A stretch of 64,000 nt of DNA from a phage: the NCBI GenBank assembly GCA_036252695.1, contig GCA_036252695.1_4122.1; one strand, 5' to 3'. The translations under genes were made by a program, and so were the position numbers. The notes below the pieces were generated by a model, which was given only the letters and a program-made list of their open reading frames with translations, searched no databases and had not been told where the DNA came from. Positions 1 through 64,000 of the stretch are shown here, piece after piece (positions within the stretch are counted from its first letter, which is position 1; each line of letters starts with the position of its first letter).

Positions 1-255
1 CAAAATGAGCAATCAGGATTTCGTTCCATCCATGTTGAATACAAAGGTAATACTGTAGTTGCAATTATTGCTAACAAAACTCTAGGAAACTGGACTGCAC
101 AGGTTGTTCCTATGGGATATTCTTACACATCTGATGAGGTACAATTCCTGGCTGAACTATATCGCCAAGTGCCGTTTATCATTAATGTACTAGAAGGTAA
201 TGATACATTATCACATGCAGATGTGATTAATTTTCTTGGAAACTTGCATGTGTGA
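1..255 (+). CDS. 3' end of an upstream gene (partial)
   Basis: Frame-1 reading frame open from the window edge to a TGA near 253-255; no start codon inside the window. Confidence 0.35.
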   Translation, partial: QNEQSGFRSIHVEYKGNTVVAIIANKTLGNWTAQVVPMGYSYTSDEVQFLAELYRQVPFIINVLEGNDTLSHADVINFLGNLHV

Positions 256-535
256 TGAAATAAATCTTACAGGATATTTTTTACAAGAATCAATGATTAA
301 ATTTAGTGAAAAATTTTCAGTACTGGATGGTATCGAAATGTGGCATGTCAAACCACTGTTCCACACTTTCAGTAAAGAGCACAAAATGTTATTGACTGAA
401 GCGAGTAAATCAAATAACATATGTGAAATCAAAATTGGTGTAAATGTCTATAAAGGGATGGTTATCTTTTTTGACAATAACAGCAACTACTTTTATATTG
501 TTAAGGAGCATTACGTTGACAAATACAAATACTAA
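236..535 (+). CDS. hypothetical protein
   Basis: 99-aa ATG-initiated ORF on the coding strand, compact overlap with neighbours. Confidence 0.4.
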   Translation: METCMCDEINLTGYFLQESMIKFSEKFSVLDGIEMWHVKPLFHTFSKEHKMLLTEASKSNNICEIKIGVNVYKGMVIFFDNNSNYFYIVKEHYVDKYKY

Positions 536-1130
536 TACATACTTCCGTTATCTTCGCTTAGGTCTTTCCCTACGTCCGATCCGTGGAAAGTGCGATTCAC
601 TCGCTGACCTTGACTATGCATATGCATTACATCATGAAGGTGTACAGTATGTATTGGGTGATTATGGTGAATTTGAAGAAACAAATGACAGTACTGGAAT
701 TAATGCTGGTGTAGAAAATCTTAACAACATTGCTAACAGTTCTCGCCATGACATTGTGTTACAGATTCAAAACTTTATTGAGCAGCACACAGGTAAACGT
801 GTTTGGTGCTATGTCGGTACTGATGCACAAATGTCAATTTCATTCGGTAACGATGAAGGATATGTTGCACAGCTTATTATGGATTTTGAATCTGAAGAGA
901 AGTTTTTAGAATTCAAAGAAAAGATTATTCAGTCACTTGTTGATATGGGTATCCCCGAAGATAAAATGCCAGAAGTTCAAAACATTGATGAATTTGTTTT
1001 GATTCCATCTGATGAGAAATATGATGCAATGTTTACTGCTCTTAATATTCCAGGAGTTATTGTGGAGTACTTTGATGATGGTGATGATAGTATCTATATC
1101 GATCTAGATGACGATGACGACGATGAATAA
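444..1130 (+). CDS. hypothetical acidic protein (start uncertain)
   Basis: 228-aa ORF ending in a poly-Asp/Glu tail (DLDDDDDDE); the N-terminal ~30 codons overlap the previous ORF and are low complexity, so the true start is probably downstream. Confidence 0.45.
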   Translation: MSIKGWLSFLTITATTFILLRSITLTNTNTNTYFRYLRLGLSLRPIRGKCDSLADLDYAYALHHEGVQYVLGDYGEFEETNDSTGINAGVENLNNIANSSRHDIVLQIQNFIEQHTGKRVWCYVGTDAQMSISFGNDEGYVAQLIMDFESEEKFLEFKEKIIQSLVDMGIPEDKMPEVQNIDEFVLIPSDEKYDAMFTALNIPGVIVEYFDDGDDSIYIDLDDDDDDE

Positions 1131-1137
1131 TGTACAT

Positions 1138-1166
1138 AGCCCGACATAAGTTCGGGCTATTTTTGT
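1138..1166 (+). terminator. rho-independent terminator
   Basis: Hairpin agcccga-loop-tcgggct followed by a T-run, directly after the stop of the acidic protein gene. Confidence 0.5.
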
Positions 1167-1176
1167 AAGGGGATAT

Positions 1177-1452
1177 ATGAATTATAAAGTTCTACAATAT
1201 ACATACAGTGTTTTGTTTGATTTACATCACAATGGAAGATATCTCAATACAATACGAGAAAACACATTCACTCATACTATCTGGATTAATCACTTAATAA
1301 TGATACGTGAATATTTTGTTAATAGTGAGATAATCATTCGTGGTAAAAAACAGAAGATAGAACAAGTTAATAGTTTTGGTGGTAAATTAGTACTATCATT
1401 TATAGATAGTAATACTAATGAAAGATATAGTATAGATTTGGTGGACATATGA
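1177..1452 (+). CDS. hypothetical protein, small paralog family
   Basis: 91-aa ORF; shares overall pattern with neighbouring small ORFs (N-terminal aromatic-rich helix, central Gly-Lys motif). Confidence 0.5.
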   Translation: MNYKVLQYTYSVLFDLHHNGRYLNTIRENTFTHTIWINHLIMIREYFVNSEIIIRGKKQKIEQVNSFGGKLVLSFIDSNTNERYSIDLVDI

Positions 1453-1715
1453 ATTATAAAGATTTCCTACTAACATACAAGATTATTCGAGATTTAGCAC
1501 ACGACAATGATAGCCCTAGTCTAGAAGACACATGCACTGAAATGATTCATACAATTCGTGGTAAGATTAAAAAAAAATTCAGTACTGTTATTATTGGTGA
1601 TGACCATGCAGAATTTTCTGATATAATCATTAGACGTGATGGTAAAGTTGAGGTTCAGTACTACACTGATTTTGGATTTACCAGTATTCCGTTGGAGATA
1701 TTCCCTTGGGATTAA
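1449..1715 (+). CDS. hypothetical protein, small paralog family
   Basis: 88-aa ORF with ATGA stop-start overlap with the previous gene; N-terminus MNYK.. like the preceding ORF. Confidence 0.5.
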   Translation: MNYKDFLLTYKIIRDLAHDNDSPSLEDTCTEMIHTIRGKIKKKFSTVIIGDDHAEFSDIIIRRDGKVEVQYYTDFGFTSIPLEIFPWD

Positions 1716-2017
1716 ATTTAAATGATATACAATTCACTTATAAGATCCTATATGATTTGTATGATGTATACCTTGTTAGTAACAAAATAGGTTCACATAA
1801 CCCATACAAAGAACAACCATTTATTGATTTATATATTGAGTACTTAGATTCAGTAGGTGAATATATAAAAAAGAATTACAGTACTTTTATCGACGGAAAT
1901 GATATATTCGAGTTCTCTGGAGTTAAATCATACAATGGGATTATCCATGTTGAATTTCTTGAAATAACCGATAGGGGATTTATCGAGATTAAAGTTGTGA
2001 AGTTGGTGAATTTATAA
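1706..2017 (+). CDS. hypothetical protein, small paralog family
   Basis: 103-aa ORF; N-terminal LNDIQFTYK motif shared with the next ORF. Confidence 0.5.
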   Translation: MGLNLNDIQFTYKILYDLYDVYLVSNKIGSHNPYKEQPFIDLYIEYLDSVGEYIKKNYSTFIDGNDIFEFSGVKSYNGIIHVEFLEITDRGFIEIKVVKLVNL

Positions 2018-2027
2018 GAGGTTACAT

Positions 2028-2339
2028 ATGTTATTAAATGATATACAATTCACATACAAATTTTTGTATATCCAATACGCTACGGTTGATGCTGGAGAAT
2101 ATCTCTACGGTGAAATCTATCGTTCGGTATGGATAAAGTTTTTGGATGAATTACATGAATATTACCATGATTTGTGTATAGTTCGTGATAATAAAATATA
2201 CAAATTCCGCGATATTGTTAGTCATAGCGGTAAGCTACGATTGGAATTAAGTACTGATAGTGATGTTGATTGGATTGGTGTAAATTTACTGGAGTTGGAG
2301 AATGAAAAACAACTTAAAGGAAATACAAGTATTTTATAA
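2028..2339 (+). CDS. hypothetical protein, small paralog family
   Basis: 103-aa ORF; MLLNDIQFTYKFLY N-terminus is a near-duplicate of the preceding ORF. Confidence 0.5.
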   Translation: MLLNDIQFTYKFLYIQYATVDAGEYLYGEIYRSVWIKFLDELHEYYHDLCIVRDNKIYKFRDIVSHSGKLRLELSTDSDVDWIGVNLLELENEKQLKGNTSIL

Positions 2340-2586
2340 ATTCTTATACTTGTCATATGTAAAAGATGAGTACTATGAAAGTGTGTATTATTTTTTATGG
2401 CAACATTACCGTACTATAGTAAGAGATTTATATATAGGAAAATCTATCATATCCAATGGTGAAAAATGTATATGTACTGATGTTGTTAGTTTTAATGGTT
2501 CTTTAACACTGTGTTTCAGATGCGATAATAATAATGGGTCATTTTCATTAAACGTATATCAGTTAGAAGGAATAAATTTTGAATAA
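2302..2586 (+). CDS. hypothetical protein, small paralog family
   Basis: 94-aa ORF with LYIGKSII motif. Confidence 0.45.
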   Translation: MKNNLKEIQVFYKFLYLSYVKDEYYESVYYFLWQHYRTIVRDLYIGKSIISNGEKCICTDVVSFNGSLTLCFRCDNNNGSFSLNVYQLEGINFE

Positions 2587-2779
2587 ATGTCCATATTGTA
2601 ACAGTACTCAATTAGCTCGTTTCCGTTTAGATTCAGACTGGGCGACTGGTGCTGGTGATTTCTTCCCTATTAATGATGATGCAGAATACACCGAAGAACA
2701 GCACAAAGATTTTGATAAATCATGGCGACCTGACATTGAGTGCATTTATTGCCTTAATTGTGAGCGTGTTCATGACTAA
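2579..2779 (+). CDS. small zinc-ribbon protein
   Basis: 66-aa ORF with CPYC ... CIYCLNC cysteine pairs. Confidence 0.45.
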   Translation: MNKCPYCNSTQLARFRLDSDWATGAGDFFPINDDAEYTEEQHKDFDKSWRPDIECIYCLNCERVHD

Positions 2780-3035
2780 AGCTGAACTAATAGTTCATAC
2801 ATATAAAATGATATCAAGTACTGAGTTATCATATAGTGCAGATAATCCAGTACTGGATTATTTTGTTGAATTATTGAAAGAGCATTATATTGGTAAATCA
2901 CTGATTCTTAATAATATTAATTTCACGGTAAAGGATGTAGCACCTGGAAAAAACGTACTAATAGTATGTGTTACTTCATCTGATAACCCAGTATACCCAA
3001 TATCAATAATTTTTGAGATATTAGGAGATTTATGA
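2772..3035 (+). CDS. hypothetical protein, small paralog family
   Basis: Internal ATG of ORF 2649..3035, overlapping the previous stop (ATGA); contains KEHYIGKSLIL motif. Confidence 0.45.
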   Translation: MTKAELIVHTYKMISSTELSYSADNPVLDYFVELLKEHYIGKSLILNNINFTVKDVAPGKNVLIVCVTSSDNPVYPISIIFEILGDL

Positions 3036-3322
3036 ATATCATTTTAATGCAGAAAACATATGCTATATTGGTGAAAGATTATTCCATTACTTTCGATTCA
3101 CAAGAAAGTGCTCTACATAACCTATACAAAAACGTAACACAAGAATACAGAAATATGTTTTCTGACTTAGTAGTAGGAAGGTATTTCAGTACTAGAAAAT
3201 ACCCAAAACTTCAAATAGTTGATGTTTCTTTTTATTTCAATGGTCATATTACTATTCATAGTTTAGACCAAGATTCAACAACGTACTTAAACTTTTCATT
3301 TGATGAGGTAACATTTTTATGA
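3032..3322 (+). CDS. hypothetical protein
   Basis: 96-aa ORF, ATGA overlap with the upstream gene. Confidence 0.5.
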   Translation: MNIILMQKTYAILVKDYSITFDSQESALHNLYKNVTQEYRNMFSDLVVGRYFSTRKYPKLQIVDVSFYFNGHITIHSLDQDSTTYLNFSFDEVTFL

Positions 3323-3495
3323 GAACAGTATTTTTTATCTGGAGTCTTTTTTCATTGGCAGTACTGACAGTATGTGGGATTTGTTTCCTTTCATCAATTA
3401 ATACTTGGTATATCAATTTACTATTTCCATTTGTCGGTGTTGGATTAGGATTTACTTTACATAGTGTATGTAAGGATTACAATGAGAACAAATGA
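3319..3495 (+). CDS. small hydrophobic membrane protein
   Basis: 58-aa ORF absent from the supplied track (below its size cutoff); two hydrophobic segments; ATGA overlap with the upstream gene. Confidence 0.3.
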   Translation: MRTVFFIWSLFSLAVLTVCGICFLSSINTWYINLLFPFVGVGLGFTLHSVCKDYNENK

Positions 3496-3760
3496 AGTAC
3501 TTGTTGCTGAAACAATGAAGATGATTTACGATATCACGTCAGCACAGAATATGCCATATCCAACTAAGTCTTTATTGAGGACTGTGTATCTGGGGATAGT
3601 ACAGGAGTACTACAAATCCAAGCACAGAAGCATTATTAGTGTTTATCGTGATTATGAAAGGATTCGTATTTTATTCTGGAACAAGAATCGAGTACGTTCT
3701 GAATGTGATCTAGTAGATTTTAAATTAGAGAATCTTTATTGCTATAAACAGGGACAATAG
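3482..3760 (+). CDS. hypothetical protein
   Basis: ATG at 3482 preceded by AAGGA; reading frame of track ORF 3464..3760. Confidence 0.45.
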   Translation: MRTNEVLVAETMKMIYDITSAQNMPYPTKSLLRTVYLGIVQEYYKSKHRSIISVYRDYERIRILFWNKNRVRSECDLVDFKLENLYCYKQGQ

Positions 3761-3779
3761 TCTAATTCATGATATAATA
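3751..3779 (+). promoter_or_regulatory. sigma70-like early promoter (GGGACA -35, TGaTATAAT extended -10)
   Basis: gggaca, 16-nt spacer, TG-a-tataat; same architecture recurs at four other sites. Confidence 0.5.
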
Positions 3780-3818
3780 ATGGGTAAGGAACAATAATTA
3801 ACACAAGGAGTGTGTGAA

Positions 3819-4547
3819 ATGCTTGACCGTATCCGTTTCGCTACAGAGATGGCGAATGAATTAAACATGGCAAATTTCCAAATGTTAACATCAGTAATGG
3901 CTGAACATGCATGTGCTTATTCTGTAAGTGGTGTGCAGTGTGGTCAGGAGAATATGTTAGCAGATGTTTATAGTGAAGTACAAAGTAAGCAATATAGTGT
4001 AAAGACATATAAGGATAAGTTTGTTAGTCTTTATATGAACGAAGATATTGCCGAAGACCGCAAATTCACTGATTTTATTATTGAACGCCGAGTATCAGGT
4101 GTATCTAATCCTAATGCATCAAGCGATGAAGTTTTTGCAGAAGTACTGAAAGATATATACGAAAATGAATTAAAAAGTAAGAATCATTACAATGTACGTG
4201 AAACTAACACAGTGCTCTTGGGATATGATGAAGACGAAGAATACTATTATTTTCGTATGACTGAAGTTCCTTTTGAATACAAATCTCCATATACAACTAC
4301 AGTGAAAGAATTTACTGAAAAAAGTAAAAACTTTATGAAGCATGAAGGAAATCGTTGTAGTATAAATGGTTATGACGAAAATGGCATTCACATTTATGAA
4401 TGGGTTCACCCAAATTGTCAGACATACACTCGTTGCTTGAAAAAACGTTATAATTTAGAAGAGCATGAATCATTCTATTTTAAAGTTAAGAAGCAAGGTT
4501 ATACTCGCCCCGCCGATTCTGAATTGATGGGTATGATATATTTCTAA
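3819..4547 (+). CDS. hypothetical protein
   Basis: ATG at 3819 preceded by AAGGAG with 8-nt spacing; ~243 aa, downstream of the promoter. Confidence 0.6.
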   Translation: MLDRIRFATEMANELNMANFQMLTSVMAEHACAYSVSGVQCGQENMLADVYSEVQSKQYSVKTYKDKFVSLYMNEDIAEDRKFTDFIIERRVSGVSNPNASSDEVFAEVLKDIYENELKSKNHYNVRETNTVLLGYDEDEEYYYFRMTEVPFEYKSPYTTTVKEFTEKSKNFMKHEGNRCSINGYDENGIHIYEWVHPNCQTYTRCLKKRYNLEEHESFYFKVKKQGYTRPADSELMGMIYF

Positions 4548-4557
4548 GGAAACTTCT

Positions 4558-4839
4558 ATGGATTTTTATCTACACACATGGACATACGAACAATATATTA
4601 CATTATATCTTGAAATTATTAACACAGAACCTAGGTGTGGTTGTAGGTTCGCAGATATCATAAAAGAGTATGCTGACGAGTTCGAGTTTGTGTATCTTGG
4701 GTCTGATATATTTGTAAAAAGTGTAGGTAAAACCGGACGAATCACTGATATAGATTACGACACTGTTAGTGTGAATTTCTATGTTGATTTTCCTGATGCT
4801 GGCGTTGATGGTGTATATTGTCTTTATGAAATAATTTAA
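4558..4839 (+). CDS. hypothetical protein
   Basis: 93-aa ORF followed by a terminator. Confidence 0.5.
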   Translation: MDFYLHTWTYEQYITLYLEIINTEPRCGCRFADIIKEYADEFEFVYLGSDIFVKSVGKTGRITDIDYDTVSVNFYVDFPDAGVDGVYCLYEII

Positions 4840-4845
4840 ATTCTT

Positions 4846-4870
4846 AGGCCAGCGTTTGCTGGTCTTTTTT
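4846..4870 (+). terminator. rho-independent terminator
   Basis: ggccagc-gttt-gctggtc hairpin followed by a T-run. Confidence 0.5.
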
Positions 4871-4883
4871 CGCAGGTACAAAG

Positions 4884-5186
4884 ATGTTCAGTATAGATTT
4901 AATTAACAGTACTATCAAAATGTTGGCTGATTTGGTGAGACAATCCAATGGAACTTTATATCCATCAATGTATAAAATGTTTGACCGATACATCAAGGAT
5001 TGTAACATATCATTATATGGACTTGCTGTTGATATAGACGATTACTATGGAATTAATACTTCATATAAAACAGGAATTTTAATTGGTATTAATATAAAGA
5101 TGGGGTATTTACCTTATTACTGTATAGGATTACCAGATAATACTTTTGTAGAATATCCAGCCAGTACTATTAAATTAAGAGGATAA
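4884..5186 (+). CDS. hypothetical protein
   Basis: 100-aa ORF. Confidence 0.5.
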   Translation: MFSIDLINSTIKMLADLVRQSNGTLYPSMYKMFDRYIKDCNISLYGLAVDIDDYYGINTSYKTGILIGINIKMGYLPYYCIGLPDNTFVEYPASTIKLRG

Positions 5187-5193
5187 AACTAAA

Positions 5194-5772
5194 ATGAATG
5201 TATTAGAATTAAGTACTAAGCTGATTAGTATGCGTAATGAGTGGTACGATTGGTTTTATAATGGTACTGATATGGATTTTTCAAAATATCCATTTATGGA
5301 ATCAGGATGTGATGCAAGATACCGCTGGTTGAGCAAAGATTGTTCTGGTTTACATATTCTAGTTGACGATAGTGGTCAGGGAATTATAAAAGATTTACTT
5401 CAAGTTGAACAACTCGTCCATGATAATTGGTGTGATAACGATCCATACCTTGGAAATATGATTTATGTAAGTGAAGATGATTGCATATTCGTTATCCAGC
5501 GTCATGGTAATTCTATGTTTTATGTAGCAGATAGCAGTACTCCAGAAGGTGCAGCAGCCGATGGACTTATGCCTAAGATTGATATATTGGAATTTGGATT
5601 ACCTGAGCACTTCCAGATTAGTACTTTATACGATATTCCACCACTTGAGTTCTTTGAAGAATTTAAATTGTACTACAATGATCTTCAAAAATTGAGTACT
5701 GATCGACGCATTGAAATAACTGTTAAGTACATGGACGGAACGAAATTAACTGATACGGGGATAGAATTTTGA
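5194..5772 (+). CDS. hypothetical protein
   Basis: 192-aa ORF preceded by a GGA-rich RBS. Confidence 0.55.
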   Translation: MNVLELSTKLISMRNEWYDWFYNGTDMDFSKYPFMESGCDARYRWLSKDCSGLHILVDDSGQGIIKDLLQVEQLVHDNWCDNDPYLGNMIYVSEDDCIFVIQRHGNSMFYVADSSTPEGAAADGLMPKIDILEFGLPEHFQISTLYDIPPLEFFEEFKLYYNDLQKLSTDRRIEITVKYMDGTKLTDTGIEF

Positions 5773-6458
5773 TTAAAGATTTAGATAGAATTTTATATGT
5801 ACTAAGGGGTGTAATTACATTACATCCACAAATCAATCGAATTGAAAGTACATTTCAGTTGGAGTCAAGAGAAACTCCATATTCACATATATCAAATGTA
5901 GTTGGTTCACTCAGTACTGAAGACTCGTCTTACGATATTTGTGTATGTGAAGTACAACCAAGTTCGGATCTTGGATTTGCTATTTTTGATAAAGATCAAA
6001 ATCTCATTAGTATGTTTCAGTGCAATAATCCTTTTTGGAAAACATGCCTGTATCCAGAGTGGGCTATGCTTGATCCAACCAAGAGTACCATTAAAGTTTA
6101 TGACTCTAAAAATGATGAAGTCGTTATTGATTTGGATGAGTCAATGTCAGAGGAAGAACACTTTCAGCTAATGATGATGCGTGCTATGCCGGAATACAAT
6201 GCAATGATTAACACTGTGCAATACATTAAGGATACCATGCCAGCGTTGCGTACACATGAGTTTTGTCATCCGGTATTGTATGAACATCTAGATTTAGACT
6301 TCAGTACTATTAAATTTAAAGATAGTGTTAAAAAATATATTCAAGAGAATGTTAAATTTGATTTTATTAGTACTATGAACAATAATCCAAAAACTAATTT
6401 TAGGCATCAGTACAATGAATCTTTGTCTAATGGACGTGATACCAGTTGGTGGAAATAA
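5769..6458 (+). CDS. hypothetical protein
   Basis: 229-aa ORF with stop-start overlap. Confidence 0.55.
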   Translation: MIKDLDRILYVLRGVITLHPQINRIESTFQLESRETPYSHISNVVGSLSTEDSSYDICVCEVQPSSDLGFAIFDKDQNLISMFQCNNPFWKTCLYPEWAMLDPTKSTIKVYDSKNDEVVIDLDESMSEEEHFQLMMMRAMPEYNAMINTVQYIKDTMPALRTHEFCHPVLYEHLDLDFSTIKFKDSVKKYIQENVKFDFISTMNNNPKTNFRHQYNESLSNGRDTSWWK

Positions 6459-6459
6459 T

Positions 6460-6723
6460 ATGAATATTCAAGATAGATTACAATTACTGTACACACTTGA
6501 ACAGGCTGCTTATGATCTTGTTCGAAAAATCTCAGATGAACTACCTAAAGGAACTAAAGTTCGTGTACGTGAGATGAATTATTTTTCTGGAGTAATTGAA
6601 GAACAAGTACTAACAGTGAATAAAGTAACATACTATGAATCTGAGTTGTCTATTCAGTGTGAATCTGATGATGGATTAATATCATATTATGGAACTGATG
6701 TAGATATAGAGGTAATAAAATGA
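6460..6723 (+). CDS. hypothetical protein, small paralog family
   Basis: Internal ATG at 6460 just after the upstream stop; LPKGTKVRVREMNYF motif like other small paralogs. Confidence 0.45.
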   Translation: MNIQDRLQLLYTLEQAAYDLVRKISDELPKGTKVRVREMNYFSGVIEEQVLTVNKVTYYESELSIQCESDDGLISYYGTDVDIEVIK

Positions 6724-7862
6724 CCCTTTTGCAAATATATGAAGATTTAATGCACTTATGTAATACAAACGATGCATTCTTTTATGTGGATCATAAAAGT
6801 CCTGCTGGTGGCACGTATCGTGTATTCAGTTATCGTCTAGCATCATACACTGATTTCATGCAACCAAATGCGTTGGAAACCCGTGGCTCTATGTGGGAAA
6901 TTGATGAAGAAGGTGAAATGATACGTTGTGCAGCACGTACAATGAAAAAGTTCTTCAATGCTTACGAGAATCCTGCTACAATGTTCCCTGCTAACACCAC
7001 ATGCGATGACATTGCGGTAGTGATGCCTAAGTTGGATGGTTCGATTATCAGTACTTACCGTGATAATGATGGTGAGATTCGTTGTAAATCACATACTGCA
7101 TTGTATTCTGACCATGCGATTAACAGTACTCGACTTATTAACGAGAACCAGAATTTGTATCAGTACATCGACGAAGCGGAACGTTTAGGTTACACAGTTA
7201 ATATGGAGTATACAAGCCCAGAGTACCGAATTGTATTACCATATCAGGTAGAACAACTGTTTGTACTGAACGTTCGTCATCGTGTGAGTGGTGAGTTGCT
7301 ATGTGGTAAAGCACTACGTGATAAGTTTCCATGTCTTGCACAGTACAGTACTAATATGACTGGAAAAGATATTCATCACACTTTTCCGGTACGAAATACC
7401 TTCCGTGAAAGCGTGGAGGAAGTTCATAAAATGCTTGATATTGAGGGTTTTGTGTGCATCCTAAATAATGGGACAATGTGTAAAATAAAGACTGACTGGT
7501 ACAGTTCATTACATCTTACAAAAGATAGTATTATTATTGATTCTCATTTATATGAAGCAGTATTAAATGGTTCAAGTGATGATTTAAAACAATTGTTCAG
7601 TACTGATGAATATGCTATGCAAAAGATATTAAGAATGGAACAATTGGTATTTTCGTGCTATAATGCATTACAAGATGAAGTAGAAAGCTTCGTCAAGGAA
7701 CACAAGCACTTGGAGCGAAAGGAATTCGCAATGAAGGTTCAGGAGTGTTTAACTAATGAACTGAATCGTCAGGGCTTGGCCTTTGCAATGTATAACAATA
7801 AGAAAGTTGATTACAAAGAGACTCTTATAAAATACATGAAAATTGTACTAAAGGATTTTTAG
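6720..7862 (+). CDS. rnlA: RNA ligase 1 (T4 gp63-like)
   Basis: 380-aa protein colinear with T4 Rnl1 as recalled: FFYVDHKS..GGTYRVFSY, ETRGSMWEI and the nucleotidyl-lysine motif MPKLDGS. Confidence 0.8.
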   Translation: MTLLQIYEDLMHLCNTNDAFFYVDHKSPAGGTYRVFSYRLASYTDFMQPNALETRGSMWEIDEEGEMIRCAARTMKKFFNAYENPATMFPANTTCDDIAVVMPKLDGSIISTYRDNDGEIRCKSHTALYSDHAINSTRLINENQNLYQYIDEAERLGYTVNMEYTSPEYRIVLPYQVEQLFVLNVRHRVSGELLCGKALRDKFPCLAQYSTNMTGKDIHHTFPVRNTFRESVEEVHKMLDIEGFVCILNNGTMCKIKTDWYSSLHLTKDSIIIDSHLYEAVLNGSSDDLKQLFSTDEYAMQKILRMEQLVFSCYNALQDEVESFVKEHKHLERKEFAMKVQECLTNELNRQGLAFAMYNNKKVDYKETLIKYMKIVLKDF

Positions 7863-7892
7863 TACTATCTAGCCTAAGCACAAGGAGAAGTG

Positions 7893-8147
7893 ATGGCTAA
7901 ACCTAAGTATAAAAATGACGGTTCCCTTTCTCCGACTGAGTTCAGGAAAATACAAGAAGAAATCGATGAATTACAGCACAAACGCTCAATGAAAGGTGTG
8001 AAGATAAGTAAGAAACGAATCGAGAATACCTTCGGATGTAGTAGTACTGAATACAAGAAGAAAAGGAAACCAAAAGGTGTTAAGCCGAGAATACATGATG
8101 TAACTCGCTATACATCGAAACGTGAAAATAAATTTGACCCACTATAA
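7893..8147 (+). CDS. hypothetical basic protein
   Basis: ATG at 7893 after AAGGAG; Lys/Arg-rich 85-aa product. Confidence 0.5.
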   Translation: MAKPKYKNDGSLSPTEFRKIQEEIDELQHKRSMKGVKISKKRIENTFGCSSTEYKKKRKPKGVKPRIHDVTRYTSKRENKFDPL

Positions 8148-8156
8148 GGAGTTCAT

Positions 8157-8393
8157 ATGAAAGTTGAAGTTCAGCATAGTATTGTTCAGGATATGTCAGT
8201 AGTTAAATTTCTTTCCTTGAAAGATTATTTCAGATGTATCAAGTTCCTAGAAGAATCTCAATTACAGTGGACCCCATTAAAGTACAGTTCATCCAATGAT
8301 ACTGCTAGTATTCGTTGTGATGAATCTGTACTTGTGAAAATCTCCAAGCGATTTGGAGTTGGGAAATATAATGATAAACAATGCACAAAGTAA
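8157..8393 (+). CDS. hypothetical protein
   Basis: 78-aa ORF. Confidence 0.45.
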   Translation: MKVEVQHSIVQDMSVVKFLSLKDYFRCIKFLEESQLQWTPLKYSSSNDTASIRCDESVLVKISKRFGVGKYNDKQCTK

Positions 8394-8682
8394 TTTACTA
8401 TATATAAAGTCAGTAGAAGCTGAAATTAAAAATTCAGTACAAACTATCGTCGATGAAATGATTGACAAATACAAGAGCAATCTTATTGGGAAGAAAGTCA
8501 GATGTTGGGATTACACATTTAAACACTGGTACGATTCCGAGATTGTGAAAGTTGATGTGAATACTGATAGTAATGGTCTAATTAATGGTATTGCGTATAT
8601 TGGTGTTTTAATACGAAAGGGAACACCACAGGAATGGCTCACCTATCATAATATAGAGCATGTTAAATTTTTAGAGGATTAA
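8371..8682 (+). CDS. hypothetical protein, small paralog family
   Basis: ATG at 8371; LIGKKVRCWDY motif; overlaps the previous ORF, so one of the two starts is uncertain. Confidence 0.45.
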   Translation: MINNAQSNLLYIKSVEAEIKNSVQTIVDEMIDKYKSNLIGKKVRCWDYTFKHWYDSEIVKVDVNTDSNGLINGIAYIGVLIRKGTPQEWLTYHNIEHVKFLED

Positions 8683-8685
8683 AGG

Positions 8686-9618
8686 ATGCCAACTATCACA
8701 CTAACAGTTGGATTGCCTGGGTGTGGTAAAACTACATGGGCAGTGCAAGAGATTAAAAAAGCCAAATCCAAGACTATCAACATCAACCGTGATGATATTC
8801 GTGAATCTATGGCTGGGTCACATGATGCTTACAAATTCAACGATGCTAATGAGCAGTACGTAGATAATTTACAGTTCAGTGCAGCAAATTCAGCAGCAGA
8901 GAATGGTTGGAACATCATAGTATCCGATACAAACCTTAAACCACATTTCCGTAATCTCTGGAAAGTATGGGCTACAGATAATGGTTATGATTACAAAGAA
9001 AAGAACTTCTATGATGATTTTGTACCTAATGAAGACCGTGGTGCAGATGTTCATGAATTCTTTAAGATTAAAGAGTTCGTAAAACTTTGTAAGAAATATA
9101 ACCTCCAGCGTGAGCGTTCAGTACCAGATGATATCATTGACAAAATGGCAGATACGTACTATTATAGTAAAGCATTACACATTGGTTACTATGGTAATTC
9201 ACGCGAAGCTGCTATCATCGTTGATATCGATGGAACTCTTGCTCATAAATGGGGTCGTAATCCTTACGATGAAAGTACTGTTCTTCAGGATACACCTGAT
9301 GAAGAAGTTATTTTGTCTATTATCGCTGAAGCAGTTTTTCATAAACGCAAGATTATCGTCATGAGTGGGCGTACTGAAGGGTGTCGTGCGGATACCGAAC
9401 AGTGGCTTAAGAATTGGGGTGTTCCTTACGATGCATTGTTTATGCGAGATATCGATGATAAACGTCCTGATGATGTTGTAAAATTCGACCTGTACATGAA
9501 AAATGTGGTTGATCATTACGATGTTAAAAAGGTATATGATGACCGCGATCAAGTTGTATTCATGTGGCGTAAGCTACTTGGGTTGAAAGTTTTCCAAGTG
9601 GCTGAAGGAAATTTCTAA
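8686..9618 (+). CDS. pseT: polynucleotide 5'-kinase / 3'-phosphatase
   Basis: N-terminal Walker A (GLPGCGKTT) kinase module and C-terminal DxDGT (VDIDGTLA) HAD-type phosphatase module; colinear with T4 Pnk; GAGGA RBS. Confidence 0.85.
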   Translation: MPTITLTVGLPGCGKTTWAVQEIKKAKSKTININRDDIRESMAGSHDAYKFNDANEQYVDNLQFSAANSAAENGWNIIVSDTNLKPHFRNLWKVWATDNGYDYKEKNFYDDFVPNEDRGADVHEFFKIKEFVKLCKKYNLQRERSVPDDIIDKMADTYYYSKALHIGYYGNSREAAIIVDIDGTLAHKWGRNPYDESTVLQDTPDEEVILSIIAEAVFHKRKIIVMSGRTEGCRADTEQWLKNWGVPYDALFMRDIDDKRPDDVVKFDLYMKNVVDHYDVKKVYDDRDQVVFMWRKLLGLKVFQVAEGNF

Positions 9619-9624
9619 TACAAA

Positions 9625-9654
9625 AGGGATCATATATTGGTCCCTTTTTCTTTT
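9625..9654 (+). terminator. rho-independent terminator
   Basis: 8-bp stem hairpin (agggatca / tggtccct) followed by a T-run after the pnk stop. Confidence 0.5.
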
Positions 9655-9685
9655 AAGGTACATTATAGTGAATGTAACAACACAG

Positions 9686-9844
9686 ATGTTATTACAAAAA
9701 GACTACTTAGAAAATATAGAACGATACTATAGATTGTCTTTGTATGAAAATAAGCATAAAAATTATAGTTTTGATAAACTACTAAATTCCAGTACTGATG
9801 ATTATCTATTTTCATCAATGTTTTATGTGAGAGGTTTATTATAA
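9686..9844 (+). CDS. possible small ORF (52 aa)
   Basis: ORF below the track cutoff in the 225-bp gap after the terminator; no clear RBS. Confidence 0.2.
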   Translation: MLLQKDYLENIERYYRLSLYENKHKNYSFDKLLNSSTDDYLFSSMFYVRGLL

Positions 9845-10104
9845 TGGATAAATTTCACACAGATATAACACAGATAGGTAATCTTATCAATAGTCTAATT
9901 ACTGATTTAGAAGAAAAGTACTTAGGTCGAAATGTATACGTAGAAATGTATGAAACATATGGTGTTATTGATATGATTTATTACAGTGCATTGAAGTGTG
10001 AAATACGTTTAACAGTATGTTTGTTTGAAAAAAATACATTCAACAGAAGTACTGCAATTCGCCAAGTTGGAGTTGATGATATAGAATTATACGAGGAACA
10101 ATGA
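9844..10104 (+). CDS. hypothetical protein, small paralog family
   Basis: 86-aa ORF with EEKYLGRNVYVEMY motif. Confidence 0.5.
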   Translation: MDKFHTDITQIGNLINSLITDLEEKYLGRNVYVEMYETYGVIDMIYYSALKCEIRLTVCLFEKNTFNRSTAIRQVGVDDIELYEEQ

Positions 10105-10355
10105 TGTTTGAGCAGGACTTAGAGATATTCAAAAGTCATATTGATTACTTGACTATATTAGAAAATGATTTAACTACAAAGTACAAAGGCATTCGTGTTC
10201 TGTGCTGGTATGATGATTGGGATTATAAACGTGAACTCACGATTGATCGAATTTATTTCAGTGACGGTGTACTAAATGTACATGGTGTAAATGATTTTGG
10301 TCATTCATATACATATTCTAATAATGCTAAATTTAAAAGGATCTACAATGAATGA
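10101..10355 (+). CDS. hypothetical protein, small paralog family
   Basis: 84-aa ORF, ATGA overlap; TTKYKGIRVLCWYD motif. Confidence 0.5.
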   Translation: MMFEQDLEIFKSHIDYLTILENDLTTKYKGIRVLCWYDDWDYKRELTIDRIYFSDGVLNVHGVNDFGHSYTYSNNAKFKRIYNE

Positions 10356-10650
10356 ATATTATCATAATTTATTCGATTACATAAAACTAATAGATGATCT
10401 TTCTTTTGAATTTCTCAGTACTGAAAAAGTTCTTGAACCTCTCTATTATGATTGTATTAGTTCACTATGTTTAGATGAAAAAGAGATATTAGCAAACAAC
10501 TTACCATCCACGGTCTGTACAATCAATGGTTCCAAGGCATTAGTGTGCGAGGTTAATTTTCATAAATCACTTAATACAATTGTTTACAAGTTCGATAACA
10601 CTTGGGTAAATCATGTAACCAGTAATATTAAATCTGTGAGATTTTTATGA
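10348..10650 (+). CDS. hypothetical protein
   Basis: ATG at 10348 after AAAAGGA, overlapping the upstream stop. Confidence 0.45.
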   Translation: MNEYYHNLFDYIKLIDDLSFEFLSTEKVLEPLYYDCISSLCLDEKEILANNLPSTVCTINGSKALVCEVNFHKSLNTIVYKFDNTWVNHVTSNIKSVRFL

Positions 10651-10943
10651 ATATAAAAAAATTATTTGAACAAGTAAATTTATTGTACTGGTGTTCAGAC
10701 GGTTCAGATAAGGAATATAGTGAAGTTTATTTAGAACTGTTTAGAACTGAAATTCATCAAATTCGAAGATACCTAATTGATAACAAAACTAAAGTACAAG
10801 TAAGATACCATAACGGTACTTTAAAGAATGGTGTAATTATTGGATTGATAGTTACACGAATGTCTAATAATATTAAAGTTGCAGTTAGATTAATGACTGA
10901 TGATGGTGTCTACACAATAGAAGCTAGTGAGATTATATATTAA
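10647..10943 (+). CDS. hypothetical protein
   Basis: 98-aa ORF with stop-start overlap. Confidence 0.5.
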   Translation: MNIKKLFEQVNLLYWCSDGSDKEYSEVYLELFRTEIHQIRRYLIDNKTKVQVRYHNGTLKNGVIIGLIVTRMSNNIKVAVRLMTDDGVYTIEASEIIY

Positions 10944-11249
10944 ATGGATATACAAACATTCAATAAACTTAAGTACTATGATGATGGTTTTGCATTAATA
11001 ATTAACGAACTTGATGGAATACCATACGAATATCATAATCAAGTAATGAAGATAATAAAATGTATATGTGAAGAATTAAAAAGTATATTTAAAAATGAAT
11101 ATGTTTATGATTTAGGTAATAATAGCAAAAAACTATACATAAAGAAATTCTGGGGAACGCATTGCGGTTTGATGGTCGATTTAGGTTTAAGTTTAGACGA
11201 TAATTCTGAATCATGTTCATTATATATAGATGAAATGCGAATATCATGA
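10944..11249 (+). CDS. hypothetical protein
   Basis: 101-aa ORF. Confidence 0.5.
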   Translation: MDIQTFNKLKYYDDGFALIINELDGIPYEYHNQVMKIIKCICEELKSIFKNEYVYDLGNNSKKLYIKKFWGTHCGLMVDLGLSLDDNSESCSLYIDEMRIS

Positions 11250-11306
11250 GACGTATCAGAATTCGGTGATATAATTTGATTACATCACCAATAGGGAGAA
11301 GTTGAA

Positions 11307-11633
11307 GTGAATGGTTCGTTTTTAACAATATTAGAAAAGACAACCGAGATGCTTTCTAGCTCGTTAATGCAGATTTTCAGTACTAATAATTTATACAATA
11401 CCCAGGTGTTAGATTCAATTAATAATAACTATGTGGTAAGTATATCTGATGAAATATGTCCATTTAACGCGTATTCAATTTATAGTGTAGAAGAGTTTCA
11501 TATATCCGAGATTCGATGTGGTTTTGGTGCTTGGTTAGTTCTAAATGAACGTTCAGGGTTGTCTTTATACATCGAAGAAGTTAGTAAATTTATATACAAA
11601 GGAGTAGAATATGTTAACCCCAATTATTCTTAG
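11307..11633 (+). CDS. hypothetical protein (GTG start)
   Basis: 108-aa ORF; GTG preceded by AGGGAG; weak extended -10 (TGATATAAT) about 35 nt upstream. Confidence 0.45.
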   Translation: MNGSFLTILEKTTEMLSSSLMQIFSTNNLYNTQVLDSINNNYVVSISDEICPFNAYSIYSVEEFHISEIRCGFGAWLVLNERSGLSLYIEEVSKFIYKGVEYVNPNYS

Positions 11634-12240
11634 CAGTGCATATGTAATCGGTATTATTATTTCTGGTATGCTTGCATATAACTATAACCGAAGTGTTCTA
11701 GGTTATGTAGTACTTGGTACAGTACTAAGTCCAGTGATTGCCATTGGTCTTCTTGTTATGCTAGGTGAGAAAAATACAAGCTTCTTTATTACTAAAGAAC
11801 TTGATAAAATCACTCCAGCACCAGAAACAGTTATTCCAGAAGTTAAAGAAGAAGTTAAAGAAGTTGAAGTTCAAATGCAAGTTAAAGTGTATAATACACT
11901 TGAAGAAACTGATCCTAAAGTTGTAGTGAATGTAGTTCCAGTCGTTGAAGATGTGAAACCAAAAGCTCCTAAAGTACAGAAAAATACTAAAACTGCAAAG
12001 AAAGCTCGTTACACTAAAGGTAAGAACAAAGGTAAATCTAAGGATGAACCACAACTAGGTGTTCATGACCATACTGCACAAATTGCAACGGCAGCGACCG
12101 CAGCAGCAATCGTAACATCACCAATCTACAACAATGATGATTACAGTGATTATAGCCGTCACAGCAGTTCTTCCTCTGATTCTTGTTCCTATGATAGCTC
12201 TAGTTCTGATTCAAGTTCATCGTCTGGAAGTTGTGATTAA
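11611..12240 (+). CDS. membrane protein with low-complexity tail
   Basis: Two N-terminal hydrophobic segments, then PEVKEE repeats and a Ser/Asp-rich C-terminus; AAAGGAG RBS. Confidence 0.55.
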   Translation: MLTPIILSSAYVIGIIISGMLAYNYNRSVLGYVVLGTVLSPVIAIGLLVMLGEKNTSFFITKELDKITPAPETVIPEVKEEVKEVEVQMQVKVYNTLEETDPKVVVNVVPVVEDVKPKAPKVQKNTKTAKKARYTKGKNKGKSKDEPQLGVHDHTAQIATAATAAAIVTSPIYNNDDYSDYSRHSSSSSDSCSYDSSSSDSSSSSGSCD

Positions 12241-12569
12241 TGTCAATGAAACCACTAATTCAACATAATATTTTTTATAGGTCATTATTCAAAATTCAAG
12301 ATGATTTTTATCAGACGTTGAGTAATGATCTTATAGGTAAAACTGTACGATATTCGGAACAATACATCAAACGTATGACAAGTGAGTATATTGACCCTGA
12401 ATACGAATACGACATTGAACACATTAATCCCAATACTAGAATGAAAATCATTGAGATATTTAAGAATGGGAGAACTATAGGTGCTGAAATTGAGTACTTG
12501 AATTGTGATTGTTACATAGATACCGAGTTAAGTTTGGATTATCTTGTTTTAGTGGATGATGAGGAATAA
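12240..12569 (+). CDS. hypothetical protein, small paralog family
   Basis: 109-aa ORF with LIGKTVRYSEQY motif. Confidence 0.5.
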   Translation: MSMKPLIQHNIFYRSLFKIQDDFYQTLSNDLIGKTVRYSEQYIKRMTSEYIDPEYEYDIEHINPNTRMKIIEIFKNGRTIGAEIEYLNCDCYIDTELSLDYLVLVDDEE

Positions 12570-12571
12570 TT

Positions 12572-12787
12572 ATGATAACATTTTTTGCAATATATGGTTT
12601 TGTAGCATTTGTTACATTTATAACCAACTTTCTAGTACTTAATTGGGGTTGTTTTAAAGATGAAATCATGATTATCATGAATCTCCAAACAGCAGCACTG
12701 ATGGCTATTATTTGGCCTGTAACATTAGTATATATTTTTATTTCACTTACCCAAGATATTATTAACAAATATAAGAGAAAGAAATAA
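12572..12787 (+). CDS. small membrane protein
   Basis: 71-aa ORF with two hydrophobic helices. Confidence 0.45.
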   Translation: MITFFAIYGFVAFVTFITNFLVLNWGCFKDEIMIIMNLQTAALMAIIWPVTLVYIFISLTQDIINKYKRKK

Positions 12788-13038
12788 TGTTCAACACTGA
12801 CTTATCACATTTGCGATATCTTATGTCTTTGGCTGATGATTTTATAAATGATCTGAAGCCAAAATATATTGGTCAAGAAGTACGATTAATAAACTCCAGA
12901 GGGTATGGAAAGTATATTATTACTGATATGTATATTAGTGGTGGTGAATGGCGTTTTAAAATTAATACTTATCTTAAAGATGGTTCTTTTGCTGGAACAC
13001 AAGTTACTAAACACACTAATATTATATGGTTGGAGTAA
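12787..13038 (+). CDS. hypothetical protein, small paralog family
   Basis: 83-aa ORF with KPKYIGQEVRLIN motif. Confidence 0.5.
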   Translation: MFNTDLSHLRYLMSLADDFINDLKPKYIGQEVRLINSRGYGKYIITDMYISGGEWRFKINTYLKDGSFAGTQVTKHTNIIWLE

Positions 13039-13040
13039 TA

Positions 13041-13784
13041 ATGAAACACTTCTTAGAAGTAACTGTACCTGATGATAAAGATTTATACATTGTAGGTGAT
13101 TTGCATGGTAATGGTAAACTATGGGATGCTACAGTGAAAGAATTTGGTATTACACACAATGATTATGTTTTCAGTGTAGGTGATATTATCGACCGTGGAG
13201 AACAAAATTCAAAGCTCCTTTTTGAATTTTTGTTCGGAGAAAATCGTTACATGATTGCGGGTAATCATGAGATGATGTGCGTTGATTCGGAAACACTTCG
13301 AGATTGGTATCATTGTTGGATAAGTAATGGTGGTGATAAATTCCTTGATGAAGTTGGAGGAACAGGCATTCAATTCTTTCGTCAGTACTTAAAGGATCTC
13401 CCTATGATTATCCAAATCAATCACCGAGGATTGAAGATTGGGTTAGTTCATGCTGGAGTTCCGTTGGAATATACAACATGGGAACGATTTGTTAATGGGA
13501 CAAAATCACTTAGTGCTGATATAATTGATAAGTGCTTGTGGGATAGAAAAACATTCGATTATTGTAGAACTAATAATACATATTATGCACCTAAGTTAGA
13601 TGGAGTGCATTGTGTCTTTAGTGGACATACAGCAGTTACAGACCCACTCATTTACGGTAATCGCATTTGGATTGATAGTCAGTTCTTGACGGGTGACTTA
13701 ACTCTCGCTACTCCACAAAGTGGTGGGATGAGATACTTACGTAAAGAAAAAGATGAGTACTCATTCAATCGTTTCAAAAGGTAA
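13041..13784 (+). CDS. Ser/Thr protein phosphatase (calcineurin-like metallophosphoesterase)
   Basis: GDLHG, GDIIDRG and GNHE metal-binding motifs in canonical order; ATG at 13041 after GGAG. Confidence 0.75.
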   Translation: MKHFLEVTVPDDKDLYIVGDLHGNGKLWDATVKEFGITHNDYVFSVGDIIDRGEQNSKLLFEFLFGENRYMIAGNHEMMCVDSETLRDWYHCWISNGGDKFLDEVGGTGIQFFRQYLKDLPMIIQINHRGLKIGLVHAGVPLEYTTWERFVNGTKSLSADIIDKCLWDRKTFDYCRTNNTYYAPKLDGVHCVFSGHTAVTDPLIYGNRIWIDSQFLTGDLTLATPQSGGMRYLRKEKDEYSFNRFKR

Positions 13785-13789
13785 TAATT

Positions 13790-14059
13790 ATGCATGATGT
13801 AGTTAAAAAATATTTGAATGATAGATATATTATGAAAAAATCTATTAATTCTATCCTAAAAGACCATGCAAATCAAATACGTGAGATTCTATCAAATAAA
13901 CTTATTGGTTGTTCAGTTGAGTTCAACTACAAAAAGAATGTCGTGAAGGTTGGAGTTATTAAACGTGTAGTTGCTGTTTATGACCAAGATGTATATGTTG
14001 AAATAGAATATGATGGTAAATTATCACAATTAAGTACTGAAGATTTAACATTTTTATAA
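13790..14059 (+). CDS. hypothetical protein, small paralog family
   Basis: 89-aa ORF with SNKLIGCSVEF motif. Confidence 0.5.
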   Translation: MHDVVKKYLNDRYIMKKSINSILKDHANQIREILSNKLIGCSVEFNYKKNVVKVGVIKRVVAVYDQDVYVEIEYDGKLSQLSTEDLTFL

Positions 14060-14069
14060 GGAAATAGAA

Positions 14070-14297
14070 ATGAAAGTAATTCAAGTTATGGTAGAAAAAT
14101 ACCAAACTGAAGATGGTCGTATTTTTGATTCAGCTAAACAAGCTGAACACCATGAACGTATTATTTCTGGTGCACGTAAAGTATGTCCTACATGTAATGG
14201 AACACAACAAGTACCGTCAGAAGATTACCGCAGCTTTTATGCTTGTCCACACTGTGATGGGAAAGGCTACGTAGAAAAACAAGAGGTATGGAAATGA
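14070..14297 (+). CDS. small zinc-ribbon protein
   Basis: 75 aa with CPTC ... CPHC cysteine pairs. Confidence 0.45.
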   Translation: MKVIQVMVEKYQTEDGRIFDSAKQAEHHERIISGARKVCPTCNGTQQVPSEDYRSFYACPHCDGKGYVEKQEVWK

Positions 14298-14707
14298 AAT
14301 TGTATTGCTTAACTAATATGTACTGCCAAGGTGTCCAAGCTGGTATTCAAGCATTCCATGCTGGTGTTAAACTAATTAAAGAATATGAAGGTACTGCTTT
14401 CAGTACTATTATTGATGAATGGTACTATGAACACGAAACTATTGTAGTACTAAATGCTGGTGGACATGATAAGTTAAATTCTTATTATAACAACCTTAGC
14501 AAACAGGGAAAAGTTCCGTTTGCCAAATTCAATGAAGCTGGATTGAATGATGCTATTACCTGTGTAGCAGTACTGTGTACGTCTGAAATGATTGAAGACA
14601 TGGCTGTTATGCGTATGAATCTTCCTGCTGGTGATCAACTAATGCAAGTAAAATATGGTGCATTGTTTGACACATTAAAAGCAATCAGTACAATGAGGAC
14701 TATTTGA
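14288..14707 (+). CDS. hypothetical protein
   Basis: 139-aa ORF with stop-start overlap. Confidence 0.5.
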   Translation: MEMKLYCLTNMYCQGVQAGIQAFHAGVKLIKEYEGTAFSTIIDEWYYEHETIVVLNAGGHDKLNSYYNNLSKQGKVPFAKFNEAGLNDAITCVAVLCTSEMIEDMAVMRMNLPAGDQLMQVKYGALFDTLKAISTMRTI

Positions 14708-15906
14708 TGGATTTTCCAGAGAAGTTATTTGTTGCACGTTCCTATGTAAACCACAACCAAGTTGATGGTTTTATTATCGATGCAACAAAATCACATACAA
14801 AAGCGTTTGAAACAAAGAAAGAGAGAGCAGAGTACTGGGCAAAGAAGAACAATCTTCCATCGTTATATATTGACAACGTTCCAACTACGGGATTTTGTGT
14901 AGTTGATAAATTAACAACTCATGCACGAGAAACATATTTCACGATCCGTCACCCAGAAGGATTTGAATTTATGATTAGTGCAAAAAACATGAATGATTTA
15001 ATTATCAATAACGATATAATCAAAGGTGTTTTTGTAGACCCAATGTTTTTCAACAATAACTTAGAATTAATTAATGGTAAAACAAAAACGTTTGCTAAGT
15101 TAGTTGAAAAAGAAAATAAAAAAGAACAACAAAAAGAAACTGTAGCAGGTCTTAAAGTTGGTGATGGTTTCACTTATCTTAAAGAAGATTACTATTACTG
15201 CGGTAAAGTACATGCAATTTGTATAAAGAAAACTAAAGAATTTGCATATCCCGACAAAAGTTCAGTTTATCATTTACTTTTTAACAGTACTCGTGGAACT
15301 TATGCATTGAATCAACGTTTGGATAATTACAATCTTGAACCTCGTGCACTCTTGAATAAGAAGACTACGGCAGATGAAGAAATTAAACTTGCTAATGAAT
15401 TTTGGCAAAGCTATAGAACAAACAGACATAACCCATTAGGTGAATCTAACATTCCAGTACTGGTACACAATAAATCATTTAAAGCAAAAGACCTTAAAAT
15501 TAAATACGAAGAAATAAATGTTGATGATCTTATGAATAATGGACGTTTCAACGAGAACGTACCATTTATGACTAAAGATAATGAACAAACATATCGCGTA
15601 TTTTTTGGTGTAAGTAATAATACAACGCGTAGTTATTATGGACGTAGCGGGGATTATAATATTCATTATAATGATAAATTTGAACGCTTTAGTGCATACC
15701 CAGTTCAAATTGATGATAATGGAATTATGTCAATGGATGTTGATATTAATGAGCACACATCATTTAGTACATGGAACGGTTATCGTTCACCATTCTTCCC
15801 ACCAAATGAACGCAAAACATCAAGTTCTCGTTACTACCAAGATAAGCCGTGCCACGTCCAGCTATCAATTAATAATCCACTTTATATTGGAAAGTATTAT
15901 CTATAA
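14704..15906 (+). CDS. hypothetical protein
   Basis: 400-aa ORF with ATGA overlap; no motif recognised. Confidence 0.55.
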   Translation: MMDFPEKLFVARSYVNHNQVDGFIIDATKSHTKAFETKKERAEYWAKKNNLPSLYIDNVPTTGFCVVDKLTTHARETYFTIRHPEGFEFMISAKNMNDLIINNDIIKGVFVDPMFFNNNLELINGKTKTFAKLVEKENKKEQQKETVAGLKVGDGFTYLKEDYYYCGKVHAICIKKTKEFAYPDKSSVYHLLFNSTRGTYALNQRLDNYNLEPRALLNKKTTADEEIKLANEFWQSYRTNRHNPLGESNIPVLVHNKSFKAKDLKIKYEEINVDDLMNNGRFNENVPFMTKDNEQTYRVFFGVSNNTTRSYYGRSGDYNIHYNDKFERFSAYPVQIDDNGIMSMDVDINEHTSFSTWNGYRSPFFPPNERKTSSSRYYQDKPCHVQLSINNPLYIGKYYL

Positions 15907-15917
15907 AGGAATATACA

Positions 15918-17336
15918 ATGAGCATTTTAGCAATTCTTGAAAGCATTAAAAATACTAGCAGTACTCTAGGCAAAAAAGCTATTCTTGAACAAAATAAAGA
16001 TAATGTAACTTTACAAAAAGTACTGAAATATACACTCGATCCTAGTATTGTAAGTGGGTATAAAAAGCTACCAGACGCTGATAACGTGTATCAACATATG
16101 ACCTTGGATGAAGCTATTGATAAACTAGAATGCATCTATAAGCGTGCATTGACGGGACATACAGGGCGTGATTTCATTGCTTCAGTACTAGGTAGTGTGA
16201 GTCCAGATGATGCTGAAGTTCTTCGTAAGATGCTTACAAAGAACTTAGATTGTGGTATTCAAGAAAAGAACTGCAATGATGTATTTGGTAAAGGATTTAT
16301 TAAAGATGAACCATATATGCGTTGTTCTTTGCTTGATAAAAAGACTGTTAAGAACATCAACTTCAAAGGTCATGGTTATGCTGTCTCCGAGGTCAAGATG
16401 GATGGTCAGTACTTAAACCATGTAGTCATTAATGGTGCTCTTACCTCTTCCTCCCGTAATGGTAAACTATATGACTTCTTAGGTTGTCGTGATGGTGAGA
16501 TGGCAGGTCTTGCACATCAAATTCAAATGAATGATGAACGTTTTAGTAGTGGTGTCGTCTTTATGGGTGAAGGTCTAGTACTTGATAATGACGGTGAAAC
16601 TATTCTTCCACGAACAACTGGTAATGGTATCATTCAGAAGGCTGGTAAAGATAGTATTAGTCAGAATGAAGCAATGCGTACTGTATTTGTACTATGGGAT
16701 GTTGTTCCTTATGATGCATTCTGTGAAGGTACATGGAATGTAAAACGTAAAGAACGCCGAGAACTTCTTGAATCTGCCATCAATGCATTGGGTAGTGATT
16801 TTGTACGTATGGTGAAATACCGTAAGGTTCAAAACATTAAAGAAGCATTTGAGTACAATAACGAACTCATGGATCAGGGTGAAGAAGGTTCAGTACTGAA
16901 ATGTGAAGATGGTATCTGGAAATCACATACATCTCCTAAGCAGTTGAAAGTAAAACTAAAAATGCAATTGGATTTGCGTATTGTTGGTTTCAACGAAGGT
17001 GAAGGTAAGCGTAAAGGTTCACTTGGTTCTTTACAACTTGAAAGTGCATGTGGCACACTGAAGGTAAATGTAGGAACAGGTATCCGTGAAAAAGATGCAG
17101 AGTGGACATTCAAAACCATTTGGGAACGAATGCAAGAACTAATTGGTAAAGTCGTTACCGTTGAGTGCAATGAGATTGTAATCGACAAGCGTACAGGTGA
17201 ACCATCACTATTTTTACCAGTGTTTATTGAATTTAGATTTGACAAAAACACATGTGACGATTATACTCGTATTTTAGAAATTCGTGATAGTGCTGTTGAG
17301 GTATTCTCGAACAGTATCATTGAAGCACTTAGCTAA
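15918..17336 (+). CDS. ATP-dependent DNA ligase (T4 gp30-like)
   Basis: 472 aa; KxDG adenylation motif (EVKMDGQ); N-terminus (ILEQNKDN) colinear with T4 DNA ligase as recalled. Confidence 0.85.
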   Translation: MSILAILESIKNTSSTLGKKAILEQNKDNVTLQKVLKYTLDPSIVSGYKKLPDADNVYQHMTLDEAIDKLECIYKRALTGHTGRDFIASVLGSVSPDDAEVLRKMLTKNLDCGIQEKNCNDVFGKGFIKDEPYMRCSLLDKKTVKNINFKGHGYAVSEVKMDGQYLNHVVINGALTSSSRNGKLYDFLGCRDGEMAGLAHQIQMNDERFSSGVVFMGEGLVLDNDGETILPRTTGNGIIQKAGKDSISQNEAMRTVFVLWDVVPYDAFCEGTWNVKRKERRELLESAINALGSDFVRMVKYRKVQNIKEAFEYNNELMDQGEEGSVLKCEDGIWKSHTSPKQLKVKLKMQLDLRIVGFNEGEGKRKGSLGSLQLESACGTLKVNVGTGIREKDAEWTFKTIWERMQELIGKVVTVECNEIVIDKRTGEPSLFLPVFIEFRFDKNTCDDYTRILEIRDSAVEVFSNSIIEALS

Positions 17337-17355
17337 TCATTTATTGGAGGTAATT

Positions 17356-18147
17356 ATGAAATTTGTTGTAACATCTGACGTACACGGTGGAACTGATTAC
17401 CTCCATAGCGGTGATTACAGTGATGTAGTACTGATCATTGCTGGTGACTTTGATGAAGTGAAACGTAGTCGTTATCGTACTGGGATCGAAGAACTGTGTA
17501 AGCAGTTCTATAAGGTAGTACTGGTTCCAGGAAATCACGAATACTACGGTTCCAATATCCAAAAGACGCATCAAGTACTGTCCGATATGCAAGATGAGAT
17601 TCCTAATTTTATCTTTTTGCAAAACAAATTTGTATGGCTGGATGGAGTACTGCTTGTTGGTAGTACTCTGTGGACAGACTTCGATAAAGGTAATTCTTTG
17701 ACGAAGTTTGATGCTCGTCAGAAGATGAACGATTACAAACATATCCGTCATGGAACAACATCAGAGCCTTGGCGTAAGAAACTGACACCTGATGATACTG
17801 AGTTTATGCATCACAAAGATAAACAATTTATCAAAAATTCTATTGACACAGTTCGCTTTATGCATGATAATGATTTCAAGGTCATCGTGATTACTCATCA
17901 CGCACCAAGTTATCAAAGTGTTTCACCAAAATATAAAAATGATTCACTAAATGGTTGTTACTGTTCCGATATGGATCAGTACATTGAAGATTTGGGTGCT
18001 GATGTTTGGATTCATGGTCATGTTCATAGTAGCTTTGACTACCACATTGGTAAGACACGTATCATTTGTAATCCACGAGGCTATGAATCGTATAGTGGAG
18101 CTTGTGAGAATTTTGATTACAATCCTAAATTTGTATTTGAAATTTAA
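17356..18147 (+). CDS. metallophosphoesterase
   Basis: SDVHGG, AGDFD, GNHEYY and GHVHSS motifs; ATG at 17356 after GGAGG. Confidence 0.7.
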   Translation: MKFVVTSDVHGGTDYLHSGDYSDVVLIIAGDFDEVKRSRYRTGIEELCKQFYKVVLVPGNHEYYGSNIQKTHQVLSDMQDEIPNFIFLQNKFVWLDGVLLVGSTLWTDFDKGNSLTKFDARQKMNDYKHIRHGTTSEPWRKKLTPDDTEFMHHKDKQFIKNSIDTVRFMHDNDFKVIVITHHAPSYQSVSPKYKNDSLNGCYCSDMDQYIEDLGADVWIHGHVHSSFDYHIGKTRIICNPRGYESYSGACENFDYNPKFVFEI

Positions 18148-18159
18148 TGTGAGGATACA

Positions 18160-18543
18160 GTGTCATTAATTTATTTTGAACTGCCAGAATATACCAATTA
18201 TCCAAGCCGAGTTATTTGCTCAGTTTATAGTAATGCATATCATCACTTGTTAGTGAATAGTAATAAAGCTGTGCATTATTATCGAAATAAAGAACCACGT
18301 ACATTAAAGAATCGTTATGGGTTTGACCCAACTAACACTGAAGTTGAACTCTGTGATCTGTTCGGGGAAGTAATGGTGGTATTGAAACGAGATATTCATC
18401 TTTTCCATACATACAAACTTAATCAGTACTTTATGGAAACACTGTCTATACGTTCCCATGCTCCGATGATTAAAGTTGATTTGAATTATGTTGATGATAA
18501 ATTGAAATATGATTTCATTAATTCACTTGTTTATTTGGAGTAA
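18160..18543 (+). CDS. hypothetical protein
   Basis: 127-aa ORF. Confidence 0.5.
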   Translation: MSLIYFELPEYTNYPSRVICSVYSNAYHHLLVNSNKAVHYYRNKEPRTLKNRYGFDPTNTEVELCDLFGEVMVVLKRDIHLFHTYKLNQYFMETLSIRSHAPMIKVDLNYVDDKLKYDFINSLVYLE

Positions 18544-18544
18544 T

Positions 18545-18949
18545 ATGAATATACGTTCAGTACGAATATTTTCATTTGTTGATATGAATAAAAAACACTC
18601 TTATGTGTTTGAAAATGTCAATAAGTTAAATCCTCATACGGCAAAAATGATTGAAACCATGAAGAACTTGAGTTTACATATAGAAGTTTACTATCTTCAT
18701 GACGATTCTGTTTATGTATATGATGATGGATGGTATGACGGTGTGTTTTATGATGACATTAGCACTACTGCTGATTACTACTTTCTAGTGAGTAATCCAC
18801 TATTCAGTACTAAAACTTTGTTTGACATTACCGATACAAGCGTGTATGATACAAGTCATGTTGAGTTACTTAAGTTTGATCCAGTATTATTCAACAAAGA
18901 GACGGCGTATTGGATGACTGATTTCTTTTCAAATATTCCAGTAAAATAG
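18545..18949 (+). CDS. hypothetical protein
   Basis: ATG at 18545 directly after the upstream stop; reading frame of track ORF 18509..18949. Confidence 0.5.
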   Translation: MNIRSVRIFSFVDMNKKHSYVFENVNKLNPHTAKMIETMKNLSLHIEVYYLHDDSVYVYDDGWYDGVFYDDISTTADYYFLVSNPLFSTKTLFDITDTSVYDTSHVELLKFDPVLFNKETAYWMTDFFSNIPVK

Positions 18950-18951
18950 TT

Positions 18952-18979
18952 TGGACATTTTAAATCTTAGTGATATAAT
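18952..18979 (+). promoter_or_regulatory. sigma70-like early promoter
   Basis: tggaca, 16-nt spacer, TG-a-tataat, about 35 nt upstream of clpP. Confidence 0.55.
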
Positions 18980-19013
18980 ACTCACAACAACGAAATAATA
19001 GAGGAAATTAATA

Positions 19014-19709
19014 ATGGTTGAACAATTCATGTTTGGTGGTTATGCTAATGGCGAAGTACGTAACATTTCTATTCCTTACGTAGTTGAGAAAGTTAATGGT
19101 TCAGAACGTACATATGATCTAGCATCTCGTATGATGCAAGACCGTATCATTTTCCTTGATACTGATTTCAATGATCAAATGGCACATATCATCAAACAAC
19201 AATTGGTATGGTTAGACTCACAAGGTGATTCCCCTATTACATTCTACATTAGTTCACCGGGTGGTTCAGTACACGCAGGTTTGGGTATTGCAGATGTTGC
19301 TAAGTCTTGTATTTCGCCAATTCGCACTGTAGTAATGGGCTATGCAGCATCAATGGGTTGCTATACACAATCTGTTATTGGGACTAAAGGTTTCCGTTTA
19401 GGTGGTAAACGCTCATACTTCATGTGTCACCAAGTAAGTTCTGGTACACAAGGTCTAATTACAGACCAGAAGATTTCCCTACAACATTCTGATGCACTGA
19501 ATACATTGTTGACCAAAGAAATTGCAGAAGCTGTAGGTGTATCACATGAACAATTACTAAAAGATGCTGACCGCGATTTGTGGTTAAATGCAGAAGAAGC
19601 ACTTGAATATGGTGAACATGGTTTCATTGATGGTATTATTCTTGGTCCACGTAACGAAGAAGGCAAGTACTTAGTTAAGCGTCGCGGTGGTGTAGAAGAG
19701 TGGGTGTAA
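19014..19709 (+). CDS. clpP: ClpP-family serine protease
   Basis: SSPGG, GYAASMG (Ser), MCHQV (His) and DADRD (Asp) in ClpP order; colinear with bacterial ClpP. Confidence 0.85.
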   Translation: MVEQFMFGGYANGEVRNISIPYVVEKVNGSERTYDLASRMMQDRIIFLDTDFNDQMAHIIKQQLVWLDSQGDSPITFYISSPGGSVHAGLGIADVAKSCISPIRTVVMGYAASMGCYTQSVIGTKGFRLGGKRSYFMCHQVSSGTQGLITDQKISLQHSDALNTLLTKEIAEAVGVSHEQLLKDADRDLWLNAEEALEYGEHGFIDGIILGPRNEEGKYLVKRRGGVEEWV

Positions 19710-19757
19710 GATAGATTTTGATGCCTCAATATGGGGCATCATCTTTGTGGAGATTAT

Positions 19758-20048
19758 ATGAAAGTACTAGTACGTAATAATACGGAAGTAGCAAATGTAT
19801 TAGAAGATTCCGATTTTATTAATGTTGCGTTCGATCAAATTAGTGCAGTAGCACTTGAATTAAAAAATGTAGATGAATCTGAGCGTGTGCTGAATGGTTT
19901 TGCAATTGTACTTGAATTAATGAATGAAGTACTAATTAAAAAGAACATTAATCCAGTTGATGCGGTTCAACATGCAGAAGCTGTGCGTAAAGAACACGGT
20001 ACATTCTCTGACAAAAAATACATTCAAACTGATGAGGTAAAAGAATAA
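19758..20048 (+). CDS. hypothetical protein
   Basis: ATG at 19758 after GGAG; acidic ~96-aa product. Confidence 0.5.
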   Translation: MKVLVRNNTEVANVLEDSDFINVAFDQISAVALELKNVDESERVLNGFAIVLELMNEVLIKKNINPVDAVQHAEAVRKEHGTFSDKKYIQTDEVKE

Positions 20049-20049
20049 T

Positions 20050-20496
20050 ATGTCCAATGCACAATATAAAGATGGTTATGACGCATACAAAGCAAAAGTA
20101 GTTCTAAGTGCTGAACAGCTAAAAATGCAGCATCCATTATATCGTCAGGGCTATCGTGCAGCACAAGCAGAAGCAATGAAGAAAAATAATGTAACTTTCC
20201 CTACTACACTATATGATATTCCAAAACGTCCACACATTTTTAAAGCTGAATGGACTGATATTATGGCAGCGACAAAGCGTCCACGCTTTGCTAAATTACA
20301 CACCGATGAAGGTCGCTGGTTGCTAATGGGGATTATGAAAGCAGTTGAGAATCAATCTCATAAGATTGTTCGTTATAAAGATGTTGTTGCTATGGTTGAT
20401 AAAGCATTTGACCTTGTACTTCAATATGGTTATGATGAAGGTGTTCTAACTGTTTCTGATTGTGAAAAATATCAGTACACCCCATATCAAAAATAA
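20050..20496 (+). CDS. hypothetical protein
   Basis: 148-aa ORF. Confidence 0.5.
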   Translation: MSNAQYKDGYDAYKAKVVLSAEQLKMQHPLYRQGYRAAQAEAMKKNNVTFPTTLYDIPKRPHIFKAEWTDIMAATKRPRFAKLHTDEGRWLLMGIMKAVENQSHKIVRYKDVVAMVDKAFDLVLQYGYDEGVLTVSDCEKYQYTPYQK

Positions 20497-20506
20497 TATT
20501 GTGAAA

Positions 20507-20536
20507 AGGAATCCTATCATGGGATTCCTATTTTTA
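20507..20536 (+). terminator. rho-independent terminator
   Basis: Perfect 8-bp stem (aggaatcc / ggattcct) followed by a T-run. Confidence 0.55.
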
Positions 20537-20622
20537 TTGCTGTATATCAATTTTCCATTGATCATATTTTGATCTATATGAGCTAAATACCCAAGGAATC
20601 ATTGTTACTAGGGTAGGTGAAT

Positions 20623-21171
20623 ATGCAGCAATATAATTTAACTGAAGAACAAAGTGATATTTTTTACCATCATATGTTTTTAATTGATGAATTTGCTTTA
20701 AAAATTAATTCTGAAGCAATTGATATATTGAAGAAATGGTATAGTTGTTATAATAAAAACAAAAAGTGGTATTGGTTTAATAGAAATATAAAATCATTTC
20801 TAAAAACAATCACATACACTGATAGTATTGAGTTAATACATAGTTCTATTGGATATAGTTACTTAACTAAACACAACAGTACTATGATGTTATCAGGGTT
20901 TAAAGTTGAAAGAATTTCCAAGTTAACAGGTTTGTCATTAGAAACAATTCTATATGATATTGAGAAAATTTGGAAAACTATAGAATTAATGCATAAAAAT
21001 ATGTCATTCATATATAGAAATTATGATATATTCACTGATGTACGACAATATCATAATAAACCGTATGTATTGGATGAAAAGTACTATAATCATATGGAAG
21101 TTTGTTCTAAACTCGTTGATGATTGGAATCTAGAGGGACATAATGAAATACACACACCTAAGTATAGATGA
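20623..21171 (+). CDS. hypothetical protein
   Basis: ATG at 20623; ~182 aa. Confidence 0.5.
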   Translation: MQQYNLTEEQSDIFYHHMFLIDEFALKINSEAIDILKKWYSCYNKNKKWYWFNRNIKSFLKTITYTDSIELIHSSIGYSYLTKHNSTMMLSGFKVERISKLTGLSLETILYDIEKIWKTIELMHKNMSFIYRNYDIFTDVRQYHNKPYVLDEKYYNHMEVCSKLVDDWNLEGHNEIHTPKYR

Positions 21172-21667
21172 TACTAATATCTGGTTAGATAACATAATCA
21201 AGACATTAGAATTAATTAAACTTACATTACAAAAAACTACTGATATTGAAATTAATATTAAACAAGAAATATTAAACTATTATCATAGAAACAAATATAG
21301 CACGTTTATCTCTAAATTAATTTATGGATTATATGATATTGAAGATATTTGCATCGGTTACAGTACTGGTATTTGCTTCACAGTTAATGGTTTAAAAAAT
21401 GATTTAAATTTCAGACTTTCCGATGAAGAGCAAGATTTTCGTAGATTTTGTGATAATATTATGGATACAGATAAAATTACATTTGTTATTGAATTAAATC
21501 AAACGTGGTCTACATATGCAGATAAACCATTTGAAATTAATGAAACAGATGTGTTAAACTATATTCGAGTTATGAAAATTCATGATTTGTGTAAAAACGC
21601 ATTGTTAAGTATTGGAGCTTATAATGAAACATACGACTTGGTTGAAGATAGCAGAAGTAGTTGCTGA
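21143..21667 (+). CDS. hypothetical protein
   Basis: 174-aa ORF. Confidence 0.5.
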   Translation: MKYTHLSIDDTNIWLDNIIKTLELIKLTLQKTTDIEINIKQEILNYYHRNKYSTFISKLIYGLYDIEDICIGYSTGICFTVNGLKNDLNFRLSDEEQDFRRFCDNIMDTDKITFVIELNQTWSTYADKPFEINETDVLNYIRVMKIHDLCKNALLSIGAYNETYDLVEDSRSSC

Positions 21668-22103
21668 GGAAAGTAAATGTATTTCACAAAAAGTTGGTTG
21701 TGTTATTGTTAAAAATAACCGAGTATTGAGTACTGGATACAATGGTACTCCATCAAAACAACCAAATTGTTGTGATGTGAATCAACACTTAGTCAATGAT
21801 GGACGTTTTCAAGACTGGGTTAGTGATGAAGCAAAGCATGAACATCATGAGTGGAGTAATATTCATGAAATCCATGCTGAAATGAACGCTTTACTCTATA
21901 GTTCTCCTACTGAACGTCAAGGTGCTACTCTTTACACAACACTACAACCATGTTATACTTGTTCTAAGTTGATCGCAGGTAGTGGGATTTCACGTGTAAT
22001 TTATCTCAAAAATTATCCTCGTACACCACCAGAAGCTATTAAAGTACTGGAAGATGCTGGAATTATTGTTAATTGCATTTATGATAAGGGTCTTGATAAA
22101 TGA
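21624..22103 (+). CDS. cd: dCMP deaminase
   Basis: HAEMNA and PCYTCSK zinc-binding deaminase motifs; N-terminal ESKC; ATG at 21624 after GGAG. Confidence 0.8.
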   Translation: MKHTTWLKIAEVVAEESKCISQKVGCVIVKNNRVLSTGYNGTPSKQPNCCDVNQHLVNDGRFQDWVSDEAKHEHHEWSNIHEIHAEMNALLYSSPTERQGATLYTTLQPCYTCSKLIAGSGISRVIYLKNYPRTPPEAIKVLEDAGIIVNCIYDKGLDK

Positions 22104-22357
22104 CAGTAATAATTATTATTGCTTTTCTAATAACAGTGTTTTTTATTTTTATGTTATATATAGTTGCTATGGATGAACCTAATACTTCTTTTCGAAATTA
22201 TGAAGTTCGTTTTTCTGCACAAAATAATAAGTACTATATTGTAAACTGTATACACCGTAGTGAGAAAAGGGTAACAAGTAGATTTGGATTTACCATTTAT
22301 TATAAAGACCGAGTAGAAGCTGATATGATTTGTCAGAAGCTTAATACTGTAGAATAA
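22100..22357 (+). CDS. small membrane protein
   Basis: 85 aa with an N-terminal hydrophobic helix; ATGA overlap with cd. Confidence 0.5.
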   Translation: MTVIIIIAFLITVFFIFMLYIVAMDEPNTSFRNYEVRFSAQNNKYYIVNCIHRSEKRVTSRFGFTIYYKDRVEADMICQKLNTVE

Positions 22358-22384
22358 AAAAAGGAGCCGTATGGCTCCTTTTTT
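22356..22384. terminator. bidirectional rho-independent terminator
   Basis: Perfect palindrome aaaaaaggagcc-gtat-ggctcctttttt between convergent genes. Confidence 0.65.
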
Positions 22385-22385
22385 G

Positions 22386-22763
22386 TTAACCAGGGAGGTT
22401 ACAATAATACAAATCCCAAGGGTGATATTTCATCGCACCAGTACTCAATTTAATTTTATGAAACTGGAATGATTCGGCAAATGCACTATCGTCAATCTTA
22501 ATACAAAAAGTGTTTTTGGCTAGAGTTGGTGCAATTTCCAATGCTGTTTTAGATGCATCTAATCTAATTTTATCTTTATCATAACTAGTGATAGTTACAA
22601 AACGATAAACATTAAAATCAGTATCAATGAGATCGTAAACACAACTAGAACGTTGATTAAAGATGTTCAAGTTATATTTCAATTCACCGTTTATATTAGC
22701 TGCGGTTACACAAAACCCGCCGATATTGAATGGTAGTTTACCTTGTGCTGCGATAGCTTTCAT
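22386..22763 (-). CDS. hypothetical protein (only minus-strand gene in the window)
   Basis: 125-aa ORF on the opposite strand with AAGGAAA RBS (minus strand); bidirectional terminator on one side, AT-rich promoter region on the other. Confidence 0.55.
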   Translation of the reverse strand: MKAIAAQGKLPFNIGGFCVTAANINGELKYNLNIFNQRSSCVYDLIDTDFNVYRFVTITSYDKDKIRLDASKTALEIAPTLAKNTFCIKIDDSAFAESFQFHKIKLSTGAMKYHPWDLYYCNLPG

Positions 22764-22833
22764 ATTTTATTTCCTTTTTTAAATATAAGTATGAAATATA
22801 TTTGTTTTTTACATCAGATGCACCATGAACTAG

Positions 22834-22862
22834 TTGACAAAACATCAGTGGTATGATATGAT
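22834..22862 (+). promoter_or_regulatory. sigma70-like promoter (TTGACA-17-TATGAT)
   Basis: Consensus -35 with 17-nt spacer in the divergent intergenic region. Confidence 0.45.
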
Positions 22863-22924
22863 CTGTTATAAACTGTACACCTTAAGTTTTATTTTTAAAA
22901 ATTTGAGTTAAGTACAGAAAAAGT

Positions 22925-22953
22925 TTGACTTAAGTGTTTAAGTACTATATTAT
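22925..22953 (+). promoter_or_regulatory. second sigma70-like promoter (TTGACT-17-TATTAT)
   Basis: Tandem to the previous promoter, about 35 nt upstream of the protease gene. Confidence 0.4.
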
Positions 22954-22988
22954 TTATATCTTCCTAAACAAAATTGAGGACTTGTTAT

Positions 22989-23597
22989 ATGAAAAGACTA
23001 TGGCTTGAAGTGATACAAGCAGCGATGTTTCTATTGTTAATAAATTTTCCAGCCAGTGCTGGTATTGAAAGTAAAAATGTGATAAAGTATAATCCTGAAA
23101 CCCGAAATGTATATTTCATATCAGATATTACAGATGGGTCACTCAAGAGAATGATAGAGTTGTATGATAAAGAACACTATGATACCATCACAATTACATC
23201 TCCTGGTGGTGATTTTGATGCAGGTATTCGAATGGCAAACTTTGTTAGAGACAATGGGATAAATTTAATTGTTTCTAGGTATTGCAATTCAGCATGTACT
23301 GTGGTATTCTTTAGTGTATCTCCCGAAAAGCGATATATGACAAATCGCTCAGTACTGGGTCTTCATAACATTTCGATTAAAAGTAATGTTACTGATGGTG
23401 ATAATTCATTTGTGTCTGTAAGACAGCTATCAACTTTTACCGAAGAAATGGCAACAAAGGTAGGTTTCCTTTTTTCACTATATGCAGCAAATGGAATCCC
23501 ACCAGAAGTTCTATTTAGAGTTAGTCGTTCTCGTGGTGAAGATGTTGTAATATTAACAAAACCAGAACTGGTTTTTTACGGTTCAGTCAAACAATAA
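22989..23597 (+). CDS. ClpP-like (SPGG-motif) serine protease with a signal peptide
   Basis: ATG at 22989 after TGAGGA; hydrophobic N-terminus ending ASAG; ITSPGGDFDAG core and CNSAC / LGLHN at the positions of the ClpP Ser and His. Confidence 0.55.
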   Translation: MKRLWLEVIQAAMFLLLINFPASAGIESKNVIKYNPETRNVYFISDITDGSLKRMIELYDKEHYDTITITSPGGDFDAGIRMANFVRDNGINLIVSRYCNSACTVVFFSVSPEKRYMTNRSVLGLHNISIKSNVTDGDNSFVSVRQLSTFTEEMATKVGFLFSLYAANGIPPEVLFRVSRSRGEDVVILTKPELVFYGSVKQ

Positions 23598-23667
23598 AAA
23601 TAATTAAAATAACAGGATGATTATGATGTACTTCCTTTGTTATTAATTATATTGAGATTATATAACT

Positions 23668-23928
23668 ATGACAAACATCCAAAACTTGACATCTATTATT
23701 TTTTATGCTACTGTAGTAATGTATGCTACAGTTATTTTTCTAACAGTTTTCATTTACAAAGATTATCGTAATGGCTTTATTGATCCAACTACAATGAAGT
23801 TCAATTCAAAATTCGAAGCAATAATTTATTATGTACTATCAACTTCATACTTGGTGTGCCTAATGTTGTTAGGAGCACTAATTTATATCTTATACACAAC
23901 ATTATTTGCAATTGGAGCTATTTTATGA
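23668..23928 (+). CDS. small membrane protein
   Basis: 86 aa with several hydrophobic helices. Confidence 0.5.
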   Translation: MTNIQNLTSIIFYATVVMYATVIFLTVFIYKDYRNGFIDPTTMKFNSKFEAIIYYVLSTSYLVCLMLLGALIYILYTTLFAIGAIL

Positions 23929-24518
23929 CCTGTATTATTGCACACACTGACGGAGTAAGTTCTTTTATTGCTGGGGATAAGTTAGGAAGCAATGGATTTA
24001 CAAAAACTGTTCAAACTGAGCCAAAGGTATTCGAGAAAGAATTTATCAAGTTACATGATGATGGACTAACTAGAACTAAAGAAGTAATGGCATTGGGTTA
24101 TACTACATCATTTCGTATGGGTCAGTTGTTAAATTATAACCTTAATTTACCTGAACAAGATGCTAGTCAAACATTTTCACAATATTTGGTTCTTAAAGTT
24201 ATTCCAATCATTCGTCAAATGTTTAAAGAAGAATGGGGTGCACGAGATGCATCACAAGATGTAGGTGGTGGACAATTTATCATTCTCCACAATCATACAA
24301 TCTATGAAGTTCAAGAAGACTTTTCAGTACTACAACCTAAAACAAGAATTACCGCAGTAGGTAGTGGGACATATCATGCAATTGCAGCAATGCAAGCATA
24401 TATTGAAGTTGAGAACGAATCTAAAAAACCACTACACGAACGTATCAAATCAATTTTTAAAATTGTTAGTGATAATGTAACAAGCGTAAGCGAAGAGTTT
24501 GATGTTTTAAAATATTAA
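23925..24518 (+). CDS. HslV-like Ntn-hydrolase (proteasome beta-subunit fold) peptidase
   Basis: Internal ATG with ATGA overlap gives M-T-CIIAHTDGVSSFIAGD (Thr2 nucleophile, like HslV TTIVSV..VIAGDG); later ITAVGSGTYHAIAA resembles HslV IAIGSGGPYAQAA. Confidence 0.55.
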   Translation: MTCIIAHTDGVSSFIAGDKLGSNGFTKTVQTEPKVFEKEFIKLHDDGLTRTKEVMALGYTTSFRMGQLLNYNLNLPEQDASQTFSQYLVLKVIPIIRQMFKEEWGARDASQDVGGGQFIILHNHTIYEVQEDFSVLQPKTRITAVGSGTYHAIAAMQAYIEVENESKKPLHERIKSIFKIVSDNVTSVSEEFDVLKY

Positions 24519-24545
24519 AAGTACTAATATTATAAGAGAGAATAG

Positions 24546-24746
24546 ATGATGGCATACACAATTTATGAATGGGTTTTGAGTTTTTTTATAGTTTTTTCTA
24601 TTGTTGTAATTTATAACAATGCTAAATGCTTATATAGGGACTTGAAATCCAATGGTTATCACAAAGATAATAATTTTATGTATGCCTATCATATTGGAAT
24701 CATTCTGTTATTATCAATATATTTAATTGTTTTTTATAAGGATTGA
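24546..24746 (+). CDS. small membrane protein
   Basis: 66 aa with two hydrophobic helices. Confidence 0.45.
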   Translation: MMAYTIYEWVLSFFIVFSIVVIYNNAKCLYRDLKSNGYHKDNNFMYAYHIGIILLLSIYLIVFYKD

Positions 24747-24748
24747 AT

Positions 24749-25501
24749 ATGATATCAGAAAAATTTATAAGCAATGAAGGTAAAAAGCGATTACTGATTA
24801 TATCAGGTGCAGGACTTTCTGTTGAAAGTGGTATGGAACCTTTTCGATTTGATGATGGTTTGTGGGATACATTTAAAATTAATGATGTATGTAACATTGC
24901 TAGTTTAACTACAAAATATCATGTTGTTCATTCTTTCTATAATACATTACGTGTAAAATTGGGACAATGCGAACCAAATGCAATGCATTATTTTATAAAA
25001 TCGTTAGAAGATCAATATGGTGATTGCTTCCTTCATATGACTTCTAACATGGACGATCTTTATACTCGTATTGGTGGTCATGAGCTTAAACTTCATGGAA
25101 ACTTGTGTGAAGTTATTGAAAATTATAGTATCAATTCTGATGATTATAATGTTATTAACTGCGGATACGAACCATACATACCAAAACATGATGTTTTTGC
25201 TAAACCAAATGTAGTAATGATTGGAGAATATCATCGTTATGTTGATGGTATACGCTTACCAATTTACGAAGAACGAAATAATGTGTTGAAATCTCTTAAT
25301 GAAAATGATACAGTTATTGTAATTGGTAGTAGCGATACAGTACTGGTATGGTCGAGATTAGCAGCAGCATTACCATGTTATAGTGTTAATGTTAACATTC
25401 GTAAAAATGATAATGATTTTTTGTTTAATGAAAAAGTTATCAAGCCAGCAACCAAAGCAATACCACATCTAGAGACTATAATTAAGGAACGTATGAAATG
25501 A
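24749..25501 (+). CDS. Sir2-family NAD-dependent deacylase (CobB-type sirtuin)
   Basis: ISGAGLSVESGMEPFRFDDGLW NAD-binding motif; PNAMH..HMTSNMDDL (TQNID-like) and catalytic LHG colinear with E. coli CobB as recalled; ATG at 24749 after AAGGA. Confidence 0.75.
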   Translation: MISEKFISNEGKKRLLIISGAGLSVESGMEPFRFDDGLWDTFKINDVCNIASLTTKYHVVHSFYNTLRVKLGQCEPNAMHYFIKSLEDQYGDCFLHMTSNMDDLYTRIGGHELKLHGNLCEVIENYSINSDDYNVINCGYEPYIPKHDVFAKPNVVMIGEYHRYVDGIRLPIYEERNNVLKSLNENDTVIVIGSSDTVLVWSRLAAALPCYSVNVNIRKNDNDFLFNEKVIKPATKAIPHLETIIKERMK

Positions 25502-26049
25502 GTGTTAAAGAAGTTCCCTTTGGTGAATATGGCTCACGTGCAAATTTTGTATTTTGTTATTTCTTTGCAAGAAAATGTAACCCTTACAAAAACTATGAGT
25601 TGAATGATATACCAGAAGTAAATTTAGTTTTACTACAATTACGATGGGATGGTCTTCTTGGTGGATGTGGTGGAACCGTAGAAAGTACTGATATCTCACT
25701 AGAAGATGCGTTGCGTCGTGAAGTTCAAGAAGAAATGGATTACAATATTTTTGTTTCCCATCTTCGACCACTCAAAACTTTTGAAATTTACCCAGGTGCA
25801 AACAGTCACAGTTTTAGCTATGAAGTAACCTATGACGAGTTGAAACACATTAGAGATGGATACACTAATGCTAAACATGCAAGTGCAGAAGTTGCTGGTG
25901 TAAATTTATGTCATATTTCTCGTTATTCTAAGGGACAAAATCGAGAAGCGGGATATAATAATCTTATGACACAGAACTTCATCGGTACAGCAAGACAAGA
26001 ATTGGAGTATCTGGTTCAAAAAGAAAACTTACTAATTAGTTATCTATAG
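25498..26049 (+). CDS. Nudix-like hydrolase
   Basis: Nudix-box-like GGTVEST..LRREVQEEMDY segment (spacing slightly non-canonical); ATGA overlap with the sirtuin gene. Confidence 0.5.
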   Translation: MSVKEVPFGEYGSRANFVFCYFFARKCNPYKNYELNDIPEVNLVLLQLRWDGLLGGCGGTVESTDISLEDALRREVQEEMDYNIFVSHLRPLKTFEIYPGANSHSFSYEVTYDELKHIRDGYTNAKHASAEVAGVNLCHISRYSKGQNREAGYNNLMTQNFIGTARQELEYLVQKENLLISYL

Positions 26050-26058
26050 GAGTTTAAC

Positions 26059-26379
26059 ATGTCTTACGCAATGTTTTTGGATGATATTCGTGATGCAAAT
26101 CTATATTATCCAAACCAAGATATGGTGGTATGTCGTGACTTTAAAAGTGCATGTGAATATGTTATTGAAAATGGAATTCCAGCATTTGTATCATTCGACC
26201 ATGACTTGGGTGATGTGAGCGAAGACGAAAAGACTGGATATTCTTTTGCTAAGTTTCTTATTGATTATATGTTTGATAATAATATTAAAGAACCGTTTGA
26301 GTACTTTGTTCACAGTAGTAATCCTGTTGGTAAAATTAATATTGAAACATACTTAAACAATGGATTTAACGCATTATGA
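26059..26379 (+). CDS. hypothetical protein, possibly receiver-like fold
   Basis: 106 aa with LDDIRD, VSFDHDLG and VHSSNPVG in the order of receiver-domain acidic pocket / Asp / Ser-Thr positions; weak inference. Confidence 0.45.
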   Translation: MSYAMFLDDIRDANLYYPNQDMVVCRDFKSACEYVIENGIPAFVSFDHDLGDVSEDEKTGYSFAKFLIDYMFDNNIKEPFEYFVHSSNPVGKINIETYLNNGFNAL

Positions 26380-26678
26380 TTCAAACACACATCAAAAGTC
26401 TTATTTGTACTGTTCTGTTAGGTGCAGGAGTTCTTTGGTTCGGACAGTATCACGAGAACACTAAGCGTACCAACATTCACTACAATACCGCAGAAGTTGT
26501 TAGTTTAGGACAATGTAGCGAGTCCAAATGTTCATTCATGTATAAAACCCAAAGTGGTGAAGTACGTAATGGACTATCAAGAGAACCAGTTTCAATTGGT
26601 CAACTTGTTTACCAGGAGTGCTGGGAAGAAAAGGTTCGAGGTTCACGTTGCTATGTTGAATACGAACCAAATATGTAA
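26376..26678 (+). CDS. membrane-anchored hypothetical protein
   Basis: 100 aa with an N-terminal hydrophobic helix; stop-start overlap. Confidence 0.5.
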   Translation: MIQTHIKSLICTVLLGAGVLWFGQYHENTKRTNIHYNTAEVVSLGQCSESKCSFMYKTQSGEVRNGLSREPVSIGQLVYQECWEEKVRGSRCYVEYEPNM

Positions 26679-26738
26679 TAATCCGAGTCAATAACATTAG
26701 TCGAGTACAAGGATGTACTCATAACTCAAGGATGTTTT

Positions 26739-28178
26739 ATGAAAAAATATACAATTGACACAAATGTACTACTATCTGACCCTAATGCATCTATTGCTTT
26801 TGATGGTGCTGCAATCATTCTACCATTTACAGTACTGGAAGAATTGGATTCAATTAAGAGTCGTAATGTAGATGTTTCACGCGATGCTCGTGTTGCTATT
26901 CGTAACATTGAAGCAATTATTGCAGATGCATCACATGATGAGATTAGTAGTACTGGTGTTAATATTGCTGATGTTCATACCAATATGAATCCTGATAGCA
27001 AATTGTTTGTTATTACAAACGAAGAAGCTGAAGCACTAATTCGTACTAAAGGTTCAGAAGAGAAAGTTCAAACCCTTCTCAAAAGCACAGTACCTGATGA
27101 TAAAATCATTCTGGTAGCTTTAGCAACAGAATCAGTACTGGTAACTCGTGATATCAACATGCGTATCAAAGCACTAAGTTATGGTGTCGAGGTACAAGAT
27201 TATCGCCATGATATTGTTATTGGTGATAGTGATTTGATTCACATTGGTCAACACCATTTGGAAATTAATTTTTGGGAAGTATATAGCAACTTAACCAATA
27301 CTAATATTCAATCCGAACAAGTTGGTCGTCGTTTGTATCATTACATTTCTAAAAGCTTGATTGAACATTTGCTTCCACAAAATCTATGCATCGGTGATTA
27401 TCTATATGATGATGCTGACGTATTATTTGTGTACGAAGGACAATCAGCAATTGAGGAAGATGATGGAACACTAACACCAGAAGATATTTTGGTATTCCAA
27501 GACATTGGACAATCAGTGGCTTTACGTGCTAAAGTATGGGATATTAAAGCAAAGAATATCCAACAAGCACTCGCCATCAACAGTATTCTCGATCCTGATG
27601 TACATCTAACAGTACTGCTAGGTTCTGCTGGTACTGGTAAAACACTAATTACAATTGCTACTGCATTAGAATTAGTACTGGAAAAACGTAAATACGACCG
27701 AATCATCTTCTCTAAAACTCAAGACTCACAGTTTGAAGATATTGGTTTCTTGCCAGGTTCAGAAGCAGAAAAAGTGATTCCATTCTGTGGAGCCGCGATT
27801 GATGCGTTAGAGTTTCTTCATAAAGATGATGCCAACCCACAAGGTAGTATTGAAGAGATTATGAAACGTAATGTTATTCAATTTAAAGCACTAAACTTTG
27901 TACGTGGACGTTCATTCACCAACACTATTCTAGTAGTTGATGAATTCCAAAACATTACACCTGCACAAGCAAAAACCATCTTGACACGAGCAGGGTTAAA
28001 CTGTAAAGTAGTAATTATGGGTAACTTGAGTCAGATTGACAGTAAGTTTATTAGTCCTGTTAACAGTGGTTTGACATATGTAACTGAGAAGTTTAAAGAC
28101 TGGGCAGGTTGTCGTGTCATCGAACTAGAAGGTGTTGTTCGTTCACCACTGGCTGAATTTGCTGAAGAAAATATGTAA
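26739..28178 (+). CDS. phoH: PIN-PhoH (PhoH2-like) ATPase
   Basis: N-terminal PIN-like region (YTIDTNVLL) fused to a PhoH-type NTPase with Walker A GSAGTGKT and DEFQN Walker B. Confidence 0.75.
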   Translation: MKKYTIDTNVLLSDPNASIAFDGAAIILPFTVLEELDSIKSRNVDVSRDARVAIRNIEAIIADASHDEISSTGVNIADVHTNMNPDSKLFVITNEEAEALIRTKGSEEKVQTLLKSTVPDDKIILVALATESVLVTRDINMRIKALSYGVEVQDYRHDIVIGDSDLIHIGQHHLEINFWEVYSNLTNTNIQSEQVGRRLYHYISKSLIEHLLPQNLCIGDYLYDDADVLFVYEGQSAIEEDDGTLTPEDILVFQDIGQSVALRAKVWDIKAKNIQQALAINSILDPDVHLTVLLGSAGTGKTLITIATALELVLEKRKYDRIIFSKTQDSQFEDIGFLPGSEAEKVIPFCGAAIDALEFLHKDDANPQGSIEEIMKRNVIQFKALNFVRGRSFTNTILVVDEFQNITPAQAKTILTRAGLNCKVVIMGNLSQIDSKFISPVNSGLTYVTEKFKDWAGCRVIELEGVVRSPLAEFAEENM

Positions 28179-28186
28179 TATTGTAT

Positions 28187-28215
28187 GGGACATTACGTCC
28201 CATACATGATATAAT
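28187..28215 (+). promoter_or_regulatory. sigma70-like early promoter with overlapping hairpin
   Basis: gggaca, 17-nt spacer, TG-a-tataat; the -35 lies in a tgggac-attac-gtccca hairpin right after the phoH stop. Confidence 0.55.
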
Positions 28216-28246
28216 GTTGTTATCATAATACAGAAGGAGATATAAA

Positions 28247-28435
28247 ATGGCTAAACAACCTAAGAAACAAGAACCAGTAGCAAAAGTTAAGAAAGAGAAA
28301 GTTATTCAATCCAAAGAACAACGTATGTACGAACAACGTAAGAGTGAAACCCTATCCGGTCTACAAGCTCTACGTAAGCAAGGTGTACTAACTCGTGCAC
28401 AGTACCGTGAACTAGTAGCTCAGAAAGGTTTTTGA
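28247..28435 (+). CDS. small basic protein
   Basis: 62 aa, Lys/Glu-rich, behind a strong promoter and GAAGGAG RBS; C-terminal LTRAQYRELV resembles a SHOCT-like motif. Confidence 0.55.
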   Translation: MAKQPKKQEPVAKVKKEKVIQSKEQRMYEQRKSETLSGLQALRKQGVLTRAQYRELVAQKGF

Positions 28436-28539
28436 TTCATTTGAAGCAATATTGTGGAGTTCTTAATAAATACTTTTATAAGAATAATAATACTTTTTAT
28501 TAAATTAAAAAGAACTCCATGTGTTATTTCAGTTTTTCG

Positions 28540-28566
28540 TCCCTGTCTTTTGGCAGGGATTTTTTA
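28540..28566 (+). terminator. rho-independent terminator
   Basis: tccctg-loop-caggga hairpin followed by a T-run; a separate 10-bp inverted repeat (tggagttctt / aagaactcca) lies upstream. Confidence 0.5.
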
Positions 28567-28661
28567 TATCTATATCTTGACAAAAGGAACAAATCATGAG
28601 AACATGTATTAAAGGAAGAATGACTTTCCATTAGGTTATTTTAACTTAAAGGAGATTTCAT

Positions 28662-29219
28662 ATGTTTTTTGACCAAACATTTACGTTGTATCACGATTCT
28701 GGTAAAGTTGAGATTGTAGACGATCTACTTCAATACATTGCTGACCATCAAGGGATAGATCGTTTCCACAGTAAGATGAAATTTGATTTAGCAGAATTCA
28801 ACAAAAAGAATCGTGAAACTTTTTGGAAGAACCGTTTCTATTACGAATTGTTCCCAGAAGAGTTTGTGGGTTATTATCTTTGTACTGAAAAAGGATTACT
28901 TGTATCTCCTGATTTACTTATGGGTGAATACATGATACTCTATAATGAGTACTGGGAACATAAACGTAAAGCTCGTGATACGGAATGGCGACATAAGCGT
29001 TCGTATATGTACAAACATAACCACTCCCGATACAAGCGTCCTAAGACTCAACAAGAGCGTCGTATGGCTTGTGCAGTACTGAAGGATGAGGGGGAACCTG
29101 ATATACGTGGAAGACGTAAGATGCGTTCATTACCATCGTATTGGGACGATATCAGAACAAGACATAGTACTGGCTGGAAATACAGTACTAAACGTAAACA
29201 TCAATACAAAGGGAGCTAA
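28662..29219 (+). CDS. hypothetical basic protein
   Basis: 185 aa, Arg/Lys-rich C-terminal half; AAGGAG RBS. Confidence 0.55.
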   Translation: MFFDQTFTLYHDSGKVEIVDDLLQYIADHQGIDRFHSKMKFDLAEFNKKNRETFWKNRFYYELFPEEFVGYYLCTEKGLLVSPDLLMGEYMILYNEYWEHKRKARDTEWRHKRSYMYKHNHSRYKRPKTQQERRMACAVLKDEGEPDIRGRRKMRSLPSYWDDIRTRHSTGWKYSTKRKHQYKGS

Positions 29220-29246
29220 TGCTCCCTAATTTTATAGGTGAACTTT

Positions 29247-29576
29247 ATGAACAAAATTGACGTTACTGTAGTGATTGGTTATATTGAAATTGAACCGTGT
29301 GGCATTGATACCTTTATTGACACTCTTAATAAGTATCGTGCTGAATATAACGGTCACATTAGTCTTTCACCAGACAGTGGTTACGGCGGTTTTCATGGAT
29401 ACAATGTAATTTGGACCAGAGAAGAAACTGACGAAGAATATAATACACGAATTGAAGCTGAATCTAAAAGATGTGAAGAAATTGAACGTCAAGAAATGAA
29501 ACACTTAATGAACAAGAAATCATTAAGTACCGAAGAGAAATCTAAACTGCTAAAATACATCAAGGATTACATGTAA
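29247..29576 (+). CDS. hypothetical protein
   Basis: ATG at 29247 (track ORF opens at GTG 29238). Confidence 0.5.
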   Translation: MNKIDVTVVIGYIEIEPCGIDTFIDTLNKYRAEYNGHISLSPDSGYGGFHGYNVIWTREETDEEYNTRIEAESKRCEEIERQEMKHLMNKKSLSTEEKSKLLKYIKDYM

Positions 29577-30226
29577 TGAAAAATGTAACTCAAGAAAAGA
29601 TTCTGTACCTTGCAAAGTACAATGGTGGTTTCAATATCATTAGCCGTGAGTACAGTGGTAATTTGGCTAAGTTGATTGACAGTTTGTTAGAATTTGATTT
29701 CATTAAATGGGAAACTAATGAACTTTGGTACGAATATGCTGGTCAGAAATGGGAAAGTGATTATGATAATGCAATACATTCATACACTATCACCAAAGCA
29801 GGTGAAGTTCGATTAGCCATTATGCGTTGTGCATATACTTACAAAAATCATAAAGGTGAAGAAAAACATATTCGCAGAAATGAAGAGCTATTACTTCTCA
29901 TGGAAGCAGCAAAAGTTACAATGCATGATTTGTTCCACCACCCACGTTGGTATGAAAATCTAACAAAAGCAGAGTACAAAGCTTTACGTTACATTGATGA
30001 ACAAAACAATACCCCAGTTGTAGTTGATGATGTTTGTGATGGTGAACTAACCATCAAAAACGTATTTGAAAGCACCAGTACTGAAAGTATTACAGACATT
30101 TCTGTACAGATGGCACTAAAAGCAATGGAACTTTTCAAGACACAATATGAAGGACACAGTGCTGAAGAAGTAGAGCGTGAGTTCATCACACGCGTACAGA
30201 TTGCATTGTTCCAATCGAAAAAGTAG
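29576..30226 (+). CDS. hypothetical protein
   Basis: 216-aa ORF with ATGA overlap. Confidence 0.55.
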   Translation: MKNVTQEKILYLAKYNGGFNIISREYSGNLAKLIDSLLEFDFIKWETNELWYEYAGQKWESDYDNAIHSYTITKAGEVRLAIMRCAYTYKNHKGEEKHIRRNEELLLLMEAAKVTMHDLFHHPRWYENLTKAEYKALRYIDEQNNTPVVVDDVCDGELTIKNVFESTSTESITDISVQMALKAMELFKTQYEGHSAEEVEREFITRVQIALFQSKK

Positions 30227-30443
30227 GATGATATGAAATATGAACATCCGTGATGGGTTATCATATAAAGAAGCAGGTAAAGATGGTGTCAAAGGTGAAG
30301 CTGTAGATCTTTGCATTTGTGCACTTGACATGTTCGCTTTGTAATGCGATAATATGAGTTCAGAAGAGATGGAACGTGAGTTCCTTACTTACATGAATGT
30401 TAAACTAGCCAAATGGCGTAAATCAATTCAATAGGTATTTTAA

Positions 30444-31415
30444 ATGAAAACTAAAATTATTTCTGAACAAAAAATTGGCAATACTACAGTACTGAATCTT
30501 GAAGTTCAAGGTCTTAGTAATGTTCGTTCTCTTACGGTTTGTACTCAGAGAGATGATTTGACTGATTTCTATAGCTCAGAATACATGTCAGAAGAACCTT
30601 GGGATATGGGATGGTTGGACGGTAGTAGTTATATCAGTTCACGTTATAGTTTTGGTTCTCATGAAAATATTGAACAATTAAAAAATGAGTATATTAAACT
30701 CAGTGATACTATTGAAATGAAAGAAGAAGATTGTGTAGAACTTTTCATTTTTGAATTCGATGCCGGAAATGGTAATTCATTACTAGTAAGTAATATTGAA
30801 GAACATTTAATGTATCATGAAATTGAAGATGTAGATTTTGAAAGTATTAAAAATGTTGTTCATATGGTTGGTGGTAGTATTACTGATGATTCAGATATCG
30901 GTCATAATATTTCACTGTGCTTAATTTCTCATCCAAAAACTCGTGGTTTTAAAGTTCCACAAGATGAAACTTACGTGTCTGAAACTGCTGATGAAGGAAT
31001 TTATCCTTGGAATGATTATGTAGAATACTATGGTCATTTCTGTTCTGATACAAAAGAACTGAAAAAAGGCGAACAATATTTTGATATGTTCCGTGCTGCA
31101 CAGCGTTTAGTACTGAATAATACTGAACTATTTCCTGATCGCGGCGAAGAAAATATGATTGATATTATCTTCAAGAACTATGATTATGTACAGAACATTC
31201 CTGATAATGTACATTTGGAATATGTTCACGGTTCTTCAAACAAATTCTATAATATTGAATTGAATGCTCCAGTGTGTGAAGTAATTATTGAGTACGGTGC
31301 TATTGGTAAAACCAGTACTACAGATGGTGAAGAATTCGAAACTATTGAAGAAGCACGTAAGTTCTTCGAGAAGAAAGTAATTTCTAAAATTAAAAGTGGT
31401 TATAGCCCAAAATGA
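30444..31415 (+). CDS. WGR-domain protein
   Basis: C-terminal ~80 aa (SSNKFYNIEL..YGAIGKT...EEARKFFEKK...GY) matches the WGR pattern; N-terminal 240 aa unassigned. Confidence 0.55.
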   Translation: MKTKIISEQKIGNTTVLNLEVQGLSNVRSLTVCTQRDDLTDFYSSEYMSEEPWDMGWLDGSSYISSRYSFGSHENIEQLKNEYIKLSDTIEMKEEDCVELFIFEFDAGNGNSLLVSNIEEHLMYHEIEDVDFESIKNVVHMVGGSITDDSDIGHNISLCLISHPKTRGFKVPQDETYVSETADEGIYPWNDYVEYYGHFCSDTKELKKGEQYFDMFRAAQRLVLNNTELFPDRGEENMIDIIFKNYDYVQNIPDNVHLEYVHGSSNKFYNIELNAPVCEVIIEYGAIGKTSTTDGEEFETIEEARKFFEKKVISKIKSGYSPK

Positions 31416-31792
31416 AAATCACACGCTTTGGTAAAACCTTTGAACTAAACATTGTTTCTGTTTATAAAAAAGGAAAATCAGGAAAGTTAAGCACTGATAA
31501 TATTAGATTTGTTATTAGTGATTATTATGATATGTTTAATCAGGCATTTGAAGAAAATAAATTTGGTTTGATTTTATGTAAACCACAAAAACCGGAATTA
31601 GGTATTTTGGATTTAAGAACTGATAAGTCTGATTTTATTGGTAATCTTGATATTATTGAATTTAAAGTTGATATATCAAAAGAACATTTTAGAGTTAAAA
31701 ACTATAATTATTACAAAGTTGATATTAATTCTATCGAAGTACAAAAAGTACTTGATGAACTTATCAGTAATAATTCGTGTTTTACTAAATGA
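31412..31792 (+). CDS. hypothetical protein
   Basis: 126-aa ORF with ATGA overlap. Confidence 0.5.
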   Translation: MKITRFGKTFELNIVSVYKKGKSGKLSTDNIRFVISDYYDMFNQAFEENKFGLILCKPQKPELGILDLRTDKSDFIGNLDIIEFKVDISKEHFRVKNYNYYKVDINSIEVQKVLDELISNNSCFTK

Positions 31793-32037
31793 GAAAAAAT
31801 ATCATGAAAAATATATTCATTACATTAACAATATTTGTATCCATTATTCTCTGTGGTTGTGCTCCTAAAGTTGATGAGATGGATGCTGAAATCATCCGTC
31901 AAGGTTTAACAAAACTAAATCATCAAGGAACACTATACGCATGTCATACTATGCGTCATGGGCAAGATCTTAACCTCATGTGCAGGAAGATTGTGAATCG
32001 CAAACGTCTTAATACTGTTCCGAAGGATGCACAATGA
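31789..32037 (+). CDS. putative lipoprotein
   Basis: Hydrophobic signal sequence ending in lipobox-like ILCGCA. Confidence 0.5.
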   Translation: MRKNIMKNIFITLTIFVSIILCGCAPKVDEMDAEIIRQGLTKLNHQGTLYACHTMRHGQDLNLMCRKIVNRKRLNTVPKDAQ

Positions 32038-32200
32038 AAGAAGTAATTGGCTACAAATGTAAAAATTGTGGCAAAGATAAGGGTAAGCATTCAATACAAG
32101 GGATGGCTTGTCCAAATCCAGGACGTGGAAATTTCAGAGGGTTCAGTACTGAAAAGTCTTACGAACCGGATCATACCAAACCTGTAATGGGTTATAAATT

Positions 32201-32560
32201 ATGAGTGATTATGTAGCATTTCTTCATCGCTTTGGAGAAGCTAAAGAAAAACATATTATCCGTATGCCATTATATGGTGAAAAAGACTGGTACAAAAGTA
32301 CTGTCAGTGTAGGTGCATTTCGTGACCGTGAAGCTGGATTCTTTCTGGGTAAGCAACATGAACGAGAGGTACTTTGCTCACTTTGGCGTTTAGATGAATG
32401 GGATAGTGATAACGTAAGAACTGCTGAATCAATGATGGCTATTGTTGGTATTGCGAACTATCAGCACCCATATGATCTATTACCTACATTTGAACATGCT
32501 TCTTTGTTTGACTTTTACAAAGCAGTAGGGTATGATTATAAAAAGAAACGTTACGTTTAA
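32201..32560 (+). CDS. hypothetical protein
   Basis: 119-aa ORF. Confidence 0.5.
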   Translation: MSDYVAFLHRFGEAKEKHIIRMPLYGEKDWYKSTVSVGAFRDREAGFFLGKQHEREVLCSLWRLDEWDSDNVRTAESMMAIVGIANYQHPYDLLPTFEHASLFDFYKAVGYDYKKKRYV

Positions 32561-32606
32561 CATCAGTACTGCCATCGTGTGCAGTACTTTTTAATTGGAG
32601 ATTACT

Positions 32607-33221
32607 ATGACTACATCGGAAAAGTACTGGTGGATTTTGGGTCATCCTAAATTCATAAACAAAGATATGGTTCCAGCTAGGATTGATATTGAACCTCATG
32701 ATGTGTGTCCAATGACAAATCGAATTGAAGATTTCAAAGCATTGAATACAAAGACTCAATTTTGGGTAGAATTTCTTTCACCAATGTATATTGAGCAAGA
32801 CGACGAATGGGTACAAGCACATGATTATCAATTGGATTGTGGTGGTGATACGTATGAAGAGGCCATTGATGAATTATACAAAAATGTTCTGAACACATAT
32901 GGGGATTATACCCAACAGGAAGCAGATGATAAATTTCATAAAATACATTCATTCAATGCATCACAATCAATATATAATCCCGCTAAAACAGTTTGGGAGG
33001 AACGACACAGTTGGAGTTCATGTGTAATCGATGAAGAAACCAAAGAAAAAATCATCGATGACATAAAAAATTTAAAAAATACAATCCAAGCCTTGCGTGC
33101 ATTCATAAAGTCTTGTACAATAGGAGAACAGCAAGAGGCAAAGATACATTTGGAGAGTGAAGAATGTAAACTTTGGGTTCTAGAAAAATCACTTGAAAAG
33201 GGTATAGACTTAGACTTATGA
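32607..33221 (+). CDS. hypothetical protein
   Basis: ATG at 32607 after GGAG (track ORF opens at TTG 32595). Confidence 0.5.
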   Translation: MTTSEKYWWILGHPKFINKDMVPARIDIEPHDVCPMTNRIEDFKALNTKTQFWVEFLSPMYIEQDDEWVQAHDYQLDCGGDTYEEAIDELYKNVLNTYGDYTQQEADDKFHKIHSFNASQSIYNPAKTVWEERHSWSSCVIDEETKEKIIDDIKNLKNTIQALRAFIKSCTIGEQQEAKIHLESEECKLWVLEKSLEKGIDLDL

Positions 33222-33586
33222 ATAGTAAATTGGAGAAACTTGTTGAAGAATTACGCCGGATGCCACCTATTGAGCAAGTAGGGAACTACAAGCGGTATCG
33301 TGTGATTGCTCGTGCACTGGATAAAAAAGGTCGAGTACTGGCAACTCGCACAAATTCTTATACACAGACTCACCCAGTACAGAAGGGTTTCGCCATTCGT
33401 GCTGGGCGACCGCAAGGTGAGTTTCTTCATGCTGAAATTTCATGTTTACTGGCTGCTCGTGCTGATGTTCATACTTTACTGATTGCACGGATAAGTAAAG
33501 ATGGAATTCCTGTACCTGCCAAACCATGTGAAATTTGCACATTAGCAATTATGGAATACGGGGTTAAGGAAATTATCCACACATGA
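33218..33586 (+). CDS. small CDA-fold deaminase-like protein
   Basis: HAEISCLLAA and PCEICTLA zinc-binding motifs (H-A-E ... P-C-x-x-C) in a 122-aa protein, distinct from cd. Confidence 0.5.
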   Translation: MNSKLEKLVEELRRMPPIEQVGNYKRYRVIARALDKKGRVLATRTNSYTQTHPVQKGFAIRAGRPQGEFLHAEISCLLAARADVHTLLIARISKDGIPVPAKPCEICTLAIMEYGVKEIIHT

Positions 33587-33807
33587 AGAAAATCGAGCGT
33601 TATACAAACCATACTGTTGTAGTTGAAAATGATATATTTTATTATTATATTTTCAGACCTATACATTGTTGCCAAATAACAACATTCAATAGTGGAAGGT
33701 TTTATGACAAGAACTTTCACATTACTGAGTTAGCAAAATATTCCAGTACTGAACACTTTAGTAATCTAGTATATGTGTACTGTATACCAAACCCAAATAA
33801 TAAGTAG
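33583..33807 (+). CDS. hypothetical protein
   Basis: 74-aa ORF. Confidence 0.4.
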   Translation: MKKIERYTNHTVVVENDIFYYYIFRPIHCCQITTFNSGRFYDKNFHITELAKYSSTEHFSNLVYVYCIPNPNNK

Positions 33808-33816
33808 GAGATTAAA

Positions 33817-34176
33817 ATGGCTAAAACTATTTCTTTAAAAAATGAAAATGTAGGACAACGCAAAGATGGTTTCTTTGGATTCTCATGGACAACACTATTC
33901 TTTGGACCATTCCCTGCATTGTTTCGTGGTGACTTTATTACGTTCATCGGTGCATTTGTAATTTACTTCATCCTCAACGCAGTGTCATTTTGGATTGTGG
34001 GTACAATTGCAATGGTCGTGTGGGCATTTCTTTACAATAAGTACTACACAGTGAATCTCATTAAGAATGGGTATAAATTCAATGGCACACATGAAGAAAA
34101 TGCTGAAGCTGCAATGGCTTTACAAATTGATTTGAATAAAAACAACACAGTTGATAAAAACAAAGATCCAGAATAA
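33817..34176 (+). CDS. membrane protein
   Basis: 119 aa with two or three hydrophobic helices; AGGAG RBS. Confidence 0.55.
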   Translation: MAKTISLKNENVGQRKDGFFGFSWTTLFFGPFPALFRGDFITFIGAFVIYFILNAVSFWIVGTIAMVVWAFLYNKYYTVNLIKNGYKFNGTHEENAEAAMALQIDLNKNNTVDKNKDPE

Positions 34177-34395
34177 ATGGAAAAATATGACATAATTTAC
34201 GATTATTATGGTAAGGCTTATATGAAGTGTGGGCGTTATGTTGAACTCTCTAATAGAGAATCAATAGATCCCCACACTCTTATAACAATTCATAATTCGT
34301 ACTATAAAAAAGTTACAATAGCTAATTTCGCTACATACGTGAATAATCCATTATTTCCTTACATTATTCAGTACTACTGTCGAGTTATAAAATAA
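34177..34395 (+). CDS. hypothetical protein
   Basis: 72-aa ORF. Confidence 0.45.
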   Translation: MEKYDIIYDYYGKAYMKCGRYVELSNRESIDPHTLITIHNSYYKKVTIANFATYVNNPLFPYIIQYYCRVIK

Positions 34396-34405
34396 GGTAA
34401 AAAAA

Positions 34406-34816
34406 ATGTTAGCCGATGATTTTATGTCTCTAAGTACCAAGATATTTGATATATTAGGAGATGAAATAGATTTCCACCTAAATGATACAACTATACCGTT
34501 CGAAGATGGTGGTTATTTTTTTGCATTTGGTTATAAGTACAATGTTGATTTCTCAATTCCGATTCCTGATGGAAGTGATTATACATCATCAACATATTTT
34601 GAATTTCAGTTCAACGGACACAAAGAGCGTTTACTAACATATAGACGTAAAGGTAATTTCAGTAGACCAGAGATTATATTAATGGATATTGAAAAACGAA
34701 TAGAAATTGCAAAGAATAATCCATTCTTCAGTTCTTATGCGTTAAACCAACTTATTGAACTATTTGATGGCTATCCAGACAGAATACGAGGGTCGTTACG
34801 TATCAATGCAGAATGA
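34406..34816 (+). CDS. hypothetical protein
   Basis: 136-aa ORF. Confidence 0.5.
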   Translation: MLADDFMSLSTKIFDILGDEIDFHLNDTTIPFEDGGYFFAFGYKYNVDFSIPIPDGSDYTSSTYFEFQFNGHKERLLTYRRKGNFSRPEIILMDIEKRIEIAKNNPFFSSYALNQLIELFDGYPDRIRGSLRINAE

Positions 34817-34991
34817 AATCTTTAAAAAAGAATACGATGGTGAAAGTCTCTATGATATTCAGAGAGATGTGCATGAAGCCTTCGATTCAAGATTTAACCC
34901 ATTAGCTGAACAAATCCCACAAGATGAGTTTGGTTTTCAAGAAGGGACGTTCACAGTAACTATTACATGGAGTCCAGATGAGACTAGCTAA
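34806..34991 (+). CDS. hypothetical protein
   Basis: Internal ATG of track ORF 34755..34991; start uncertain. Confidence 0.35.
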   Translation: MQNEIFKKEYDGESLYDIQRDVHEAFDSRFNPLAEQIPQDEFGFQEGTFTVTITWSPDETS

Positions 34992-35093
34992 ACTTGTCAT
35001 AGGTTGCAGTGCACTTGCTGCATATATGCTTTTTTCCGCACCAACCAATGTATTACTGCTAATTTGGGCAGTTGTTATATTAGCAGTACTTTA

Positions 35094-35117
35094 AAAGCAC
35101 CCTTGTGGTGCTTTTTC
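35094..35117 (+). terminator. rho-independent terminator
   Basis: agcacc-cttgt-ggtgct hairpin followed by a T-run; near-identical to the one after nrdG. Confidence 0.5.
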
Positions 35118-35254
35118 TATTTGTGCAAATAAAAAGCAATGTGACTTTTCCTTGATATAGGTCAAGAGAAATAACCTGTTCTGACGCTATAATGTTGTCT
35201 GGTGATATTAAATATCTTCACCCCCAGATGATTTCAAAATACAAGGAATGTACA

Positions 35255-37060
35255 ATGCAATTAGATAAATTATATACCGATGTAACAAATTTCCTAAATC
35301 AGAGTAATACTGATCTTACTAATGAAAACGCTAATAAAGATGCAAAATGCGTCAATACACATAGAGATTTACTAGCAGGTATTCTATCTAAGCATTATTC
35401 ACAAGATGTTATTCCCACCGAGTTAATGCAATGGCATAATGATGGATATGGTCATATTCATGATTTAGATTACTATATTAGCCCATTGACCAATTGTTGC
35501 TTGGTTAACTATCCTGATATGCTTAAAAACGGCTTCACTATTGGTTGTGCTAAAATTGAAGAACCAAAAAGTTTCAGTGTAGCTTGCACAGTACTGACAC
35601 AAATTGTCCAAGCTGTTGCCAGTTCCCAGTACGGTGGACAATCGTTGGCTCATATTGACGTTGGTCTTGAACCTTACGTCCAAAAGTCATGGGATAAGCT
35701 GTTAGAAAAACAAAAGAAATATAATCTAAGTGATGAGTTCATTGAAGAAGAATTACGAAAAGAAGTATACGATGGATGTCAAACATTACTTTACCAGACT
35801 AATTCAATGATTAGCACTAATGGACAAGCTGCATTCATTTCTCTTAGTTTAGGGCTTAATACTTCTAAATTTGGTAAATTAATCACTGAACAGTACTTAA
35901 AAGTTCATGAGAATGGTTTAGGTAAAGATAAGATTACTCCAGTGTTTCCTAAAGTAATTTTCTTTTTACAAGATGGTATAAACATGAATACCAATGATAG
36001 TAATTATGACCTTAAACAGTTAGCTATGCGTTGTGCATCAAAACGAATCTACCCAGACTTTGTTTCAGTTCCATTAAATCACAAAGTGACTGGAAGTAGT
36101 AGTACTGCTGTAACACCGATGGGCTGTCGTTCATTCTTAGGAAAATGGGAAGATTCAAATGGAAATGAACAATACAACGGTCGTTTCAATTTAGGCGTAG
36201 TTTCTATCAATTTACCTCTAATTGCTCTTGAGAGTGCTTCTGATGGAGAGTTTTTTGATAAGATAGACGAGCACATGAATATTGCATATCGTGCTCAGAT
36301 GAACCGTGTGGAGCGTTTAAAAGGCACTAAAGCGAAGCAGAATCCAATTTTGTTCATGGAAGGTGCATTAGCACGTTTAGGTGCAGAAGAAACCATTGAC
36401 AAGCTATTTTACAATGGTTATGCTAGTATTAGTATTGGTTATGTTGGTCTTGTTGAATGTTCAGAAATCCTCACTGGTTCTATCAGTAAGGAGTTTTGTA
36501 TGTCAGTACTGAATTATATGAAAGTAAAATGTGATGAGTTCAAAAAAGAAAGTAATATTGCTTTTAGTCTATATGGAACTCCAGCAGAGTCGCTTTGTTA
36601 TAAATTTGCACGTTGCATTGAAGCAAAATATCCTTCAGTACTAAAACGTGATTACATCACAAATTCCTTCCATCAACCAGTATGGGTAGAAAGTTCTCCA
36701 TTTGATAAATGGAGTTATGAAGAAGGGTTTGCTTACCTAAGTAACGGTGGAAACATCAGTTATGTTGAATCTCCAAACTTAGCAAACAACATTCAAGCAC
36801 TTGAAACATTAGTTAACTATGCGTACACTAAGATACCATATTTTGGTATTAACCAACCAGTTGACCATTGTTATGAATGTGGCTTCCAGGGTGAGTTCAG
36901 TGTAGATAAACATGGTTTCCACTGTCCGGTATGTGATAATCGTAATGAGAAGACAATCTCAGTGATTCGTCGTGTTTCTGGTTACTTGGGTAATCCTTCT
37001 TCGCGTGGATTCAATAAAGGCAAACAACAAGAGTGTTGTGAGCGTATTCAGCACAAATAA
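35255..37060 (+). CDS. nrdD: anaerobic ribonucleoside-triphosphate reductase
   Basis: Glycyl-radical motif RRVSGYLGNP near the C-terminus, zinc ribbon CYECG...CPVCD, N-terminal NENANKD as in T4 NrdD; start taken at in-frame ATG 35255 after AAGGA (track ORF opens at 35192). Confidence 0.85.
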   Translation: MQLDKLYTDVTNFLNQSNTDLTNENANKDAKCVNTHRDLLAGILSKHYSQDVIPTELMQWHNDGYGHIHDLDYYISPLTNCCLVNYPDMLKNGFTIGCAKIEEPKSFSVACTVLTQIVQAVASSQYGGQSLAHIDVGLEPYVQKSWDKLLEKQKKYNLSDEFIEEELRKEVYDGCQTLLYQTNSMISTNGQAAFISLSLGLNTSKFGKLITEQYLKVHENGLGKDKITPVFPKVIFFLQDGINMNTNDSNYDLKQLAMRCASKRIYPDFVSVPLNHKVTGSSSTAVTPMGCRSFLGKWEDSNGNEQYNGRFNLGVVSINLPLIALESASDGEFFDKIDEHMNIAYRAQMNRVERLKGTKAKQNPILFMEGALARLGAEETIDKLFYNGYASISIGYVGLVECSEILTGSISKEFCMSVLNYMKVKCDEFKKESNIAFSLYGTPAESLCYKFARCIEAKYPSVLKRDYITNSFHQPVWVESSPFDKWSYEEGFAYLSNGGNISYVESPNLANNIQALETLVNYAYTKIPYFGINQPVDHCYECGFQGEFSVDKHGFHCPVCDNRNEKTISVIRRVSGYLGNPSSRGFNKGKQQECCERIQHK

Positions 37061-37068
37061 GGTAAATT

Positions 37069-37401
37069 ATGGATTTAAAGCCAATTGTGGTTAACAAATA
37101 CAAAGAACCGTATGATGTGTATATTGGACGTGGGTCTAAATGGGGAAACCCATTTACCCATATTAAAGATAAACAAACTAAAGCCGAATTCATTGTTAGT
37201 ACAAGAGAAGAATCAATTGAAAAATTCAGAGAATACATTATTGAACGTATTTCTTGTGGAGAAGTTAAGATTGATGAATTACTTGAACTCGCAGGGAAAC
37301 GCCTTGGTTGTTTCTGTAAACCAAAATCATGTCACGGCGATGTTCTTGTCGAAATAGTGAGTGCAATATTAGATGAATTACCAGACGATAATGAAGGATG
37401 A
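37069..37401 (+). CDS. hypothetical protein (DUF4326-like)
   Basis: 110 aa with YIGRGSKWGNPF motif, between nrdD and nrdG; family assignment from memory only. Confidence 0.5.
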   Translation: MDLKPIVVNKYKEPYDVYIGRGSKWGNPFTHIKDKQTKAEFIVSTREESIEKFREYIIERISCGEVKIDELLELAGKRLGCFCKPKSCHGDVLVEIVSAILDELPDDNEG

Positions 37402-37843
37402 TTTAGTAAATGGAGAGGGCGTTCGCTGCTCTTTATTTGTTAGTGGGTGTTCGCACGGATGTGATGGTTGCTTCAATGAAGAAGCATGGGACTACCGAAG
37501 TGGACAAGAGTTCAGTACTGAAACAGTTGAGATTATACTACAGGAACTAAAAAAACCATATGTTAGTGGTTTGTCACTTCTAGGCGGCGATCCATTAATG
37601 AAAAAGAATATAGATGAAGTTTTAAATCTATGCAAAGTAGTTAAAGAAACTTATCCTAGTAAAACTATTTGGTGCTGGAGTGGGTATACTTTAGATGAGA
37701 TTATGAAAAATCATGCTAAAGATATACTTCAGTACTTAGATGTATTAGTTGATGGTAAGTTTATCGAGTCCGAAAAGAATTTAAAATTACCTTTCCGTGG
37801 TTCAAATAATCAAAGAATACTATATAAAAATAAAGATTTTTAA
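37373..37843 (+). CDS. nrdG: anaerobic RNR activating protein (radical SAM)
   Basis: CxxxCxxC cluster (GCSHGCDGC), N-terminus colinear with T4 NrdG; start may be ATG 37391 instead. Confidence 0.8.
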   Translation: MNYQTIMKDDLVNGEGVRCSLFVSGCSHGCDGCFNEEAWDYRSGQEFSTETVEIILQELKKPYVSGLSLLGGDPLMKKNIDEVLNLCKVVKETYPSKTIWCWSGYTLDEIMKNHAKDILQYLDVLVDGKFIESEKNLKLPFRGSNNQRILYKNKDF

Positions 37844-37846
37844 CAT

Positions 37847-37869
37847 AAGCACCCATTGGGTGCTTTTTT
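37847..37869 (+). terminator. rho-independent terminator
   Basis: Perfect aagcaccc-att-gggtgctt hairpin followed by a T-run. Confidence 0.55.
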
Positions 37870-37877
37870 GTTATGTA

Positions 37878-37885
37878 TATAAATA
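37878..37885 (+). promoter_or_regulatory. T4-type late promoter box TATAAATA
   Basis: Exact TATAAATA 34 nt upstream of the first fibre-like gene; the only clear copy found by eye in intergenic DNA. Confidence 0.5.
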
Positions 37886-37919
37886 CATTAACTAATATCT
37901 AATTTATAAGGGATATATA

Positions 37920-40616
37920 ATGTCAAAGAAAATATATGGTGGCTTGGATGTCACACATAATGTGACAGTTAATGGTAAAAGAACAATACAAGGTATCAAT
38001 GATCAAGTATTTGATGCTAATGGCAATATGGAGCTAGATACTTATTCAAGAGATGAAGTACTAGATATCGTCAGTATGATGCCAATTTCCCATTATGGGT
38101 CACAAAACTATCTTCCTGCTGGTGTATCTGGTGATTTCAATGGTGCATCTGAAAACCAGTCCCAACGTAGAAATAAAATTTTATTAGAAAACGATGGTAC
38201 ACTCGTATTATTACGTAGTGGTACAAACGGTAGTGTTGAGGGATTATATTATTCATATTTGGCTAACGCATTATCAGTTGATGACATGAGCCGTACAATT
38301 AACACCAGTCGTCAATACAAGCCTGGTTTTTTCGGTTCAAATCGCGTCGCAATTGGCTTATACAATACTGATCCAAATATTTTACTCGGTAGATATGTAG
38401 ACACTTCTAACAGTACTAATGGATTGTTTATTTCTATTACTAATGGTACATTAGATGATAAATTACATACTGGTTTTTTTGTAAATCAAGCAGATATTTG
38501 CCCTGAAGGTGGTATAGAATTTGCAATGATGGCTGAAGATGGTTCAATCTATGTCTTTAGTGTTCTTAATGAAAATAACCAACTACAGTTAGTTGTTGTC
38601 CGAGTTGTATATAATATTAGCAATGGAACATATACGGCAACTCGTATTACAGGATGGACTACAAAAACATTCTATAATACAACTTATTCTGCACAGAATA
38701 ACATGGTTATTACTAATCAAGTAACTTCAACTAATATAGCAGATAAGCCTTATGTGTATGTACCACAAAACCTACGTGGTATTGGGATTTATATGACATC
38801 CATTGATTTGTATGTTGCACAGCAACCAGGAACACAGAACTTTCGTTTTAGAATGAATGGTGATGCATGGTTTACAATGGCGACATATAATGCCCGACCA
38901 CAACATAGCTACAGCTTTGCATTTAATATGAGTACTAAACAATGCACCCTAGACGCTGGGAATGACATAGGTTCATATCAAGCACCATTGGTTATAACCA
39001 ATACTGGTTCTGCATTAGTGCCTACAGGTAACGTTTTAAATAATGATCCATTATATAATCATGCTAATGCAAGAAACATTTATAGTTCTTATTTTTACTT
39101 AAGTTCAGGTGAAGCTTTTTGTACTGTGTGTCCAAACTTAGCAGAACCATTACTTATGCAAAAAGCAAAGTTTCCTATACAAATTGTTTATAGTATGATT
39201 AACGTTCGTGCAGTACAATCAACTGATTTTAAAGGTGGAGTTGTTAGACCATCCTTTGGTTCAGCAGTTGGTTCATTTATTAATGGTGTGGAGTTGTTAC
39301 CAGATAATAGTACTAAACAATATTCACGTGCGTCTGGTAGTGGTGGGTTTAGACCATCATATGCAGTTCATAAAAGTACTCCTAATTTTACATTTAAATC
39401 ATTATCTTTAGGAACCATACAAGGTTATGAACCTACAACTGAACGTGGTTATGTAGATGATAATGCCAATAATAGAATTTTCATTAGTAGTATTTCAGGT
39501 TCAACTGTAACAACTAATGGCGGTATTTTTATGGTTGGTCAACGTTATTCACAATCATTTTCATATGATAAAAACTTAAATGGTACTGGTGTTATTAGTG
39601 TTACACAATCAGTTCTAGATAACTTTAGAAATACAGAATATGCTAAAGTTCTAAGTGACTGGAACTTATCTTCACAAGCTTATCGTGATATGACATTATT
39701 TGTTCCACAACAAACTGACATTCCGGCTTTTGTTATGTTGAGTACTATAACAAATGACTATAAAAACTATATTAGAATTGCTGAAGTTAACGTTAATACT
39801 AGAGTTGGAAATATAACATCTATTACCTTTAAGCGTTTAGTACTAGAAAATACATATGGTGAAAACTTTACACCTAATGGTAATGGTTCGATTGCATCTT
39901 CTTCTGTTGGGTTAACAATTTATGATGGTGGTTCATTCTACTTCATTGGTGGTTCTGACCCATTAACACATCCAACAATAGGAAATACAGCAACTCATCA
40001 ATTTAGAGCATATGTAACTAAATCAACTGCACAATTTACAAGTTTTGTTATTACTGGTTCTCATGCCAGTTATGAACAAGGAAGACAACCCACTGCGTTG
40101 CCTGGTATTGGATTTGGTATTTTTGATCCACTGGATTATACAAATAAAATGTCATTTCAAAAATATGGAACAACGATAGCCGACTATAATAACTGGACTC
40201 CACAAGGTAGCCCAATTAACGTAGTATCACAAGACGTTGCTCAAGGGTTTATTGTTTATTTTACAGAGGAAACACCAGTTATACTATCAGGTAAGTCTTT
40301 TACACTACCAGTTTCAAATATTGATTTGAGAACTATAAAATCTAATCCAGCAAATACAACATTTTATGTATATGTTAAATTAGAACAAGGGTTGGCAAAC
40401 TACTACATAACTACTGATGTTATTTCCGAAACAGGAACAACTGCATATAATATTTTTTGGATAGGTACTATTCAAACTAACGCAATTCAAATCGAAACTA
40501 TTAATATACAAAAACGTTCACGTTTAGATATATTTGGTGCTTCACTTGAATCAGCAGGTTCATCGTTCCCAGTTAGCTACGGTCTACCATCACAAACAGG
40601 AACCATAAACTGGTAA
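37920..40616 (+). CDS. putative tail fibre / receptor-binding protein (paralog A)
   Basis: 898 aa, Ser/Thr/Asn/Gly-rich; N-terminal, internal and C-terminal (GSSFPVSYGLPSQTGTINW) modules shared with the 939-aa ORF. Confidence 0.5.
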   Translation: MSKKIYGGLDVTHNVTVNGKRTIQGINDQVFDANGNMELDTYSRDEVLDIVSMMPISHYGSQNYLPAGVSGDFNGASENQSQRRNKILLENDGTLVLLRSGTNGSVEGLYYSYLANALSVDDMSRTINTSRQYKPGFFGSNRVAIGLYNTDPNILLGRYVDTSNSTNGLFISITNGTLDDKLHTGFFVNQADICPEGGIEFAMMAEDGSIYVFSVLNENNQLQLVVVRVVYNISNGTYTATRITGWTTKTFYNTTYSAQNNMVITNQVTSTNIADKPYVYVPQNLRGIGIYMTSIDLYVAQQPGTQNFRFRMNGDAWFTMATYNARPQHSYSFAFNMSTKQCTLDAGNDIGSYQAPLVITNTGSALVPTGNVLNNDPLYNHANARNIYSSYFYLSSGEAFCTVCPNLAEPLLMQKAKFPIQIVYSMINVRAVQSTDFKGGVVRPSFGSAVGSFINGVELLPDNSTKQYSRASGSGGFRPSYAVHKSTPNFTFKSLSLGTIQGYEPTTERGYVDDNANNRIFISSISGSTVTTNGGIFMVGQRYSQSFSYDKNLNGTGVISVTQSVLDNFRNTEYAKVLSDWNLSSQAYRDMTLFVPQQTDIPAFVMLSTITNDYKNYIRIAEVNVNTRVGNITSITFKRLVLENTYGENFTPNGNGSIASSSVGLTIYDGGSFYFIGGSDPLTHPTIGNTATHQFRAYVTKSTAQFTSFVITGSHASYEQGRQPTALPGIGFGIFDPLDYTNKMSFQKYGTTIADYNNWTPQGSPINVVSQDVAQGFIVYFTEETPVILSGKSFTLPVSNIDLRTIKSNPANTTFYVYVKLEQGLANYYITTDVISETGTTAYNIFWIGTIQTNAIQIETINIQKRSRLDIFGASLESAGSSFPVSYGLPSQTGTINW

Positions 40617-40627
40617 AGGATTACATA

Positions 40628-41215
40628 ATGGCATTTAAAATAAGAGCAGACCTTAAGGCAATGCAACAAGTTACAGTACAGGGTAAAAGTACTGGACTTG
40701 GTGTATTAGGTAATAATATGACTTATTACCCAACAAATTCAAATGGGGAATGTACATTCCCCTCTATTACCAAAGATGAAGTTAACTTTATTGTCAATGG
40801 ATTACCACTTACACAATACGGAGAATTGTATGATGACGCTAGTCTAAATATTACTTCATCAGGCTATAGTCTTACATTTAATAGACAGATACCATCATTT
40901 ATTGGTGGTTATCTTTATAAATTTCCAGCAGTTTCTATTTTTGCTTCAACTGTTTCATCTGGAACACAAACACAATATGTATATGCAACGTTAGTTCTCG
41001 GTGAACCAATTTATAAAATATCACCAACACAAATACAAGAATCTGAAATTATAATGTTTATTGGAACACTGACCGTTGGTACAAGTGGTATTACAAATAT
41101 AAACATTAATAAAGTATCCAGATTTAGTACATATAGACCTAGTGTTACACAAAAAGGTTCTTCATTCCCAGTCAGTACTGGAAAACCATCAGAAACTGGT
41201 ACAATTGGTTGGTAA
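40628..41215 (+). CDS. short fibre-related protein sharing the C-terminal module
   Basis: 195 aa ending KVSRFSTYRPSVTQKGSSFPVSTGKPSETGTIGW, matching the C-termini of both large neighbours. Confidence 0.5.
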   Translation: MAFKIRADLKAMQQVTVQGKSTGLGVLGNNMTYYPTNSNGECTFPSITKDEVNFIVNGLPLTQYGELYDDASLNITSSGYSLTFNRQIPSFIGGYLYKFPAVSIFASTVSSGTQTQYVYATLVLGEPIYKISPTQIQESEIIMFIGTLTVGTSGITNININKVSRFSTYRPSVTQKGSSFPVSTGKPSETGTIGW

Positions 41216-41231
41216 ATTAAGGAAAAGAAAG

Positions 41232-43961
41232 ATGTCATCAAAACGAATTATAGGAAGTGCCGAGATCCTTGGGAACTTGGCAATTGGACAAAGGTACGCT
41301 ATGCGTACTTTTAATGGAACCTCACCGAATGCCAATACTGGAATTGTTCAATATCCAATATATAAGCGTTCAGAAGTTCAAAGTATTTTAGATATGTTGC
41401 CTATATCACGTGTAGGAGAAATGGATTACTTGCCATTAAACGTAAGTGGGTCGTATGAAGGTGCTACACCTATGTCAAGTGACCAAGTAGTTCAGCCAAC
41501 AATTATTGAAGATGATGGAACCGCCGTTGTTCTGCGTAGCGGAACCAATGGTAGTACTAAAGGTTTTTATTATTCATTTATACGAGAAATCAGAAATATA
41601 ACCATGATTTCACAAGAAAGTGTTATTTCAACCAATTCAATGTATAAACCTTCAATTATGAGTAGTACAGAGAATATTAAGTATTTTATTGGCTCTAATG
41701 GTTATGAAATGCTTGGATGTTTAAGTACAGAAGATAATTATATTTTTACTATAACTAATGGTACATTCAACGAAGTATCACATATTCATGCTAAAGTACC
41801 AAGTACTTCTTTTGGTAATGATATGCCTATATATACTCATATTGTTGGAACAAAAGTATATATTTGGTGTAAAGATAAAAGTGTTTCTAATTTAGGATTA
41901 GCACTTTCAATTTATACAGTAGAGCTAAGTGATGTGAAAGCAAGCTCAATGGCATCATTAACAAAAGTTACTGGATTATCAGGGCAAACTGTTCGAAATA
42001 CAAGTTATTCTGCATCTAATAACATAAGAGTGTTTGATAGATTATATAGTGTTGGTACTAGCTCGGATTCATTATTCGAAGTTACATCACCAGTCTCACG
42101 TGTAGAATTTTCGGATTATACAGACTTTAATATACAAGCAAACGTTAGTACTGATTTATCCAAAATACGTGTAACTTTATACCCAACCCATAGAATGGTT
42201 ACACCTTTATATATTTCAACAGTGTATGGTACTGGTATCAGTTTTGTTTATAATATAAACTCAAAATCTATGTCACTAGATGGTTCTGCTCGTGCTCCTG
42301 CTACAGTTTCATATGATAATGGATTTCAAGTTTCTAACCCATTTGAAATCAATATGGTCAACTTTACTGGGACAACTGCTGCTGGTGTATTAGGAAACGC
42401 AGGTGGTTTATGTCAAACCAAAGATGGTTTAGTATTTGCATCTAAATTTAGATGGAGTTCAACTGAATTTTATGGTCTACAACGATATAAGGTTAGTGGT
42501 ACACCGTTTGATTCATGGGTTGCTAGTACTAGATCCGCAAGTAACGTTATAAATGCAAACGTTTTACCAGTTTTTGGTAGTGCTGTTGGTGCAAACCTAT
42601 TAGGTGTACGTTTCATCGATAATAGAAAAATATTATTAGCATGTTCTGGTACGTATGATGATGTAACATATAATTATAATAATACTGTTTTTTCTGAAAT
42701 AGGCTCACAACCAACATATCAATATAACTCAGTTCAAAATAATACTACATTAAATGGTTTTGCACCACAATCTAATCGTAAACAAATAGGTGATGATTTT
42801 ACATACACTGCTATGATTTCTCTTGTTGATACCGATGGTAGTGTTAGATGTTATGGAACATCATTCATTGAAGGTGTATATAAAACAAGTGGTGGATTAT
42901 TAAACCCAGATACTTTAGAATTTGATGAAACATATACAATAGAACCAACGGTATTAGAATCATTAAAACAAGATATTTTTGCTAATCTAGGAAACTCTGG
43001 CATTGTTGGTACACTATCTGGACAAATTGTATTATATTATGTACCTGATAATACTTTTTCTAAATCCATTGCAGTAGTTTCAGCATATAATCTTAACAAT
43101 AACCAAGGTTATGCAATCTATGCCGAAGTTGATGTTGTATTATCTGGATCTAACATAACTTCAGCTACATTGGTAAGTACTAGATATGAGACACTTAGTT
43201 CTGTTACAGGAATTATTACTGAAGCATATATGAAACGTTGTACTGGTCTAACAGTTGCTAAATATTCAGGATTTGGTTATATTGGTGTTGATGCAGTTCA
43301 TCAATTTTCACAACCAGGTAATGCACAATTTAAGATGATGATAGCTAAAACAGTAAATGGTGTCATAACATCAAATCGTTTTTTATCATCTAGTTACATC
43401 CAACTCGGTGCAGCATATCAACATGGTGTTATTCCTGGTGTTGGTTTTGGATATTACAATTTTCAAGATTCTGACTATCAAACCAAATCTGTATTCAGCG
43501 TTTTTGGTACAACATCTGCTGAAATGGATGGTTTAATTAGCGGAAATGGTAGCGTTAAAGAAAAGATTGTGGTAGTATCACAAGACGTTGCACAAGGATT
43601 CTCAGTGTACTTTACACGTGAAGTTCCGGTATTTTTAGGTGGAATTTTCGACAGACTACCTATACAAAGTGTAGATTTAAGTACTGTAAAAAATAATCCA
43701 GCTAATACTACGTTCTATTTGTATATACAAATGAACAGGAATACTAAGAAAGCTTCATATGTTATTAGTACTGAAACTATTGATGAATCTTTAACTAGCA
43801 CTTACATTGGTAAGATAGTTACTGGAACTTCAGGAATTACTTCGATTGATACTGAAAAAGTGACTCGTTTTTTGACATATCGCCCAAGTACAACGAAACG
43901 TGGTTCAGCGATACCTGCCAGTACTGGTGTACCGTCTGGGTCAGGCACACGTTGGAAATAA
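41232..43961 (+). CDS. putative tail fibre / receptor-binding protein (paralog B)
   Basis: ATG at 41232 after AAGGA; shares LRSGTNGS, VVSQDVAQGF..VYFT and C-terminal motifs with paralog A. Confidence 0.5.
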   Translation: MSSKRIIGSAEILGNLAIGQRYAMRTFNGTSPNANTGIVQYPIYKRSEVQSILDMLPISRVGEMDYLPLNVSGSYEGATPMSSDQVVQPTIIEDDGTAVVLRSGTNGSTKGFYYSFIREIRNITMISQESVISTNSMYKPSIMSSTENIKYFIGSNGYEMLGCLSTEDNYIFTITNGTFNEVSHIHAKVPSTSFGNDMPIYTHIVGTKVYIWCKDKSVSNLGLALSIYTVELSDVKASSMASLTKVTGLSGQTVRNTSYSASNNIRVFDRLYSVGTSSDSLFEVTSPVSRVEFSDYTDFNIQANVSTDLSKIRVTLYPTHRMVTPLYISTVYGTGISFVYNINSKSMSLDGSARAPATVSYDNGFQVSNPFEINMVNFTGTTAAGVLGNAGGLCQTKDGLVFASKFRWSSTEFYGLQRYKVSGTPFDSWVASTRSASNVINANVLPVFGSAVGANLLGVRFIDNRKILLACSGTYDDVTYNYNNTVFSEIGSQPTYQYNSVQNNTTLNGFAPQSNRKQIGDDFTYTAMISLVDTDGSVRCYGTSFIEGVYKTSGGLLNPDTLEFDETYTIEPTVLESLKQDIFANLGNSGIVGTLSGQIVLYYVPDNTFSKSIAVVSAYNLNNNQGYAIYAEVDVVLSGSNITSATLVSTRYETLSSVTGIITEAYMKRCTGLTVAKYSGFGYIGVDAVHQFSQPGNAQFKMMIAKTVNGVITSNRFLSSSYIQLGAAYQHGVIPGVGFGYYNFQDSDYQTKSVFSVFGTTSAEMDGLISGNGSVKEKIVVVSQDVAQGFSVYFTREVPVFLGGIFDRLPIQSVDLSTVKNNPANTTFYLYIQMNRNTKKASYVISTETIDESLTSTYIGKIVTGTSGITSIDTEKVTRFLTYRPSTTKRGSAIPASTGVPSGSGTRWK

Positions 43962-43967
43962 TTTTAA

Positions 43968-43996
43968 AGCTCGTCTATTGACGGGCTTTTCTTTTA
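43968..43996 (+). terminator. rho-independent terminator
   Basis: aagctcgtc-tatt-gacgggctt hairpin (one G-U pair) followed by a T-run; a TTGACG-17-TATAAT promoter-like element overlaps its 3' side. Confidence 0.45.
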
Positions 43997-44028
43997 TGTG
44001 TATAATTGAATAAAAATAGGAGGAAATT

Positions 44029-44595
44029 ATGGTTAAATCTTTGCTACCACCACCAAAACGTCATAAAATCAAAGAAATGAAAGAACAACGTACATTAAAG
44101 ATGTACAACAATTTAGTTCAGTTACTGTGTAAAAGTCCATCGCTCAAAGCAGAGTTTAAAACTGATGATGACCGCAAAGCACTAATTGAGATGAAGTATA
44201 TGCTCAGTAAAATGTCCTTTTACAAATTTGTAAAAGAATACACAACTGACCCATTTAGTCCTCGTTGGAGATCCAAACCAAGAGAGTATTTTTACGGTGG
44301 TTCATATACGGATCGCATTCAAGACACAGTGATGGGAGTTGAATTTGAAATCGATTATGAGCCGAATGGTGTGGAAAGCTGGCCGATTGAGAAACGTTTA
44401 CCAAGTGAAGAAGAAATTTATGTTTATGCAAGAAAACTTTCAAATTTCAGTTCAAGAATTACTCTAGGCAATTTAGATTCATTTATTATTTTCTATACAC
44501 GTGTTGGTGTAGATAAAATGGTAACTAAACTCAATGAACTTTCATTACAACAAAAACAGATTAATGCATACAAAGACATTACTGATTTATACTAA
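44029..44595 (+). CDS. hypothetical protein (triplicated family, copy 1)
   Basis: 188 aa; motif D.R..L...KY.LSK shared with the next two ORFs; GGAGG RBS. Confidence 0.55.
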   Translation: MVKSLLPPPKRHKIKEMKEQRTLKMYNNLVQLLCKSPSLKAEFKTDDDRKALIEMKYMLSKMSFYKFVKEYTTDPFSPRWRSKPREYFYGGSYTDRIQDTVMGVEFEIDYEPNGVESWPIEKRLPSEEEIYVYARKLSNFSSRITLGNLDSFIIFYTRVGVDKMVTKLNELSLQQKQINAYKDITDLY

Positions 44596-44601
44596 TGAGG
44601 A

Positions 44602-45123
44602 ATGGATATGTTTTTTGGATCAGTTGGAAAACAAAACAGTACTTTAATTTGGCATGAAATTATCTTTAAAATTATATCTAAAAGCTACTCACTAAAGGAT
44701 ATTATTACCACAGATAATGATAGACGTATCCTGTTAGATGCAAAATATAAATTGAGCAAACACCCTTTACTTTCTTTAATCATTGATTACGTTTGTGATT
44801 ATGAATCTAGTCGTTGGAAGTGGGAAGACGGCGGTTTATTTCGTGGAAAAACATTCTACGGTGCGGAACGATATGTTTTCAGTGATACATCAAATGGCGT
44901 TAAGTTTGTTATTAGAAACTTTAACTCCAAAGAAAATGATTATCTTGAAAGTGGAGTGAAAGTATATATCGATAATAATAGCAATGTACTAACATATGAC
45001 GAATCACTAATTATGTTACAAATAATGCGTGGTGTTGAAGGTGTAAGAAACAACCTTACTAAATTGAAAATCCAGCAAAATGATATACATAATAGACAGA
45101 AAATTAAGGGTTTATATAAATGA
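44602..45123 (+). CDS. hypothetical protein (triplicated family, copy 2)
   Basis: 173 aa paralog (TDNDRRILLDAKYKLSK). Confidence 0.55.
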   Translation: MDMFFGSVGKQNSTLIWHEIIFKIISKSYSLKDIITTDNDRRILLDAKYKLSKHPLLSLIIDYVCDYESSRWKWEDGGLFRGKTFYGAERYVFSDTSNGVKFVIRNFNSKENDYLESGVKVYIDNNSNVLTYDESLIMLQIMRGVEGVRNNLTKLKIQQNDIHNRQKIKGLYK

Positions 45124-45629
45124 TTTCATTTTTCAAAAAGAAACAAAAAGTTGATGAAACCGGATTAGAATCGTTTCTATGGACTCTTATCATCAAAAAA
45201 AGTCCATTGATAAAAGAATATGCTATCAATGATGCTAATAGAAAAACTATCATTGAATACAAATATGAATTATCTAAATGTGATCCAATTGTTTATCACT
45301 TTGCGAAGTACTGTTCAAAAAATTTATCGGATATCACAATCTACCACGAGTCAGTCCCAATGAGTTTTCCTTATGGTGATTGGGTAGATACTTTTGATAT
45401 TTTTGATGGGTCAAATGGTTTCAGTTTCTTTTACTCGTCAAATAAAGCAAGTGTTCGTATTAAAACAGACATAGGTTGGACAAAGCATAGCTCAAATAAA
45501 GAAGATTATAATTTATTAGCTGACGTATACCGAAGTGTGAAGAATTCAAAGGATATTGATGAAAGAATTAAAAAGCAAAATCGTATATCTTTATCACTTG
45601 AAACATACAAGTCAAAGTATGGTGGTTAA
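45120..45629 (+). CDS. hypothetical protein (triplicated family, copy 3)
   Basis: 169 aa paralog (NDANRKTIIEYKYELSK); ATGA overlap. Confidence 0.55.
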   Translation: MISFFKKKQKVDETGLESFLWTLIIKKSPLIKEYAINDANRKTIIEYKYELSKCDPIVYHFAKYCSKNLSDITIYHESVPMSFPYGDWVDTFDIFDGSNGFSFFYSSNKASVRIKTDIGWTKHSSNKEDYNLLADVYRSVKNSKDIDERIKKQNRISLSLETYKSKYGG

Positions 45630-45631
45630 CT

Positions 45632-46033
45632 ATGACTACAGTTGATGATATCTATAGCACTATACGCAATATGAGTACAGATAGAAAAGTATTTGGCGAT
45701 AAAGAAAAATCTAAGTGTTATGGTATTGATTCTTTTGATATAATTTCTTATGAGTACAATACAAGTGGAAATAGTTCACTGAATATCGTCTGTCCTCGTG
45801 ATCCAGAAAATAATTTTATGTATGTTGAAATTAATAATGATGGAATGTTTTTTACAAAAGTTTTCAAAGGTGGAATTAATTACGAACCTATTGAATGTAT
45901 GAATGAAGAAACTTTCTTTCAAGAAGATACAATTATCAATTTAGGTTTTAGTTTTGATGATTATAAAACATTAGAACATGACTTTAATCGTTATTATAAT
46001 GGTTTCTTAAAGGAGTTAACAATTTATCTATGA
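45632..46033 (+). CDS. hypothetical protein
   Basis: 133-aa ORF. Confidence 0.5.
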   Translation: MTTVDDIYSTIRNMSTDRKVFGDKEKSKCYGIDSFDIISYEYNTSGNSSLNIVCPRDPENNFMYVEINNDGMFFTKVFKGGINYEPIECMNEETFFQEDTIINLGFSFDDYKTLEHDFNRYYNGFLKELTIYL

Positions 46034-48306
46034 ATAACCAATATATTGAACAAACAATAGTGAAACACTTGGCTGGGTCACAAGCCTACGGAACCAGTAC
46101 ACCTGAAAGTGATACTGATTATCGTGGTATTTTTCTTGCTAATAAAGAATTTATTCTTACACCCTTCTATAAGGTCAAAGAGGTAGCTGATAAAAGCGAA
46201 GAAGATACTAAATTCTATGAGTTGAATCAGTATTTAAAATTATACACTGAAGCTAACCCTAATATTCTTGAATCACTTTGGGTTGAACCTGAACACATTG
46301 TTGAAAGTACTGAAATTTATGACTATCTTCGTTCATTTAACCAAAAACTTCTTAGTTCCAAGATTGCATTTTCATATACTGGTTATGCATATAATCAGAT
46401 TAAGCGTATGACAAATCATCACGGTTGGATGGATAAAGAGCATATTGCTGAACGTAAACTAAATGAAATTTTAGAAGAACATCCAGTCGATGAGGTTCTT
46501 GCGTGGATGTATGATTCATTTCCACAATATCTTGTTGAACGTTTAGATACATCGAACTTACATCCATTTAATGCTAAAAAGATTGATTTTGAAAAATATA
46601 TGCGTGATACGTCATTGCAGTTAGTTTCGAAAAATCCATTAAAGCAATATCATTTTGTAAGATTAGTGCATAACTACACTACTGATAAAATTCTAGATCG
46701 TGATTTCAATTTATTGAATTTTAATAATGGCTATGAACTAATTCATTACGGAGAAAACATTTTTGCGATTATTAAAAATCCGAATGAAAGTACTATCAAT
46801 GCTGATGGTTCACTACGTTACTTCAATAAAGAACGTACTTCGGAAGAATTAAAAGTTCGTCCTGAACTCATTGTAAAATTCAATGAAAAGGAATACAAAG
46901 AAAATAGTGAGAACCGTAAGAGTTATCACAAATGGAAGCAGAACCGTAATGCCAAACGTGCTATTCTTGAATCACACCACGGTTATGACTGTTATAGTTT
47001 TGATACTGAATTCTTAACTAAAGATGGTTGGAAGTTATTTGATGATATTACTGAAAACGATCTATTAGCTACTTTTGACAAAAATCACAAAGTTGAATAT
47101 CAGAAATACACTGAACGTTTTGATAATTTATATAATGGCAATCTATACCATTTCACTGGTCATCACCAAGATACTTTAGTGACTGCTAACCACCGAATGT
47201 ATGTTAAGGATTATGCACGAAATCAACAAAAAGATATGTCTGATTGGAAATTTGTAGAAGCAGCACAATTAAAAGAAACATATAAAATTTTGAATACAAT
47301 ATCCCCAATAACTAAAGAACACAAAGATAAAAAAAGTCCAATTGACTACATGGATATCAAAGTTTATCTTCAACTCATGGGATGGTTTATTTCAGATGGG
47401 TGCATAAATTTCAGGGATGGTAAAGTAAAATCTTTATATATTTCCCAGTCAAAAACTAGTCAAGGTATGCGTTGTGCTTTATCAAAATACAAAAAATCTG
47501 GTCAATTAATGTTTAATGAATACATTATAGAAAAGAAAGATTATCAAGCTAATGACGAATCAAGATATACATTCCCAAGTGAAGTAGCTGAAGCATTATA
47601 TAATGATTGTGGACATGGTTCATATAATAAACGAATTCCAAATTGGGTATTTGATTTAACAAAACGTAAAATGGATTTCCTTCTGAAAGGTTTGTTACAA
47701 GGGGATGGAACAAAACGAAATTTAGTTAATGACAATGATACATTTGTATATTATACTGCCAATTCATTATTAGCTGATGATGTTCAAAAACTAGCATTAC
47801 TATGTGGTTATGAAACATCAAAATGGGGACCATACACAAACGAAACCAATTTTGGTAGTGTTGATATATATCAAATTCATATCAATATGAAACCCAAAAC
47901 CGAAAAAATGAACATGAAACAAAATCTTGAAAAAATTCCAGTTACTAATTACAGAACTGTGTGTTTTTCTGTTCCCAACGGAACACTCATTACTCGTAGA
48001 AATGGAAAAACCGCATTACATGGAAATTGCAAACATGCTATGCATACAATCAGGCTGCTGAATACAGCCGAGGAAGCACTTGAAACTGGTATCATCCAAG
48101 TTCACCGACCGGATGCTGCTATGTTGATGGACATTCGTAACGGGAAGTGGTTGTATCAAGAAGTTATGGATTATTTCAACGAAAAGGTTGACTACATCCG
48201 AAATGTGGCGTATCATAAAACTCATCTACCGAAGCGACCGAACATAAAGTTGGCGACAAAGGTACTATTAGATATCCGTGAAATGCAATGGTACAGTAAA
48301 AAATAA
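46030..48306 (+). CDS. Pol-beta-superfamily nucleotidyltransferase interrupted by an intein-like insertion
   Basis: N-terminal LAGSQAYGTSTPESDTDYRG (GS...SDxD) nucleotidyltransferase motif; a central ~346 aa carries intein/homing-endonuclease hallmarks. Confidence 0.55.
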   Translation: MNNQYIEQTIVKHLAGSQAYGTSTPESDTDYRGIFLANKEFILTPFYKVKEVADKSEEDTKFYELNQYLKLYTEANPNILESLWVEPEHIVESTEIYDYLRSFNQKLLSSKIAFSYTGYAYNQIKRMTNHHGWMDKEHIAERKLNEILEEHPVDEVLAWMYDSFPQYLVERLDTSNLHPFNAKKIDFEKYMRDTSLQLVSKNPLKQYHFVRLVHNYTTDKILDRDFNLLNFNNGYELIHYGENIFAIIKNPNESTINADGSLRYFNKERTSEELKVRPELIVKFNEKEYKENSENRKSYHKWKQNRNAKRAILESHHGYDCYSFDTEFLTKDGWKLFDDITENDLLATFDKNHKVEYQKYTERFDNLYNGNLYHFTGHHQDTLVTANHRMYVKDYARNQQKDMSDWKFVEAAQLKETYKILNTISPITKEHKDKKSPIDYMDIKVYLQLMGWFISDGCINFRDGKVKSLYISQSKTSQGMRCALSKYKKSGQLMFNEYIIEKKDYQANDESRYTFPSEVAEALYNDCGHGSYNKRIPNWVFDLTKRKMDFLLKGLLQGDGTKRNLVNDNDTFVYYTANSLLADDVQKLALLCGYETSKWGPYTNETNFGSVDIYQIHINMKPKTEKMNMKQNLEKIPVTNYRTVCFSVPNGTLITRRNGKTALHGNCKHAMHTIRLLNTAEEALETGIIQVHRPDAAMLMDIRNGKWLYQEVMDYFNEKVDYIRNVAYHKTHLPKRPNIKLATKVLLDIREMQWYSKK
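46990..48027 (+). mobile_element. intein-like element with LAGLIDADG homing endonuclease
   Basis: Begins CYSFDTEFLTKDGW (block A-like), then TANH (block B-like), two LAGLIDADG-like motifs (LMGWFISDGC and LKGLLQGDGT), ends ..ALHGN followed by Cys. Confidence 0.45.
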
Positions 48307-48316
48307 GAGGATTGTT

Positions 48317-48736
48317 ATGCTAAACGAACAAATCAAAGACGCACTACGTGTACTGAATCTCGAAGTTAACCGCATCCAGAAAAGTACTGACCGTTATAAA
48401 GTAATGCATGAAATCAAACAAGAATTGGAATCTATTAATAAGGGAGAGTGGTGGTATCTTCAGCCCGAATATCAAACTCGTGAATTAAACGATGTTGAAA
48501 AAGAAATTGTCAAATTCATCACTACTCGTTATTGTGATACATCAGAGAATGATGTATCAGCGAACTTCAATCTTACTAAATTGGAAGTCGAAGAAAAATT
48601 CCATTTTGATTGGCTTGATTGGATTGAAATGGTAATGGAACTAGAAGAAAAATTCAATGTTGAAGTTGATGAAAAGTTCGAGAATAATGAAACTAAGCTG
48701 TATGAACTAGTAGAACATATTCAAAAAATGTTGTAA
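48317..48736 (+). CDS. hypothetical protein
   Basis: Internal ATG of track ORF 48278..48736 after AGAGGA; acidic product. Confidence 0.5.
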   Translation: MLNEQIKDALRVLNLEVNRIQKSTDRYKVMHEIKQELESINKGEWWYLQPEYQTRELNDVEKEIVKFITTRYCDTSENDVSANFNLTKLEVEEKFHFDWLDWIEMVMELEEKFNVEVDEKFENNETKLYELVEHIQKML

Positions 48737-48789
48737 AACTATACAATTGTATACTCTAAATAATATCATCAACTATAGGAGATATTATT

Positions 48790-49164
48790 ATGAGTATGTT
48801 AGAAATAATTGTTTCAAAAATTCTTATTCCATTTTGGAAACCAATTTCTTTTGTATTATTAATTGGCGGTTCAGCTTATGCTGGTTGGGAAGCTAATACT
48901 TATTACAGTGGATATCAACAAAGCATAGAGCAACAAATAGCTAAAAAAGTTGATACCGCCTTGGATAAAATGCAACAAGAAAATGCAAAAAATTACCTTG
49001 AAACTAAAAAAATCATGGAAGATAATGCTAAAGTTATTGAAACAAAGGTTCCTTTTATTGTAGAACGTGAAGTTTATAAGAATGTATGTTTAGATGAAGA
49101 TGGTGTAAAAGTACTAAATGAACTAAAACAAAATTCTCAAGCAGCGAGGAATAAATTCAAATGA
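48790..49164 (+). CDS. candidate i-spanin (inner-membrane spanin)
   Basis: 124 aa: N-terminal transmembrane helix then charged, probably coiled-coil domain; followed by an overlapping lipoprotein gene. Confidence 0.45.
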   Translation: MSMLEIIVSKILIPFWKPISFVLLIGGSAYAGWEANTYYSGYQQSIEQQIAKKVDTALDKMQQENAKNYLETKKIMEDNAKVIETKVPFIVEREVYKNVCLDEDGVKVLNELKQNSQAARNKFK

Positions 49165-49469
49165 AAAAATTATTAGTTCCAATGATTTCTTTTTTAATTA
49201 TAAGTGGGTGTGCCGAGCAAGTAAAACTACAATCCCCCGCACCAATTAAACAAGAAATTCTGTTAGAAAGATGTGATGATGATACACCTCTACCACAAAA
49301 AATTATGATTGACAAAAATGGTTTTAAAGGTTATGATGGTGCAGAAATTCTTAAAGTACTTACTCGTTGGGATGCAGTATACAATGAATGTGCTTTAAAA
49401 CATGACGCATTGATTAAAACTATTCGTGATTTACAAGGTAAAGATATTAAAATCAATATCAAGGAATAA
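49161..49469 (+). CDS. candidate o-spanin (outer-membrane lipoprotein)
   Basis: Signal sequence with lipobox IISGC; ATGA overlap with the upstream membrane protein. Confidence 0.45.
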   Translation: MKKLLVPMISFLIISGCAEQVKLQSPAPIKQEILLERCDDDTPLPQKIMIDKNGFKGYDGAEILKVLTRWDAVYNECALKHDALIKTIRDLQGKDIKINIKE

Positions 49470-49470
49470 A

Positions 49471-50082
49471 ATGAACAAATATCATGTTTACTATACGACT
49501 AAATTATCACTTCTTGAAGAATTAAATCAACGAAGTACTAAGATGAAACGCTACACTTTAAATGGAATTACTTTTAGGTATTTCCCACAAAAAGTTCTTA
49601 CATTTATTAAGAATCCAAAATGCGTGGCATGTGGGATTGAAGCCACTGAAGTACGCATTGAACGTTCATTTTGTTCTGATCCAGTATATGGTAAACCACA
49701 TTTAAATATATATGCTGTATGTGGTCTTTATGAAGTGTTGATGACAGTTGATCATAATCATCTGGCATCTAAGGGTGGACCTGATTTAGAGTCAAACTTT
49801 AATACTATGTGCTCCAGATGTAATCAACTACGTTCGAATAAAACTGAAACAGTTGATGAGTTTCTTGAGAAAGTTAAAGGTCGTAATCTTCTCCAAGAAC
49901 ATATGAATAATTTCTTTAATGTACAAAAAAAGAAAAATAACATTGACAAGTCGAAACTACTAGAAGAACGTAGGTTACGTCAAGAATTATGGGAAACTGA
50001 TCATCTATGGCATGTTCGAGAGTTTGGTCGTCATATGAAAGCTTTGAAAAAAGAACAAAAGAAATTGAATAAACATGATTGA
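49471..50082 (+). CDS. HNH endonuclease
   Basis: CVACG ... VDHNHLASKGG ... N ... CSRCN motif typical of HNH; ATG at 49471 after AAGGA. Confidence 0.6.
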   Translation: MNKYHVYYTTKLSLLEELNQRSTKMKRYTLNGITFRYFPQKVLTFIKNPKCVACGIEATEVRIERSFCSDPVYGKPHLNIYAVCGLYEVLMTVDHNHLASKGGPDLESNFNTMCSRCNQLRSNKTETVDEFLEKVKGRNLLQEHMNNFFNVQKKKNNIDKSKLLEERRLRQELWETDHLWHVREFGRHMKALKKEQKKLNKHD

Positions 50083-50095
50083 TATGATATTATAG

Positions 50096-50123
50096 GGACT
50101 TGAGTATTCAAGTCCTTTTTTTT
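50096..50123 (+). terminator. rho-independent terminator
   Basis: Perfect ggacttga-gtat-tcaagtcc hairpin followed by eight T. Confidence 0.6.
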
Positions 50124-50134
50124 GGAGAAAATAT

Positions 50135-50407
50135 ATGAAAACTAAATTATTTCCACAACAAATAATGATTGAACTGTGCGAACATCAGTCTGGTGAAGTT
50201 GTTACAATCAGTGGTGATACGTATTCCATCATTTTAAATGAACAACAATTTGATCATACAAATCATACGAATGAACTGTATAATCTTATGTTTATGGACG
50301 ATAAGAGTGAAAAATACTATCATTGTACATATGAACGATGTATAGATACAACACCATTTTGTAATGAAATGGTTGGTGTTAAATGTTATGAATGTGAAGT
50401 GTTATGA
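50135..50407 (+). CDS. Cys-rich hypothetical protein (tandem duplicate 1)
   Basis: 90 aa; MELCEH..VVTISG...YYHCTYER...PFC.EM.GVKCYE shared with the next ORF. Confidence 0.55.
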   Translation: MKTKLFPQQIMIELCEHQSGEVVTISGDTYSIILNEQQFDHTNHTNELYNLMFMDDKSEKYYHCTYERCIDTTPFCNEMVGVKCYECEVL

Positions 50408-50427
50408 AGTTTTTTAGGTAAAAATAT

Positions 50428-50784
50428 ATGAAAACAAAAATCTTTCTACCACAAACCATGATGGAACTGTGTGAACATGATGCAGGAGATGTTGTCACTA
50501 TTAGTGGTTCCTGGAATGAGAGTACTGAAGACTTTATGCCAGATGAGGTATATTCTGTTGTTTTAAATGAACAGTACAATACAAGCCGTTGGAATGAACA
50601 GTACAATCTAGTTTTTCTTGACAATAACAATGAAAAGTACTATCATTGTACGTATGAACGAGGTCTGACAGAACGTAACTACACAACTCCTTTCTGTGAT
50701 GAAATGGATGGTGTAAAGTGCTATGAAGTTTCTGTTCGTCAGGTTCCAGTTGTTACTTACAAAACCGAGTGGGATTATCTGTAA
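50428..50784 (+). CDS. Cys-rich hypothetical protein (tandem duplicate 2)
   Basis: 118 aa paralog of the previous ORF. Confidence 0.55.
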   Translation: MKTKIFLPQTMMELCEHDAGDVVTISGSWNESTEDFMPDEVYSVVLNEQYNTSRWNEQYNLVFLDNNNEKYYHCTYERGLTERNYTTPFCDEMDGVKCYEVSVRQVPVVTYKTEWDYL

Positions 50785-51182
50785 TGCTTAAAGATTTAGA
50801 TTTTTCAAATTTAGAGATCATCAGTGCAGTGAAGAATATTACTGATATGGATGATGAAAAAGGTGTAATGGTAACTATCACTTTCGTAAAGGAAGAGGAT
50901 AGCTATAAGCATCTTACTGGAATTGAAGAACTAATTCATAAAACCAATCTTGAGAATGATGGTAAACTCATCAAGCTTCAGGCTTCATATACGCAAAAAA
51001 CGTCAAATTTTATAGACCTAAATAATGTAGTCAAGGTGGTATACAATCATCCTGATCACACATATAGGAACACGACAAGAAATGAAAATGTTGCTAACGA
51101 TTCGAATATTATCGAAGATGTTGAATTCATAAACACAATTTTTGATCGTTGTTCTAAGGATTTAAAAAAAGTATACATGTAA
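50769..51182 (+). CDS. hypothetical protein
   Basis: 137-aa ORF. Confidence 0.5.
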   Translation: MGLSVMLKDLDFSNLEIISAVKNITDMDDEKGVMVTITFVKEEDSYKHLTGIEELIHKTNLENDGKLIKLQASYTQKTSNFIDLNNVVKVVYNHPDHTYRNTTRNENVANDSNIIEDVEFINTIFDRCSKDLKKVYM

Positions 51183-51183
51183 T

Positions 51184-51211
51184 GGGACATTATATGTTCC
51201 AATGATATAAT
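51184..51211 (+). promoter_or_regulatory. sigma70-like early promoter
   Basis: gggaca, 16-nt spacer, TG-a-tataat, pointing into an ORF-free region. Confidence 0.55.
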
Positions 51212-51484
51212 GTATATAGAAAATGACAACGGACATTGAAAAATGGACACTGAGAACCTACTTCTCTTGAAAATGTAAAGGATAGATGAGCTTTACCGTT
51301 GTAGCGAACAGCAGAAGAAACCTGTTAGAGTACTGGCATTTAAACAAACACGATGTAAGACCACGAATCACGGCGACACGGCTGTATAAAGAACTCCGAT
51401 AAGCATACAGAGAGTTCCTAGATAGATGTATAAGGTTCGCACCTTACCAGATTTGCTAAGGGAGTTTAAGAATAGCGGACGCAA

Positions 51485-51517
51485 TTTTACAAGAAAGTTG
51501 CGTCCAAAATTTGAGAA
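51485..51517 (+). repeat. direct repeat copy 1
   Basis: ttttacaagaaagttgcgtccaaaatttgagaa; core cgtccaaaatttgagaa identical to copy 2. Confidence 0.6.
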
Positions 51518-51634
51518 CAGGTACTTACTTTGATCGAATAGAGTTAGTACTGAGTGCTGTTGATGAAAAGACCAGCGACCGTTGCATATGACTGCGATAG
51601 AGAGAAACCGAGCAACCCGCTTTCGCTCTCTAAA

Positions 51635-51670
51635 TTTTGGTACAAGAAAGATCCGTCCAAAATTTGAGAA
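51635..51670 (+). repeat. direct repeat copy 2
   Basis: ttttggtacaagaaagatccgtccaaaatttgagaa. Confidence 0.6.
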
Positions 51671-51707
51671 ATTCGCAATTCGATAATATCCGATGCCATC
51701 ATCGTCA

Positions 51708-51735
51708 AGAGAGACTTAATTGTCTCTTTTTTATT
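51708..51735 (+). terminator. rho-independent terminator
   Basis: agagac-ttaatt-gtctct hairpin followed by six T. Confidence 0.55.
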
Positions 51736-51872
51736 ACCTTCATTCCCCTGCGGGGGGATGTAATAGTCCTCAACAAATCCCGTCAAGTTTTTAAAGTACA
51801 TTATCATTTTCAGAAGGAACTAGTTTACGAAGTAAACGCAGTGACTTCTTGAGTTACGAGAGAACGAAGTGA

Positions 51873-52301
51873 ATGAGTAACACAACGAAAATATCCGATA
51901 AATCTGAATTAACACAAATGTTATTCAAAGAATATTTTGAGTTCCAGATAAAAGACGAACATCAATTACCACAGCAATATTTGAAAAGAATTAAAGATCC
52001 GTCAGTAATTACTAAAGAAACTAATTTTTATAATAGTATTTTAGATTTCGTTAAATCAGTTCATACAACAAGACCTATTGTAGTTTTGTTTTTTGATAAA
52101 TCTATTCCTTTAGTAGTTCCTGAAAATGTATTTTTTATCTCAGAAACTGATTTAAATAATCAAAGTACTGTAAGTAGATTAAGAAATTGCTTACTTGTAG
52201 TATGTGATTCTTCTTTGTATAATAATAGAATACTATGGGATAGAAGTAAACGCAATGCAGTTTCGGAAATGAATCCTGAAATTACCTTTATTATTAACTA
52301 A
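51873..52301 (+). CDS. hypothetical protein
   Basis: 142-aa ORF. Confidence 0.5.
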   Translation: MSNTTKISDKSELTQMLFKEYFEFQIKDEHQLPQQYLKRIKDPSVITKETNFYNSILDFVKSVHTTRPIVVLFFDKSIPLVVPENVFFISETDLNNQSTVSRLRNCLLVVCDSSLYNNRILWDRSKRNAVSEMNPEITFIIN

Positions 52302-52333
52302 ATAATAATAGAATAACTCTAAGGAGAGATATT

Positions 52334-52774
52334 ATGGAAGATATTAATGATTTACGACACGTAATGGACTTTATCGGAAGTACTGAAGAAGATAATTCAT
52401 ATGATGAAGTACTATTAACTTTTATTGAAAATAGTTTGTTTTTAAGTTCTGCTGCACATAACTGGCACTTACAATGTCATTTTTATACAAAGCATTTACA
52501 ATTAGATGAACTATATAAAGAATTACCAGAATATGTAGACGCATTTGTTGAAGGTATCATGAATAATCGTGGTGCTTTGCAAGTTGGGACTGGTAATAGT
52601 TATCGTTTTACACCAATTGAAGATTGTGTACCAATTCTTGAAGAATATGTTGAGCAATGCAGAGCAATTCATGATATGCTTGAAGAATCGGGTGATTACG
52701 GCAGTGTAAACACATTAGAAGATATTATGAGTTTTGTTGAAGGAACACTTTACAAACTTAAAGTTTTACAATAA
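52334..52774 (+). CDS. hypothetical acidic protein
   Basis: 146-aa ORF after AAGGAGAG RBS, followed by a terminator. Confidence 0.55.
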   Translation: MEDINDLRHVMDFIGSTEEDNSYDEVLLTFIENSLFLSSAAHNWHLQCHFYTKHLQLDELYKELPEYVDAFVEGIMNNRGALQVGTGNSYRFTPIEDCVPILEEYVEQCRAIHDMLEESGDYGSVNTLEDIMSFVEGTLYKLKVLQ

Positions 52775-52782
52775 ACTATATG

Positions 52783-52811
52783 GAGAGTCGCTATGACTCT
52801 CCTTTTATTTT
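52783..52811 (+). terminator. rho-independent terminator
   Basis: Perfect ggagagtc-gctat-gactctcc hairpin followed by a T-run; overlaps the first codons of track ORF 52793. Confidence 0.55.
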
Positions 52812-52822
52812 GGAGAAATAAT

Positions 52823-53455
52823 ATGAAATCGCATGAATTAGCAAAATTACTACTGTCTCAACCGAATCTAGACATTTATCATTATGATGCAGAGAGTGAC
52901 TTGCATTATCAGAATTTTGATAATAGATTAATGGTTACACCATCTGGTATTTTCACCACAGTAAAAACCACATTAGATTATGAAAATGTACTTACTCCAT
53001 ACCATACACCACTCTTGGGTCACGTCCAAATTTTCTTTAAGGATGGTACTATTACTCCAAAATTGGAGGGTTCACATATCCAAACTGTTCTTAACTTAGA
53101 ATATGGGTTGGTATTTAACATTCCTTATGAAAAGCCAATTATTTTATTAGGTAAAAATCAATCAACACAATTCACTAATCAACATGCTGTTTGTTATACA
53201 TCCGATGATATTGATTTCATTTCAGTACTGACAGAATATGATCCTAATACTTGGCACGAAACATGGGAAACTATGTCATATGATGAAGCAATTGAATGTG
53301 GTAAAAATTTAGCCAAAATGTTATTTCCACCGAAAAAAGAACTTTCACAAGAACAAAATGAATCATTTTCTAAAGATTTTCCTGATTCTGAATTCAATGT
53401 TAAAGTATCAACTACCAAAATTGGTGAATTTCTAAATGAAAATCAAAAAGATTAA
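52823..53455 (+). CDS. hypothetical protein (duplicate pair, copy 1)
   Basis: ATG at 52823 after GGAGAAA, downstream of the terminator; N-terminus MKSHELAKLLLSQPNLDIYHY parallels ORF 53825. Confidence 0.55.
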   Translation: MKSHELAKLLLSQPNLDIYHYDAESDLHYQNFDNRLMVTPSGIFTTVKTTLDYENVLTPYHTPLLGHVQIFFKDGTITPKLEGSHIQTVLNLEYGLVFNIPYEKPIILLGKNQSTQFTNQHAVCYTSDDIDFISVLTEYDPNTWHETWETMSYDEAIECGKNLAKMLFPPKKELSQEQNESFSKDFPDSEFNVKVSTTKIGEFLNENQKD

Positions 53456-53828
53456 ATTCCACCAGCATTGTTCTATACATGTCTGTGATGATTGTGGTAT
53501 ACAAATGAGTGATATTTATACAGTTTCCTGTAAAGGTTTCAAATTCACTCACGGTGAACCTGCATATTGTTATGGCACAGAAGAAGGTGATATCGAAGTA
53601 GTACTGAAAGAATTGTTCCAGTACTTGCAAAGTGTAGGTCATGATGTTACAATACCCACATATTATGAAGATGATTATGATGCACATGTAGAAGAAAATA
53701 CATATTATAATCAATTCGTTTATGGTAATGGTTTTATCACATACCTACATGAGAATGGTATTGGGGTAAAAACTAAGTACACCAGTGATGATTATGATGA
53801 TGATAATTCTATGGAGATTGTAGATTGA
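53436..53828 (+). CDS. hypothetical protein
   Basis: 130-aa ORF. Confidence 0.5.
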   Translation: MKIKKIKFHQHCSIHVCDDCGIQMSDIYTVSCKGFKFTHGEPAYCYGTEEGDIEVVLKELFQYLQSVGHDVTIPTYYEDDYDAHVEENTYYNQFVYGNGFITYLHENGIGVKTKYTSDDYDDDNSMEIVD

Positions 53829-54409
53829 AAGCAAAAGACTTAGCAGCACTGTTGTTGCAGAATCCTGAAATGGAAGTGTATCATGAGCACATGCACATTG
53901 ATGACATGTGTGACGCTTACTATTCACCAGAAAATGTGTCTGGTATTGAAATTACCCCTAGTGGAGTATTCATCAGTACTGAACGTATTGATTACAATTC
54001 CCAGCAAGAAATCAAAACTCCACATAATAAACCTCGCATTGGTGCAATTGACCTAGTATTTCATCAGGACCGTTTGGTGGAATATGATGAAGACGATGGT
54101 ACTACCCGAACAGATGTTGAGAATGTTGTTTTTCGTTTTTATAATGCATACGAAGACCCAACTACTGGAGAAGATTTCTTCCGTGAGCTATTAGAGGATG
54201 GAGAAGTTTATGGTCAGGATGGTACGGTTTTTGTACTGGACCCTAACTATGAGCCAGATCACAATACATGGCAATTCTATACACCAGAAGATGTAATGGA
54301 AGTTAAAGTACTTATCGATATTGACGATAAATGGAATCCTATGTATACTTCAATGACATATGAAGAAGCCAAAGAATACTTCGTTTCTAAACTAAACATT
54401 ACAAAATAA
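53825..54409 (+). CDS. hypothetical protein (duplicate pair, copy 2)
   Basis: 194 aa; MKAKDLAALLLQNPEMEVYHEH N-terminus and ITPSG.F.. core shared with 52823..53455. Confidence 0.55.
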   Translation: MKAKDLAALLLQNPEMEVYHEHMHIDDMCDAYYSPENVSGIEITPSGVFISTERIDYNSQQEIKTPHNKPRIGAIDLVFHQDRLVEYDEDDGTTRTDVENVVFRFYNAYEDPTTGEDFFRELLEDGEVYGQDGTVFVLDPNYEPDHNTWQFYTPEDVMEVKVLIDIDDKWNPMYTSMTYEEAKEYFVSKLNITK

Positions 54410-54426
54410 TAAGGATTCACAAATTT

Positions 54427-54708
54427 ATGAAAATTGTTGCAAGTGCATGGATGAAACTACCAGATGGTACAACTGCTTTTGAAGAATATGGCTTTGTTGA
54501 AAGTGTCGATGAATTAAAGCGTTTCAAGTGTGAAAATGATGATGATGTTTTTGATATTGTATTTGTATATCATCATATTCCTAATGATACTGATTATGAA
54601 CATTATTATTATCATCCTGATTTGTTGGAAACACTTGTATGCGACAACTATCATGAAATTGATGAAAATACAGCTTTACTAATGTTGAGTACCGTATCTC
54701 CGGTATAA
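54427..54708 (+). CDS. hypothetical protein
   Basis: 93-aa ORF. Confidence 0.5.
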   Translation: MKIVASAWMKLPDGTTAFEEYGFVESVDELKRFKCENDDDVFDIVFVYHHIPNDTDYEHYYYHPDLLETLVCDNYHEIDENTALLMLSTVSPV

Positions 54709-54716
54709 GGAGTAAT

Positions 54717-64000: not shown

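Follow-up and report, generated by a model that had tools for sequence, protein, structure and literature searches.

A sirtuin of a phage-specific clade, a Nudt16-like Nudix hydrolase and a cREC_REC protein are encoded by three co-directional genes at positions 24749-26379 of the DNA analysed here, a stretch of 64,000 nucleotides referred to below as the window. These genes form the core of a cassette of five, completed by a 100-aa membrane protein and a PIN-PhoH protein. We read the cassette, with a probability of about 0.4, as an NAD-dependent nucleic-acid (RNA) end-processing module that would be part of the phage toolkit by which RNA cut during infection is repaired or reshaped. The window originates from an Asteriusvirus jumbo coliphage and is 99.5% identical to phAPEC6, G17, and PBECO4, in all of which the sirtuin and Nudix genes already carry annotation. 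The arrangement is thus annotated in GenBank, and it has been interpreted in the literature as well: section 3.7.3 of Iyer, Burroughs, Anantharaman and Aravind (Viruses, 2022; PMC9503650) describes a neighbourhood of sirtuin, 2H, Nudix, cREC, and PIN in jumbo phages, with Serratia phage BF as the prototype. A preliminary description of the window, made from the letters only, knew of no described phage system with this arrangement, which that section corrects, whilst its positions for the three open reading frames were exact. The features used in the following are:

6720..7862, + strand, T4 Rnl1-type RNA ligase (PF09511 58.7 bits; PF20819 62.4 bits), 17 kb upstream of the cassette
8686..9618, + strand, T4-type polynucleotide kinase-phosphatase Pnkp (PF25109 HAD_PNKP 149.7 bits; AAA_33 50.8 bits)
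24546..24746, + strand, 66-aa hydrophobic open reading frame from the ORF list, stopping 2 nt before the sirtuin ATG
24749..25501, + strand, sirtuin of the phage-specific clade (PF02146 73.1 bits; phrog_2162 2e-77)
25498..26049, + strand, Nudt16-like Nudix hydrolase (PF22327 68.8 bits; PF00293 30.2 bits; phrog_9999 8e-90)
26059..26379, + strand, cREC protein, predicted phosphoesterase (PF20274 80.3 bits)
26376..26678, + strand, protein of 100 aa with four cysteines and a hydrophobic segment at the N-terminus (phrog_14661 'membrane protein' 3.9e-44)
26739..28178, + strand, PIN + PhoH protein, predicted RNA nuclease/helicase (PF13638 PIN_4 72 bits; PF02562 PhoH 150 bits)
62033..62434, + strand, second Nudix protein, MutT/NudE-like (PF00293 48.5 bits; phrog_1185)
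63264..63740, + strand, macro-domain protein of the Poa1 / SCO6735 / DarG-macro type (PDB sequence matches; Pfam Macro sub-threshold)

The cassette genes are tightly joined. [quoted passage not shown] Each cassette start is preceded by a Shine-Dalgarno-like AAGGA or AGGAG. Only terminator-like hairpins, at 23710-23732 and 28539-28560, flank the region; the scan counted 55 promoter-like sites versus 45 +/- 7 in shuffled sequence, i.e., no excess, and 6 terminator-like sites versus 2.6 +/- 1.7, a weak excess, and with counts so near the shuffled controls the operon limits of the cassette are not fixed. The PIN-PhoH protein has a PhoH2-type architecture (best NCBIfam match PhoH2, 152 bits versus a cut-off of 680), and its orthologue gp341c was found in the phAPEC6 virion proteome. 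The 66-aa open reading frame in front of the sirtuin is restricted to Asteriusvirus, having a homologue only in 121Q (L004) and no match in the PHROG search.

The sirtuin was assigned to its superfamily by the SIR2 profile (73.1 bits, cut-off 24 bits) together with a sirtuin Rossmann fold. The motif GAGLSVESGMEPFR, the residues N100/D102/D103, and the catalytic pair H116-G117 are all present, and among 17 clade members G20, G22, S27, G28, N100, D102, D103, H116, and G117 are invariant. The NAD-binding motif GAGxS..FR and the catalytic His, pointed out in the preliminary description, were retained on alignment, with FR missing in two of the 17 and present in the window protein. The FYN tyrosine (Y64) is likewise invariant in the clade, and R68 lies one helical position from CobB R95. 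Invariant motifs peculiar to the clade are NDVCNI, GYEPYIP, and W201, and its version of TQNID reads T-S/T/A-N-x-DD, the Q being substituted by S, T or A throughout. No conserved Cys pairs of the four-cysteine zinc site were found in the alignment of the 17 members, many of which hold one or two Cys in total. The AlphaFold model (pLDDT 80.7, pTM 0.84) retains the small beta-rich domain. In a Foldseek comparison of this model with the PDB the top match was CobB (TM 0.74-0.82) and the best 50 matches were all sirtuins; the PDB sequence match to CobB had an E-value of about 1e-22 at about 27% identity, and E. coli CobB, Sir2Af, and SIRT5 were the best relatives by sequence and structure. With the CobB equivalog profiles NF001755 and NF040867 the protein scored 93 and 85 bits, where the cut-offs are 318 and 320, respectively. 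Hence, the earlier label of a CobB-type sirtuin is right for the closest match in sequence and fold and fails at the equivalog level: the protein is CobB-like in fold, is not a CobB equivalog and has no zinc cysteines.

Two kinds of known sirtuin systems were considered for the protein and rejected. The defence-type SIR2 NADases (ThsA, DSR1/2, SIR2-HerA, SIR2-pAgo) gave no match to the sirtuin among PADLOC defence profiles at E <= 0.01, the protein is standalone with 250 aa, and its top structural matches are deacylases; because of the missing PADLOC match the idea of a prophage-style defence SIR2 was dropped. In SirTM enzymes the catalytic HG is exchanged for QG, the zinc domain is retained and a macrodomain is encoded next to the sirtuin or fused to it (Rack et al., 2015; PMC4518038). 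They resemble the present case in that a sirtuin suspected of ADP-ribosyl transfer is accompanied by an ADP-ribose-processing partner, but the phage clade has HG throughout and no zinc site, a Nudix gene adjoins that of the sirtuin, and the sole macro domain in the window is 37 kb off. Structure, which had been recommended for telling deacylase-type from ADP-ribosyltransferase-type sirtuins, gave deacylases as the top Foldseek matches; the SirTM type was rejected on the HG motif and the lack of an adjacent macro domain.

The Nudix protein was placed in the Nudt16-like subfamily by PF22327 (68.8 bits, cut-off 27 bits) and an intact Nudix box, GGTVEstdiSLEDALRREVQEEMDY, which is conserved in all 16 jumbo-phage orthologues with REx2EE intact; the box thus aligns to Nudix profiles, as first suggested. 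In the PDB it comes closest to human NUDT16 and Xenopus X29 (E about 1e-12, aligned residues 38-179), and its PADLOC match was marginal (15.6 bits, E 0.0023). The third protein belongs to the cREC_REC family according to PF20274 (80.3 bits, cut-off 27 bits) and to conserved acidic, His and Ser-Asn residues: D8, D9, R11, D47, H48, D49, S86, and N88 do not vary among 40 diverse members, and the window protein has them all. It has the CheY-like receiver fold, so that the early call of a receiver-like protein stands, not as a signalling receiver, however, but as a predicted phosphoesterase; it matched no PADLOC profile. All three domain calls of the preliminary description therefore scored above their cut-offs. 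The cREC domain was named in PMC7824862, and its phosphoesterase action on cyclic phosphates is a prediction made there and in section 3.7.3 of PMC9503650. A profile search of 1.84 billion representatives returned 7,785 cREC matches, nearly all standalone and of 110-190 aa, and ten longer matches contained no second Pfam domain. One bacterial cREC gene is located 13 nt after a gene for a calcineurin-like phosphoesterase; two other bacterial or metagenomic contexts were phage-like contigs with uninformative neighbours. A search of the literature for phage sirtuins, cREC and the cassette brought up two comparative-genomics papers only (PMC9503650, PMC7824862); it yielded neither biochemistry nor genetics on this sirtuin clade, on cREC or on the cassette, nor any experimental paper, solved structure or assay for the cREC family.

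The locus was compared with 16 RaK2-group jumbo-phage loci from at least five genera, one of which stops just after the sirtuin. There were two main observations from this comparison. Firstly, the order sirtuin, Nudix, cREC, membrane protein, PIN-PhoH was the same in 16/16 loci, at sirtuin identities down to 43%, which places the arrangement far beyond chance. The membrane protein occupies the same slot in all 15 loci reaching that far, and PIN-PhoH, the final conserved cassette gene, follows downstream in every complete locus. Nudix and cREC form one polypeptide in nine loci (L010-L017, L019), and this fusion suggests that the two act on one pathway; it also reinforces the proposal of the preliminary description, reasonable in itself, that the Nudix enzyme clears sirtuin-derived ADP-ribose products. 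The second observation was that the surroundings vary, with genes for HslV, a Clp-like protease, 2H, and NAMPT flanking the cassette in different loci. A 2H gene lies directly upstream of the sirtuin in 14 of the 16 sister loci and belongs to the Acb1 family (PF23474 57.9 bits; PDB Acb1 9q2g 1.6e-6), and NAMPT is encoded 1-5 kb upstream in 15 of the 16. Among the NAMPT-carrying sister phages, NMNAT is reported in CBB and GAP32. NAMPT is absent from the present phage. No Acb1-family 2H gene was found in the window or in L004, the 66-aa open reading frame occupying its slot, and tblastn found none in Asteriusvirus among the best 60 of 190 phage records with a homologue, of which EJP2 was the only Escherichia jumbo phage.

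Outside the jumbo phages, the sirtuin clade adjoins enzymes of RNA end healing and sealing in two other phage lineages. In the rV5-like locus L025 the order is Metallophos, T4-type RNA ligase, cREC, P-loop kinase, sirtuin, and DNA ligase, so that the sirtuin-cREC association recurs in unrelated phages, and in the T5-like locus L023 the sirtuin is followed by a HAD 'Swiss-army-knife' (HAD-SAK) RNA-repair phosphatase. The arm of the present phage that holds the cassette also encodes Rnl1, Pnkp, PTH2, a CCA-adding enzyme, and a Poa1-like macro domain, whilst no tRNA genes that could serve as local repair substrates were found within the window. The macro domain, reported earlier at 63264, is real: it scored 16.4 bits with Pfam Macro, under the cut-off of 22, but matched PDB entries 2fg1 (1e-15), 5e3b (1.6e-11), and yeast Poa1 6lfu (2.7e-6), as well as DarG in PADLOC (39.4 bits). 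The second Nudix gene is real too (PF00293 48.5 bits) and starts at 62033 rather than at 62002. The 'full writer/eraser set' built on these two is not supported, as they lie 36-37 kb away from the cassette. Isoelectric points were 4.5-5.9 for the sirtuin clade, 4.2 for cREC, and 5.4 for Nudix (median of window ORFs 5.8), and since the genuine RNA enzymes of this phage, Rnl1, Pnkp, and the CCA-adding enzyme, also have values of about 5.5, isoelectric points are uninformative on RNA binding.

In the RNA-end reading all substrates and reaction steps are those we infer for the enzymes. The sirtuin would use NAD+ to move ADP-ribose to an anionic acceptor with release of nicotinamide. The acceptor, following section 3.7.3 of Iyer et al. 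(2022), may be the RNA 2'-phosphate that is left once a 2',3'-cyclic phosphate has been opened, which would make the sirtuin a functional counterpart of KptA/Tpt1 with ADP-ribose 1'',2''-cyclic phosphate as the product. The receiver-fold phosphoesterase cREC would open the cyclic phosphate, either on an RNA end or on this by-product, the Nudix enzyme would cut the ADP-ribose pyrophosphate into AMP and ribose phosphate, and PIN-PhoH would be the RNA-handling nuclease/helicase. The published prediction is of the same kind, namely a KptA-like NAD-dependent removal of RNA 2'-phosphates, in which cREC and Nudix would break down the ADP-ribose cyclic phosphate (PMC9503650, section 3.7.3). The catalytic motifs, intact and conserved across the clade in all three enzymes, and the repeated association with RNA end-healing and sealing genes speak for this reading, as do the tight gene junctions, the constant order in the jumbo phages, the Nudix-cREC fusion, the bacterial cREC gene behind a calcineurin-like phosphoesterase and the RNA-related genes in the same phage arm. 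Indeed, the context of RNA ligase, kinase and cREC in rV5-like phages, of HAD-SAK in T5-like phages and of PIN-PhoH here favours RNA-end processing over the modification of proteins that had been suggested initially. Against it, the nearest relatives of the sirtuin are the protein deacylases CobB and SIRT5, we know of no sirtuin that acts on RNA, and PIN nucleases, to our knowledge, make no cyclic-phosphate ends. Furthermore, the phage's own T4-type Pnkp and Rnl1 pathway leaves no 2'-phosphate, so that the need for a Tpt1-like step is not evident, and the 2H partner of the published neighbourhood is absent here and is in the sister phages a member of the Acb1 anti-CBASS family rather than a clear RNA cyclic phosphodiesterase.

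The relatives of the sirtuin would also fit a CobB-like protein deacylase, which would deacetylate or desuccinylate proteins of the host or the phage while the Nudix enzyme destroys the by-product, O-acyl-ADP-ribose or ADP-ribose; this corresponds to the metabolic clean-up part of the preliminary description. NUDT16-type Nudix enzymes hydrolyse ADP-ribose derivatives, and the sequence and structure matches to E. coli CobB, Sir2Af, and SIRT5, the invariant catalytic His, nicotinamide-pocket Asn/Asp and Y64, and the position of R68 close to CobB R95 all agree with such an enzyme. We nevertheless consider it unlikely: the scores of 85-93 bits fall far short of the equivalog cut-offs of 318-320, the cysteines of the zinc ribbon, on which the peptide-binding small domain is built, are gone, and the Q of TQNID has been swapped clade-wide. 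Besides, a deacylase leaves cREC without a role and accounts neither for the Nudix-cREC fusion nor for the repeated proximity of RNA ligase, kinase, and HAD-SAK genes. The simplest explanation, that independent auxiliary enzymes without a common pathway are co-transcribed in a gene-dense phage arm, draws on the general experience that early and middle regions of phages are dense and same-stranded with frequent ATGA overlaps, and it is compatible with the unfixed operon boundaries. It appears very improbable, since the order is constant across genera in 16/16 loci while the flanking genes vary, Nudix and cREC are fused in nine of them, and sirtuin-cREC adjacency is met again in the unrelated rV5-like phages.

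The flanking genes of the sister phages would also fit counter-defence, the main speculation of the preliminary description, against host immunity based on NAD depletion or on signals derived from ADP-ribose or nucleotides. Here, the signals destroyed by Nudix and cREC would be, for example, ADP-ribose phosphates or isomers of cyclic ADP-ribose. The sirtuin would either produce or alter an ADP-ribose derivative, or it would attach ADP-ribose to a defence protein of the host. Besides the Acb1-family and NAMPT genes upstream in 14 and 15 of the 16 sister loci, respectively, counter-defence is supported by the pairing of NAMPT with NMNAT in CBB-type phages, which resembles NARP2, by homologues of the Nampt/Namat family that four rV5-like loci carry at most about 8 kb from the sirtuin, by the experimentally anti-defence NARP1 of the rV5-like phage Bas63, and by the argument of Iyer et al. 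(PMC9503650) that phage Nudix, macro, and cREC proteins mainly target soluble ADP-ribose derivatives. On the other hand, a phage enzyme that consumes NAD runs counter to surviving NAD depletion, the cassette is retained in the present phage without Acb1 and NAMPT, the sirtuin matches no defence-type SIR2 model in PADLOC, no known immune signal is a demonstrated substrate of cREC or Nudt16, and the neighbourhood may be a mere accessory-gene island. We regard counter-defence as rather improbable for these reasons, and RNA end processing is kept as the leading reading.

Among the known systems, the closest is the first configuration of Iyer et al. (2022). The sirtuin of phage BF (L010) is of the same clade and 44% identical to that of the window, and in both loci it is followed by a Nudt16-like Nudix, cREC, and a PIN-containing protein. 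The differences are that Nudix and cREC are separate genes in the present phage and fused in BF, and that the linked 2H and NAMPT are absent here. The consulted passages of PMC9503650 contain no reference to the conserved 100-aa membrane protein, and its text mentions Acb1 and NAMPT nowhere. New here are the loss of the zinc cysteines and the failed CobB equivalog cut-offs of the sirtuin, the assignment of the '2H' partner of the sister phages to the Acb1 family, near NAMPT, both of which this phage lacks, and the confirmation of the distant macro domain. With CobB and the class III sirtuins the phage protein shares GAGxSxxSG, FR, the N-x-D pocket, HG, and the FYN tyrosine, and it differs by its low identity, its own motifs and the lost cysteines. 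The pathway of KptA/Tpt1, 2H (Cpd1), and Poa1, which removes RNA 2'-phosphates and clears the by-product, follows the chemistry proposed for the cassette: NAD-dependent ADP-ribosyl transfer releases nicotinamide, a cyclic phosphate is then opened, a phosphate removed and a pyrophosphate cleaved. The phage has a candidate analogue for each step, including the Poa1-like macro domain 37 kb off. KptA/Tpt1 has an ADP-ribosyltransferase fold and the phage protein a sirtuin Rossmann fold, which makes this an analogy and not a homology. The T4 Pnkp-Rnl1 repair of tRNA, which counters the anticodon nuclease PrrC, is likewise a phage-encoded system of RNA end healing and sealing that serves as counter-defence, both of its enzymes have T4-type counterparts in the window, and in the rV5-like phages sirtuin and cREC sit between RNA ligase and kinase genes. 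The T4 pathway, however, works without NAD and produces no 2'-phosphate; the cassette supplements that pathway and is not a variant of it.

Taken furthest, the RNA-end reading would make this clade the first sirtuins with a nucleic-acid phosphate instead of acyl-lysine as the physiological acceptor, and thus a non-homologous replacement of Tpt1/KptA. In the same proposal cREC would be a new receiver-fold cyclic phosphodiesterase, cREC and Nudix would turn the by-product into AMP and ribose bisphosphate, and a closed NAD-recycling loop might operate in the NAMPT-carrying sister phages. The proposal builds on three features of the clade: the zinc site has been lost, enzymes that process ADP-ribose always come next in the gene order, and genes for RNA ligase, kinase, and phosphatase repeatedly lie alongside. 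It is tentative and, as a whole, doubtful. The system is practical to study, as coliphages that carry it plate on laboratory E. coli, e.g., phage Sharanji on MG1655. If the published prediction is true, sirtuins would gain RNA phosphate ends as a new substrate class, receiver domains would gain a catalytic offshoot in cREC, a family of about 7,800 clusters at 50% identity, and an NAD-dependent branch would be added to phage RNA repair and counter-defence.

The interval 24546-28178 holds six consecutive ORFs on one strand, according to the ORF map.

Features of the sirtuin cassette and the ORF preceding it (ORF map, with Pfam scores)
24546-24746, + strand: 66-aa hydrophobic ORF
24749 (ATG) to 25501 (stop), + strand: sirtuin, Pfam SIR2 73.1 bits
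25498-26049, + strand: Nudix hydrolase, Pfam Nudt16-like Nudix 68.8 bits
26059-26379, + strand: cREC protein, 106 aa, Pfam cREC_REC 80.3 bits
26376-26678, + strand: 100-aa protein
26739-28178, + strand: 479-aa protein, Pfam PIN_4 and PhoH

The SIR2, Nudt16-like, cREC_REC and PIN_4 plus PhoH matches each exceed the curated Pfam cut-off, and the PHROGs assignments for the cassette proteins are concordant. This agreement with the ORF map shows the coordinates and the sirtuin and Nudix calls of the preliminary description to be correct; the third protein, which it called receiver-like, is specifically a cREC domain. In the DNA, the TGA of the 66-aa ORF is followed after 2 nt by the sirtuin ATG, and sirtuin and Nudix share the ATGA overlap reported earlier (25498-25501). 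A 9-nt spacer with AGGAG inside precedes the cREC gene, a second ATGA overlap (26376-26379) joins it to the 100-aa gene, and 60 nt separate the latter from the PIN-PhoH gene. Over 3 kb, the cassette region shares 99.1-99.5% identity with Asteriusvirus jumbo coliphages (among them phAPEC6, G17, Sharanji and PBECO4) and 95.7% with 121Q. Several Asteriusvirus records label the first two genes "Sir2-like protein" and "nudix hydrolase".

The sirtuin's nearest solved structure by sequence is E. coli CobB (E ~1e-22), followed by Sir2Af and SIRT5, and its AlphaFold model (pLDDT 80.7, pTM 0.84) also has CobB as best structural match (TM 0.74-0.82). An alignment of 17 members of its clade (34-100% identity) shows no variation at the NAD-binding glycines, S27-G28, N100, D102-D103 or the catalytic H116-G117, and the window protein keeps the NAD-binding motif and catalytic His first noted in it. 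The canonical four-Cys zinc site is missing from the clade, many members having only one or two Cys in total. The Gln of TQNID is changed to Ser, Thr or Ala, and NDVCNI, GYEPYIP and W201 are clade-specific invariant motifs. With the CobB equivalog model, whose cut-off is 318 bits, the protein reaches 93, and it matches no defence-type SIR2 profile. SirTM ADP-ribosyltransferases are defined by a QG substitution and an adjacent macrodomain; unlike them, the phage sirtuin lacks the substitution and has no macrodomain beside it, which rules out a SirTM-type identity. On these features the protein is, as judged from sequence and model, an active-looking, CobB-derived yet distinct phage sirtuin. This fits the "distinct clade" described in Iyer et al. 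(PMC9503650). In two clade members, P0011 and P0013 (62-64% identical to the window sirtuin), GAG has become GNG and the FR of the NAD-binding motif is missing (GNGLCLESGFNPYH, GNGLSMDSGFDLYD), with the catalytic His retained; these proteins may be inactive or altered in cofactor use. On a metagenomic jumbo-phage contig (L009:7992-8752) the sirtuin consists of two overlapping ORFs, 7992-8240 and 8237-8752, as the result of a frameshift or of an error in sequencing.

Residues 38-179 of the Nudix protein align with human NUDT16 and Xenopus X29 (E ~1e-12). The Nudix box noted earlier aligns to Nudix profiles, and its NUDT16-style form GG-x-VE...SLE-x-A-x-RE-x2-EE is retained in 16/16 jumbo-phage orthologues. 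The cREC domain was defined in a 2021 jumbo-phage survey by the authors of PMC9503650 (PMC7824862); the family comprises 7,785 clusters at 50% identity, nearly all standalone proteins. A PDB sequence search with cREC gave no relative. Across 40 diverse homologues D8, D9, R11, D47-H48-D49, S86 and N88 are invariant, all of them present in the window protein, and they look like an enzyme active site. The 100-aa protein, translationally coupled to cREC, has a hydrophobic N-terminal segment and four cysteines (GQCSESKC...YQECW...RCYVEY). All jumbo loci reaching that far carry it between cREC and PIN-PhoH; it belongs to no Pfam family and is unmentioned in the available part of the published neighbourhood description (PMC9503650). 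In phAPEC6 the PIN-PhoH orthologue, gp341c, is among the proteins identified in virions by proteomics (8 peptides, 30.9% coverage), in a paper whose text contains neither "Sir2" nor "nudix", and PhoH occurs in RaK2 virions according to the CBB paper. Since PhoH is found in virions, PIN-PhoH, a predicted RNA nuclease/helicase, may be injected along with the DNA.

The sirtuin alignment, used for a pattern scan of IMG/VR, gave 30 loci. Sixteen belong to 345-378-kb jumbo phages, among them 121Q, RaK2, GAP32, CBB, BF and Yen9-04, with sirtuin identity down to 43%. The order sirtuin, Nudix, cREC, 100-aa protein, PIN-PhoH is the same in all 16, one of which stops just past the sirtuin, and Nudix and cREC form a single 300-aa polypeptide in nine. 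In a Munch/7t3-like Salmonella subgroup (L005:8750-9121; also L007, L008 and L009), sirtuin and Nudix are separated by an additional acidic ORF of 123 aa that has no Pfam match, so that the ATGA coupling of the window is broken there. In rV5-like phages one run contains Metallophos, T4-type RNA ligase, cREC, P-loop kinase, a clade sirtuin and DNA ligase; in T5-like phages a HAD "Swiss-army-knife" RNA-repair phosphatase comes after the clade sirtuin, and PhoH is close by. These contexts independently reproduce the three types of neighbourhood that Iyer, Burroughs, Anantharaman and Aravind had described (PMC9503650, section 3.7.3). The section proposes a KptA-like sirtuin removing RNA 2'-phosphate, with the cyclic phosphate or ADP-ribose cyclic-phosphate by-product processed by 2H, cREC and Nudix. 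The statement that no such phage system had been described is therefore incorrect, as neighbourhoods and function proposal are published (PMC9503650, PMC7824862) and the genes are annotated in public genomes. Our literature search for experiments on the phage sirtuin clade or cREC found none.

In 14 of the 16 jumbo loci (e.g., L005:7537-7983 and, in phage BF, L010:7311-7757), the sirtuin gene is directly preceded by the "2H" phosphoesterase gene (148 aa); GenBank/RefSeq labels vary between 'RNA ligase', 'structural protein' and 'hypothetical'. Its product falls in the Pfam Acb1 family (PF23474, 57.9 bits, cut-off 27), has both H-x-T/S motifs intact and matches solved Acb1 anti-CBASS structures (PDB 9q2g, E = 1.6e-6); by these matches it is an Acb1-family (anti-CBASS) phosphodiesterase homologue. 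A NAMPT-family gene is located 1-5 kb upstream of the cassette in 15/16 loci (e.g., L010:5530-7008, L006:5942-7414), and in CBB it is adjoined by NMNAT, per the CBB genome paper. Four rV5-like loci (L025-L027, L033) have a Nampt/Namat-family homologue on the opposite strand, at most ~8 kb from the sirtuin, which may be the NARP1 Namat; the Adps and Namat operon (NARP1) of the rV5-like Bas63 is experimentally shown counter-defence. Both the Acb1-like gene and NAMPT are absent from the window, where the 66-aa hydrophobic ORF takes the 2H position. In tblastn with NAMPT, as with the 2H protein, no Asteriusvirus was among the 60 matches listed, and every other RaK2-group genus was represented. The window phage thus carries a reduced variant of the jumbo-phage locus. 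This variant, the Acb1-family identity of 2H and the nearby NAMPT add to the published description; the text of PMC9503650 mentions neither Acb1 nor NAMPT.

The preliminary description had also included a macro domain and a second Nudix in one NAD/ADP-ribose writer/eraser set. Both genes exist, but 36-37 kb off the cassette, and any link to it would be conjectural.

Distant genes
62033-62434, + strand: second Nudix, PF00293 48.5 bits, solid match
63264-63740, + strand: macro-domain protein, Pfam Macro 16.4 bits, below the cut-off of 22

The latter matches the macrodomain structures 2fg1, SCO6735 (5e3b) and yeast Poa1, an ADP-ribose-1''-phosphate phosphatase, and, weakly, the DarG macro profile. 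The Poa1 likeness would suit an RNA 2'-phosphate by-product pathway and the DarG likeness reversal of DNA ADP-ribosylation; the protein may serve to remove a by-product of RNA repair or to undo ADP-ribosylation of DNA by a DarT-type enzyme. The same genome arm encodes Rnl1 and Pnkp of the T4 type, along with PTH2, a CCA-adding enzyme, a DNA ligase and two calcineurin-like phosphoesterases. PTH2 (a peptidyl-tRNA hydrolase homologue, 14288-14707; PF01981, 25.2 bits) and the CCA-adding enzyme (60813-61925), with Rnl1 and Pnkp, suggest a broad translation-apparatus maintenance kit; ARAGORN predicted no tRNA genes anywhere in the 64 kb of the window. A 323-aa protein (30444-31415) ends in a WGR domain (PF05406, 41.9 bits), which in PARPs senses nucleic-acid breaks; Pfam has no match for the 255 aa at its N-terminus, nor was a PARP catalytic domain found. 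Two ORFs, 21612-22103 and 33218-33586, belong to the cytidine/dCMP deaminase family, the second being a short form of 122 aa (PF00383, 29.4 bits).

Three enzymes with intact active-site motifs are thus translationally coupled and form a conserved block; relatives have two of them fused, and the sirtuin recurs beside RNA end-healing/sealing genes. Our tentative reading (probability about 0.4) is NAD-dependent RNA end processing, with a KptA-like sirtuin, by-product handling by cREC and Nudix, and PIN-PhoH. The sirtuin would use NAD+ to transfer ADP-ribose onto an anionic acceptor, for which an RNA 2'-phosphate is the most plausible candidate, releasing nicotinamide. A cyclic phosphate, on RNA or on ADP-ribose 1'',2''-cyclic phosphate, would be opened by cREC, the pyrophosphate would be cut by Nudix to AMP and ribose phosphate, and PIN-PhoH would handle the RNA. 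Against RNA end processing, the sirtuin's closest relatives are protein deacylases, we know of no RNA-acting sirtuin, the Pnkp-Rnl1 route, which the phage itself possesses, leaves no 2'-phosphate, and the 2H partner resembles Acb1.

CobB-like protein deacylation with subsequent clearance of the by-product is rather doubtful, for it leaves cREC without a role and the linkage to RNA enzymes unexplained. A module that counters host defence based on NAD/ADP-ribose or nucleotide signalling would agree with the Acb1 and NAMPT neighbours of sister phages; we hold it to be unlikely, as those neighbours are absent in the window phage and the sirtuin is itself an NAD-consuming enzyme. This reading overlaps with RNA end processing, since phage RNA repair is in itself a form of counter-defence. 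Mere adjacency of the genes is improbable, being contradicted by the conservation and by the Nudix-cREC fusion. The observation from which the analysis started is confirmed, and its interpretation is partly supported. With its function so far a published prediction, the cassette is an experimentally tractable system.

Follow-up and report, generated by a model that had tools for sequence, protein, structure and literature searches.

A PIN-PhoH fusion protein of RaK2-like jumbo phages is probably an RNA translocase coupled to an endoribonuclease

Introduction

PhoH2 proteins combine an N-terminal PIN nuclease domain with a PhoH-type P-loop ATPase. Mycobacterial PhoH2 unwinds and degrades RNA with a 5' overhang in an ATP-dependent manner, and a helicase-dead variant (R339A) is inactive; the authors suggested that a hexameric ring passes the RNA on to the PIN domains, which form a ring of their own (PMC7390352). 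The crystal structure of C. glutamicum PhoH2 (3b85) is of the ATPase domain alone.

In phages, phoH is among the most widespread of the so-called auxiliary genes, and it serves as a marker for the diversity of marine phages. To our knowledge, the only PhoH-type proteins of E. coli K-12 are PhoH and YbeZ. Fusions of PIN to PhoH have also been described in phages (Matelska et al. 2017; Iyer et al. 2021, PMC7824862). For the jumbo phages, Iyer et al. noted that PhoH is combined with an N-terminal PIN endoRNase and called its role there "enigmatic" (PMC7824862). According to a paper from 2025, phage PhoH proteins have so far been without any functional analysis (PMC12484599).

Compared with single-domain PhoH, the PIN-fused form gives a clearer hint of mechanism, as the motor is coupled to an identifiable nuclease. 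Here we consider a PIN-PhoH gene within a 64,000-nucleotide stretch of phage DNA (the window). This gene is a known and annotated member of the PIN-PhoH family, and its architecture was described before; our concern is what the protein might do.

Results

The gene is complete and runs from 26739 to 28178 on the + strand. In the list of open reading frames it has an ATG start, a TAA stop, and an uninterrupted frame of 479 codons. The antisense and out-of-frame ORFs in that list that overlap 26739..28178 are all short and none of them is supported. The predicted protein has a mass of 53.2 kDa (53.208 kDa as computed) and a pI of 4.8. Over 3 kb, the surrounding DNA shares 99.4% identity with that of Escherichia phage 121Q. 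This phage is a jumbo myovirus of about 348 kb from the genus Asteriusvirus, and its counterpart of the gene is gp480, annotated as "PhoH-like phosphate starvation-inducible." At least 15 phage records contain a protein that is 100% identical, including PBECO4, phAPEC6 (where it is gp341c), slurp01, G17, Sharanji, and about 10 others. One Asteriusvirus record names it "PINc domain-containing."

Full-length orthologues at 45-80% identity are found in RaK2 (gp506, 80%), CBB (CBB_123) and GAP32 (both about 70%), and Vibrio phage 2.275.O. The GenBank note on CBB_123 already lists both PF13638 and PF02562. We see no substantial difference between the protein in the window and the PIN-PhoH proteins of other jumbo phages, so we treat it as the Asteriusvirus representative. 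The gene is intact, is under strong purifying selection, and has been kept across the RaK2-like jumbo phages. Compared to the orthologue from Ecwhy_1, dN/dS is 0.043 overall, with values of 0.061 for the PIN domain, 0.099 for the middle of the protein, and just 0.014 for the PhoH domain; compared to RaK2, it is 0.12.

The protein has three parts, which appear as separate modules (residues 1-156, about 170-255, and 269-479) in an AlphaFold2 model of the monomer that was built from an alignment of homologues (mean pLDDT of 84). First, residues 4-156 (26748..27206, + strand) match all of Pfam's PIN_4 model (positions 1-132 of 132; E = 7e-20, 72 bits versus a cut-off of 21.9). Second, residues 170-255 or so (27246..27503, + strand) are predicted to form a beta-rich module, as judged from the AlphaFold2 models (pLDDT of roughly 80-90) and the alignment. 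No Pfam family covers this middle module, which is the most variable part of the protein and which in the jumbo-phage clade carries an acidic insertion. Third, residues 269-473 (27543..28157, + strand) match Pfam's PhoH family (E = 7e-44, 150 bits versus a cut-off of 27), and this assignment agrees with the invariant columns of the alignment and with the similarity to 3b85 in both sequence and fold. Among phage protein families, PHROG 2765 matches the protein from end to end (E = 5e-163), while phrog_170, the ordinary phage PhoH family, matches residues 265-473 only.

The likely catalytic residues are all in place. We aligned the protein to a set of homologues from phages and bacteria (26 sequences, 44-86% identity). 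The four acidic residues of the PIN domain (D7, E35, D120, and D138) are invariant. In the PhoH domain, the Walker A motif is GSAGTGKT (G295-K301), with G295, A297, G298, G300, and K301 invariant, and the Walker B motif is DEFQN, with D401, E402, and Q404 invariant. Also invariant are Q276 of the Q motif, GFLPG at 336-340, RGRS at 389-392, R417, G428-N429, Q432, D434, and R468. An earlier note, made from the sequence alone, had proposed that a PIN-like nuclease is fused to a PhoH-type NTPase and had staked this on the acidic residues of the PIN domain. Profile searches, the catalytic residues, and the predicted fold confirm the fusion, and the acidic residues are present. The note's description of the family as putative RNA helicase/RNases of the PhoH2 type also agrees with the literature (PMC7390352, PMC5499597, PMC7824862).

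What kind of nuclease is the PIN domain? A profile search with residues 1-268 finds the PIN domain of human SMG6/EST1A (2hww, E = 0.0015), and D120 and D138 align with SMG6's NDD and TDDRN motifs. The active-site residues of SMG6 include D1353 and D1392 (PMC5499597). SMG6 (2dok, 2hww) is the endonuclease of nonsense-mediated decay; it differs from the phage protein in that it is eukaryotic, has no fused ATPase, and acts together with a separate helicase, UPF1. In the predicted structure, the PIN fold is of the RNA-endonuclease type, and the closest structures are RNA endonucleases rather than FEN-like 5' nucleases.

In a Foldseek search of the PDB with the whole model, the top match was 3b85 (TM of 0.78 over the target), which is also the best match for residues 269-479 or so by sequence (E = 2e-22, 28% identity). 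Searches of the PDB by sequence and by fold gave no structure of a full-length PIN-PhoH protein. The other matches by fold include the SF1B RNA helicases Sen1, SETX, and Upf1 and the archaeal PIN-ATPase PINA (5f4h), which is hexameric and drives branch migration of Holliday junctions. The similarity to PINA is an architectural analogy and not membership in the same family: the TM score for the whole chain is about 0.22, with around 10% identity.

The match to PINA does raise the question of whether the phage protein acts on DNA, as a helicase-nuclease for replication or recombination intermediates that would resemble Dna2 or PINA. Dna2 is also among the whole-chain matches, and that some PIN-ATPases act on DNA counts against an RNA substrate. 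Genes for a DNA ligase and a dCMP deaminase lie within 10 kb. Also, in Synechococcus, inactivating the host's PIN-PhoH led to a higher yield of phage DNA. However, the TM scores to PINA and Dna2 are only about 0.2 for the whole chain, the PIN domain is a PIN_4 member whose closest structures are RNA endonucleases instead of FEN-like 5' nucleases, and the sole biochemistry for the family is on RNA (PMC7390352). So we consider a DNA substrate to be quite improbable.

How similar is the phage protein to mycobacterial PhoH2? Mycobacterial PhoH2 (NF053827) has the same order of domains, PIN_4 and then PhoH, and it shares the four acidic residues of the PIN domain, the Q motif, the Walker A and B motifs, and the conserved arginines. 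In contrast to mycobacterial PhoH2, proteins of the jumbo-phage clade carry insertions within the helical region of the PIN domain and within the middle module, and their Walker B motif is DEFQN instead of DEAQN or DECQN. Also, the phage protein is phage encoded and has been detected in virions (see below), and its gene lacks the small co-transcribed upstream partner (PhoAT-like) that mycobacterial phoH2 has. Against NF053827, which is an equivalog model ("RNA 5'-3' helicase PhoH2"), the phage protein scores 152 bits versus a cut-off of 680. By these scores it is no equivalog of the characterised protein and is related to it only distantly, so we transfer the general mechanism of PhoH2 to it and not the substrate specificity or the regulation.

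For the whole protein, 4329 cluster representatives matched at E <= 1e-10, among 8000 candidates that were scored. The N-terminal module alone, a query that leaves aside the ubiquitous ATPase, matched 2207 representatives (clusters at 50% identity), and most of these proteins have 430-500 amino acids. Collinear homologues are found in bacteria such as Thalassotalea and Pseudoalteromonas ("PhoH family" proteins of 459-478 amino acids), with 40-42% identity and 99-100% coverage of the query. In phages, the fused form is in the minority: 3689 of 50,697 phage records match the protein, of which 301, the PIN-fused ones, have at least 80% coverage of the query, and about 3,400 match residues 270-475 or so only, i.e., they encode single-domain PhoH. 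The 97 phage matches at E <= 1e-60 are mostly from jumbo phages of Enterobacterales and Vibrio.

The single-domain proteins (E. coli PhoH and YbeZ, and those of T5, T4-like phages, and cyanophages) have the ATPase in common with the fused form and lack the PIN and middle modules. We mention this because the annotation of the 121Q protein suggests an auxiliary metabolic gene for phosphate starvation. The name "PhoH-like phosphate starvation-inducible" appears in many records, and phage phoH has traditionally been regarded as part of the Pho regulon, but nothing else favors this role. The equivalog model for E. coli PhoH (NF007827) matches residues 268-472 only, with 93 bits versus a cut-off of 380; Fedida and Lindell explicitly separate PIN-PhoH from ordinary phoH; and no feature of the protein relates to phosphate uptake. 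We view a role in phosphate starvation as close to negligible.

Upstream of the gene are a SIR2 gene (24743-25501), a Nudix gene that is Nudt16-like (25498-26049), a gene with a cREC domain (26059-26379), and a gene for a small membrane-anchored protein with four conserved cysteines (26376-26678), which is found in RaK2-like phages only. The earlier note placed the PIN-PhoH gene next to a sirtuin/Nudix block; the block is real, with the cREC and membrane-protein genes in between. In RaK2, ORF502-506 follow the same order (Sir2, Nudix, cREC, membrane protein, PIN-PhoH), and in CBB the Nudix and cREC parts are fused in a single protein, CBB_121. Further away, the Sir2/Nudix block is absent: near the homologue in a Vibrio jumbo phage we find only a gene for NAMPT, and the chromosomal homologue in Thalassotalea is not adjacent to Sir2 or Nudix genes. 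The adjacency is thus conserved only within the RaK2-like enterobacterial jumbo phages. The linkage is confined to one lineage, and being next to these NAD-related genes gives no evidence for a joint function of PIN-PhoH and their products.

Nevertheless, these neighbors could suggest a role in conflicts, for instance as an RNase that acts against co-infecting phages or the RNAs of host defenses, or else as a factor for ribosome rescue or RNA quality control. The products of the Sir2, Nudix, and cREC genes are predicted to be involved in conflicts over NAD or ADP-ribose, PIN domains are typical toxins, and a host PIN-PhoH in Synechococcus restrains the cyanophage Syn9. Iyer et al. (2021) proposed that jammed ribosomes are cleared or that the role is one in post-transcriptional regulation (PMC7824862). 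But besides the narrow distribution of the Sir2/Nudix linkage, the gene has no antitoxin-like partner, and PADLOC yields just weak whole-sequence matches to Nhi and AbiO across the P-loop, at the level of P-loops in general, with no stretch that is significant by itself. We think that a conflict module is very improbable.

We did consider whether the small ORF just upstream might be an antitoxin like PhoAT, and rejected it, as this cysteine-rich membrane protein is confined to one phage lineage and its gene is absent beside the homologues from the Vibrio phage and from Thalassotalea. The PIN-PhoH gene is not in a toxin-antitoxin arrangement.

The signals around the gene suggest how it might be expressed. 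A Shine-Dalgarno-like AAGGA (26728..26732, + strand) lies 6 nt 5' of the ATG and is shared by five Asteriusvirus sequences. Also within the 60-nt spacer that precedes the gene is a 7-bp hairpin, GAGTACA-AGGA-TGTACTC (26703..26720, + strand), with no T-run after it. In phage A4 the stem has a compensatory double change (GAGCACA/TGTGCTC). Possibly this hairpin is an RNA 5'-end, processing, or stability element.

A second hairpin, with a perfect stem of 10 bp and the loop ATTAC, starts 4 nt past the stop codon (28182..28206, + strand, with arms at 28182-28191 and 28197-28206). Its centroid energy is -16 kcal/mol, and the 86-nt region gives z = -2.5. Ecwhy_1 and ph0011 have an identical stem and differ in the loop alone; JNE01 has a different hairpin in the same place; and RaK2 and CBB have unrelated hairpins at this position that are followed by T-runs, while the hairpin in the window lacks a canonical U-tract. 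Because these relatives have hairpins at the same place, it appears that a terminator or 3'-end structure is conserved by position, and the hairpin in the window probably forms the 3' end of the PIN-PhoH transcript or acts as its terminator. A search of Rfam with 23000-31000 gave no match.

The same hairpin overlaps a promoter-like site, GGGACA-N14-TGATATAAT, with an extended -10 (28187..28215, + strand), which precedes the next gene (ATG at 28247). The GGGACA (28187-28192) is at the -35 position and lies inside the hairpin, while TGATATAAT (28207-28215) abuts its 3' arm. So the earlier note's statement that the gene ends directly before a promoter embedded in a hairpin is accurate as a description of the sequence. 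The same combination of GGGACA-N14-TGATATAAT occurs at 3751, 13497, 51184, and 61933; GGGACA has a strand bias of 14:1 toward the + strand; and TGNTATAAT occurs 17 times versus 9.2 expected by chance. Phage A4 has a canonical TTGACA aligned to the position of the GGGACA, and in RaK2 the orthologue of the downstream gene is preceded by TTGACA-N17-TATAAT. Given the recurrence of the motif and the elements in A4 and RaK2, a sigma-70-type promoter for the gene downstream of PIN-PhoH is plausible. The note also called the promoter "early," which is an assumption: it would follow only if the host's polymerase reads this site.

The protein has also been seen in phage particles. In the structural proteome of phAPEC6, from CsCl-purified particles, gp341c is listed as a "PhoH-like protein" of 53.21 kDa with 8 peptides and 30.9% coverage. 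RaK2's gp506 is in the virion list of that phage (Table S3; 53.675 kDa, 4 peptides, 6.1% coverage); the main text is silent about it, and the paper on CBB alludes to its detection.

Discussion

By analogy to mycobacterial PhoH2, we propose that phage PIN-PhoH (PhoH2-type, COG1875) is an ATP-driven RNA translocase that feeds a coupled PIN endoribonuclease and thereby acts in the turnover or processing of RNA. We put the probability of this at roughly 70%. The motor would be the PhoH P-loop ATPase, a relative of the RecA-like domain that comes first in SF1 helicases, and the nuclease would be a metal-dependent PIN endoribonuclease of the SMG6/VapC-like kind. If the analogy holds, then the protein would oligomerise, probably as a ring; it would bind single-stranded RNA and use ATP to translocate 5'->3' and unwind; and the unwound strand would pass to the PIN active site (D7/E35/D120/D138) and be cut. 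In the infected cell, the effect would most plausibly be faster turnover or processing of structured RNA, from host messages and possibly from earlier classes of phage messages. Possible targets include host mRNA, early mRNA of the phage, defense RNAs, and stalled ribosomes.

The RNA substrate, the polarity of the helicase, the oligomeric state, and the biological target are all things that we infer. We favor RNA because of the type of PIN domain, the helicases that are nearest by fold, and the genomic setting. As to the setting, the window encodes an RNA ligase, a polynucleotide kinase, a CCA-adding enzyme, an HPF/RaiA-like protein, and the Nudt16-like Nudix protein, which is of a decapping type. 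PIN-PhoH may act alongside these and many other RNA-directed genes from the same arm of the genome.

The proteomics raises the possibility that PIN-PhoH is packaged, for instance with the inner body, is ejected along with the DNA, and hits host RNA ahead of all phage gene expression. We consider this unlikely, i.e., delivery by the virion is a minority possibility. In its favor, gp341c, with its 8 peptides and 30.9% coverage in phAPEC6, exceeds several genuine tail proteins that are listed alongside it, phAPEC6 does possess an inner body, the neighbors Sir2, Nudix, and cREC are missing from its virion list, and the orthologue is in the list for RaK2. On the other hand, CBB_123 is absent from the 55 virion proteins of CBB. 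Also, the lists for phAPEC6 and RaK2 hold proteins that are obviously not structural (thymidylate synthase, an ssDNA-binding protein), so a protein that binds nucleic acids, as PIN-PhoH is expected to, could simply co-purify. Finally, the late-promoter-like TATAAATA occurs just 3 times in the window, and each copy is more than 3.7 kb from the gene's start. We therefore rejected a T4-type late promoter for this gene.

That the ejected protein attacks host RNA or RNA-based defenses in the first moments of infection strikes us as similarly unlikely. Delivery by the virion would refine the explanation that we prefer, a translocase coupled to an endoribonuclease, and does not contradict it. We know of no reported case of an RNA helicase-RNase that is delivered by a virion. 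If true, this would be the first function for any phage protein of the PhoH family. Either way, the published and unremarked detection in the virions of two genera sharpens the question of what phage PhoH proteins do. Because culturable E. coli phages such as 121Q, PBECO4, and phAPEC6 carry PIN-PhoH, they offer a convenient entry to this question.

One last observation concerns the ATPase. In some homologues (e.g., from P0079 and Vibrio phage 1.161.O), an intein with a Hint domain and a LAGLIDADG endonuclease is inserted directly after the GTGK of Walker A. Inteins typically occupy sites that are intolerant of change, so this position fits with an essential ATPase site.

Genes near the PIN-PhoH gene

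The genome arm that carries the PIN-PhoH gene also holds a cluster of RNA repair and translation functions. Using the gene products (gp) of Escherichia phage 121Q to place genes in the window, we find an RNA ligase (about 6371-7513, from gp438), a polynucleotide kinase (about 8610-9542, from gp443), an HPF/RaiA-like ribosome-associated protein (about 57700-58100, from gp533), and a tRNA nucleotidyltransferase (about 59700-60800, from gp539). A second Nudix protein (gp540) is encoded in the same arm.

Closer to the PIN-PhoH gene, a Nudt16-like Nudix gene (25498-26049) adjoins a gene for a cREC, or "cyclic-phosphate processing receiver," protein (26059-26379), and the Sir2-Nudix-cREC block is kept across Asteriusvirus, Alcyoneusvirus, and Mimasvirus. 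Nudix and cREC are separate genes in the window; in Pectobacterium phage CBB they form a single fusion protein of 299 amino acids (CBB_121, at 3729-4628 of locus L003), which argues that the two proteins work jointly.

Just upstream of Sir2 is a gene for an HslV-family peptidase (23856-24518), and two genes for ClpP-like proteases lie farther upstream (the protease genes correspond to gp464, gp473, and gp475 of 121Q). Scattered among these protease genes are others whose annotation is virion structural protein, so the region upstream of Sir2 is not exclusively "early."

Directly 5' of the PIN-PhoH gene is a small gene (26376-26678) whose product has a membrane anchor at its N terminus and contains four conserved cysteines. 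Both CBB and the related jumbo phage RaK2 have a counterpart at the same position, with 44-46% identity; there is no counterpart in a Vibrio jumbo phage.

Some homologues of PIN-PhoH are interrupted by an intein, comprising a Hint domain and a LAGLIDADG homing endonuclease, which is inserted in the Walker A loop, straight after GTGK. Examples are the homologue P0079, in which the intein spans residues 289-640 or so, and a homologue from Vibrio phage 1.161.O (MG592529.1, 94626-97064).

Promoter-like motifs and hairpins

A promoter-like motif, GGGACA-N14-TGATATAAT, occurs on the + strand of the window at 3751, 13497, 28187 (which follows the PIN-PhoH gene), 51184, and 61933. GGGACA itself is found 14 times on the + strand versus once on the - strand. 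Additional TGNTATAAT sites with GGAC-like -35 elements are at 7656, 18971, and 59527. The full motif may represent a phage-specific class of promoters with a non-canonical -35 element. The core of the T4-type late promoter, TATAAATA, is depleted across the whole window (3 occurrences versus 13.3 +/- 4.2 expected), and just one of the three is on the + strand.

A 7-bp hairpin with the loop AGGA (26703-26720) sits in the spacer that precedes the PIN-PhoH start. No T-run follows it, and its stem has a compensatory double substitution in phage A4. On the other side of PIN-PhoH, 3' of the small downstream gene, lies a nested inverted repeat that is long and AT-rich (28455-28519; arms at 28455-28469 / 28505-28519 and 28463-28479 / 28487-28503), and after this repeat comes a canonical intrinsic terminator (28539-28560), with a 9-bp stem and then TTTTTT.

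Follow-up and report, generated by a model that had tools for sequence, protein, structure and literature searches.

A WGR-domain protein with an orphan acidic N-terminal domain in Asteriusvirus jumbo phages

WGR domains are best known from the PARP enzymes, and to our knowledge none of the thousands of bacterial and phage WGR proteins outside the PARPs has an established function. The PARP domain is a DNA-break-binding, allosteric module and not a binder of ADP-ribose; PARP2 R153, PARP1 R591 and PARP3 R103 are equivalent residues, and the R153A substitution abolishes the activation of PARP2 by DNA (PMC6294510). WGR proteins of bacteria that are reported to be induced by DNA damage include Deinococcus DR2173 and MolR, a member of the LexA regulon (PMC8533742), and fusions of WGR domains with ligases are common (PMC7470946). 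The bacterial non-PARP proteins that come closest to the one studied here are Q64V53 of Bacteroides fragilis (PDB 2ra8, WGR with LRR), tandem-WGR proteins described as "predicted DNA-binding", and fusions of WGR with SUKH, with DUF4132 (MolR-like) or with ATP-dependent ligases. From jumbo phages, Iyer et al. (2021, Viruses 13:63) reported "WGR transcription factors" of the same family as our protein, among them the Ecwhy_1 protein QAY00573.1, a predicted WGR DNA-binding transcription factor. This was a one-line, domain-based prediction with no experiment reported, and the N-terminal domain, the missing basic residue of the motif and the patchy distribution of the gene are not described there.

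The gene considered here lies in a stretch of phage DNA of 64,000 nucleotides, the whole of which is called the window below. The window is from an Asteriusvirus and shares 99.5% identity with vB_EcoM_G17 and Sharanji, two Escherichia phages of that genus, which comprises PBECO4/121Q-like E. coli jumbo phages of about 350 kb.

30444..31415, plus strand: CDS for the 323-aa WGR-domain protein, from the ORF list

Its orthologs are PBECO4 YP_009150400.1, phAPEC6 gp336c, Sharanji gp474 and Ecwhy_1 QAY00573.1, the last of which is 97.8% identical to the window protein and shares a 90%-identity cluster with it, and the protein is found at 100% identity in eight Asteriusvirus records. GenBank and UniProt already carry a WGR label for it ("WGR domain protein" or "WGR domain-containing protein" in slurp01, UB, Sharanji, BF17, PBECO4, phAPEC6, fEgEco12, UE-S1 and UniRef). 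Our literature search found no experimental work on the 323-aa protein and gave nothing useful on an Asteriusvirus transcriptome. The occurrence of a WGR-domain gene in a phage, which a preliminary description of this DNA had pointed out, is confirmed here; annotations and a published prediction had already recorded the gene. What is new is the orphan fold of the N-terminal domain, the family-specific loss of the motif arginine and the mosaic, patchy distribution of the gene; these details make a reasonable experimental entry to non-PARP WGR biology and are not a surprising finding.

The WGR domain and its altered motif

The preliminary description had read the C-terminal ~80 residues as a WGR domain, and a search with a WGR profile bore this out. 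Residues 256-322 match profile positions 3-74 of 79 of PF05406 with 41.9 bits against a gathering cut-off of 22 (E=1.1e-10), and the same domain is present in every homolog. The fold, an antiparallel sheet with a C-terminal helix, superposes on solved WGR domains, and the identity of the domain thus rests on both sequence and fold. A Pfam scan of the 323-aa protein at E<=10 gave no match besides WGR, and the lack of DUF4132 in that scan sets the protein apart from MolR-like regulators; in NCBIfam there was only a sub-threshold match, to a WGR-like stretch of a Leptospira protein.

31209..31409, plus strand: WGR domain of bacterial type, residues 256-322 (PF05406 and fold)
31293..31301, plus strand: degenerate W-G-R motif, Y284-G285-A286 (HMMER alignment to 2eoc_A, with the W-G-R of PARP3)

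The domain is of a bacterial, non-PARP type, since a profile of the family has 2ra8 as its sole match in the PDB (E=1.8e-6) and the similarity to PARP3 is marginal (E=0.17 to 2eoc). In the 72 proteins whose WGR domains come closest, WGR occurs alone or in tandem, in up to five copies, or is joined to an ATP-dependent DNA ligase (six proteins), to SUKH/SMI1 (four) or to DUF4132 (one); LRR, DUF1963, zf-PARP and BRCT are the other partners, and a PARP catalytic domain occurs in none of the 72. The phage protein differs from these bacterial relatives in its partner domain, which is unique to the phage family, and in the C-terminal position of its WGR domain. Human PARP1, PARP2 and PARP3 are further removed, as the phage protein has no ART catalytic domain, no helical regulatory domain and no zinc fingers.

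The eponymous Trp-Gly-Arg motif is itself changed in Y284-G285-A286. At its first position 26 of 27 family members have Tyr and one has Trp, and the Gly is invariant. The Arg position is held by Gly (16/27) or Ala (11/27), so that none of the 27 close family members has a basic residue there, unlike the closest bacterial WGR domains, in which K or R occupies this position in 108 of 119 motifs (91%). Compared with PARP1/2/3, then, the family has Tyr in place of Trp and Gly or Ala in place of Arg; Tyr for Trp is normal in bacterial WGR domains, and the missing basic residue is not.

Other positions of the same surface are strictly kept. K267 and Y269 of the N-K-F-Y strand and the helix lysines K310 and K315 are invariant (27/27), and K311 is found in 26 of the 27. 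Together with Y284, these residues align with PARP2/3 backbone contacts, namely K130, Y132, the aromatic W151 and helix lysines, as mapped through the HMMER alignment to PARP3, the PARP2-DNA structures and the stated equivalence of the arginines (PMC6294510). K311 and K315 would correspond to PARP2 K179 and K183, an assignment that follows from the PARP3 alignment and not from structural superposition. The chain ends three residues past the G-Y motif and has no counterpart of the C-terminal extension with which PARP2 senses the 5'-phosphate through Y201 (PMC6294510); the contact set of the PARPs at DNA breaks, that is, the equivalents of R153 and Y201, is accordingly absent from the window protein. 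The net charge of the WGR domain is -3 here and ranges from -3 to +3 across the family, against +5 for the PARP3 fragment and +4 for the 2ra8 fragment.

The acidic N-terminal domain and the spread of the family

30444..31199, plus strand: N-terminal acidic alpha/beta domain, residues 1-252, lineage-specific and without known relative
30873..30896, plus strand: G144-x3-D148-D149-x-D151, the most deeply conserved N-terminal motif (alignment of distant relatives)
30930-30953, plus strand: H-P-x-T-K-G-F-K segment with K167 and K170, residues 163-170, 3' of the G144..D151 motif

The acidic region in front of the WGR domain could not be assigned in the preliminary description, and the same outcome was reached with wider means. 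No relative was found in Pfam, in the PDB or among viral structures, a structure search of BFVD gave nothing below E=0.06, there was no match to the ART fold, and comparison with known anti-defence and DNA-mimic proteins revealed no similarity of sequence or fold. Structure prediction nevertheless gave a confident fold (pLDDT 89), modelled as a sheet region of seven strands with a helical part after it (residues 175-250), and the pTM of 0.89 of the two-domain model suggests that both domains are packed in a fixed, rigid arrangement. Among 5.8 billion proteins the N-terminal domain was found solely in fusion with WGR, for which reason the two parts probably work as one unit. The whole protein has a net charge of -31, and the pI of the N-terminal domain lies between 4.1 and 4.5 throughout the family. 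Down to relatives at 16-26% identity, G144, D148 and D149 show no variation and K167 and K170 hardly any.

At least 27 full-length homologs of 38-100% identity, including one from Erwinia phage Hallingskeid at 40%, all have this one architecture. An exhaustive HMMER search added distant full-length relatives at 23-31% identity (P0032, P0034, P0036, P0045 and P0078), which likewise consist of the N-terminal domain and WGR. A still remoter member is gp197 (418 aa) of the Xanthomonas jumbo phage XaC1, which also bears a WGR annotation and was recovered by hhalign with a probability of 99% (E=4.9e-18, 249 aligned columns). It resembles the window protein in its two domains, its G..DD motif and its C-terminal WGR, and differs from it by about 165 extra N-terminal residues, the lack of H-P-x-T-K-G-F-K and a basic Y-G-K motif. 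A stand-alone WGR protein of 74 aa from a metagenome (P0030) is 72% identical to the WGR domain of the family, more than many full-length members are, and therefore the module also exists unfused in a related genome. Neither the family alignment nor P0036 retrieved a relative from IMG/VR, a PHROGs search yielded no family, and PADLOC matched no known defence system.

In Rak2-like contigs the gene order SIR2, Nudix, cREC, an unnamed ORF, PIN-PhoH and the WGR gene recurs, with genes for dCMP deaminase and NrdD farther away, whereas the P0036 clade has a different context, low in GC, rich in orphans and beside an adenylosuccinate-synthetase-like gene; members of the family thus come from two or more lineages of viruses. 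In the contigs of P0036 and P0133 the adjoining genes are of the adenylosuccinate-synthetase family (PurA/PurZ-like), at 11121-12350 in L009, 12112-13341 in L011 and 11121-12350 in L012, each on the minus strand. These contigs have a GC content of about 30% and almost no other ORF with a Pfam match, and they may represent an unrecognised lineage of large phages, in which an enzyme of PurZ type would hint at a modified-base genome.

The phAPEC6 ortholog gp336c is missing from the virion proteome of 62 proteins determined by mass spectrometry (PMC7247149, Table 1). The WGR protein is a non-virion protein, conserved yet dispensable. Protein entries under the name Escherichia coli were also observed, with identical or near-identical copies from numerous bacterial assemblies, where the contigs measure about 342-350 kb, and therefore whole Asteriusvirus genomes occur in assemblies of E. 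coli isolates, in agreement with a report of persistent virulent jumbo phages (bioRxiv 10.1101/2024.12.31.630880).

A mosaic locus separate from the Sir2-Nudix-cREC module

30325..30353, plus strand: sigma-70-like promoter with extended -10 (TTGACA-17-GATAAT, TG), a consensus match 91 nt 5' of the ATG
30318..31415, plus strand: mosaic block comprising the promoter-like element and the WGR gene (DNA identity to fEgEco12)
30244..30437, plus strand: small remnant ORF, or split gene, in the apparent gap that separates the upstream gene from the WGR gene (tblastn to L007)

The candidate promoter agrees with the consensus at 11 of 12 positions and is the best match between 28100 and 32800. Its extended pattern has no other exact match in the window, where 0.29 would be expected at up to one mismatch, and the element has been preserved in Sharanji, fEgEco12 and phAPEC6. 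The window contains a single further near-consensus element with extended -10 (22834-22862, plus strand; TTGACA-17-TATGAT, TG, one mismatch), immediately past ORF 22386-22763, which belongs to the small number of ORFs on the minus strand. Terminator-like hairpins at 28539-28560 and 32565-32588, both annotated in G17, bracket a unit from 28662 to 32560, which separates the WGR gene from the unit of Sir2, Nudix, cREC and PhoH.

Comparison with fEgEco12 revealed a change in DNA identity along the locus. Identity is 98.0% in the WGR gene and 96.7% over the preceding 120 bp, against 76.5% and 83.1% for the adjacent genes and 66 to 94% for the wider neighbourhood, which indicates that a block of about 1.1 kb was recently recombined between Asteriusvirus sublineages. 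CRJP21 has an unrelated, lipoprotein-like ORF of 59 aa in place of about 1.6 kb (roughly 30240-31847). The candidate promoter sits within former coding sequence, since the remnant ORF matches, at 84% identity, the C-terminal 64 aa of the upstream protein (~297 aa) of the diverged relative L007, in a frame different from that of the resident 216-aa ORF (29576-30226). A CAA>TAA change places a stop in the remnant ORF in the window and in Sharanji, and is not found in fEgEco12 and phAPEC6. The module of the remnant recurs in weaker form (about 30% identity) at the end of the 216-aa ORF, which suggests a recombination scar.

The downstream ORF of 126 aa (31412-31792), which overlaps the WGR gene, was considered as the second gene of a two-gene cassette and rejected as a partner, having no homolog at four diverged loci and being missing in fEgEco12, where the WGR gene is present; it is an independent indel. 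Another neighbour of the WGR gene, an ORF of 82 aa (31789-32037, plus strand) whose product has a lipoprotein-like signal peptide (MRKNIMKNIFITLTIFVSIILCGC...), is conserved but shifts in position: it stands immediately upstream of the gene in the Erwinia-type L002, L005 and L006, and on the downstream side in L007 and the E. coli phages.

Farther upstream lies the group of genes that had led the preliminary description to place the WGR protein within an ADP-ribose theme.

24743-25501, plus strand: Sir2 (domain match)
25498-26049, plus strand: Nudt16-like Nudix (domain match)
26059-26379, plus strand: cREC (PF20274, "cyclic-phosphate processing receiver"; domain match)

This tight run corresponds to the NAD+/ADPr-processing linkage of Iyer et al. 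(2021). The sirtuin and Nudix genes named in that description are thereby confirmed by domain, and the macro gene that it also named was not found in the window: Pfam gave no macro domain in about 50 ORFs, a set that does not cover all ORFs below ~100 aa, and phmmer with an approximate YmdB query against all six frames, to be taken as a lead only, gave no match either. The module is 4-6 kb upstream of the WGR gene and shares neither operon nor adjacency with it, as about 4 kb with eight ORFs, PIN-PhoH among them, and the hairpin at 28539-28560 lie between. DNA of the module occurs in 33 phage records, 17 of which encode the WGR protein. All 17 records with the gene have the module, and 16 more keep the module without the gene, namely 121Q (two records), CRJP21, E9.1, JP4, SHEFM2K, ph0011, CMSTMSU, vB_Ec-M-J, Turkey3, WPEC3, WPEC5 and four Salmonella SD phages; the two are thus not inherited together.

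The PIN-PhoH fusion protein (479 aa, 26739-28178, plus strand) has 70-81% identity in diverged relatives, and mass spectrometry of phAPEC6 virions detected its ortholog gp341c with eight peptides and 31% coverage (PMC7247149), an unexpected place for a PhoH-like ATPase. A dense set of genes for the repair of RNA/tRNA and DNA ends was also observed in the window, the DNA ligase being named from the annotation of its relatives.

6720-7862, plus strand: T4 Rnl1-type RNA ligase
8686-9618, plus strand: polynucleotide kinase-phosphatase
14288-14707, plus strand: PTH2-like peptidyl-tRNA hydrolase
15918-17336, plus strand: ATP-dependent DNA ligase
60813-61925, plus strand: enzyme of the CCA-adding/poly(A) polymerase family

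In addition, an ORF of 758 aa (46030-48306, plus strand) begins with a nucleotidyltransferase of RlaP type (RNA repair, pol-beta family) and has a LAGLIDADG match at residues 551-601. Its Sharanji homolog, of just 1233 nt, has separate small ORFs after it, and the 758-aa ORF could contain an intein or a homing-endonuclease fusion or insertion.

Possible roles of the protein

We tentatively favour, at somewhat less than even odds, the hypothesis of a DNA-associated regulator or adaptor, in line with the transcription factor predicted by Iyer et al. (2021), over any part of the WGR protein in ADP-ribose metabolism. It would be a non-structural accessory protein of Rak2/PBECO4-like jumbo phages, probably transcribed by the host RNA polymerase from its own sigma-70-type promoter, whose activity and timing we infer. 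In the model the bacterial-type WGR domain packs rigidly on the acidic alpha/beta domain; WGR would dock the protein on nucleic acid (the DNA backbone, a nick or an end) through K267, Y269, Y284, K310/K311 and K315, and the acidic domain would engage or block a protein partner through a patch formed by G-x3-DD and K-G-F-K. Docking on DNA is favoured because the Lys and Tyr residues at the positions of the PARP2/3 backbone contacts are invariant. This type of WGR domain is tied to DNA breaks by the six ligase fusions among its 72 closest relatives and by others with zf-PARP or BRCT, and a connection with DNA breaks is made plausible by the DNA-damage-induced WGR proteins and WGR-ligase fusions described earlier. 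The hypothesis is further supported by the near-consensus promoter, which travels with the gene in the recombined block, and by the absence of the phAPEC6 ortholog from virions. Several features argue against it, namely the strongly negative charge of the protein, the near-neutral WGR domain, the Gly or Ala in place of the basic motif residue and the lack of a Y201 counterpart, and the two net charges (WGR and whole protein) weakly argue against a sequence-specific transcription factor. The step of transcription from an own promoter is opposed by the nature of that element, which is a consensus match only and lies inside former coding sequence.

The main rival of this regulator or adaptor is a decoy for anti-defence or host takeover, in which the acidic N-terminal domain would act as DNA mimic or protein trap and the Arg-less WGR domain would recognise proteins, for example by imitating or titrating host WGR proteins such as those of the SOS-linked MolR/DUF4132 family. 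We consider such a decoy rather unlikely, even if much of the evidence would suit it: the acidity of the protein is kept throughout the family, the loss of the basic WGR residue is specific to this family, and the gene is an accessory one, missing in almost half of the related records, replaced by a lipoprotein-like gene in CRJP21 and recently exchanged horizontally together with a host-type promoter. The partners SUKH, LRR, DUF4132 and DUF1963 of the closest WGR domains, which are typical of bacterial conflict systems, point in the same direction, as does the DNA-damage induction reported for bacterial WGR proteins (PMC8533742). Acidity by itself is weak evidence, however, with no host target known and no likeness to known anti-defence or DNA-mimic proteins found, and the retention of an invariant Lys/Tyr face in the WGR domain would be expected of a nucleic-acid binder. 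Less probable than a decoy, and in our view quite improbable, is an enzyme whose N-terminal part would be a new catalytic domain, with D148, D149 and D151 (plus D54) binding metal and WGR directing it to nucleic-acid ends. The deep conservation of D148 and D149 and of K167 and K170, the retention of D148/D149 (G..DD) in XaC1_197, the precedent of WGR-ligase fusions for WGR bringing an enzyme to breaks, and a window rich in enzymes of RNA/DNA end repair (Rnl1, PNKP, DNA ligase, RlaP and the CCA-adding enzyme) would all agree with it.

Behind these comes a role as an NAD+/ADP-ribose component together with Sir2, Nudix and cREC, for instance in sensing or binding ADP-ribosylated nucleic acid or poly-ADP-ribose, which we regard as very improbable. 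The familiarity of WGR from PARPs and the confirmed module upstream, in an order (SIR2-Nudix-cREC-PhoH...WGR) found again in a metagenomic relative of 52% identity, speak for it. That order, however, is general core synteny of jumbo phages, also with dCMP deaminase and NrdD, a terminator and PIN-PhoH stand between the two units, no macro domain was found in the window, and neither the protein nor its closest WGR relatives have an ART or PARP catalytic domain; we also know of no WGR domain established as a reader of ADP-ribose. The decisive point against the link is co-occurrence, as 16 of the 33 records carry the module without the WGR gene. As the co-occurrence is patchy, the transcription units are separate and the WGR domain has its affinities outside the PARPs, the link with ADP-ribose is not supported, and of the preliminary description the domain call stands as correct and the functional framing does not.

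The combination of an Arg-less WGR with an obligate acidic domain leaves room for bolder proposals, and we think it rather unlikely that it defines a new class of host-takeover or anti-defence factors or a new enzyme fold with a catalytic DD delivered by WGR. As a takeover or anti-defence factor, the protein could be a decoy of a DNA break or of a host WGR protein (MolR/DUF4132-type, SOS-linked), disarming a host pathway that senses breaks.

These results describe no new kind of system; they confirm an existing annotation and remove a tempting but unsupported link with ADP-ribose. The phage WGR family is a compact case for study, with two domains, a confident structural model, clear conserved residues (K267, Y269, Y284 and K315 in WGR; D148, D149, K167 and K170 in the N-terminal domain) and natural pairs for comparison in PBECO4 and G17, which have the gene, and 121Q and CRJP21, which do not. 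If host takeover or an enzyme proved to be the true reading, it would be the first experimental function of any prokaryotic or viral non-PARP WGR domain. The role of the protein, once worked out, would reveal the recognition targets of non-PARP WGR modules, and how a gene of this kind, dispensable and exchanged horizontally, contributes to jumbo-phage infection.

What the first reader, a model, noticed from the sequence alone, without database searches (positions are those of the whole stretch)
33218..33586. Second, minimal CDA-fold deaminase distinct from dCMP deaminase
A 122-aa protein carries the H-A-E ... P-C-x-x-C zinc-binding signature of cytidine/adenosine deaminases but is much shorter than, and unlike, the cd product at 21624. 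It could be a TadA-like tRNA or nucleic-acid base editor, or a nucleotide-modifying enzyme used for DNA modification or anti-defence.
Basis: partly seen in the sequence, partly recalled or inferred. Interest (0 to 1): 0.5.

Follow-up and report, generated by a model that had tools for sequence, protein, structure and literature searches.

The report
Minimal basic phage zinc deaminase
This jumbo-phage gene encodes a real but unusually tiny and strongly positively charged zinc deaminase from a large phage-only family that is neither the phage's ordinary dCMP deaminase nor a TadA, and whose substrate (free cytosine nucleotide or cytosine in RNA/DNA) is still unknown.

Summary

A conventional T4-type dCMP deaminase sits at 21624-22103. 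The two proteins show no BLASTP similarity to each other.

The small protein belongs to a large family (at least 1,126 clusters at 50% identity) that looks phage-restricted. Members are about 100-135 aa and uniformly very basic (median pI 9.7, net charge about +9). They share the signature N-S-Y-x-K-[TS]-H-P-x-Q, HAE, an invariant Arg, and PCxxC.

A full-length relative models with a beta4-beta5 hairpin and no helix-4. That places the family in the CDA/toxin-deaminase division, not the dCMP-deaminase/TadA division. The window copy has lost beta5.

The gene is under strong purifying selection. Its phiKZ homologue has its own transcription start detected early in infection. No gene partner is conserved across the family; RaK2-like phages add an overlapping, very acidic upstream gene.

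The substrate is unresolved. I favour cytosine in a polynucleotide (about 0.4) over a free dC nucleotide (about 0.35).

The parts
33218..33586 (+). Minimal zinc deaminase gene (122 aa plus stop). It equals 121Q gp490, Sharanji gp468 and phAPEC6 gp330c.
33428..33436 (+). H71-A72-E73: the zinc ligand His and the catalytic Glu in helix 2.
   Evidence: Read from the sequence. Conserved in 150-151 of 151 family representatives. Aligned to the HAE of 4P9C and 2HVV.
33524..33538 (+). P103-C104-E-I-C107: the two zinc-ligand cysteines at the start of helix 3.
   Evidence: Read from the sequence. Both Cys are conserved in 151 of 151 representatives. Aligned to the PCxxC of solved dCMP deaminases.
33353..33382 (+). 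Family-specific insert signature, N46-S-Y-T-Q-T-H52-P53-V-Q55. It follows strand 2 and leads into an extra helix (aa 53-61) before HAE.
   Evidence: Conservation: N46 149/151, H52 138/151, P53 137/151, Q55 134/151. Helix 53-61 is seen in the model.
33488..33490 (+). R91, a nearly invariant Arg at the end of strand 3. It is followed by a roughly 10-residue insert before PCxxC.
   Evidence: Conserved in 148 of 151 representatives. Position taken from the model's secondary structure.
32607..33221 (+). Upstream gene whose stop overlaps the deaminase start (ATGA). The protein is about 204-208 aa and very acidic (pI 4.66, net -19). Function unknown (phrog_16370). It is a conserved partner only within RaK2-like jumbo phages.
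   Evidence: ORF; charge; PHROG hit. Orthologues overlap the deaminase start in RaK2, XbC2 and fHe-Yen9-03. It is absent next to the deaminase in phiKZ, Aeromonas and metagenomic loci.
33583..33807 (+). Downstream 74-aa ORF whose start overlaps the deaminase stop (ATGA). No family hits.
32565..32588 (+). Terminator-like hairpin upstream of the unit that holds the deaminase.
   Evidence: The G17 record annotates two terminators in window 32000-35200.
35093..35115 (+). Terminator-like hairpin between the deaminase unit and nrdD.
21624..22103 (+). Canonical T4-type dCMP deaminase (cd), 159 aa. This is the comparator the finding refers to; it is not part of the minimal-deaminase unit.
   Evidence: It carries GYNGTP, HAEMNAL, TLYTT and VIY, the dCMP/ComE clade features listed in PMC3239186.
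35192..37060 (+). nrdD, the anaerobic ribonucleotide reductase large subunit (annotated start 35255). It lies downstream of the deaminase in all RaK2-like phages examined.

Best explanation
Shown: the gene encodes a zinc-dependent hydrolytic deaminase with every catalytic feature intact. It belongs to a large family that looks phage-restricted. Members are ultra-small (about 100-135 aa) and strongly basic. The family falls in the C-terminal-hairpin division of the deaminase superfamily, and the window copy is a derived form that ends after strand 4. It is not an orthologue of dCMP deaminase, which the phage encodes separately, and it is not a TadA.

Inferred chemistry: zinc held by H71, C104 and C107 activates a water molecule. 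E73 shuttles the proton. The exocyclic amine of a cytosine is replaced by a carbonyl (C to U). Cytosine is inferred because every characterised hairpin-division enzyme, and all the closest sequence relatives, act on cytosine.

Inferred substrate (the weakest step): a cytosine embedded in a polyanion, most probably RNA or single-stranded DNA rather than free dCMP.

Inferred biology: the enzyme works as a stand-alone accessory enzyme made early in infection. In RaK2-like phages such as this one it is translationally coupled to a very acidic upstream protein, which may bind and mask or regulate it.
For: Enzyme and fold; catalytic residues conserved in 150-151 of 151 representatives; purifying selection.

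Phage restriction: at least 566 IMG/VR loci carry the family motifs. The same motifs found only 15 MAG contigs, and no isolate genome, among 185,579 species genomes.

Polyanionic substrate:
- The family has median pI 9.70, 97% of 301 members are above 8.5, and the median net charge is +9.
- Canonical phage dCMP deaminases have net charge -3 to +2, and the window's ORFs have a median pI of 5.8.
- About 13-15 alignment positions are predominantly Lys or Arg, so the charge is positional rather than compositional.
- In PMC3239186, loss of C-terminal elements is reported for toxin clades and for Bd3614, not for the nucleoside or nucleotide metabolic deaminases listed there.

Non-redundancy: the gene coexists with a canonical cd here and in the distant phage XbC2.

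Early, stand-alone expression: PHIKZ260 has its own primary transcription start in early infection. No neighbour family occurs in more than 16 of 80 loci.
Against: No assay exists for any member of the family.

Profile similarity is highest to free-nucleotide enzymes:
- S-TIM5, S. mutans and T4 dCMP deaminases in the PDB sequence search.
- The anti-phage dCTP deaminase domain, tetrameric CDA and ComEB in the NCBIfam vote.

In all RaK2-like phages the gene lies just upstream of nrdD-nrdG, next to thymidylate kinase in XbC2, and one metagenomic locus has nrdAB and glutaredoxin nearby. That fits a nucleotide-metabolism role.

A DNA cytosine deaminase would endanger the phage's own genome unless it were controlled.

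Charge is only indirect evidence. I had no model coordinates, so I could not test whether the pocket is open to a polymer.
Confidence: 0.4

Rival explanations
1. It is an auxiliary free-nucleotide cytosine deaminase. It would act on dCMP, dCDP, dCTP, or CMP/cytidine, be unregulated, and feed dUMP or dUTP into thymidylate synthesis for this AT-rich genome. This is what the current 'dCMP deaminase' annotation implies.
For: - GenBank and PHROG labels.
- The best PDB sequence-profile hits are dCMP deaminases, at E 1.8e-6 to 1.2e-5.
- The NCBIfam vote favours the dCTP-deaminase domain (54/81), tetrameric CDA (33/81) and ComEB (24/81).
- The residues equivalent to T4 Cd's contacts with the dC moiety (V24, N40, A105, E106, P131) are present as V29, N46, A72, E73 and P103.
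- Position upstream of nrdD-nrdG is conserved, with tmk alongside in XbC2, and nrdAB-grx lies nearby in L012.
- PMC12697855 shows that phage enzymes of this superfamily vary in the phosphate state they accept, and conserved basic residues could bind a triphosphate.
Against: - The phage already has a canonical cd, and the pair is retained in distant relatives.
- The protein lacks helix-4, the second zinc site, NxxP, NA and TxxxT.
- A net charge of +9 on about 120 aa is far outside the range of the canonical enzymes sampled.
- The family looks absent from cellular genomes, which is unusual for a metabolic enzyme.
- Terminator-like hairpins separate the gene from nrdD.
- Synteny within one collinear phage supergroup is weak evidence. 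Outside it there is no consistent nucleotide-metabolism neighbour.
Confidence: 0.35
2. It deaminates a phosphate-rich small signalling or modified nucleotide. Examples would be a cyclic pyrimidine or oligonucleotide immune signal, or a modified dC precursor. In that case it would act as an anti-defence or DNA-modification enzyme.
For: - The basic charge fits multiply phosphorylated ligands.
- The gene is early and stand-alone, and sits in hypervariable accessory islands.
- Acb1 (anti-CBASS) and an Alt-like ADP-ribosyltransferase lie nearby in one T4-like lineage.
- A GGDEF/Cas10-palm-like gene lies nearby in L010.
- The family looks phage-restricted.
Against: - The argument is purely contextual, and the neighbours reflect synteny within one lineage.
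- No paper in the searchable library reports a deaminase-based anti-signalling mechanism.
- Strong purifying selection and moderate conservation are not typical of arms-race genes.
Confidence: 0.1
3. It is a TadA-like tRNA adenosine(34) deaminase that serves phage or host tRNA-Arg.
Against: - The family lies in the hairpin division, whereas TadA lies in the helix-4 division.
- There is no EPCxMC motif and there are no C-terminal helices.
- The NCBIfam TadA model does not hit the window protein and hits only 10 of 81 members weakly.
- All adenine and guanine deaminases listed in PMC3239186 are in the helix-4 division.
- There is no tRNA gene in the window.
Confidence: 0.05
4. It is a catalytically dead deaminase-fold protein that only binds nucleic acid or another protein.
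For: The fold is truncated, with no strand 5, and the protein is very basic.
Against: The His, Glu and both Cys are conserved in 150-151 of 151 representatives. Purifying selection is strong. Inactive paralogues such as Tad3 typically lose the Glu (PMC3239186).
Confidence: 0.03

Closest known systems
dCMP deaminase / ComE clade (T4 Cd 1VQ2, cyanophage S-TIM5 4P9C, S. mutans 2HVV; IPR016473)
   Different: It has no helix-4; the family has a beta4-beta5 hairpin and the window copy has no beta5 at all. It has no second zinc site and lacks the NxxP, HAExNA and TxxxT motifs. Net charge is +8 or +9 against -3 to +2. There is no BLASTP similarity to the phage's own cd. The family looks absent from cellular genomes.
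Tetrameric cytidine deaminase and blasticidin-S deaminase (CDD/CDA clade; 3DMO, 3B8F, 3OJ6)
   Different: HAE rather than the usual CAE. No Arg after PCxxC. A family-specific insert (NSYxK[TS]HPxQ plus a helix) and a second insert after strand 3. Only 15-21% identity. TIGR01354 scores 13.8 bits against a cut-off of 113.65. The protein is strongly basic. The window copy lacks beta5.
Bacterial toxin deaminases of the hairpin division (MafB19, YwqJ, DddA/SCP1.201, SsdA/DYW-like)
   Same: The hairpin division. HxE variants occur in these clades. [quoted passage not shown] Like MafB19, it has N at the end of strand 2 and G at the start of strand 4. These clades act on DNA or RNA.
TadA/ADAT2 tRNA adenosine deaminases
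   Different: TadA is in the helix-4 division with two extra C-terminal helices and an EPCxMC motif. All of these are absent here.
Deaminase domain of anti-phage dCTP deaminases (NCBIfam NF041025; PADLOC 'dCTPase')
   Same: This is the most frequent sub-threshold NCBIfam resemblance (54 of 81 members, best E 1.7e-8). PADLOC gives weak hits for 28 of 81.
   Different: Those are roughly 440-aa multidomain host defence proteins. Here the gene is about 100-130 aa, stands alone and is phage-encoded. The window protein scores 11.6 bits against a cut-off of 400 and has no PADLOC hit.

Membership tests
CDA-fold zinc deaminase superfamily (Pfam PF00383 / clan CL0109) | H/CxE in helix 2 and PCxxC in helix 3 as zinc ligands and catalytic Glu | tested here: met
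   H71-A-E73 and P103-C-E-I-C107. Aligned to the same residues of 4P9C, 2HVV and 1VQ2. Conserved in 150-151 of 151 relatives.
CDA-fold zinc deaminase superfamily (Pfam PF00383 / clan CL0109) | Profile score above the curated threshold | tested here: met
   29.4 bits against a gathering score of 25. All 81 family members scanned hit PF00383 at E <= 0.1, best 3e-16.
CDA-fold zinc deaminase superfamily (Pfam PF00383 / clan CL0109) | Three-layer alpha/beta/alpha deaminase fold | tested here: met
CDA-fold zinc deaminase superfamily (Pfam PF00383 / clan CL0109) | Five-stranded core sheet (strand 5 present) | tested here: not met
   The window protein ends at T122, right after strand 4 (aa 118-121). 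54 of 141 representatives end within 15-17 residues of PCxxC. Longer relatives do have strand 5. Such truncations are documented within the superfamily.
dCMP deaminase / ComE clade (Iyer et al. 2011, PMC3239186) | Helix-4 between strands 4 and 5 (helix-4 division) | tested here: not met
   The window model has nothing after strand 4. The relative P0243 has a direct beta4-beta5 hairpin. This rests on predicted structures.
dCMP deaminase / ComE clade (Iyer et al. 2011, PMC3239186) | [quoted passage not shown] | tested here: not met
   The protein has only three Cys (C76, C104, C107), none of them in the insert, and the insert has a single helix at aa 53-61. Note that PMC12697855 says the DSS3_VP1 enzyme, compared there with human dCMP deaminase, also lacks this structural metal site.
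dCMP deaminase / ComE clade (Iyer et al. 2011, PMC3239186) | [quoted passage not shown] | tested here: not met
   N46-S-Y-T; the Pro comes seven residues later. The phage's canonical cd has N-G-T-P.
dCMP deaminase / ComE clade (Iyer et al. 2011, PMC3239186) | [quoted passage not shown] | tested here: not met
   HAE-I-S-C here. In the family, position 75 is A, S or D and position 76 is Ala. The canonical cd has HAEMNAL.
dCMP deaminase / ComE clade (Iyer et al. 2011, PMC3239186) | TxxxT in Str-3 | tested here: not met
   T86-L-L-I-A-R91. The family has an invariant Arg at the end of the strand instead. The canonical cd has T-L-Y-T-T.
dCMP deaminase / ComE clade (Iyer et al. 2011, PMC3239186) | [quoted passage not shown] | tested here: inconclusive
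   Position 121 is His here and Tyr in 99 of 151 relatives, but no helix-4 follows it.
TadA/Tad2 clade | EPC(l)MC motif, a basic residue after Str-4, and two helices after Str-5 | tested here: not met
   The motif is K-P-C-E-I-C and the chain ends after strand 4. The NCBIfam TadA model does not hit the window protein.
CDD/CDA cytidine deaminase clade | C-terminal beta4-beta5 hairpin | tested here: inconclusive
CDD/CDA cytidine deaminase clade | C[H]AE in Hel-2, PCxxCR in Hel-3, and the equivalog model score | tested here: not met
   HAE, the minority variant, is present, but position 108 is Thr (Q, E or M in the family), not Arg. TIGR01354 scores 13.8 bits against a cut-off of 113.65.
MafB19 toxin deaminase clade (Iyer 2011 definition) | [quoted passage not shown] | tested here: not met
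   N46, HAE and G115 are met. V/I89 lies two residues before the strand end. K102 is at -2 rather than -3 from the Cys. No secretion domains are present, and no immunity gene is conserved across the family. Pfam PF14437 scores 14.6 bits against 27, and that model differs from the Iyer clade.
YwqJ toxin deaminase clade | [quoted passage not shown] | tested here: not met
   The His-bearing insert (H52), the insert after Str-3 and the truncation after Str-4 are all present. However, the motif is [YF]-L-H-A-E with no Gly. There is no hit to a YwqJ-deaminase Pfam model.
Function: deaminase activity and substrate | Measured zinc content and turnover on a defined substrate | not testable with these tools
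   No assay for any family member was found in the searchable literature.

The most novel reading that the evidence does not exclude
The family would be the smallest natural polynucleotide cytosine deaminases: about 100-122 aa with a four-stranded core. They would be deployed by large phages early in infection to edit host or phage RNA (tRNA, rRNA or mRNA) or single-stranded DNA. In RaK2-like phages the co-translated, highly acidic upstream protein would act as a built-in inhibitor, chaperone or nucleic-acid mimic. If this is true, it reveals phage-directed nucleic-acid editing as an infection strategy. It would also provide an ultra-compact scaffold for base editors.
Probability: 0.35. Interest if true: 0.8.

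Novelty: new variant of a known kind. Interest (0 to 1): 0.5.

Why it matters
Three reasons.

First, annotation. In the records and collections I examined, genes of this family carry automated labels such as 'dCMP deaminase', 'deoxycytidylate deaminase' or 'TadA', or are left as hypothetical. The evidence here says they are a separate, phage-only clade in a different structural division. The labels, and the metabolic reconstructions built on them (for example 'two dCMP deaminases make dUMP'), are therefore unsafe.

Second, phage biology. The enzyme is strongly conserved, stand-alone, highly basic, and present in jumbo phages (RaK2-like, phiKZ-like), T4-like phages and cyanophages. That points to an unrecognised step in infection: either an extra pyrimidine-pool activity or editing of nucleic acids.

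Third, enzymology and biotechnology. With about 100 aa and only four strands, these would be among the smallest deaminase-fold enzymes I know of (my own knowledge; not checked with the tools). If they act on DNA or RNA, they would be attractive compact editor domains.

Tried and rejected
- **Neighbourhood analysis.** I looked at 12 individual loci and clustered the ORFs of 80 IMG/VR loci. No partner is conserved across the family. The apparent NT5C adjacency (median distance 60 bp) holds in only 3 loci. The recurrent neighbours (RNase H, PhoH, Acb1, PAAR and others) reflect synteny in one T4-like lineage.
- **An acidic partner as a family-wide feature.** Rejected. It is confined to RaK2-like phages, with a possible analogue in S-SCSM1.
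- **Virion packaging as the reason for the basic charge.** The phAPEC6 homologue gp330c is not named in the main text of the virion-proteome paper. This is only a weak negative.
- **Pfam MafB19-deam hits as evidence of toxin-clade membership.** Rejected. The phage's canonical cd hits the same model more strongly, and the NEB study shows that the Pfam model differs from the Iyer clade.
- **PADLOC.** No hit for the window protein.
- **The Sharanji paper's 'tRNA-specific adenosine deaminase'.** This turned out to be the other, canonical deaminase ORF.
  - The afdb50 library was not available.
They may therefore miss divergent members.
  - Model coordinates are not exposed, so I could not analyse electrostatics or pocket accessibility.
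  - I could not test co-occurrence with canonical cd, thyA or dcd across complete genomes, because only 60 rows of each BLAST result are listed.
Full report
**What is there.** Window 33218-33586 (+) is an ATG-started ORF of 122 aa. It carries L-H71-A-E73 and K-P103-C-E-I-C107. Its start overlaps the stop of the upstream ORF (ATGA). Its stop overlaps the start of a 74-aa ORF (ATGA).

The window is 100% identical to Escherichia jumbo phages vB_EcoM_G17 and Sharanji, and 98.8% identical to 121Q (Asteriusvirus, RaK2-like supergroup). The ORF is labelled 'dCMP deaminase' in 121Q (gp490) and 'hypothetical' in Sharanji (gp468) and phAPEC6 (gp330c).

**Is it a deaminase?** Yes.
- Pfam PF00383 scores 29.4 bits against a gathering score of 25. 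PHROG 174 scores 6.6e-13.
- A family profile aligns HAE and PCxxC with the zinc and catalytic residues of the solved dCMP deaminases 4P9C, 2HVV and 1VQ2.
- An AlphaFold model built on 24 homologues has pLDDT 92 and pTM 0.83. Its elements are helix 3-14, strands 28-34 and 40-45, an insert helix 53-61, helix 72-80 (HAE), strand 86-92, helix 105-114 (PCxxC) and strand 118-121, after which the chain ends.
- The gene is under strong purifying selection: 18 synonymous and 0 non-synonymous differences against 121Q, and dN/dS 0.07 against phAPEC6.

**The second deaminase.** Window 21624-22103 encodes a 159-aa protein that scores 78 bits on PF00383. It is about 41% identical over its full length to T4-type cd genes. 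It shows GYNGTP, HAEMNAL, TLYTT and VIY, which are the clade features Iyer et al. list for dCMP deaminase/ComE (PMC3239186).

The two window proteins have no BLASTP similarity (E = 12). The 'tRNA-specific adenosine deaminase' of the Sharanji paper is this canonical ORF, not the minimal one. Both deaminases also coexist in the distant Xanthomonas phage XbC2. A 2017 paper on phage CBB already noted 'two CMP/dCMP deaminases'.

**The family.**
- An exhaustive profile search finds 1,126 clusters (50% identity) at E <= 1e-10. Nearly all are 96-166 aa.
- A second search finds 766 clusters in the named collection. All come from phage or metagenomic contigs and carry only automated names.
- Known phage carriers include RaK2-like, Erwinia, Yersinia and Xanthomonas jumbo phages, phiKZ (ORF260), Aeromonas phages, Salicola SCTP-2 and many Synechococcus myophages.
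- Two family motifs recover at least 566 loci in IMG/VR. In 185,579 species-representative genomes they recover only 15 loci. All 15 are MAG contigs assigned to unrelated taxa, and none is an isolate genome. I read this as restriction to phages. The caveat is that the scans were motif-limited.
- Across 151 representatives the conserved signature is N46-S-Y-x-K-[TS]-H52-P53-x-Q55, [YF]-L-H71-A-E73, R91, G96, A-K-P103-C-x-I-C107 and [YHF]121-[TS]122.
- Many members are only about 100 aa and also lack the N-terminal helix.

**Fold division.** Tails after PCxxC are bimodal. Of 141 representatives, 54 end within 15-17 residues, as the window protein does. About 60 carry 23-30 residues, of the type 'YTTDDGY...E'.

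By the Iyer et al. classification, the family belongs to the C-terminal-hairpin division, with CDA, BSD, DYW and the toxin deaminases. [quoted passage not shown] The window protein is a derived form without beta5.

It fails at least one defining motif of every named clade I could test; the membership table gives the details. It shares individual traits with YwqJ (a His-bearing insert, an insert after strand 3, truncation after strand 4) and with MafB19 (N, HxE, G before strand 4). Independently, a structure-clustering study reported that the InterPro 'dCMP' family splits into two structurally different clades.

**Clues to the substrate.** For a free cytosine nucleotide:
- Sub-threshold profile resemblance is mostly to cytosine nucleos(t)ide enzymes: the anti-phage dCTP-deaminase domain 54/81, tetrameric CDA 33/81, ComEB 24/81, against TadA 10/81.
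- Equivalents of T4 Cd's contacts with the dC moiety are present.
- In RaK2, XbC2, fHe-Yen9-03 and this phage the gene lies 0.5-2 kb upstream of nrdD-nrdG. XbC2 also has thymidylate kinase there.
- One metagenomic locus has nrdAB and glutaredoxin nearby.

Against that reading, and for a polyanionic (nucleic-acid) substrate:
- The family is uniformly very basic. Median pI is 9.70, 97% of 301 members are above 8.5, and median net charge is +9. The window protein has pI 9.71 and net +8.
- By contrast, the canonical cd of the same phage has net -1. Canonical phage dCMP deaminases sampled elsewhere have -3 to +2. E. coli TadA (sequence recalled from memory) has 0. The window's ORFs have a median pI of 5.8.
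- About 13-15 alignment columns are predominantly Lys or Arg, so the charge is positional.
- In Iyer et al., loss of C-terminal elements is reported for toxin clades and Bd3614, not for the nucleoside or nucleotide metabolic deaminases.
- The gene coexists with a canonical cd.
- The family looks absent from cellular genomes.
- Terminator-like hairpins at 32565-32588 and 35093-35115 separate its unit from nrdD.
- Synteny with nrdD is seen only within one collinear supergroup.

The base is probably cytosine. All characterised hairpin-division enzymes act on cytosine, and the adenine and guanine deaminases sit in the other division. This step is an inference.

**Expression and partners.**
- PHIKZ260 has its own primary transcription start in early-infection dRNA-seq.
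- In 80 viral loci, no neighbour family is present in more than 16. The immediate neighbours are mostly singletons.
- The recurrent neighbours are T4 RNase H, DUF6433, PhoH, a PD-(D/E)XK nuclease, NT5C, PAAR, Acb1 and a metallophosphoesterase. They reflect one T4-like lineage.
- In RaK2-like phages only, the upstream gene overlaps the deaminase start and encodes a very acidic protein. Net charge is -19 here and -15 to -31 in RaK2, XbC2 and fHe-Yen9-03. Its function is unknown (phrog_16370). A complex in which the partner masks or regulates the deaminase is plausible but untested.

**Verdict.** What I add is fourfold. The protein represents a large, phage-only, ultra-small, basic clade. That clade sits in a different structural division from dCMP deaminase and TadA. 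The window copy has lost strand 5. The current 'dCMP deaminase' or 'TadA' labels are not justified by membership tests.

The substrate is unresolved. I put about 0.4 on cytosine in a polynucleotide and about 0.35 on a free dC nucleotide. About 0.1 goes to another phosphate-rich small molecule, such as an immune signal, and about 0.05 to TadA-like activity. No functional study of the family was found.

Noticed in passing
window 21624-22103 (+): The canonical T4-type dCMP deaminase (about 41% identical over its full length to T4-like cd genes, with all the dCMP/ComE clade motifs) is annotated 'tRNA-specific adenosine deaminase' in the Sharanji record (gp491, WNN14772.1). The Sharanji paper discusses it as a translation factor. 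This is probably a mis-annotation.
   Followed up: yes
window 32607-33221 (+): The upstream gene encodes a very acidic protein of unknown function (pI 4.66, net -19, phrog_16370). It is translationally coupled to the basic deaminase. RaK2, XbC2 and fHe-Yen9-03 keep it with the same overlap, at net -15 to -31. It could be a partner, inhibitor or nucleic-acid mimic.
   Followed up: partly
window 31789-32037 (+): An 82-aa ORF starts MRKNIMKNIFITLTIFVSIILCGCAPK..., which is a signal peptide with a lipobox-like L-C-G-C. It is a possible phage lipoprotein, for example for superinfection exclusion or a spanin-type role.
   Followed up: no
window 32034-32204 (+): A 56-aa ORF contains C-K-N-C and a later Cys/Pro-rich stretch (MKEVIGYKCKNCGKDKGKHSIQGMACPNPGRG...). 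It may be a small zinc-ribbon-like protein. No Pfam hit.
   Followed up: no
window about 22400-31400 (via 121Q/Sharanji annotations: L001 171-5355; L002 1019-13416): Upstream of the deaminase unit the orthologous records annotate two ClpP-like proteases, a Sir2/CobB-like NAD-dependent deacylase, a PhoH-like protein and a WGR-domain protein. ClpP or ClpXP/ClpS and PhoH also recur near the minimal deaminase in unrelated phage contigs (L007, L009, L011).
   Followed up: no
L010 8896-9570 (JGI 3300002026 contig, 183 kb): A phage-encoded 224-aa protein with GGDEF and weak Cas10-palm hits lies 1.5 kb downstream of the minimal deaminase. It may be a nucleotide cyclase.
   Followed up: no
L009 3414-6713: In a T4-like metagenomic phage, an Acb1 anti-CBASS nuclease, a PD-(D/E)XK protein and a 665-aa ADP-ribosyltransferase (Alt-like) sit immediately upstream of the minimal deaminase. 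Acb1 recurs in 11 of 80 related viral loci.
   Followed up: partly
GCA_041445565.1 contig of 34,870 bp (no DNA held): The minimal-deaminase homologue P0049 lies within 2-7 kb of T4 Rnl1-type and Rnl2-type RNA ligases and a PNKP-like kinase/phosphatase, which are tRNA-repair genes. RtcB is nearby in L012.
   Followed up: no
L004 4636-4941 (Synechococcus phage S-SCSM1): A 101-aa, very acidic ORF (net -15) abuts the start of the cyanophage's minimal deaminase. It may be an analogue of the acidic partner seen in RaK2-like phages. No sequence similarity was detected.
   Followed up: no
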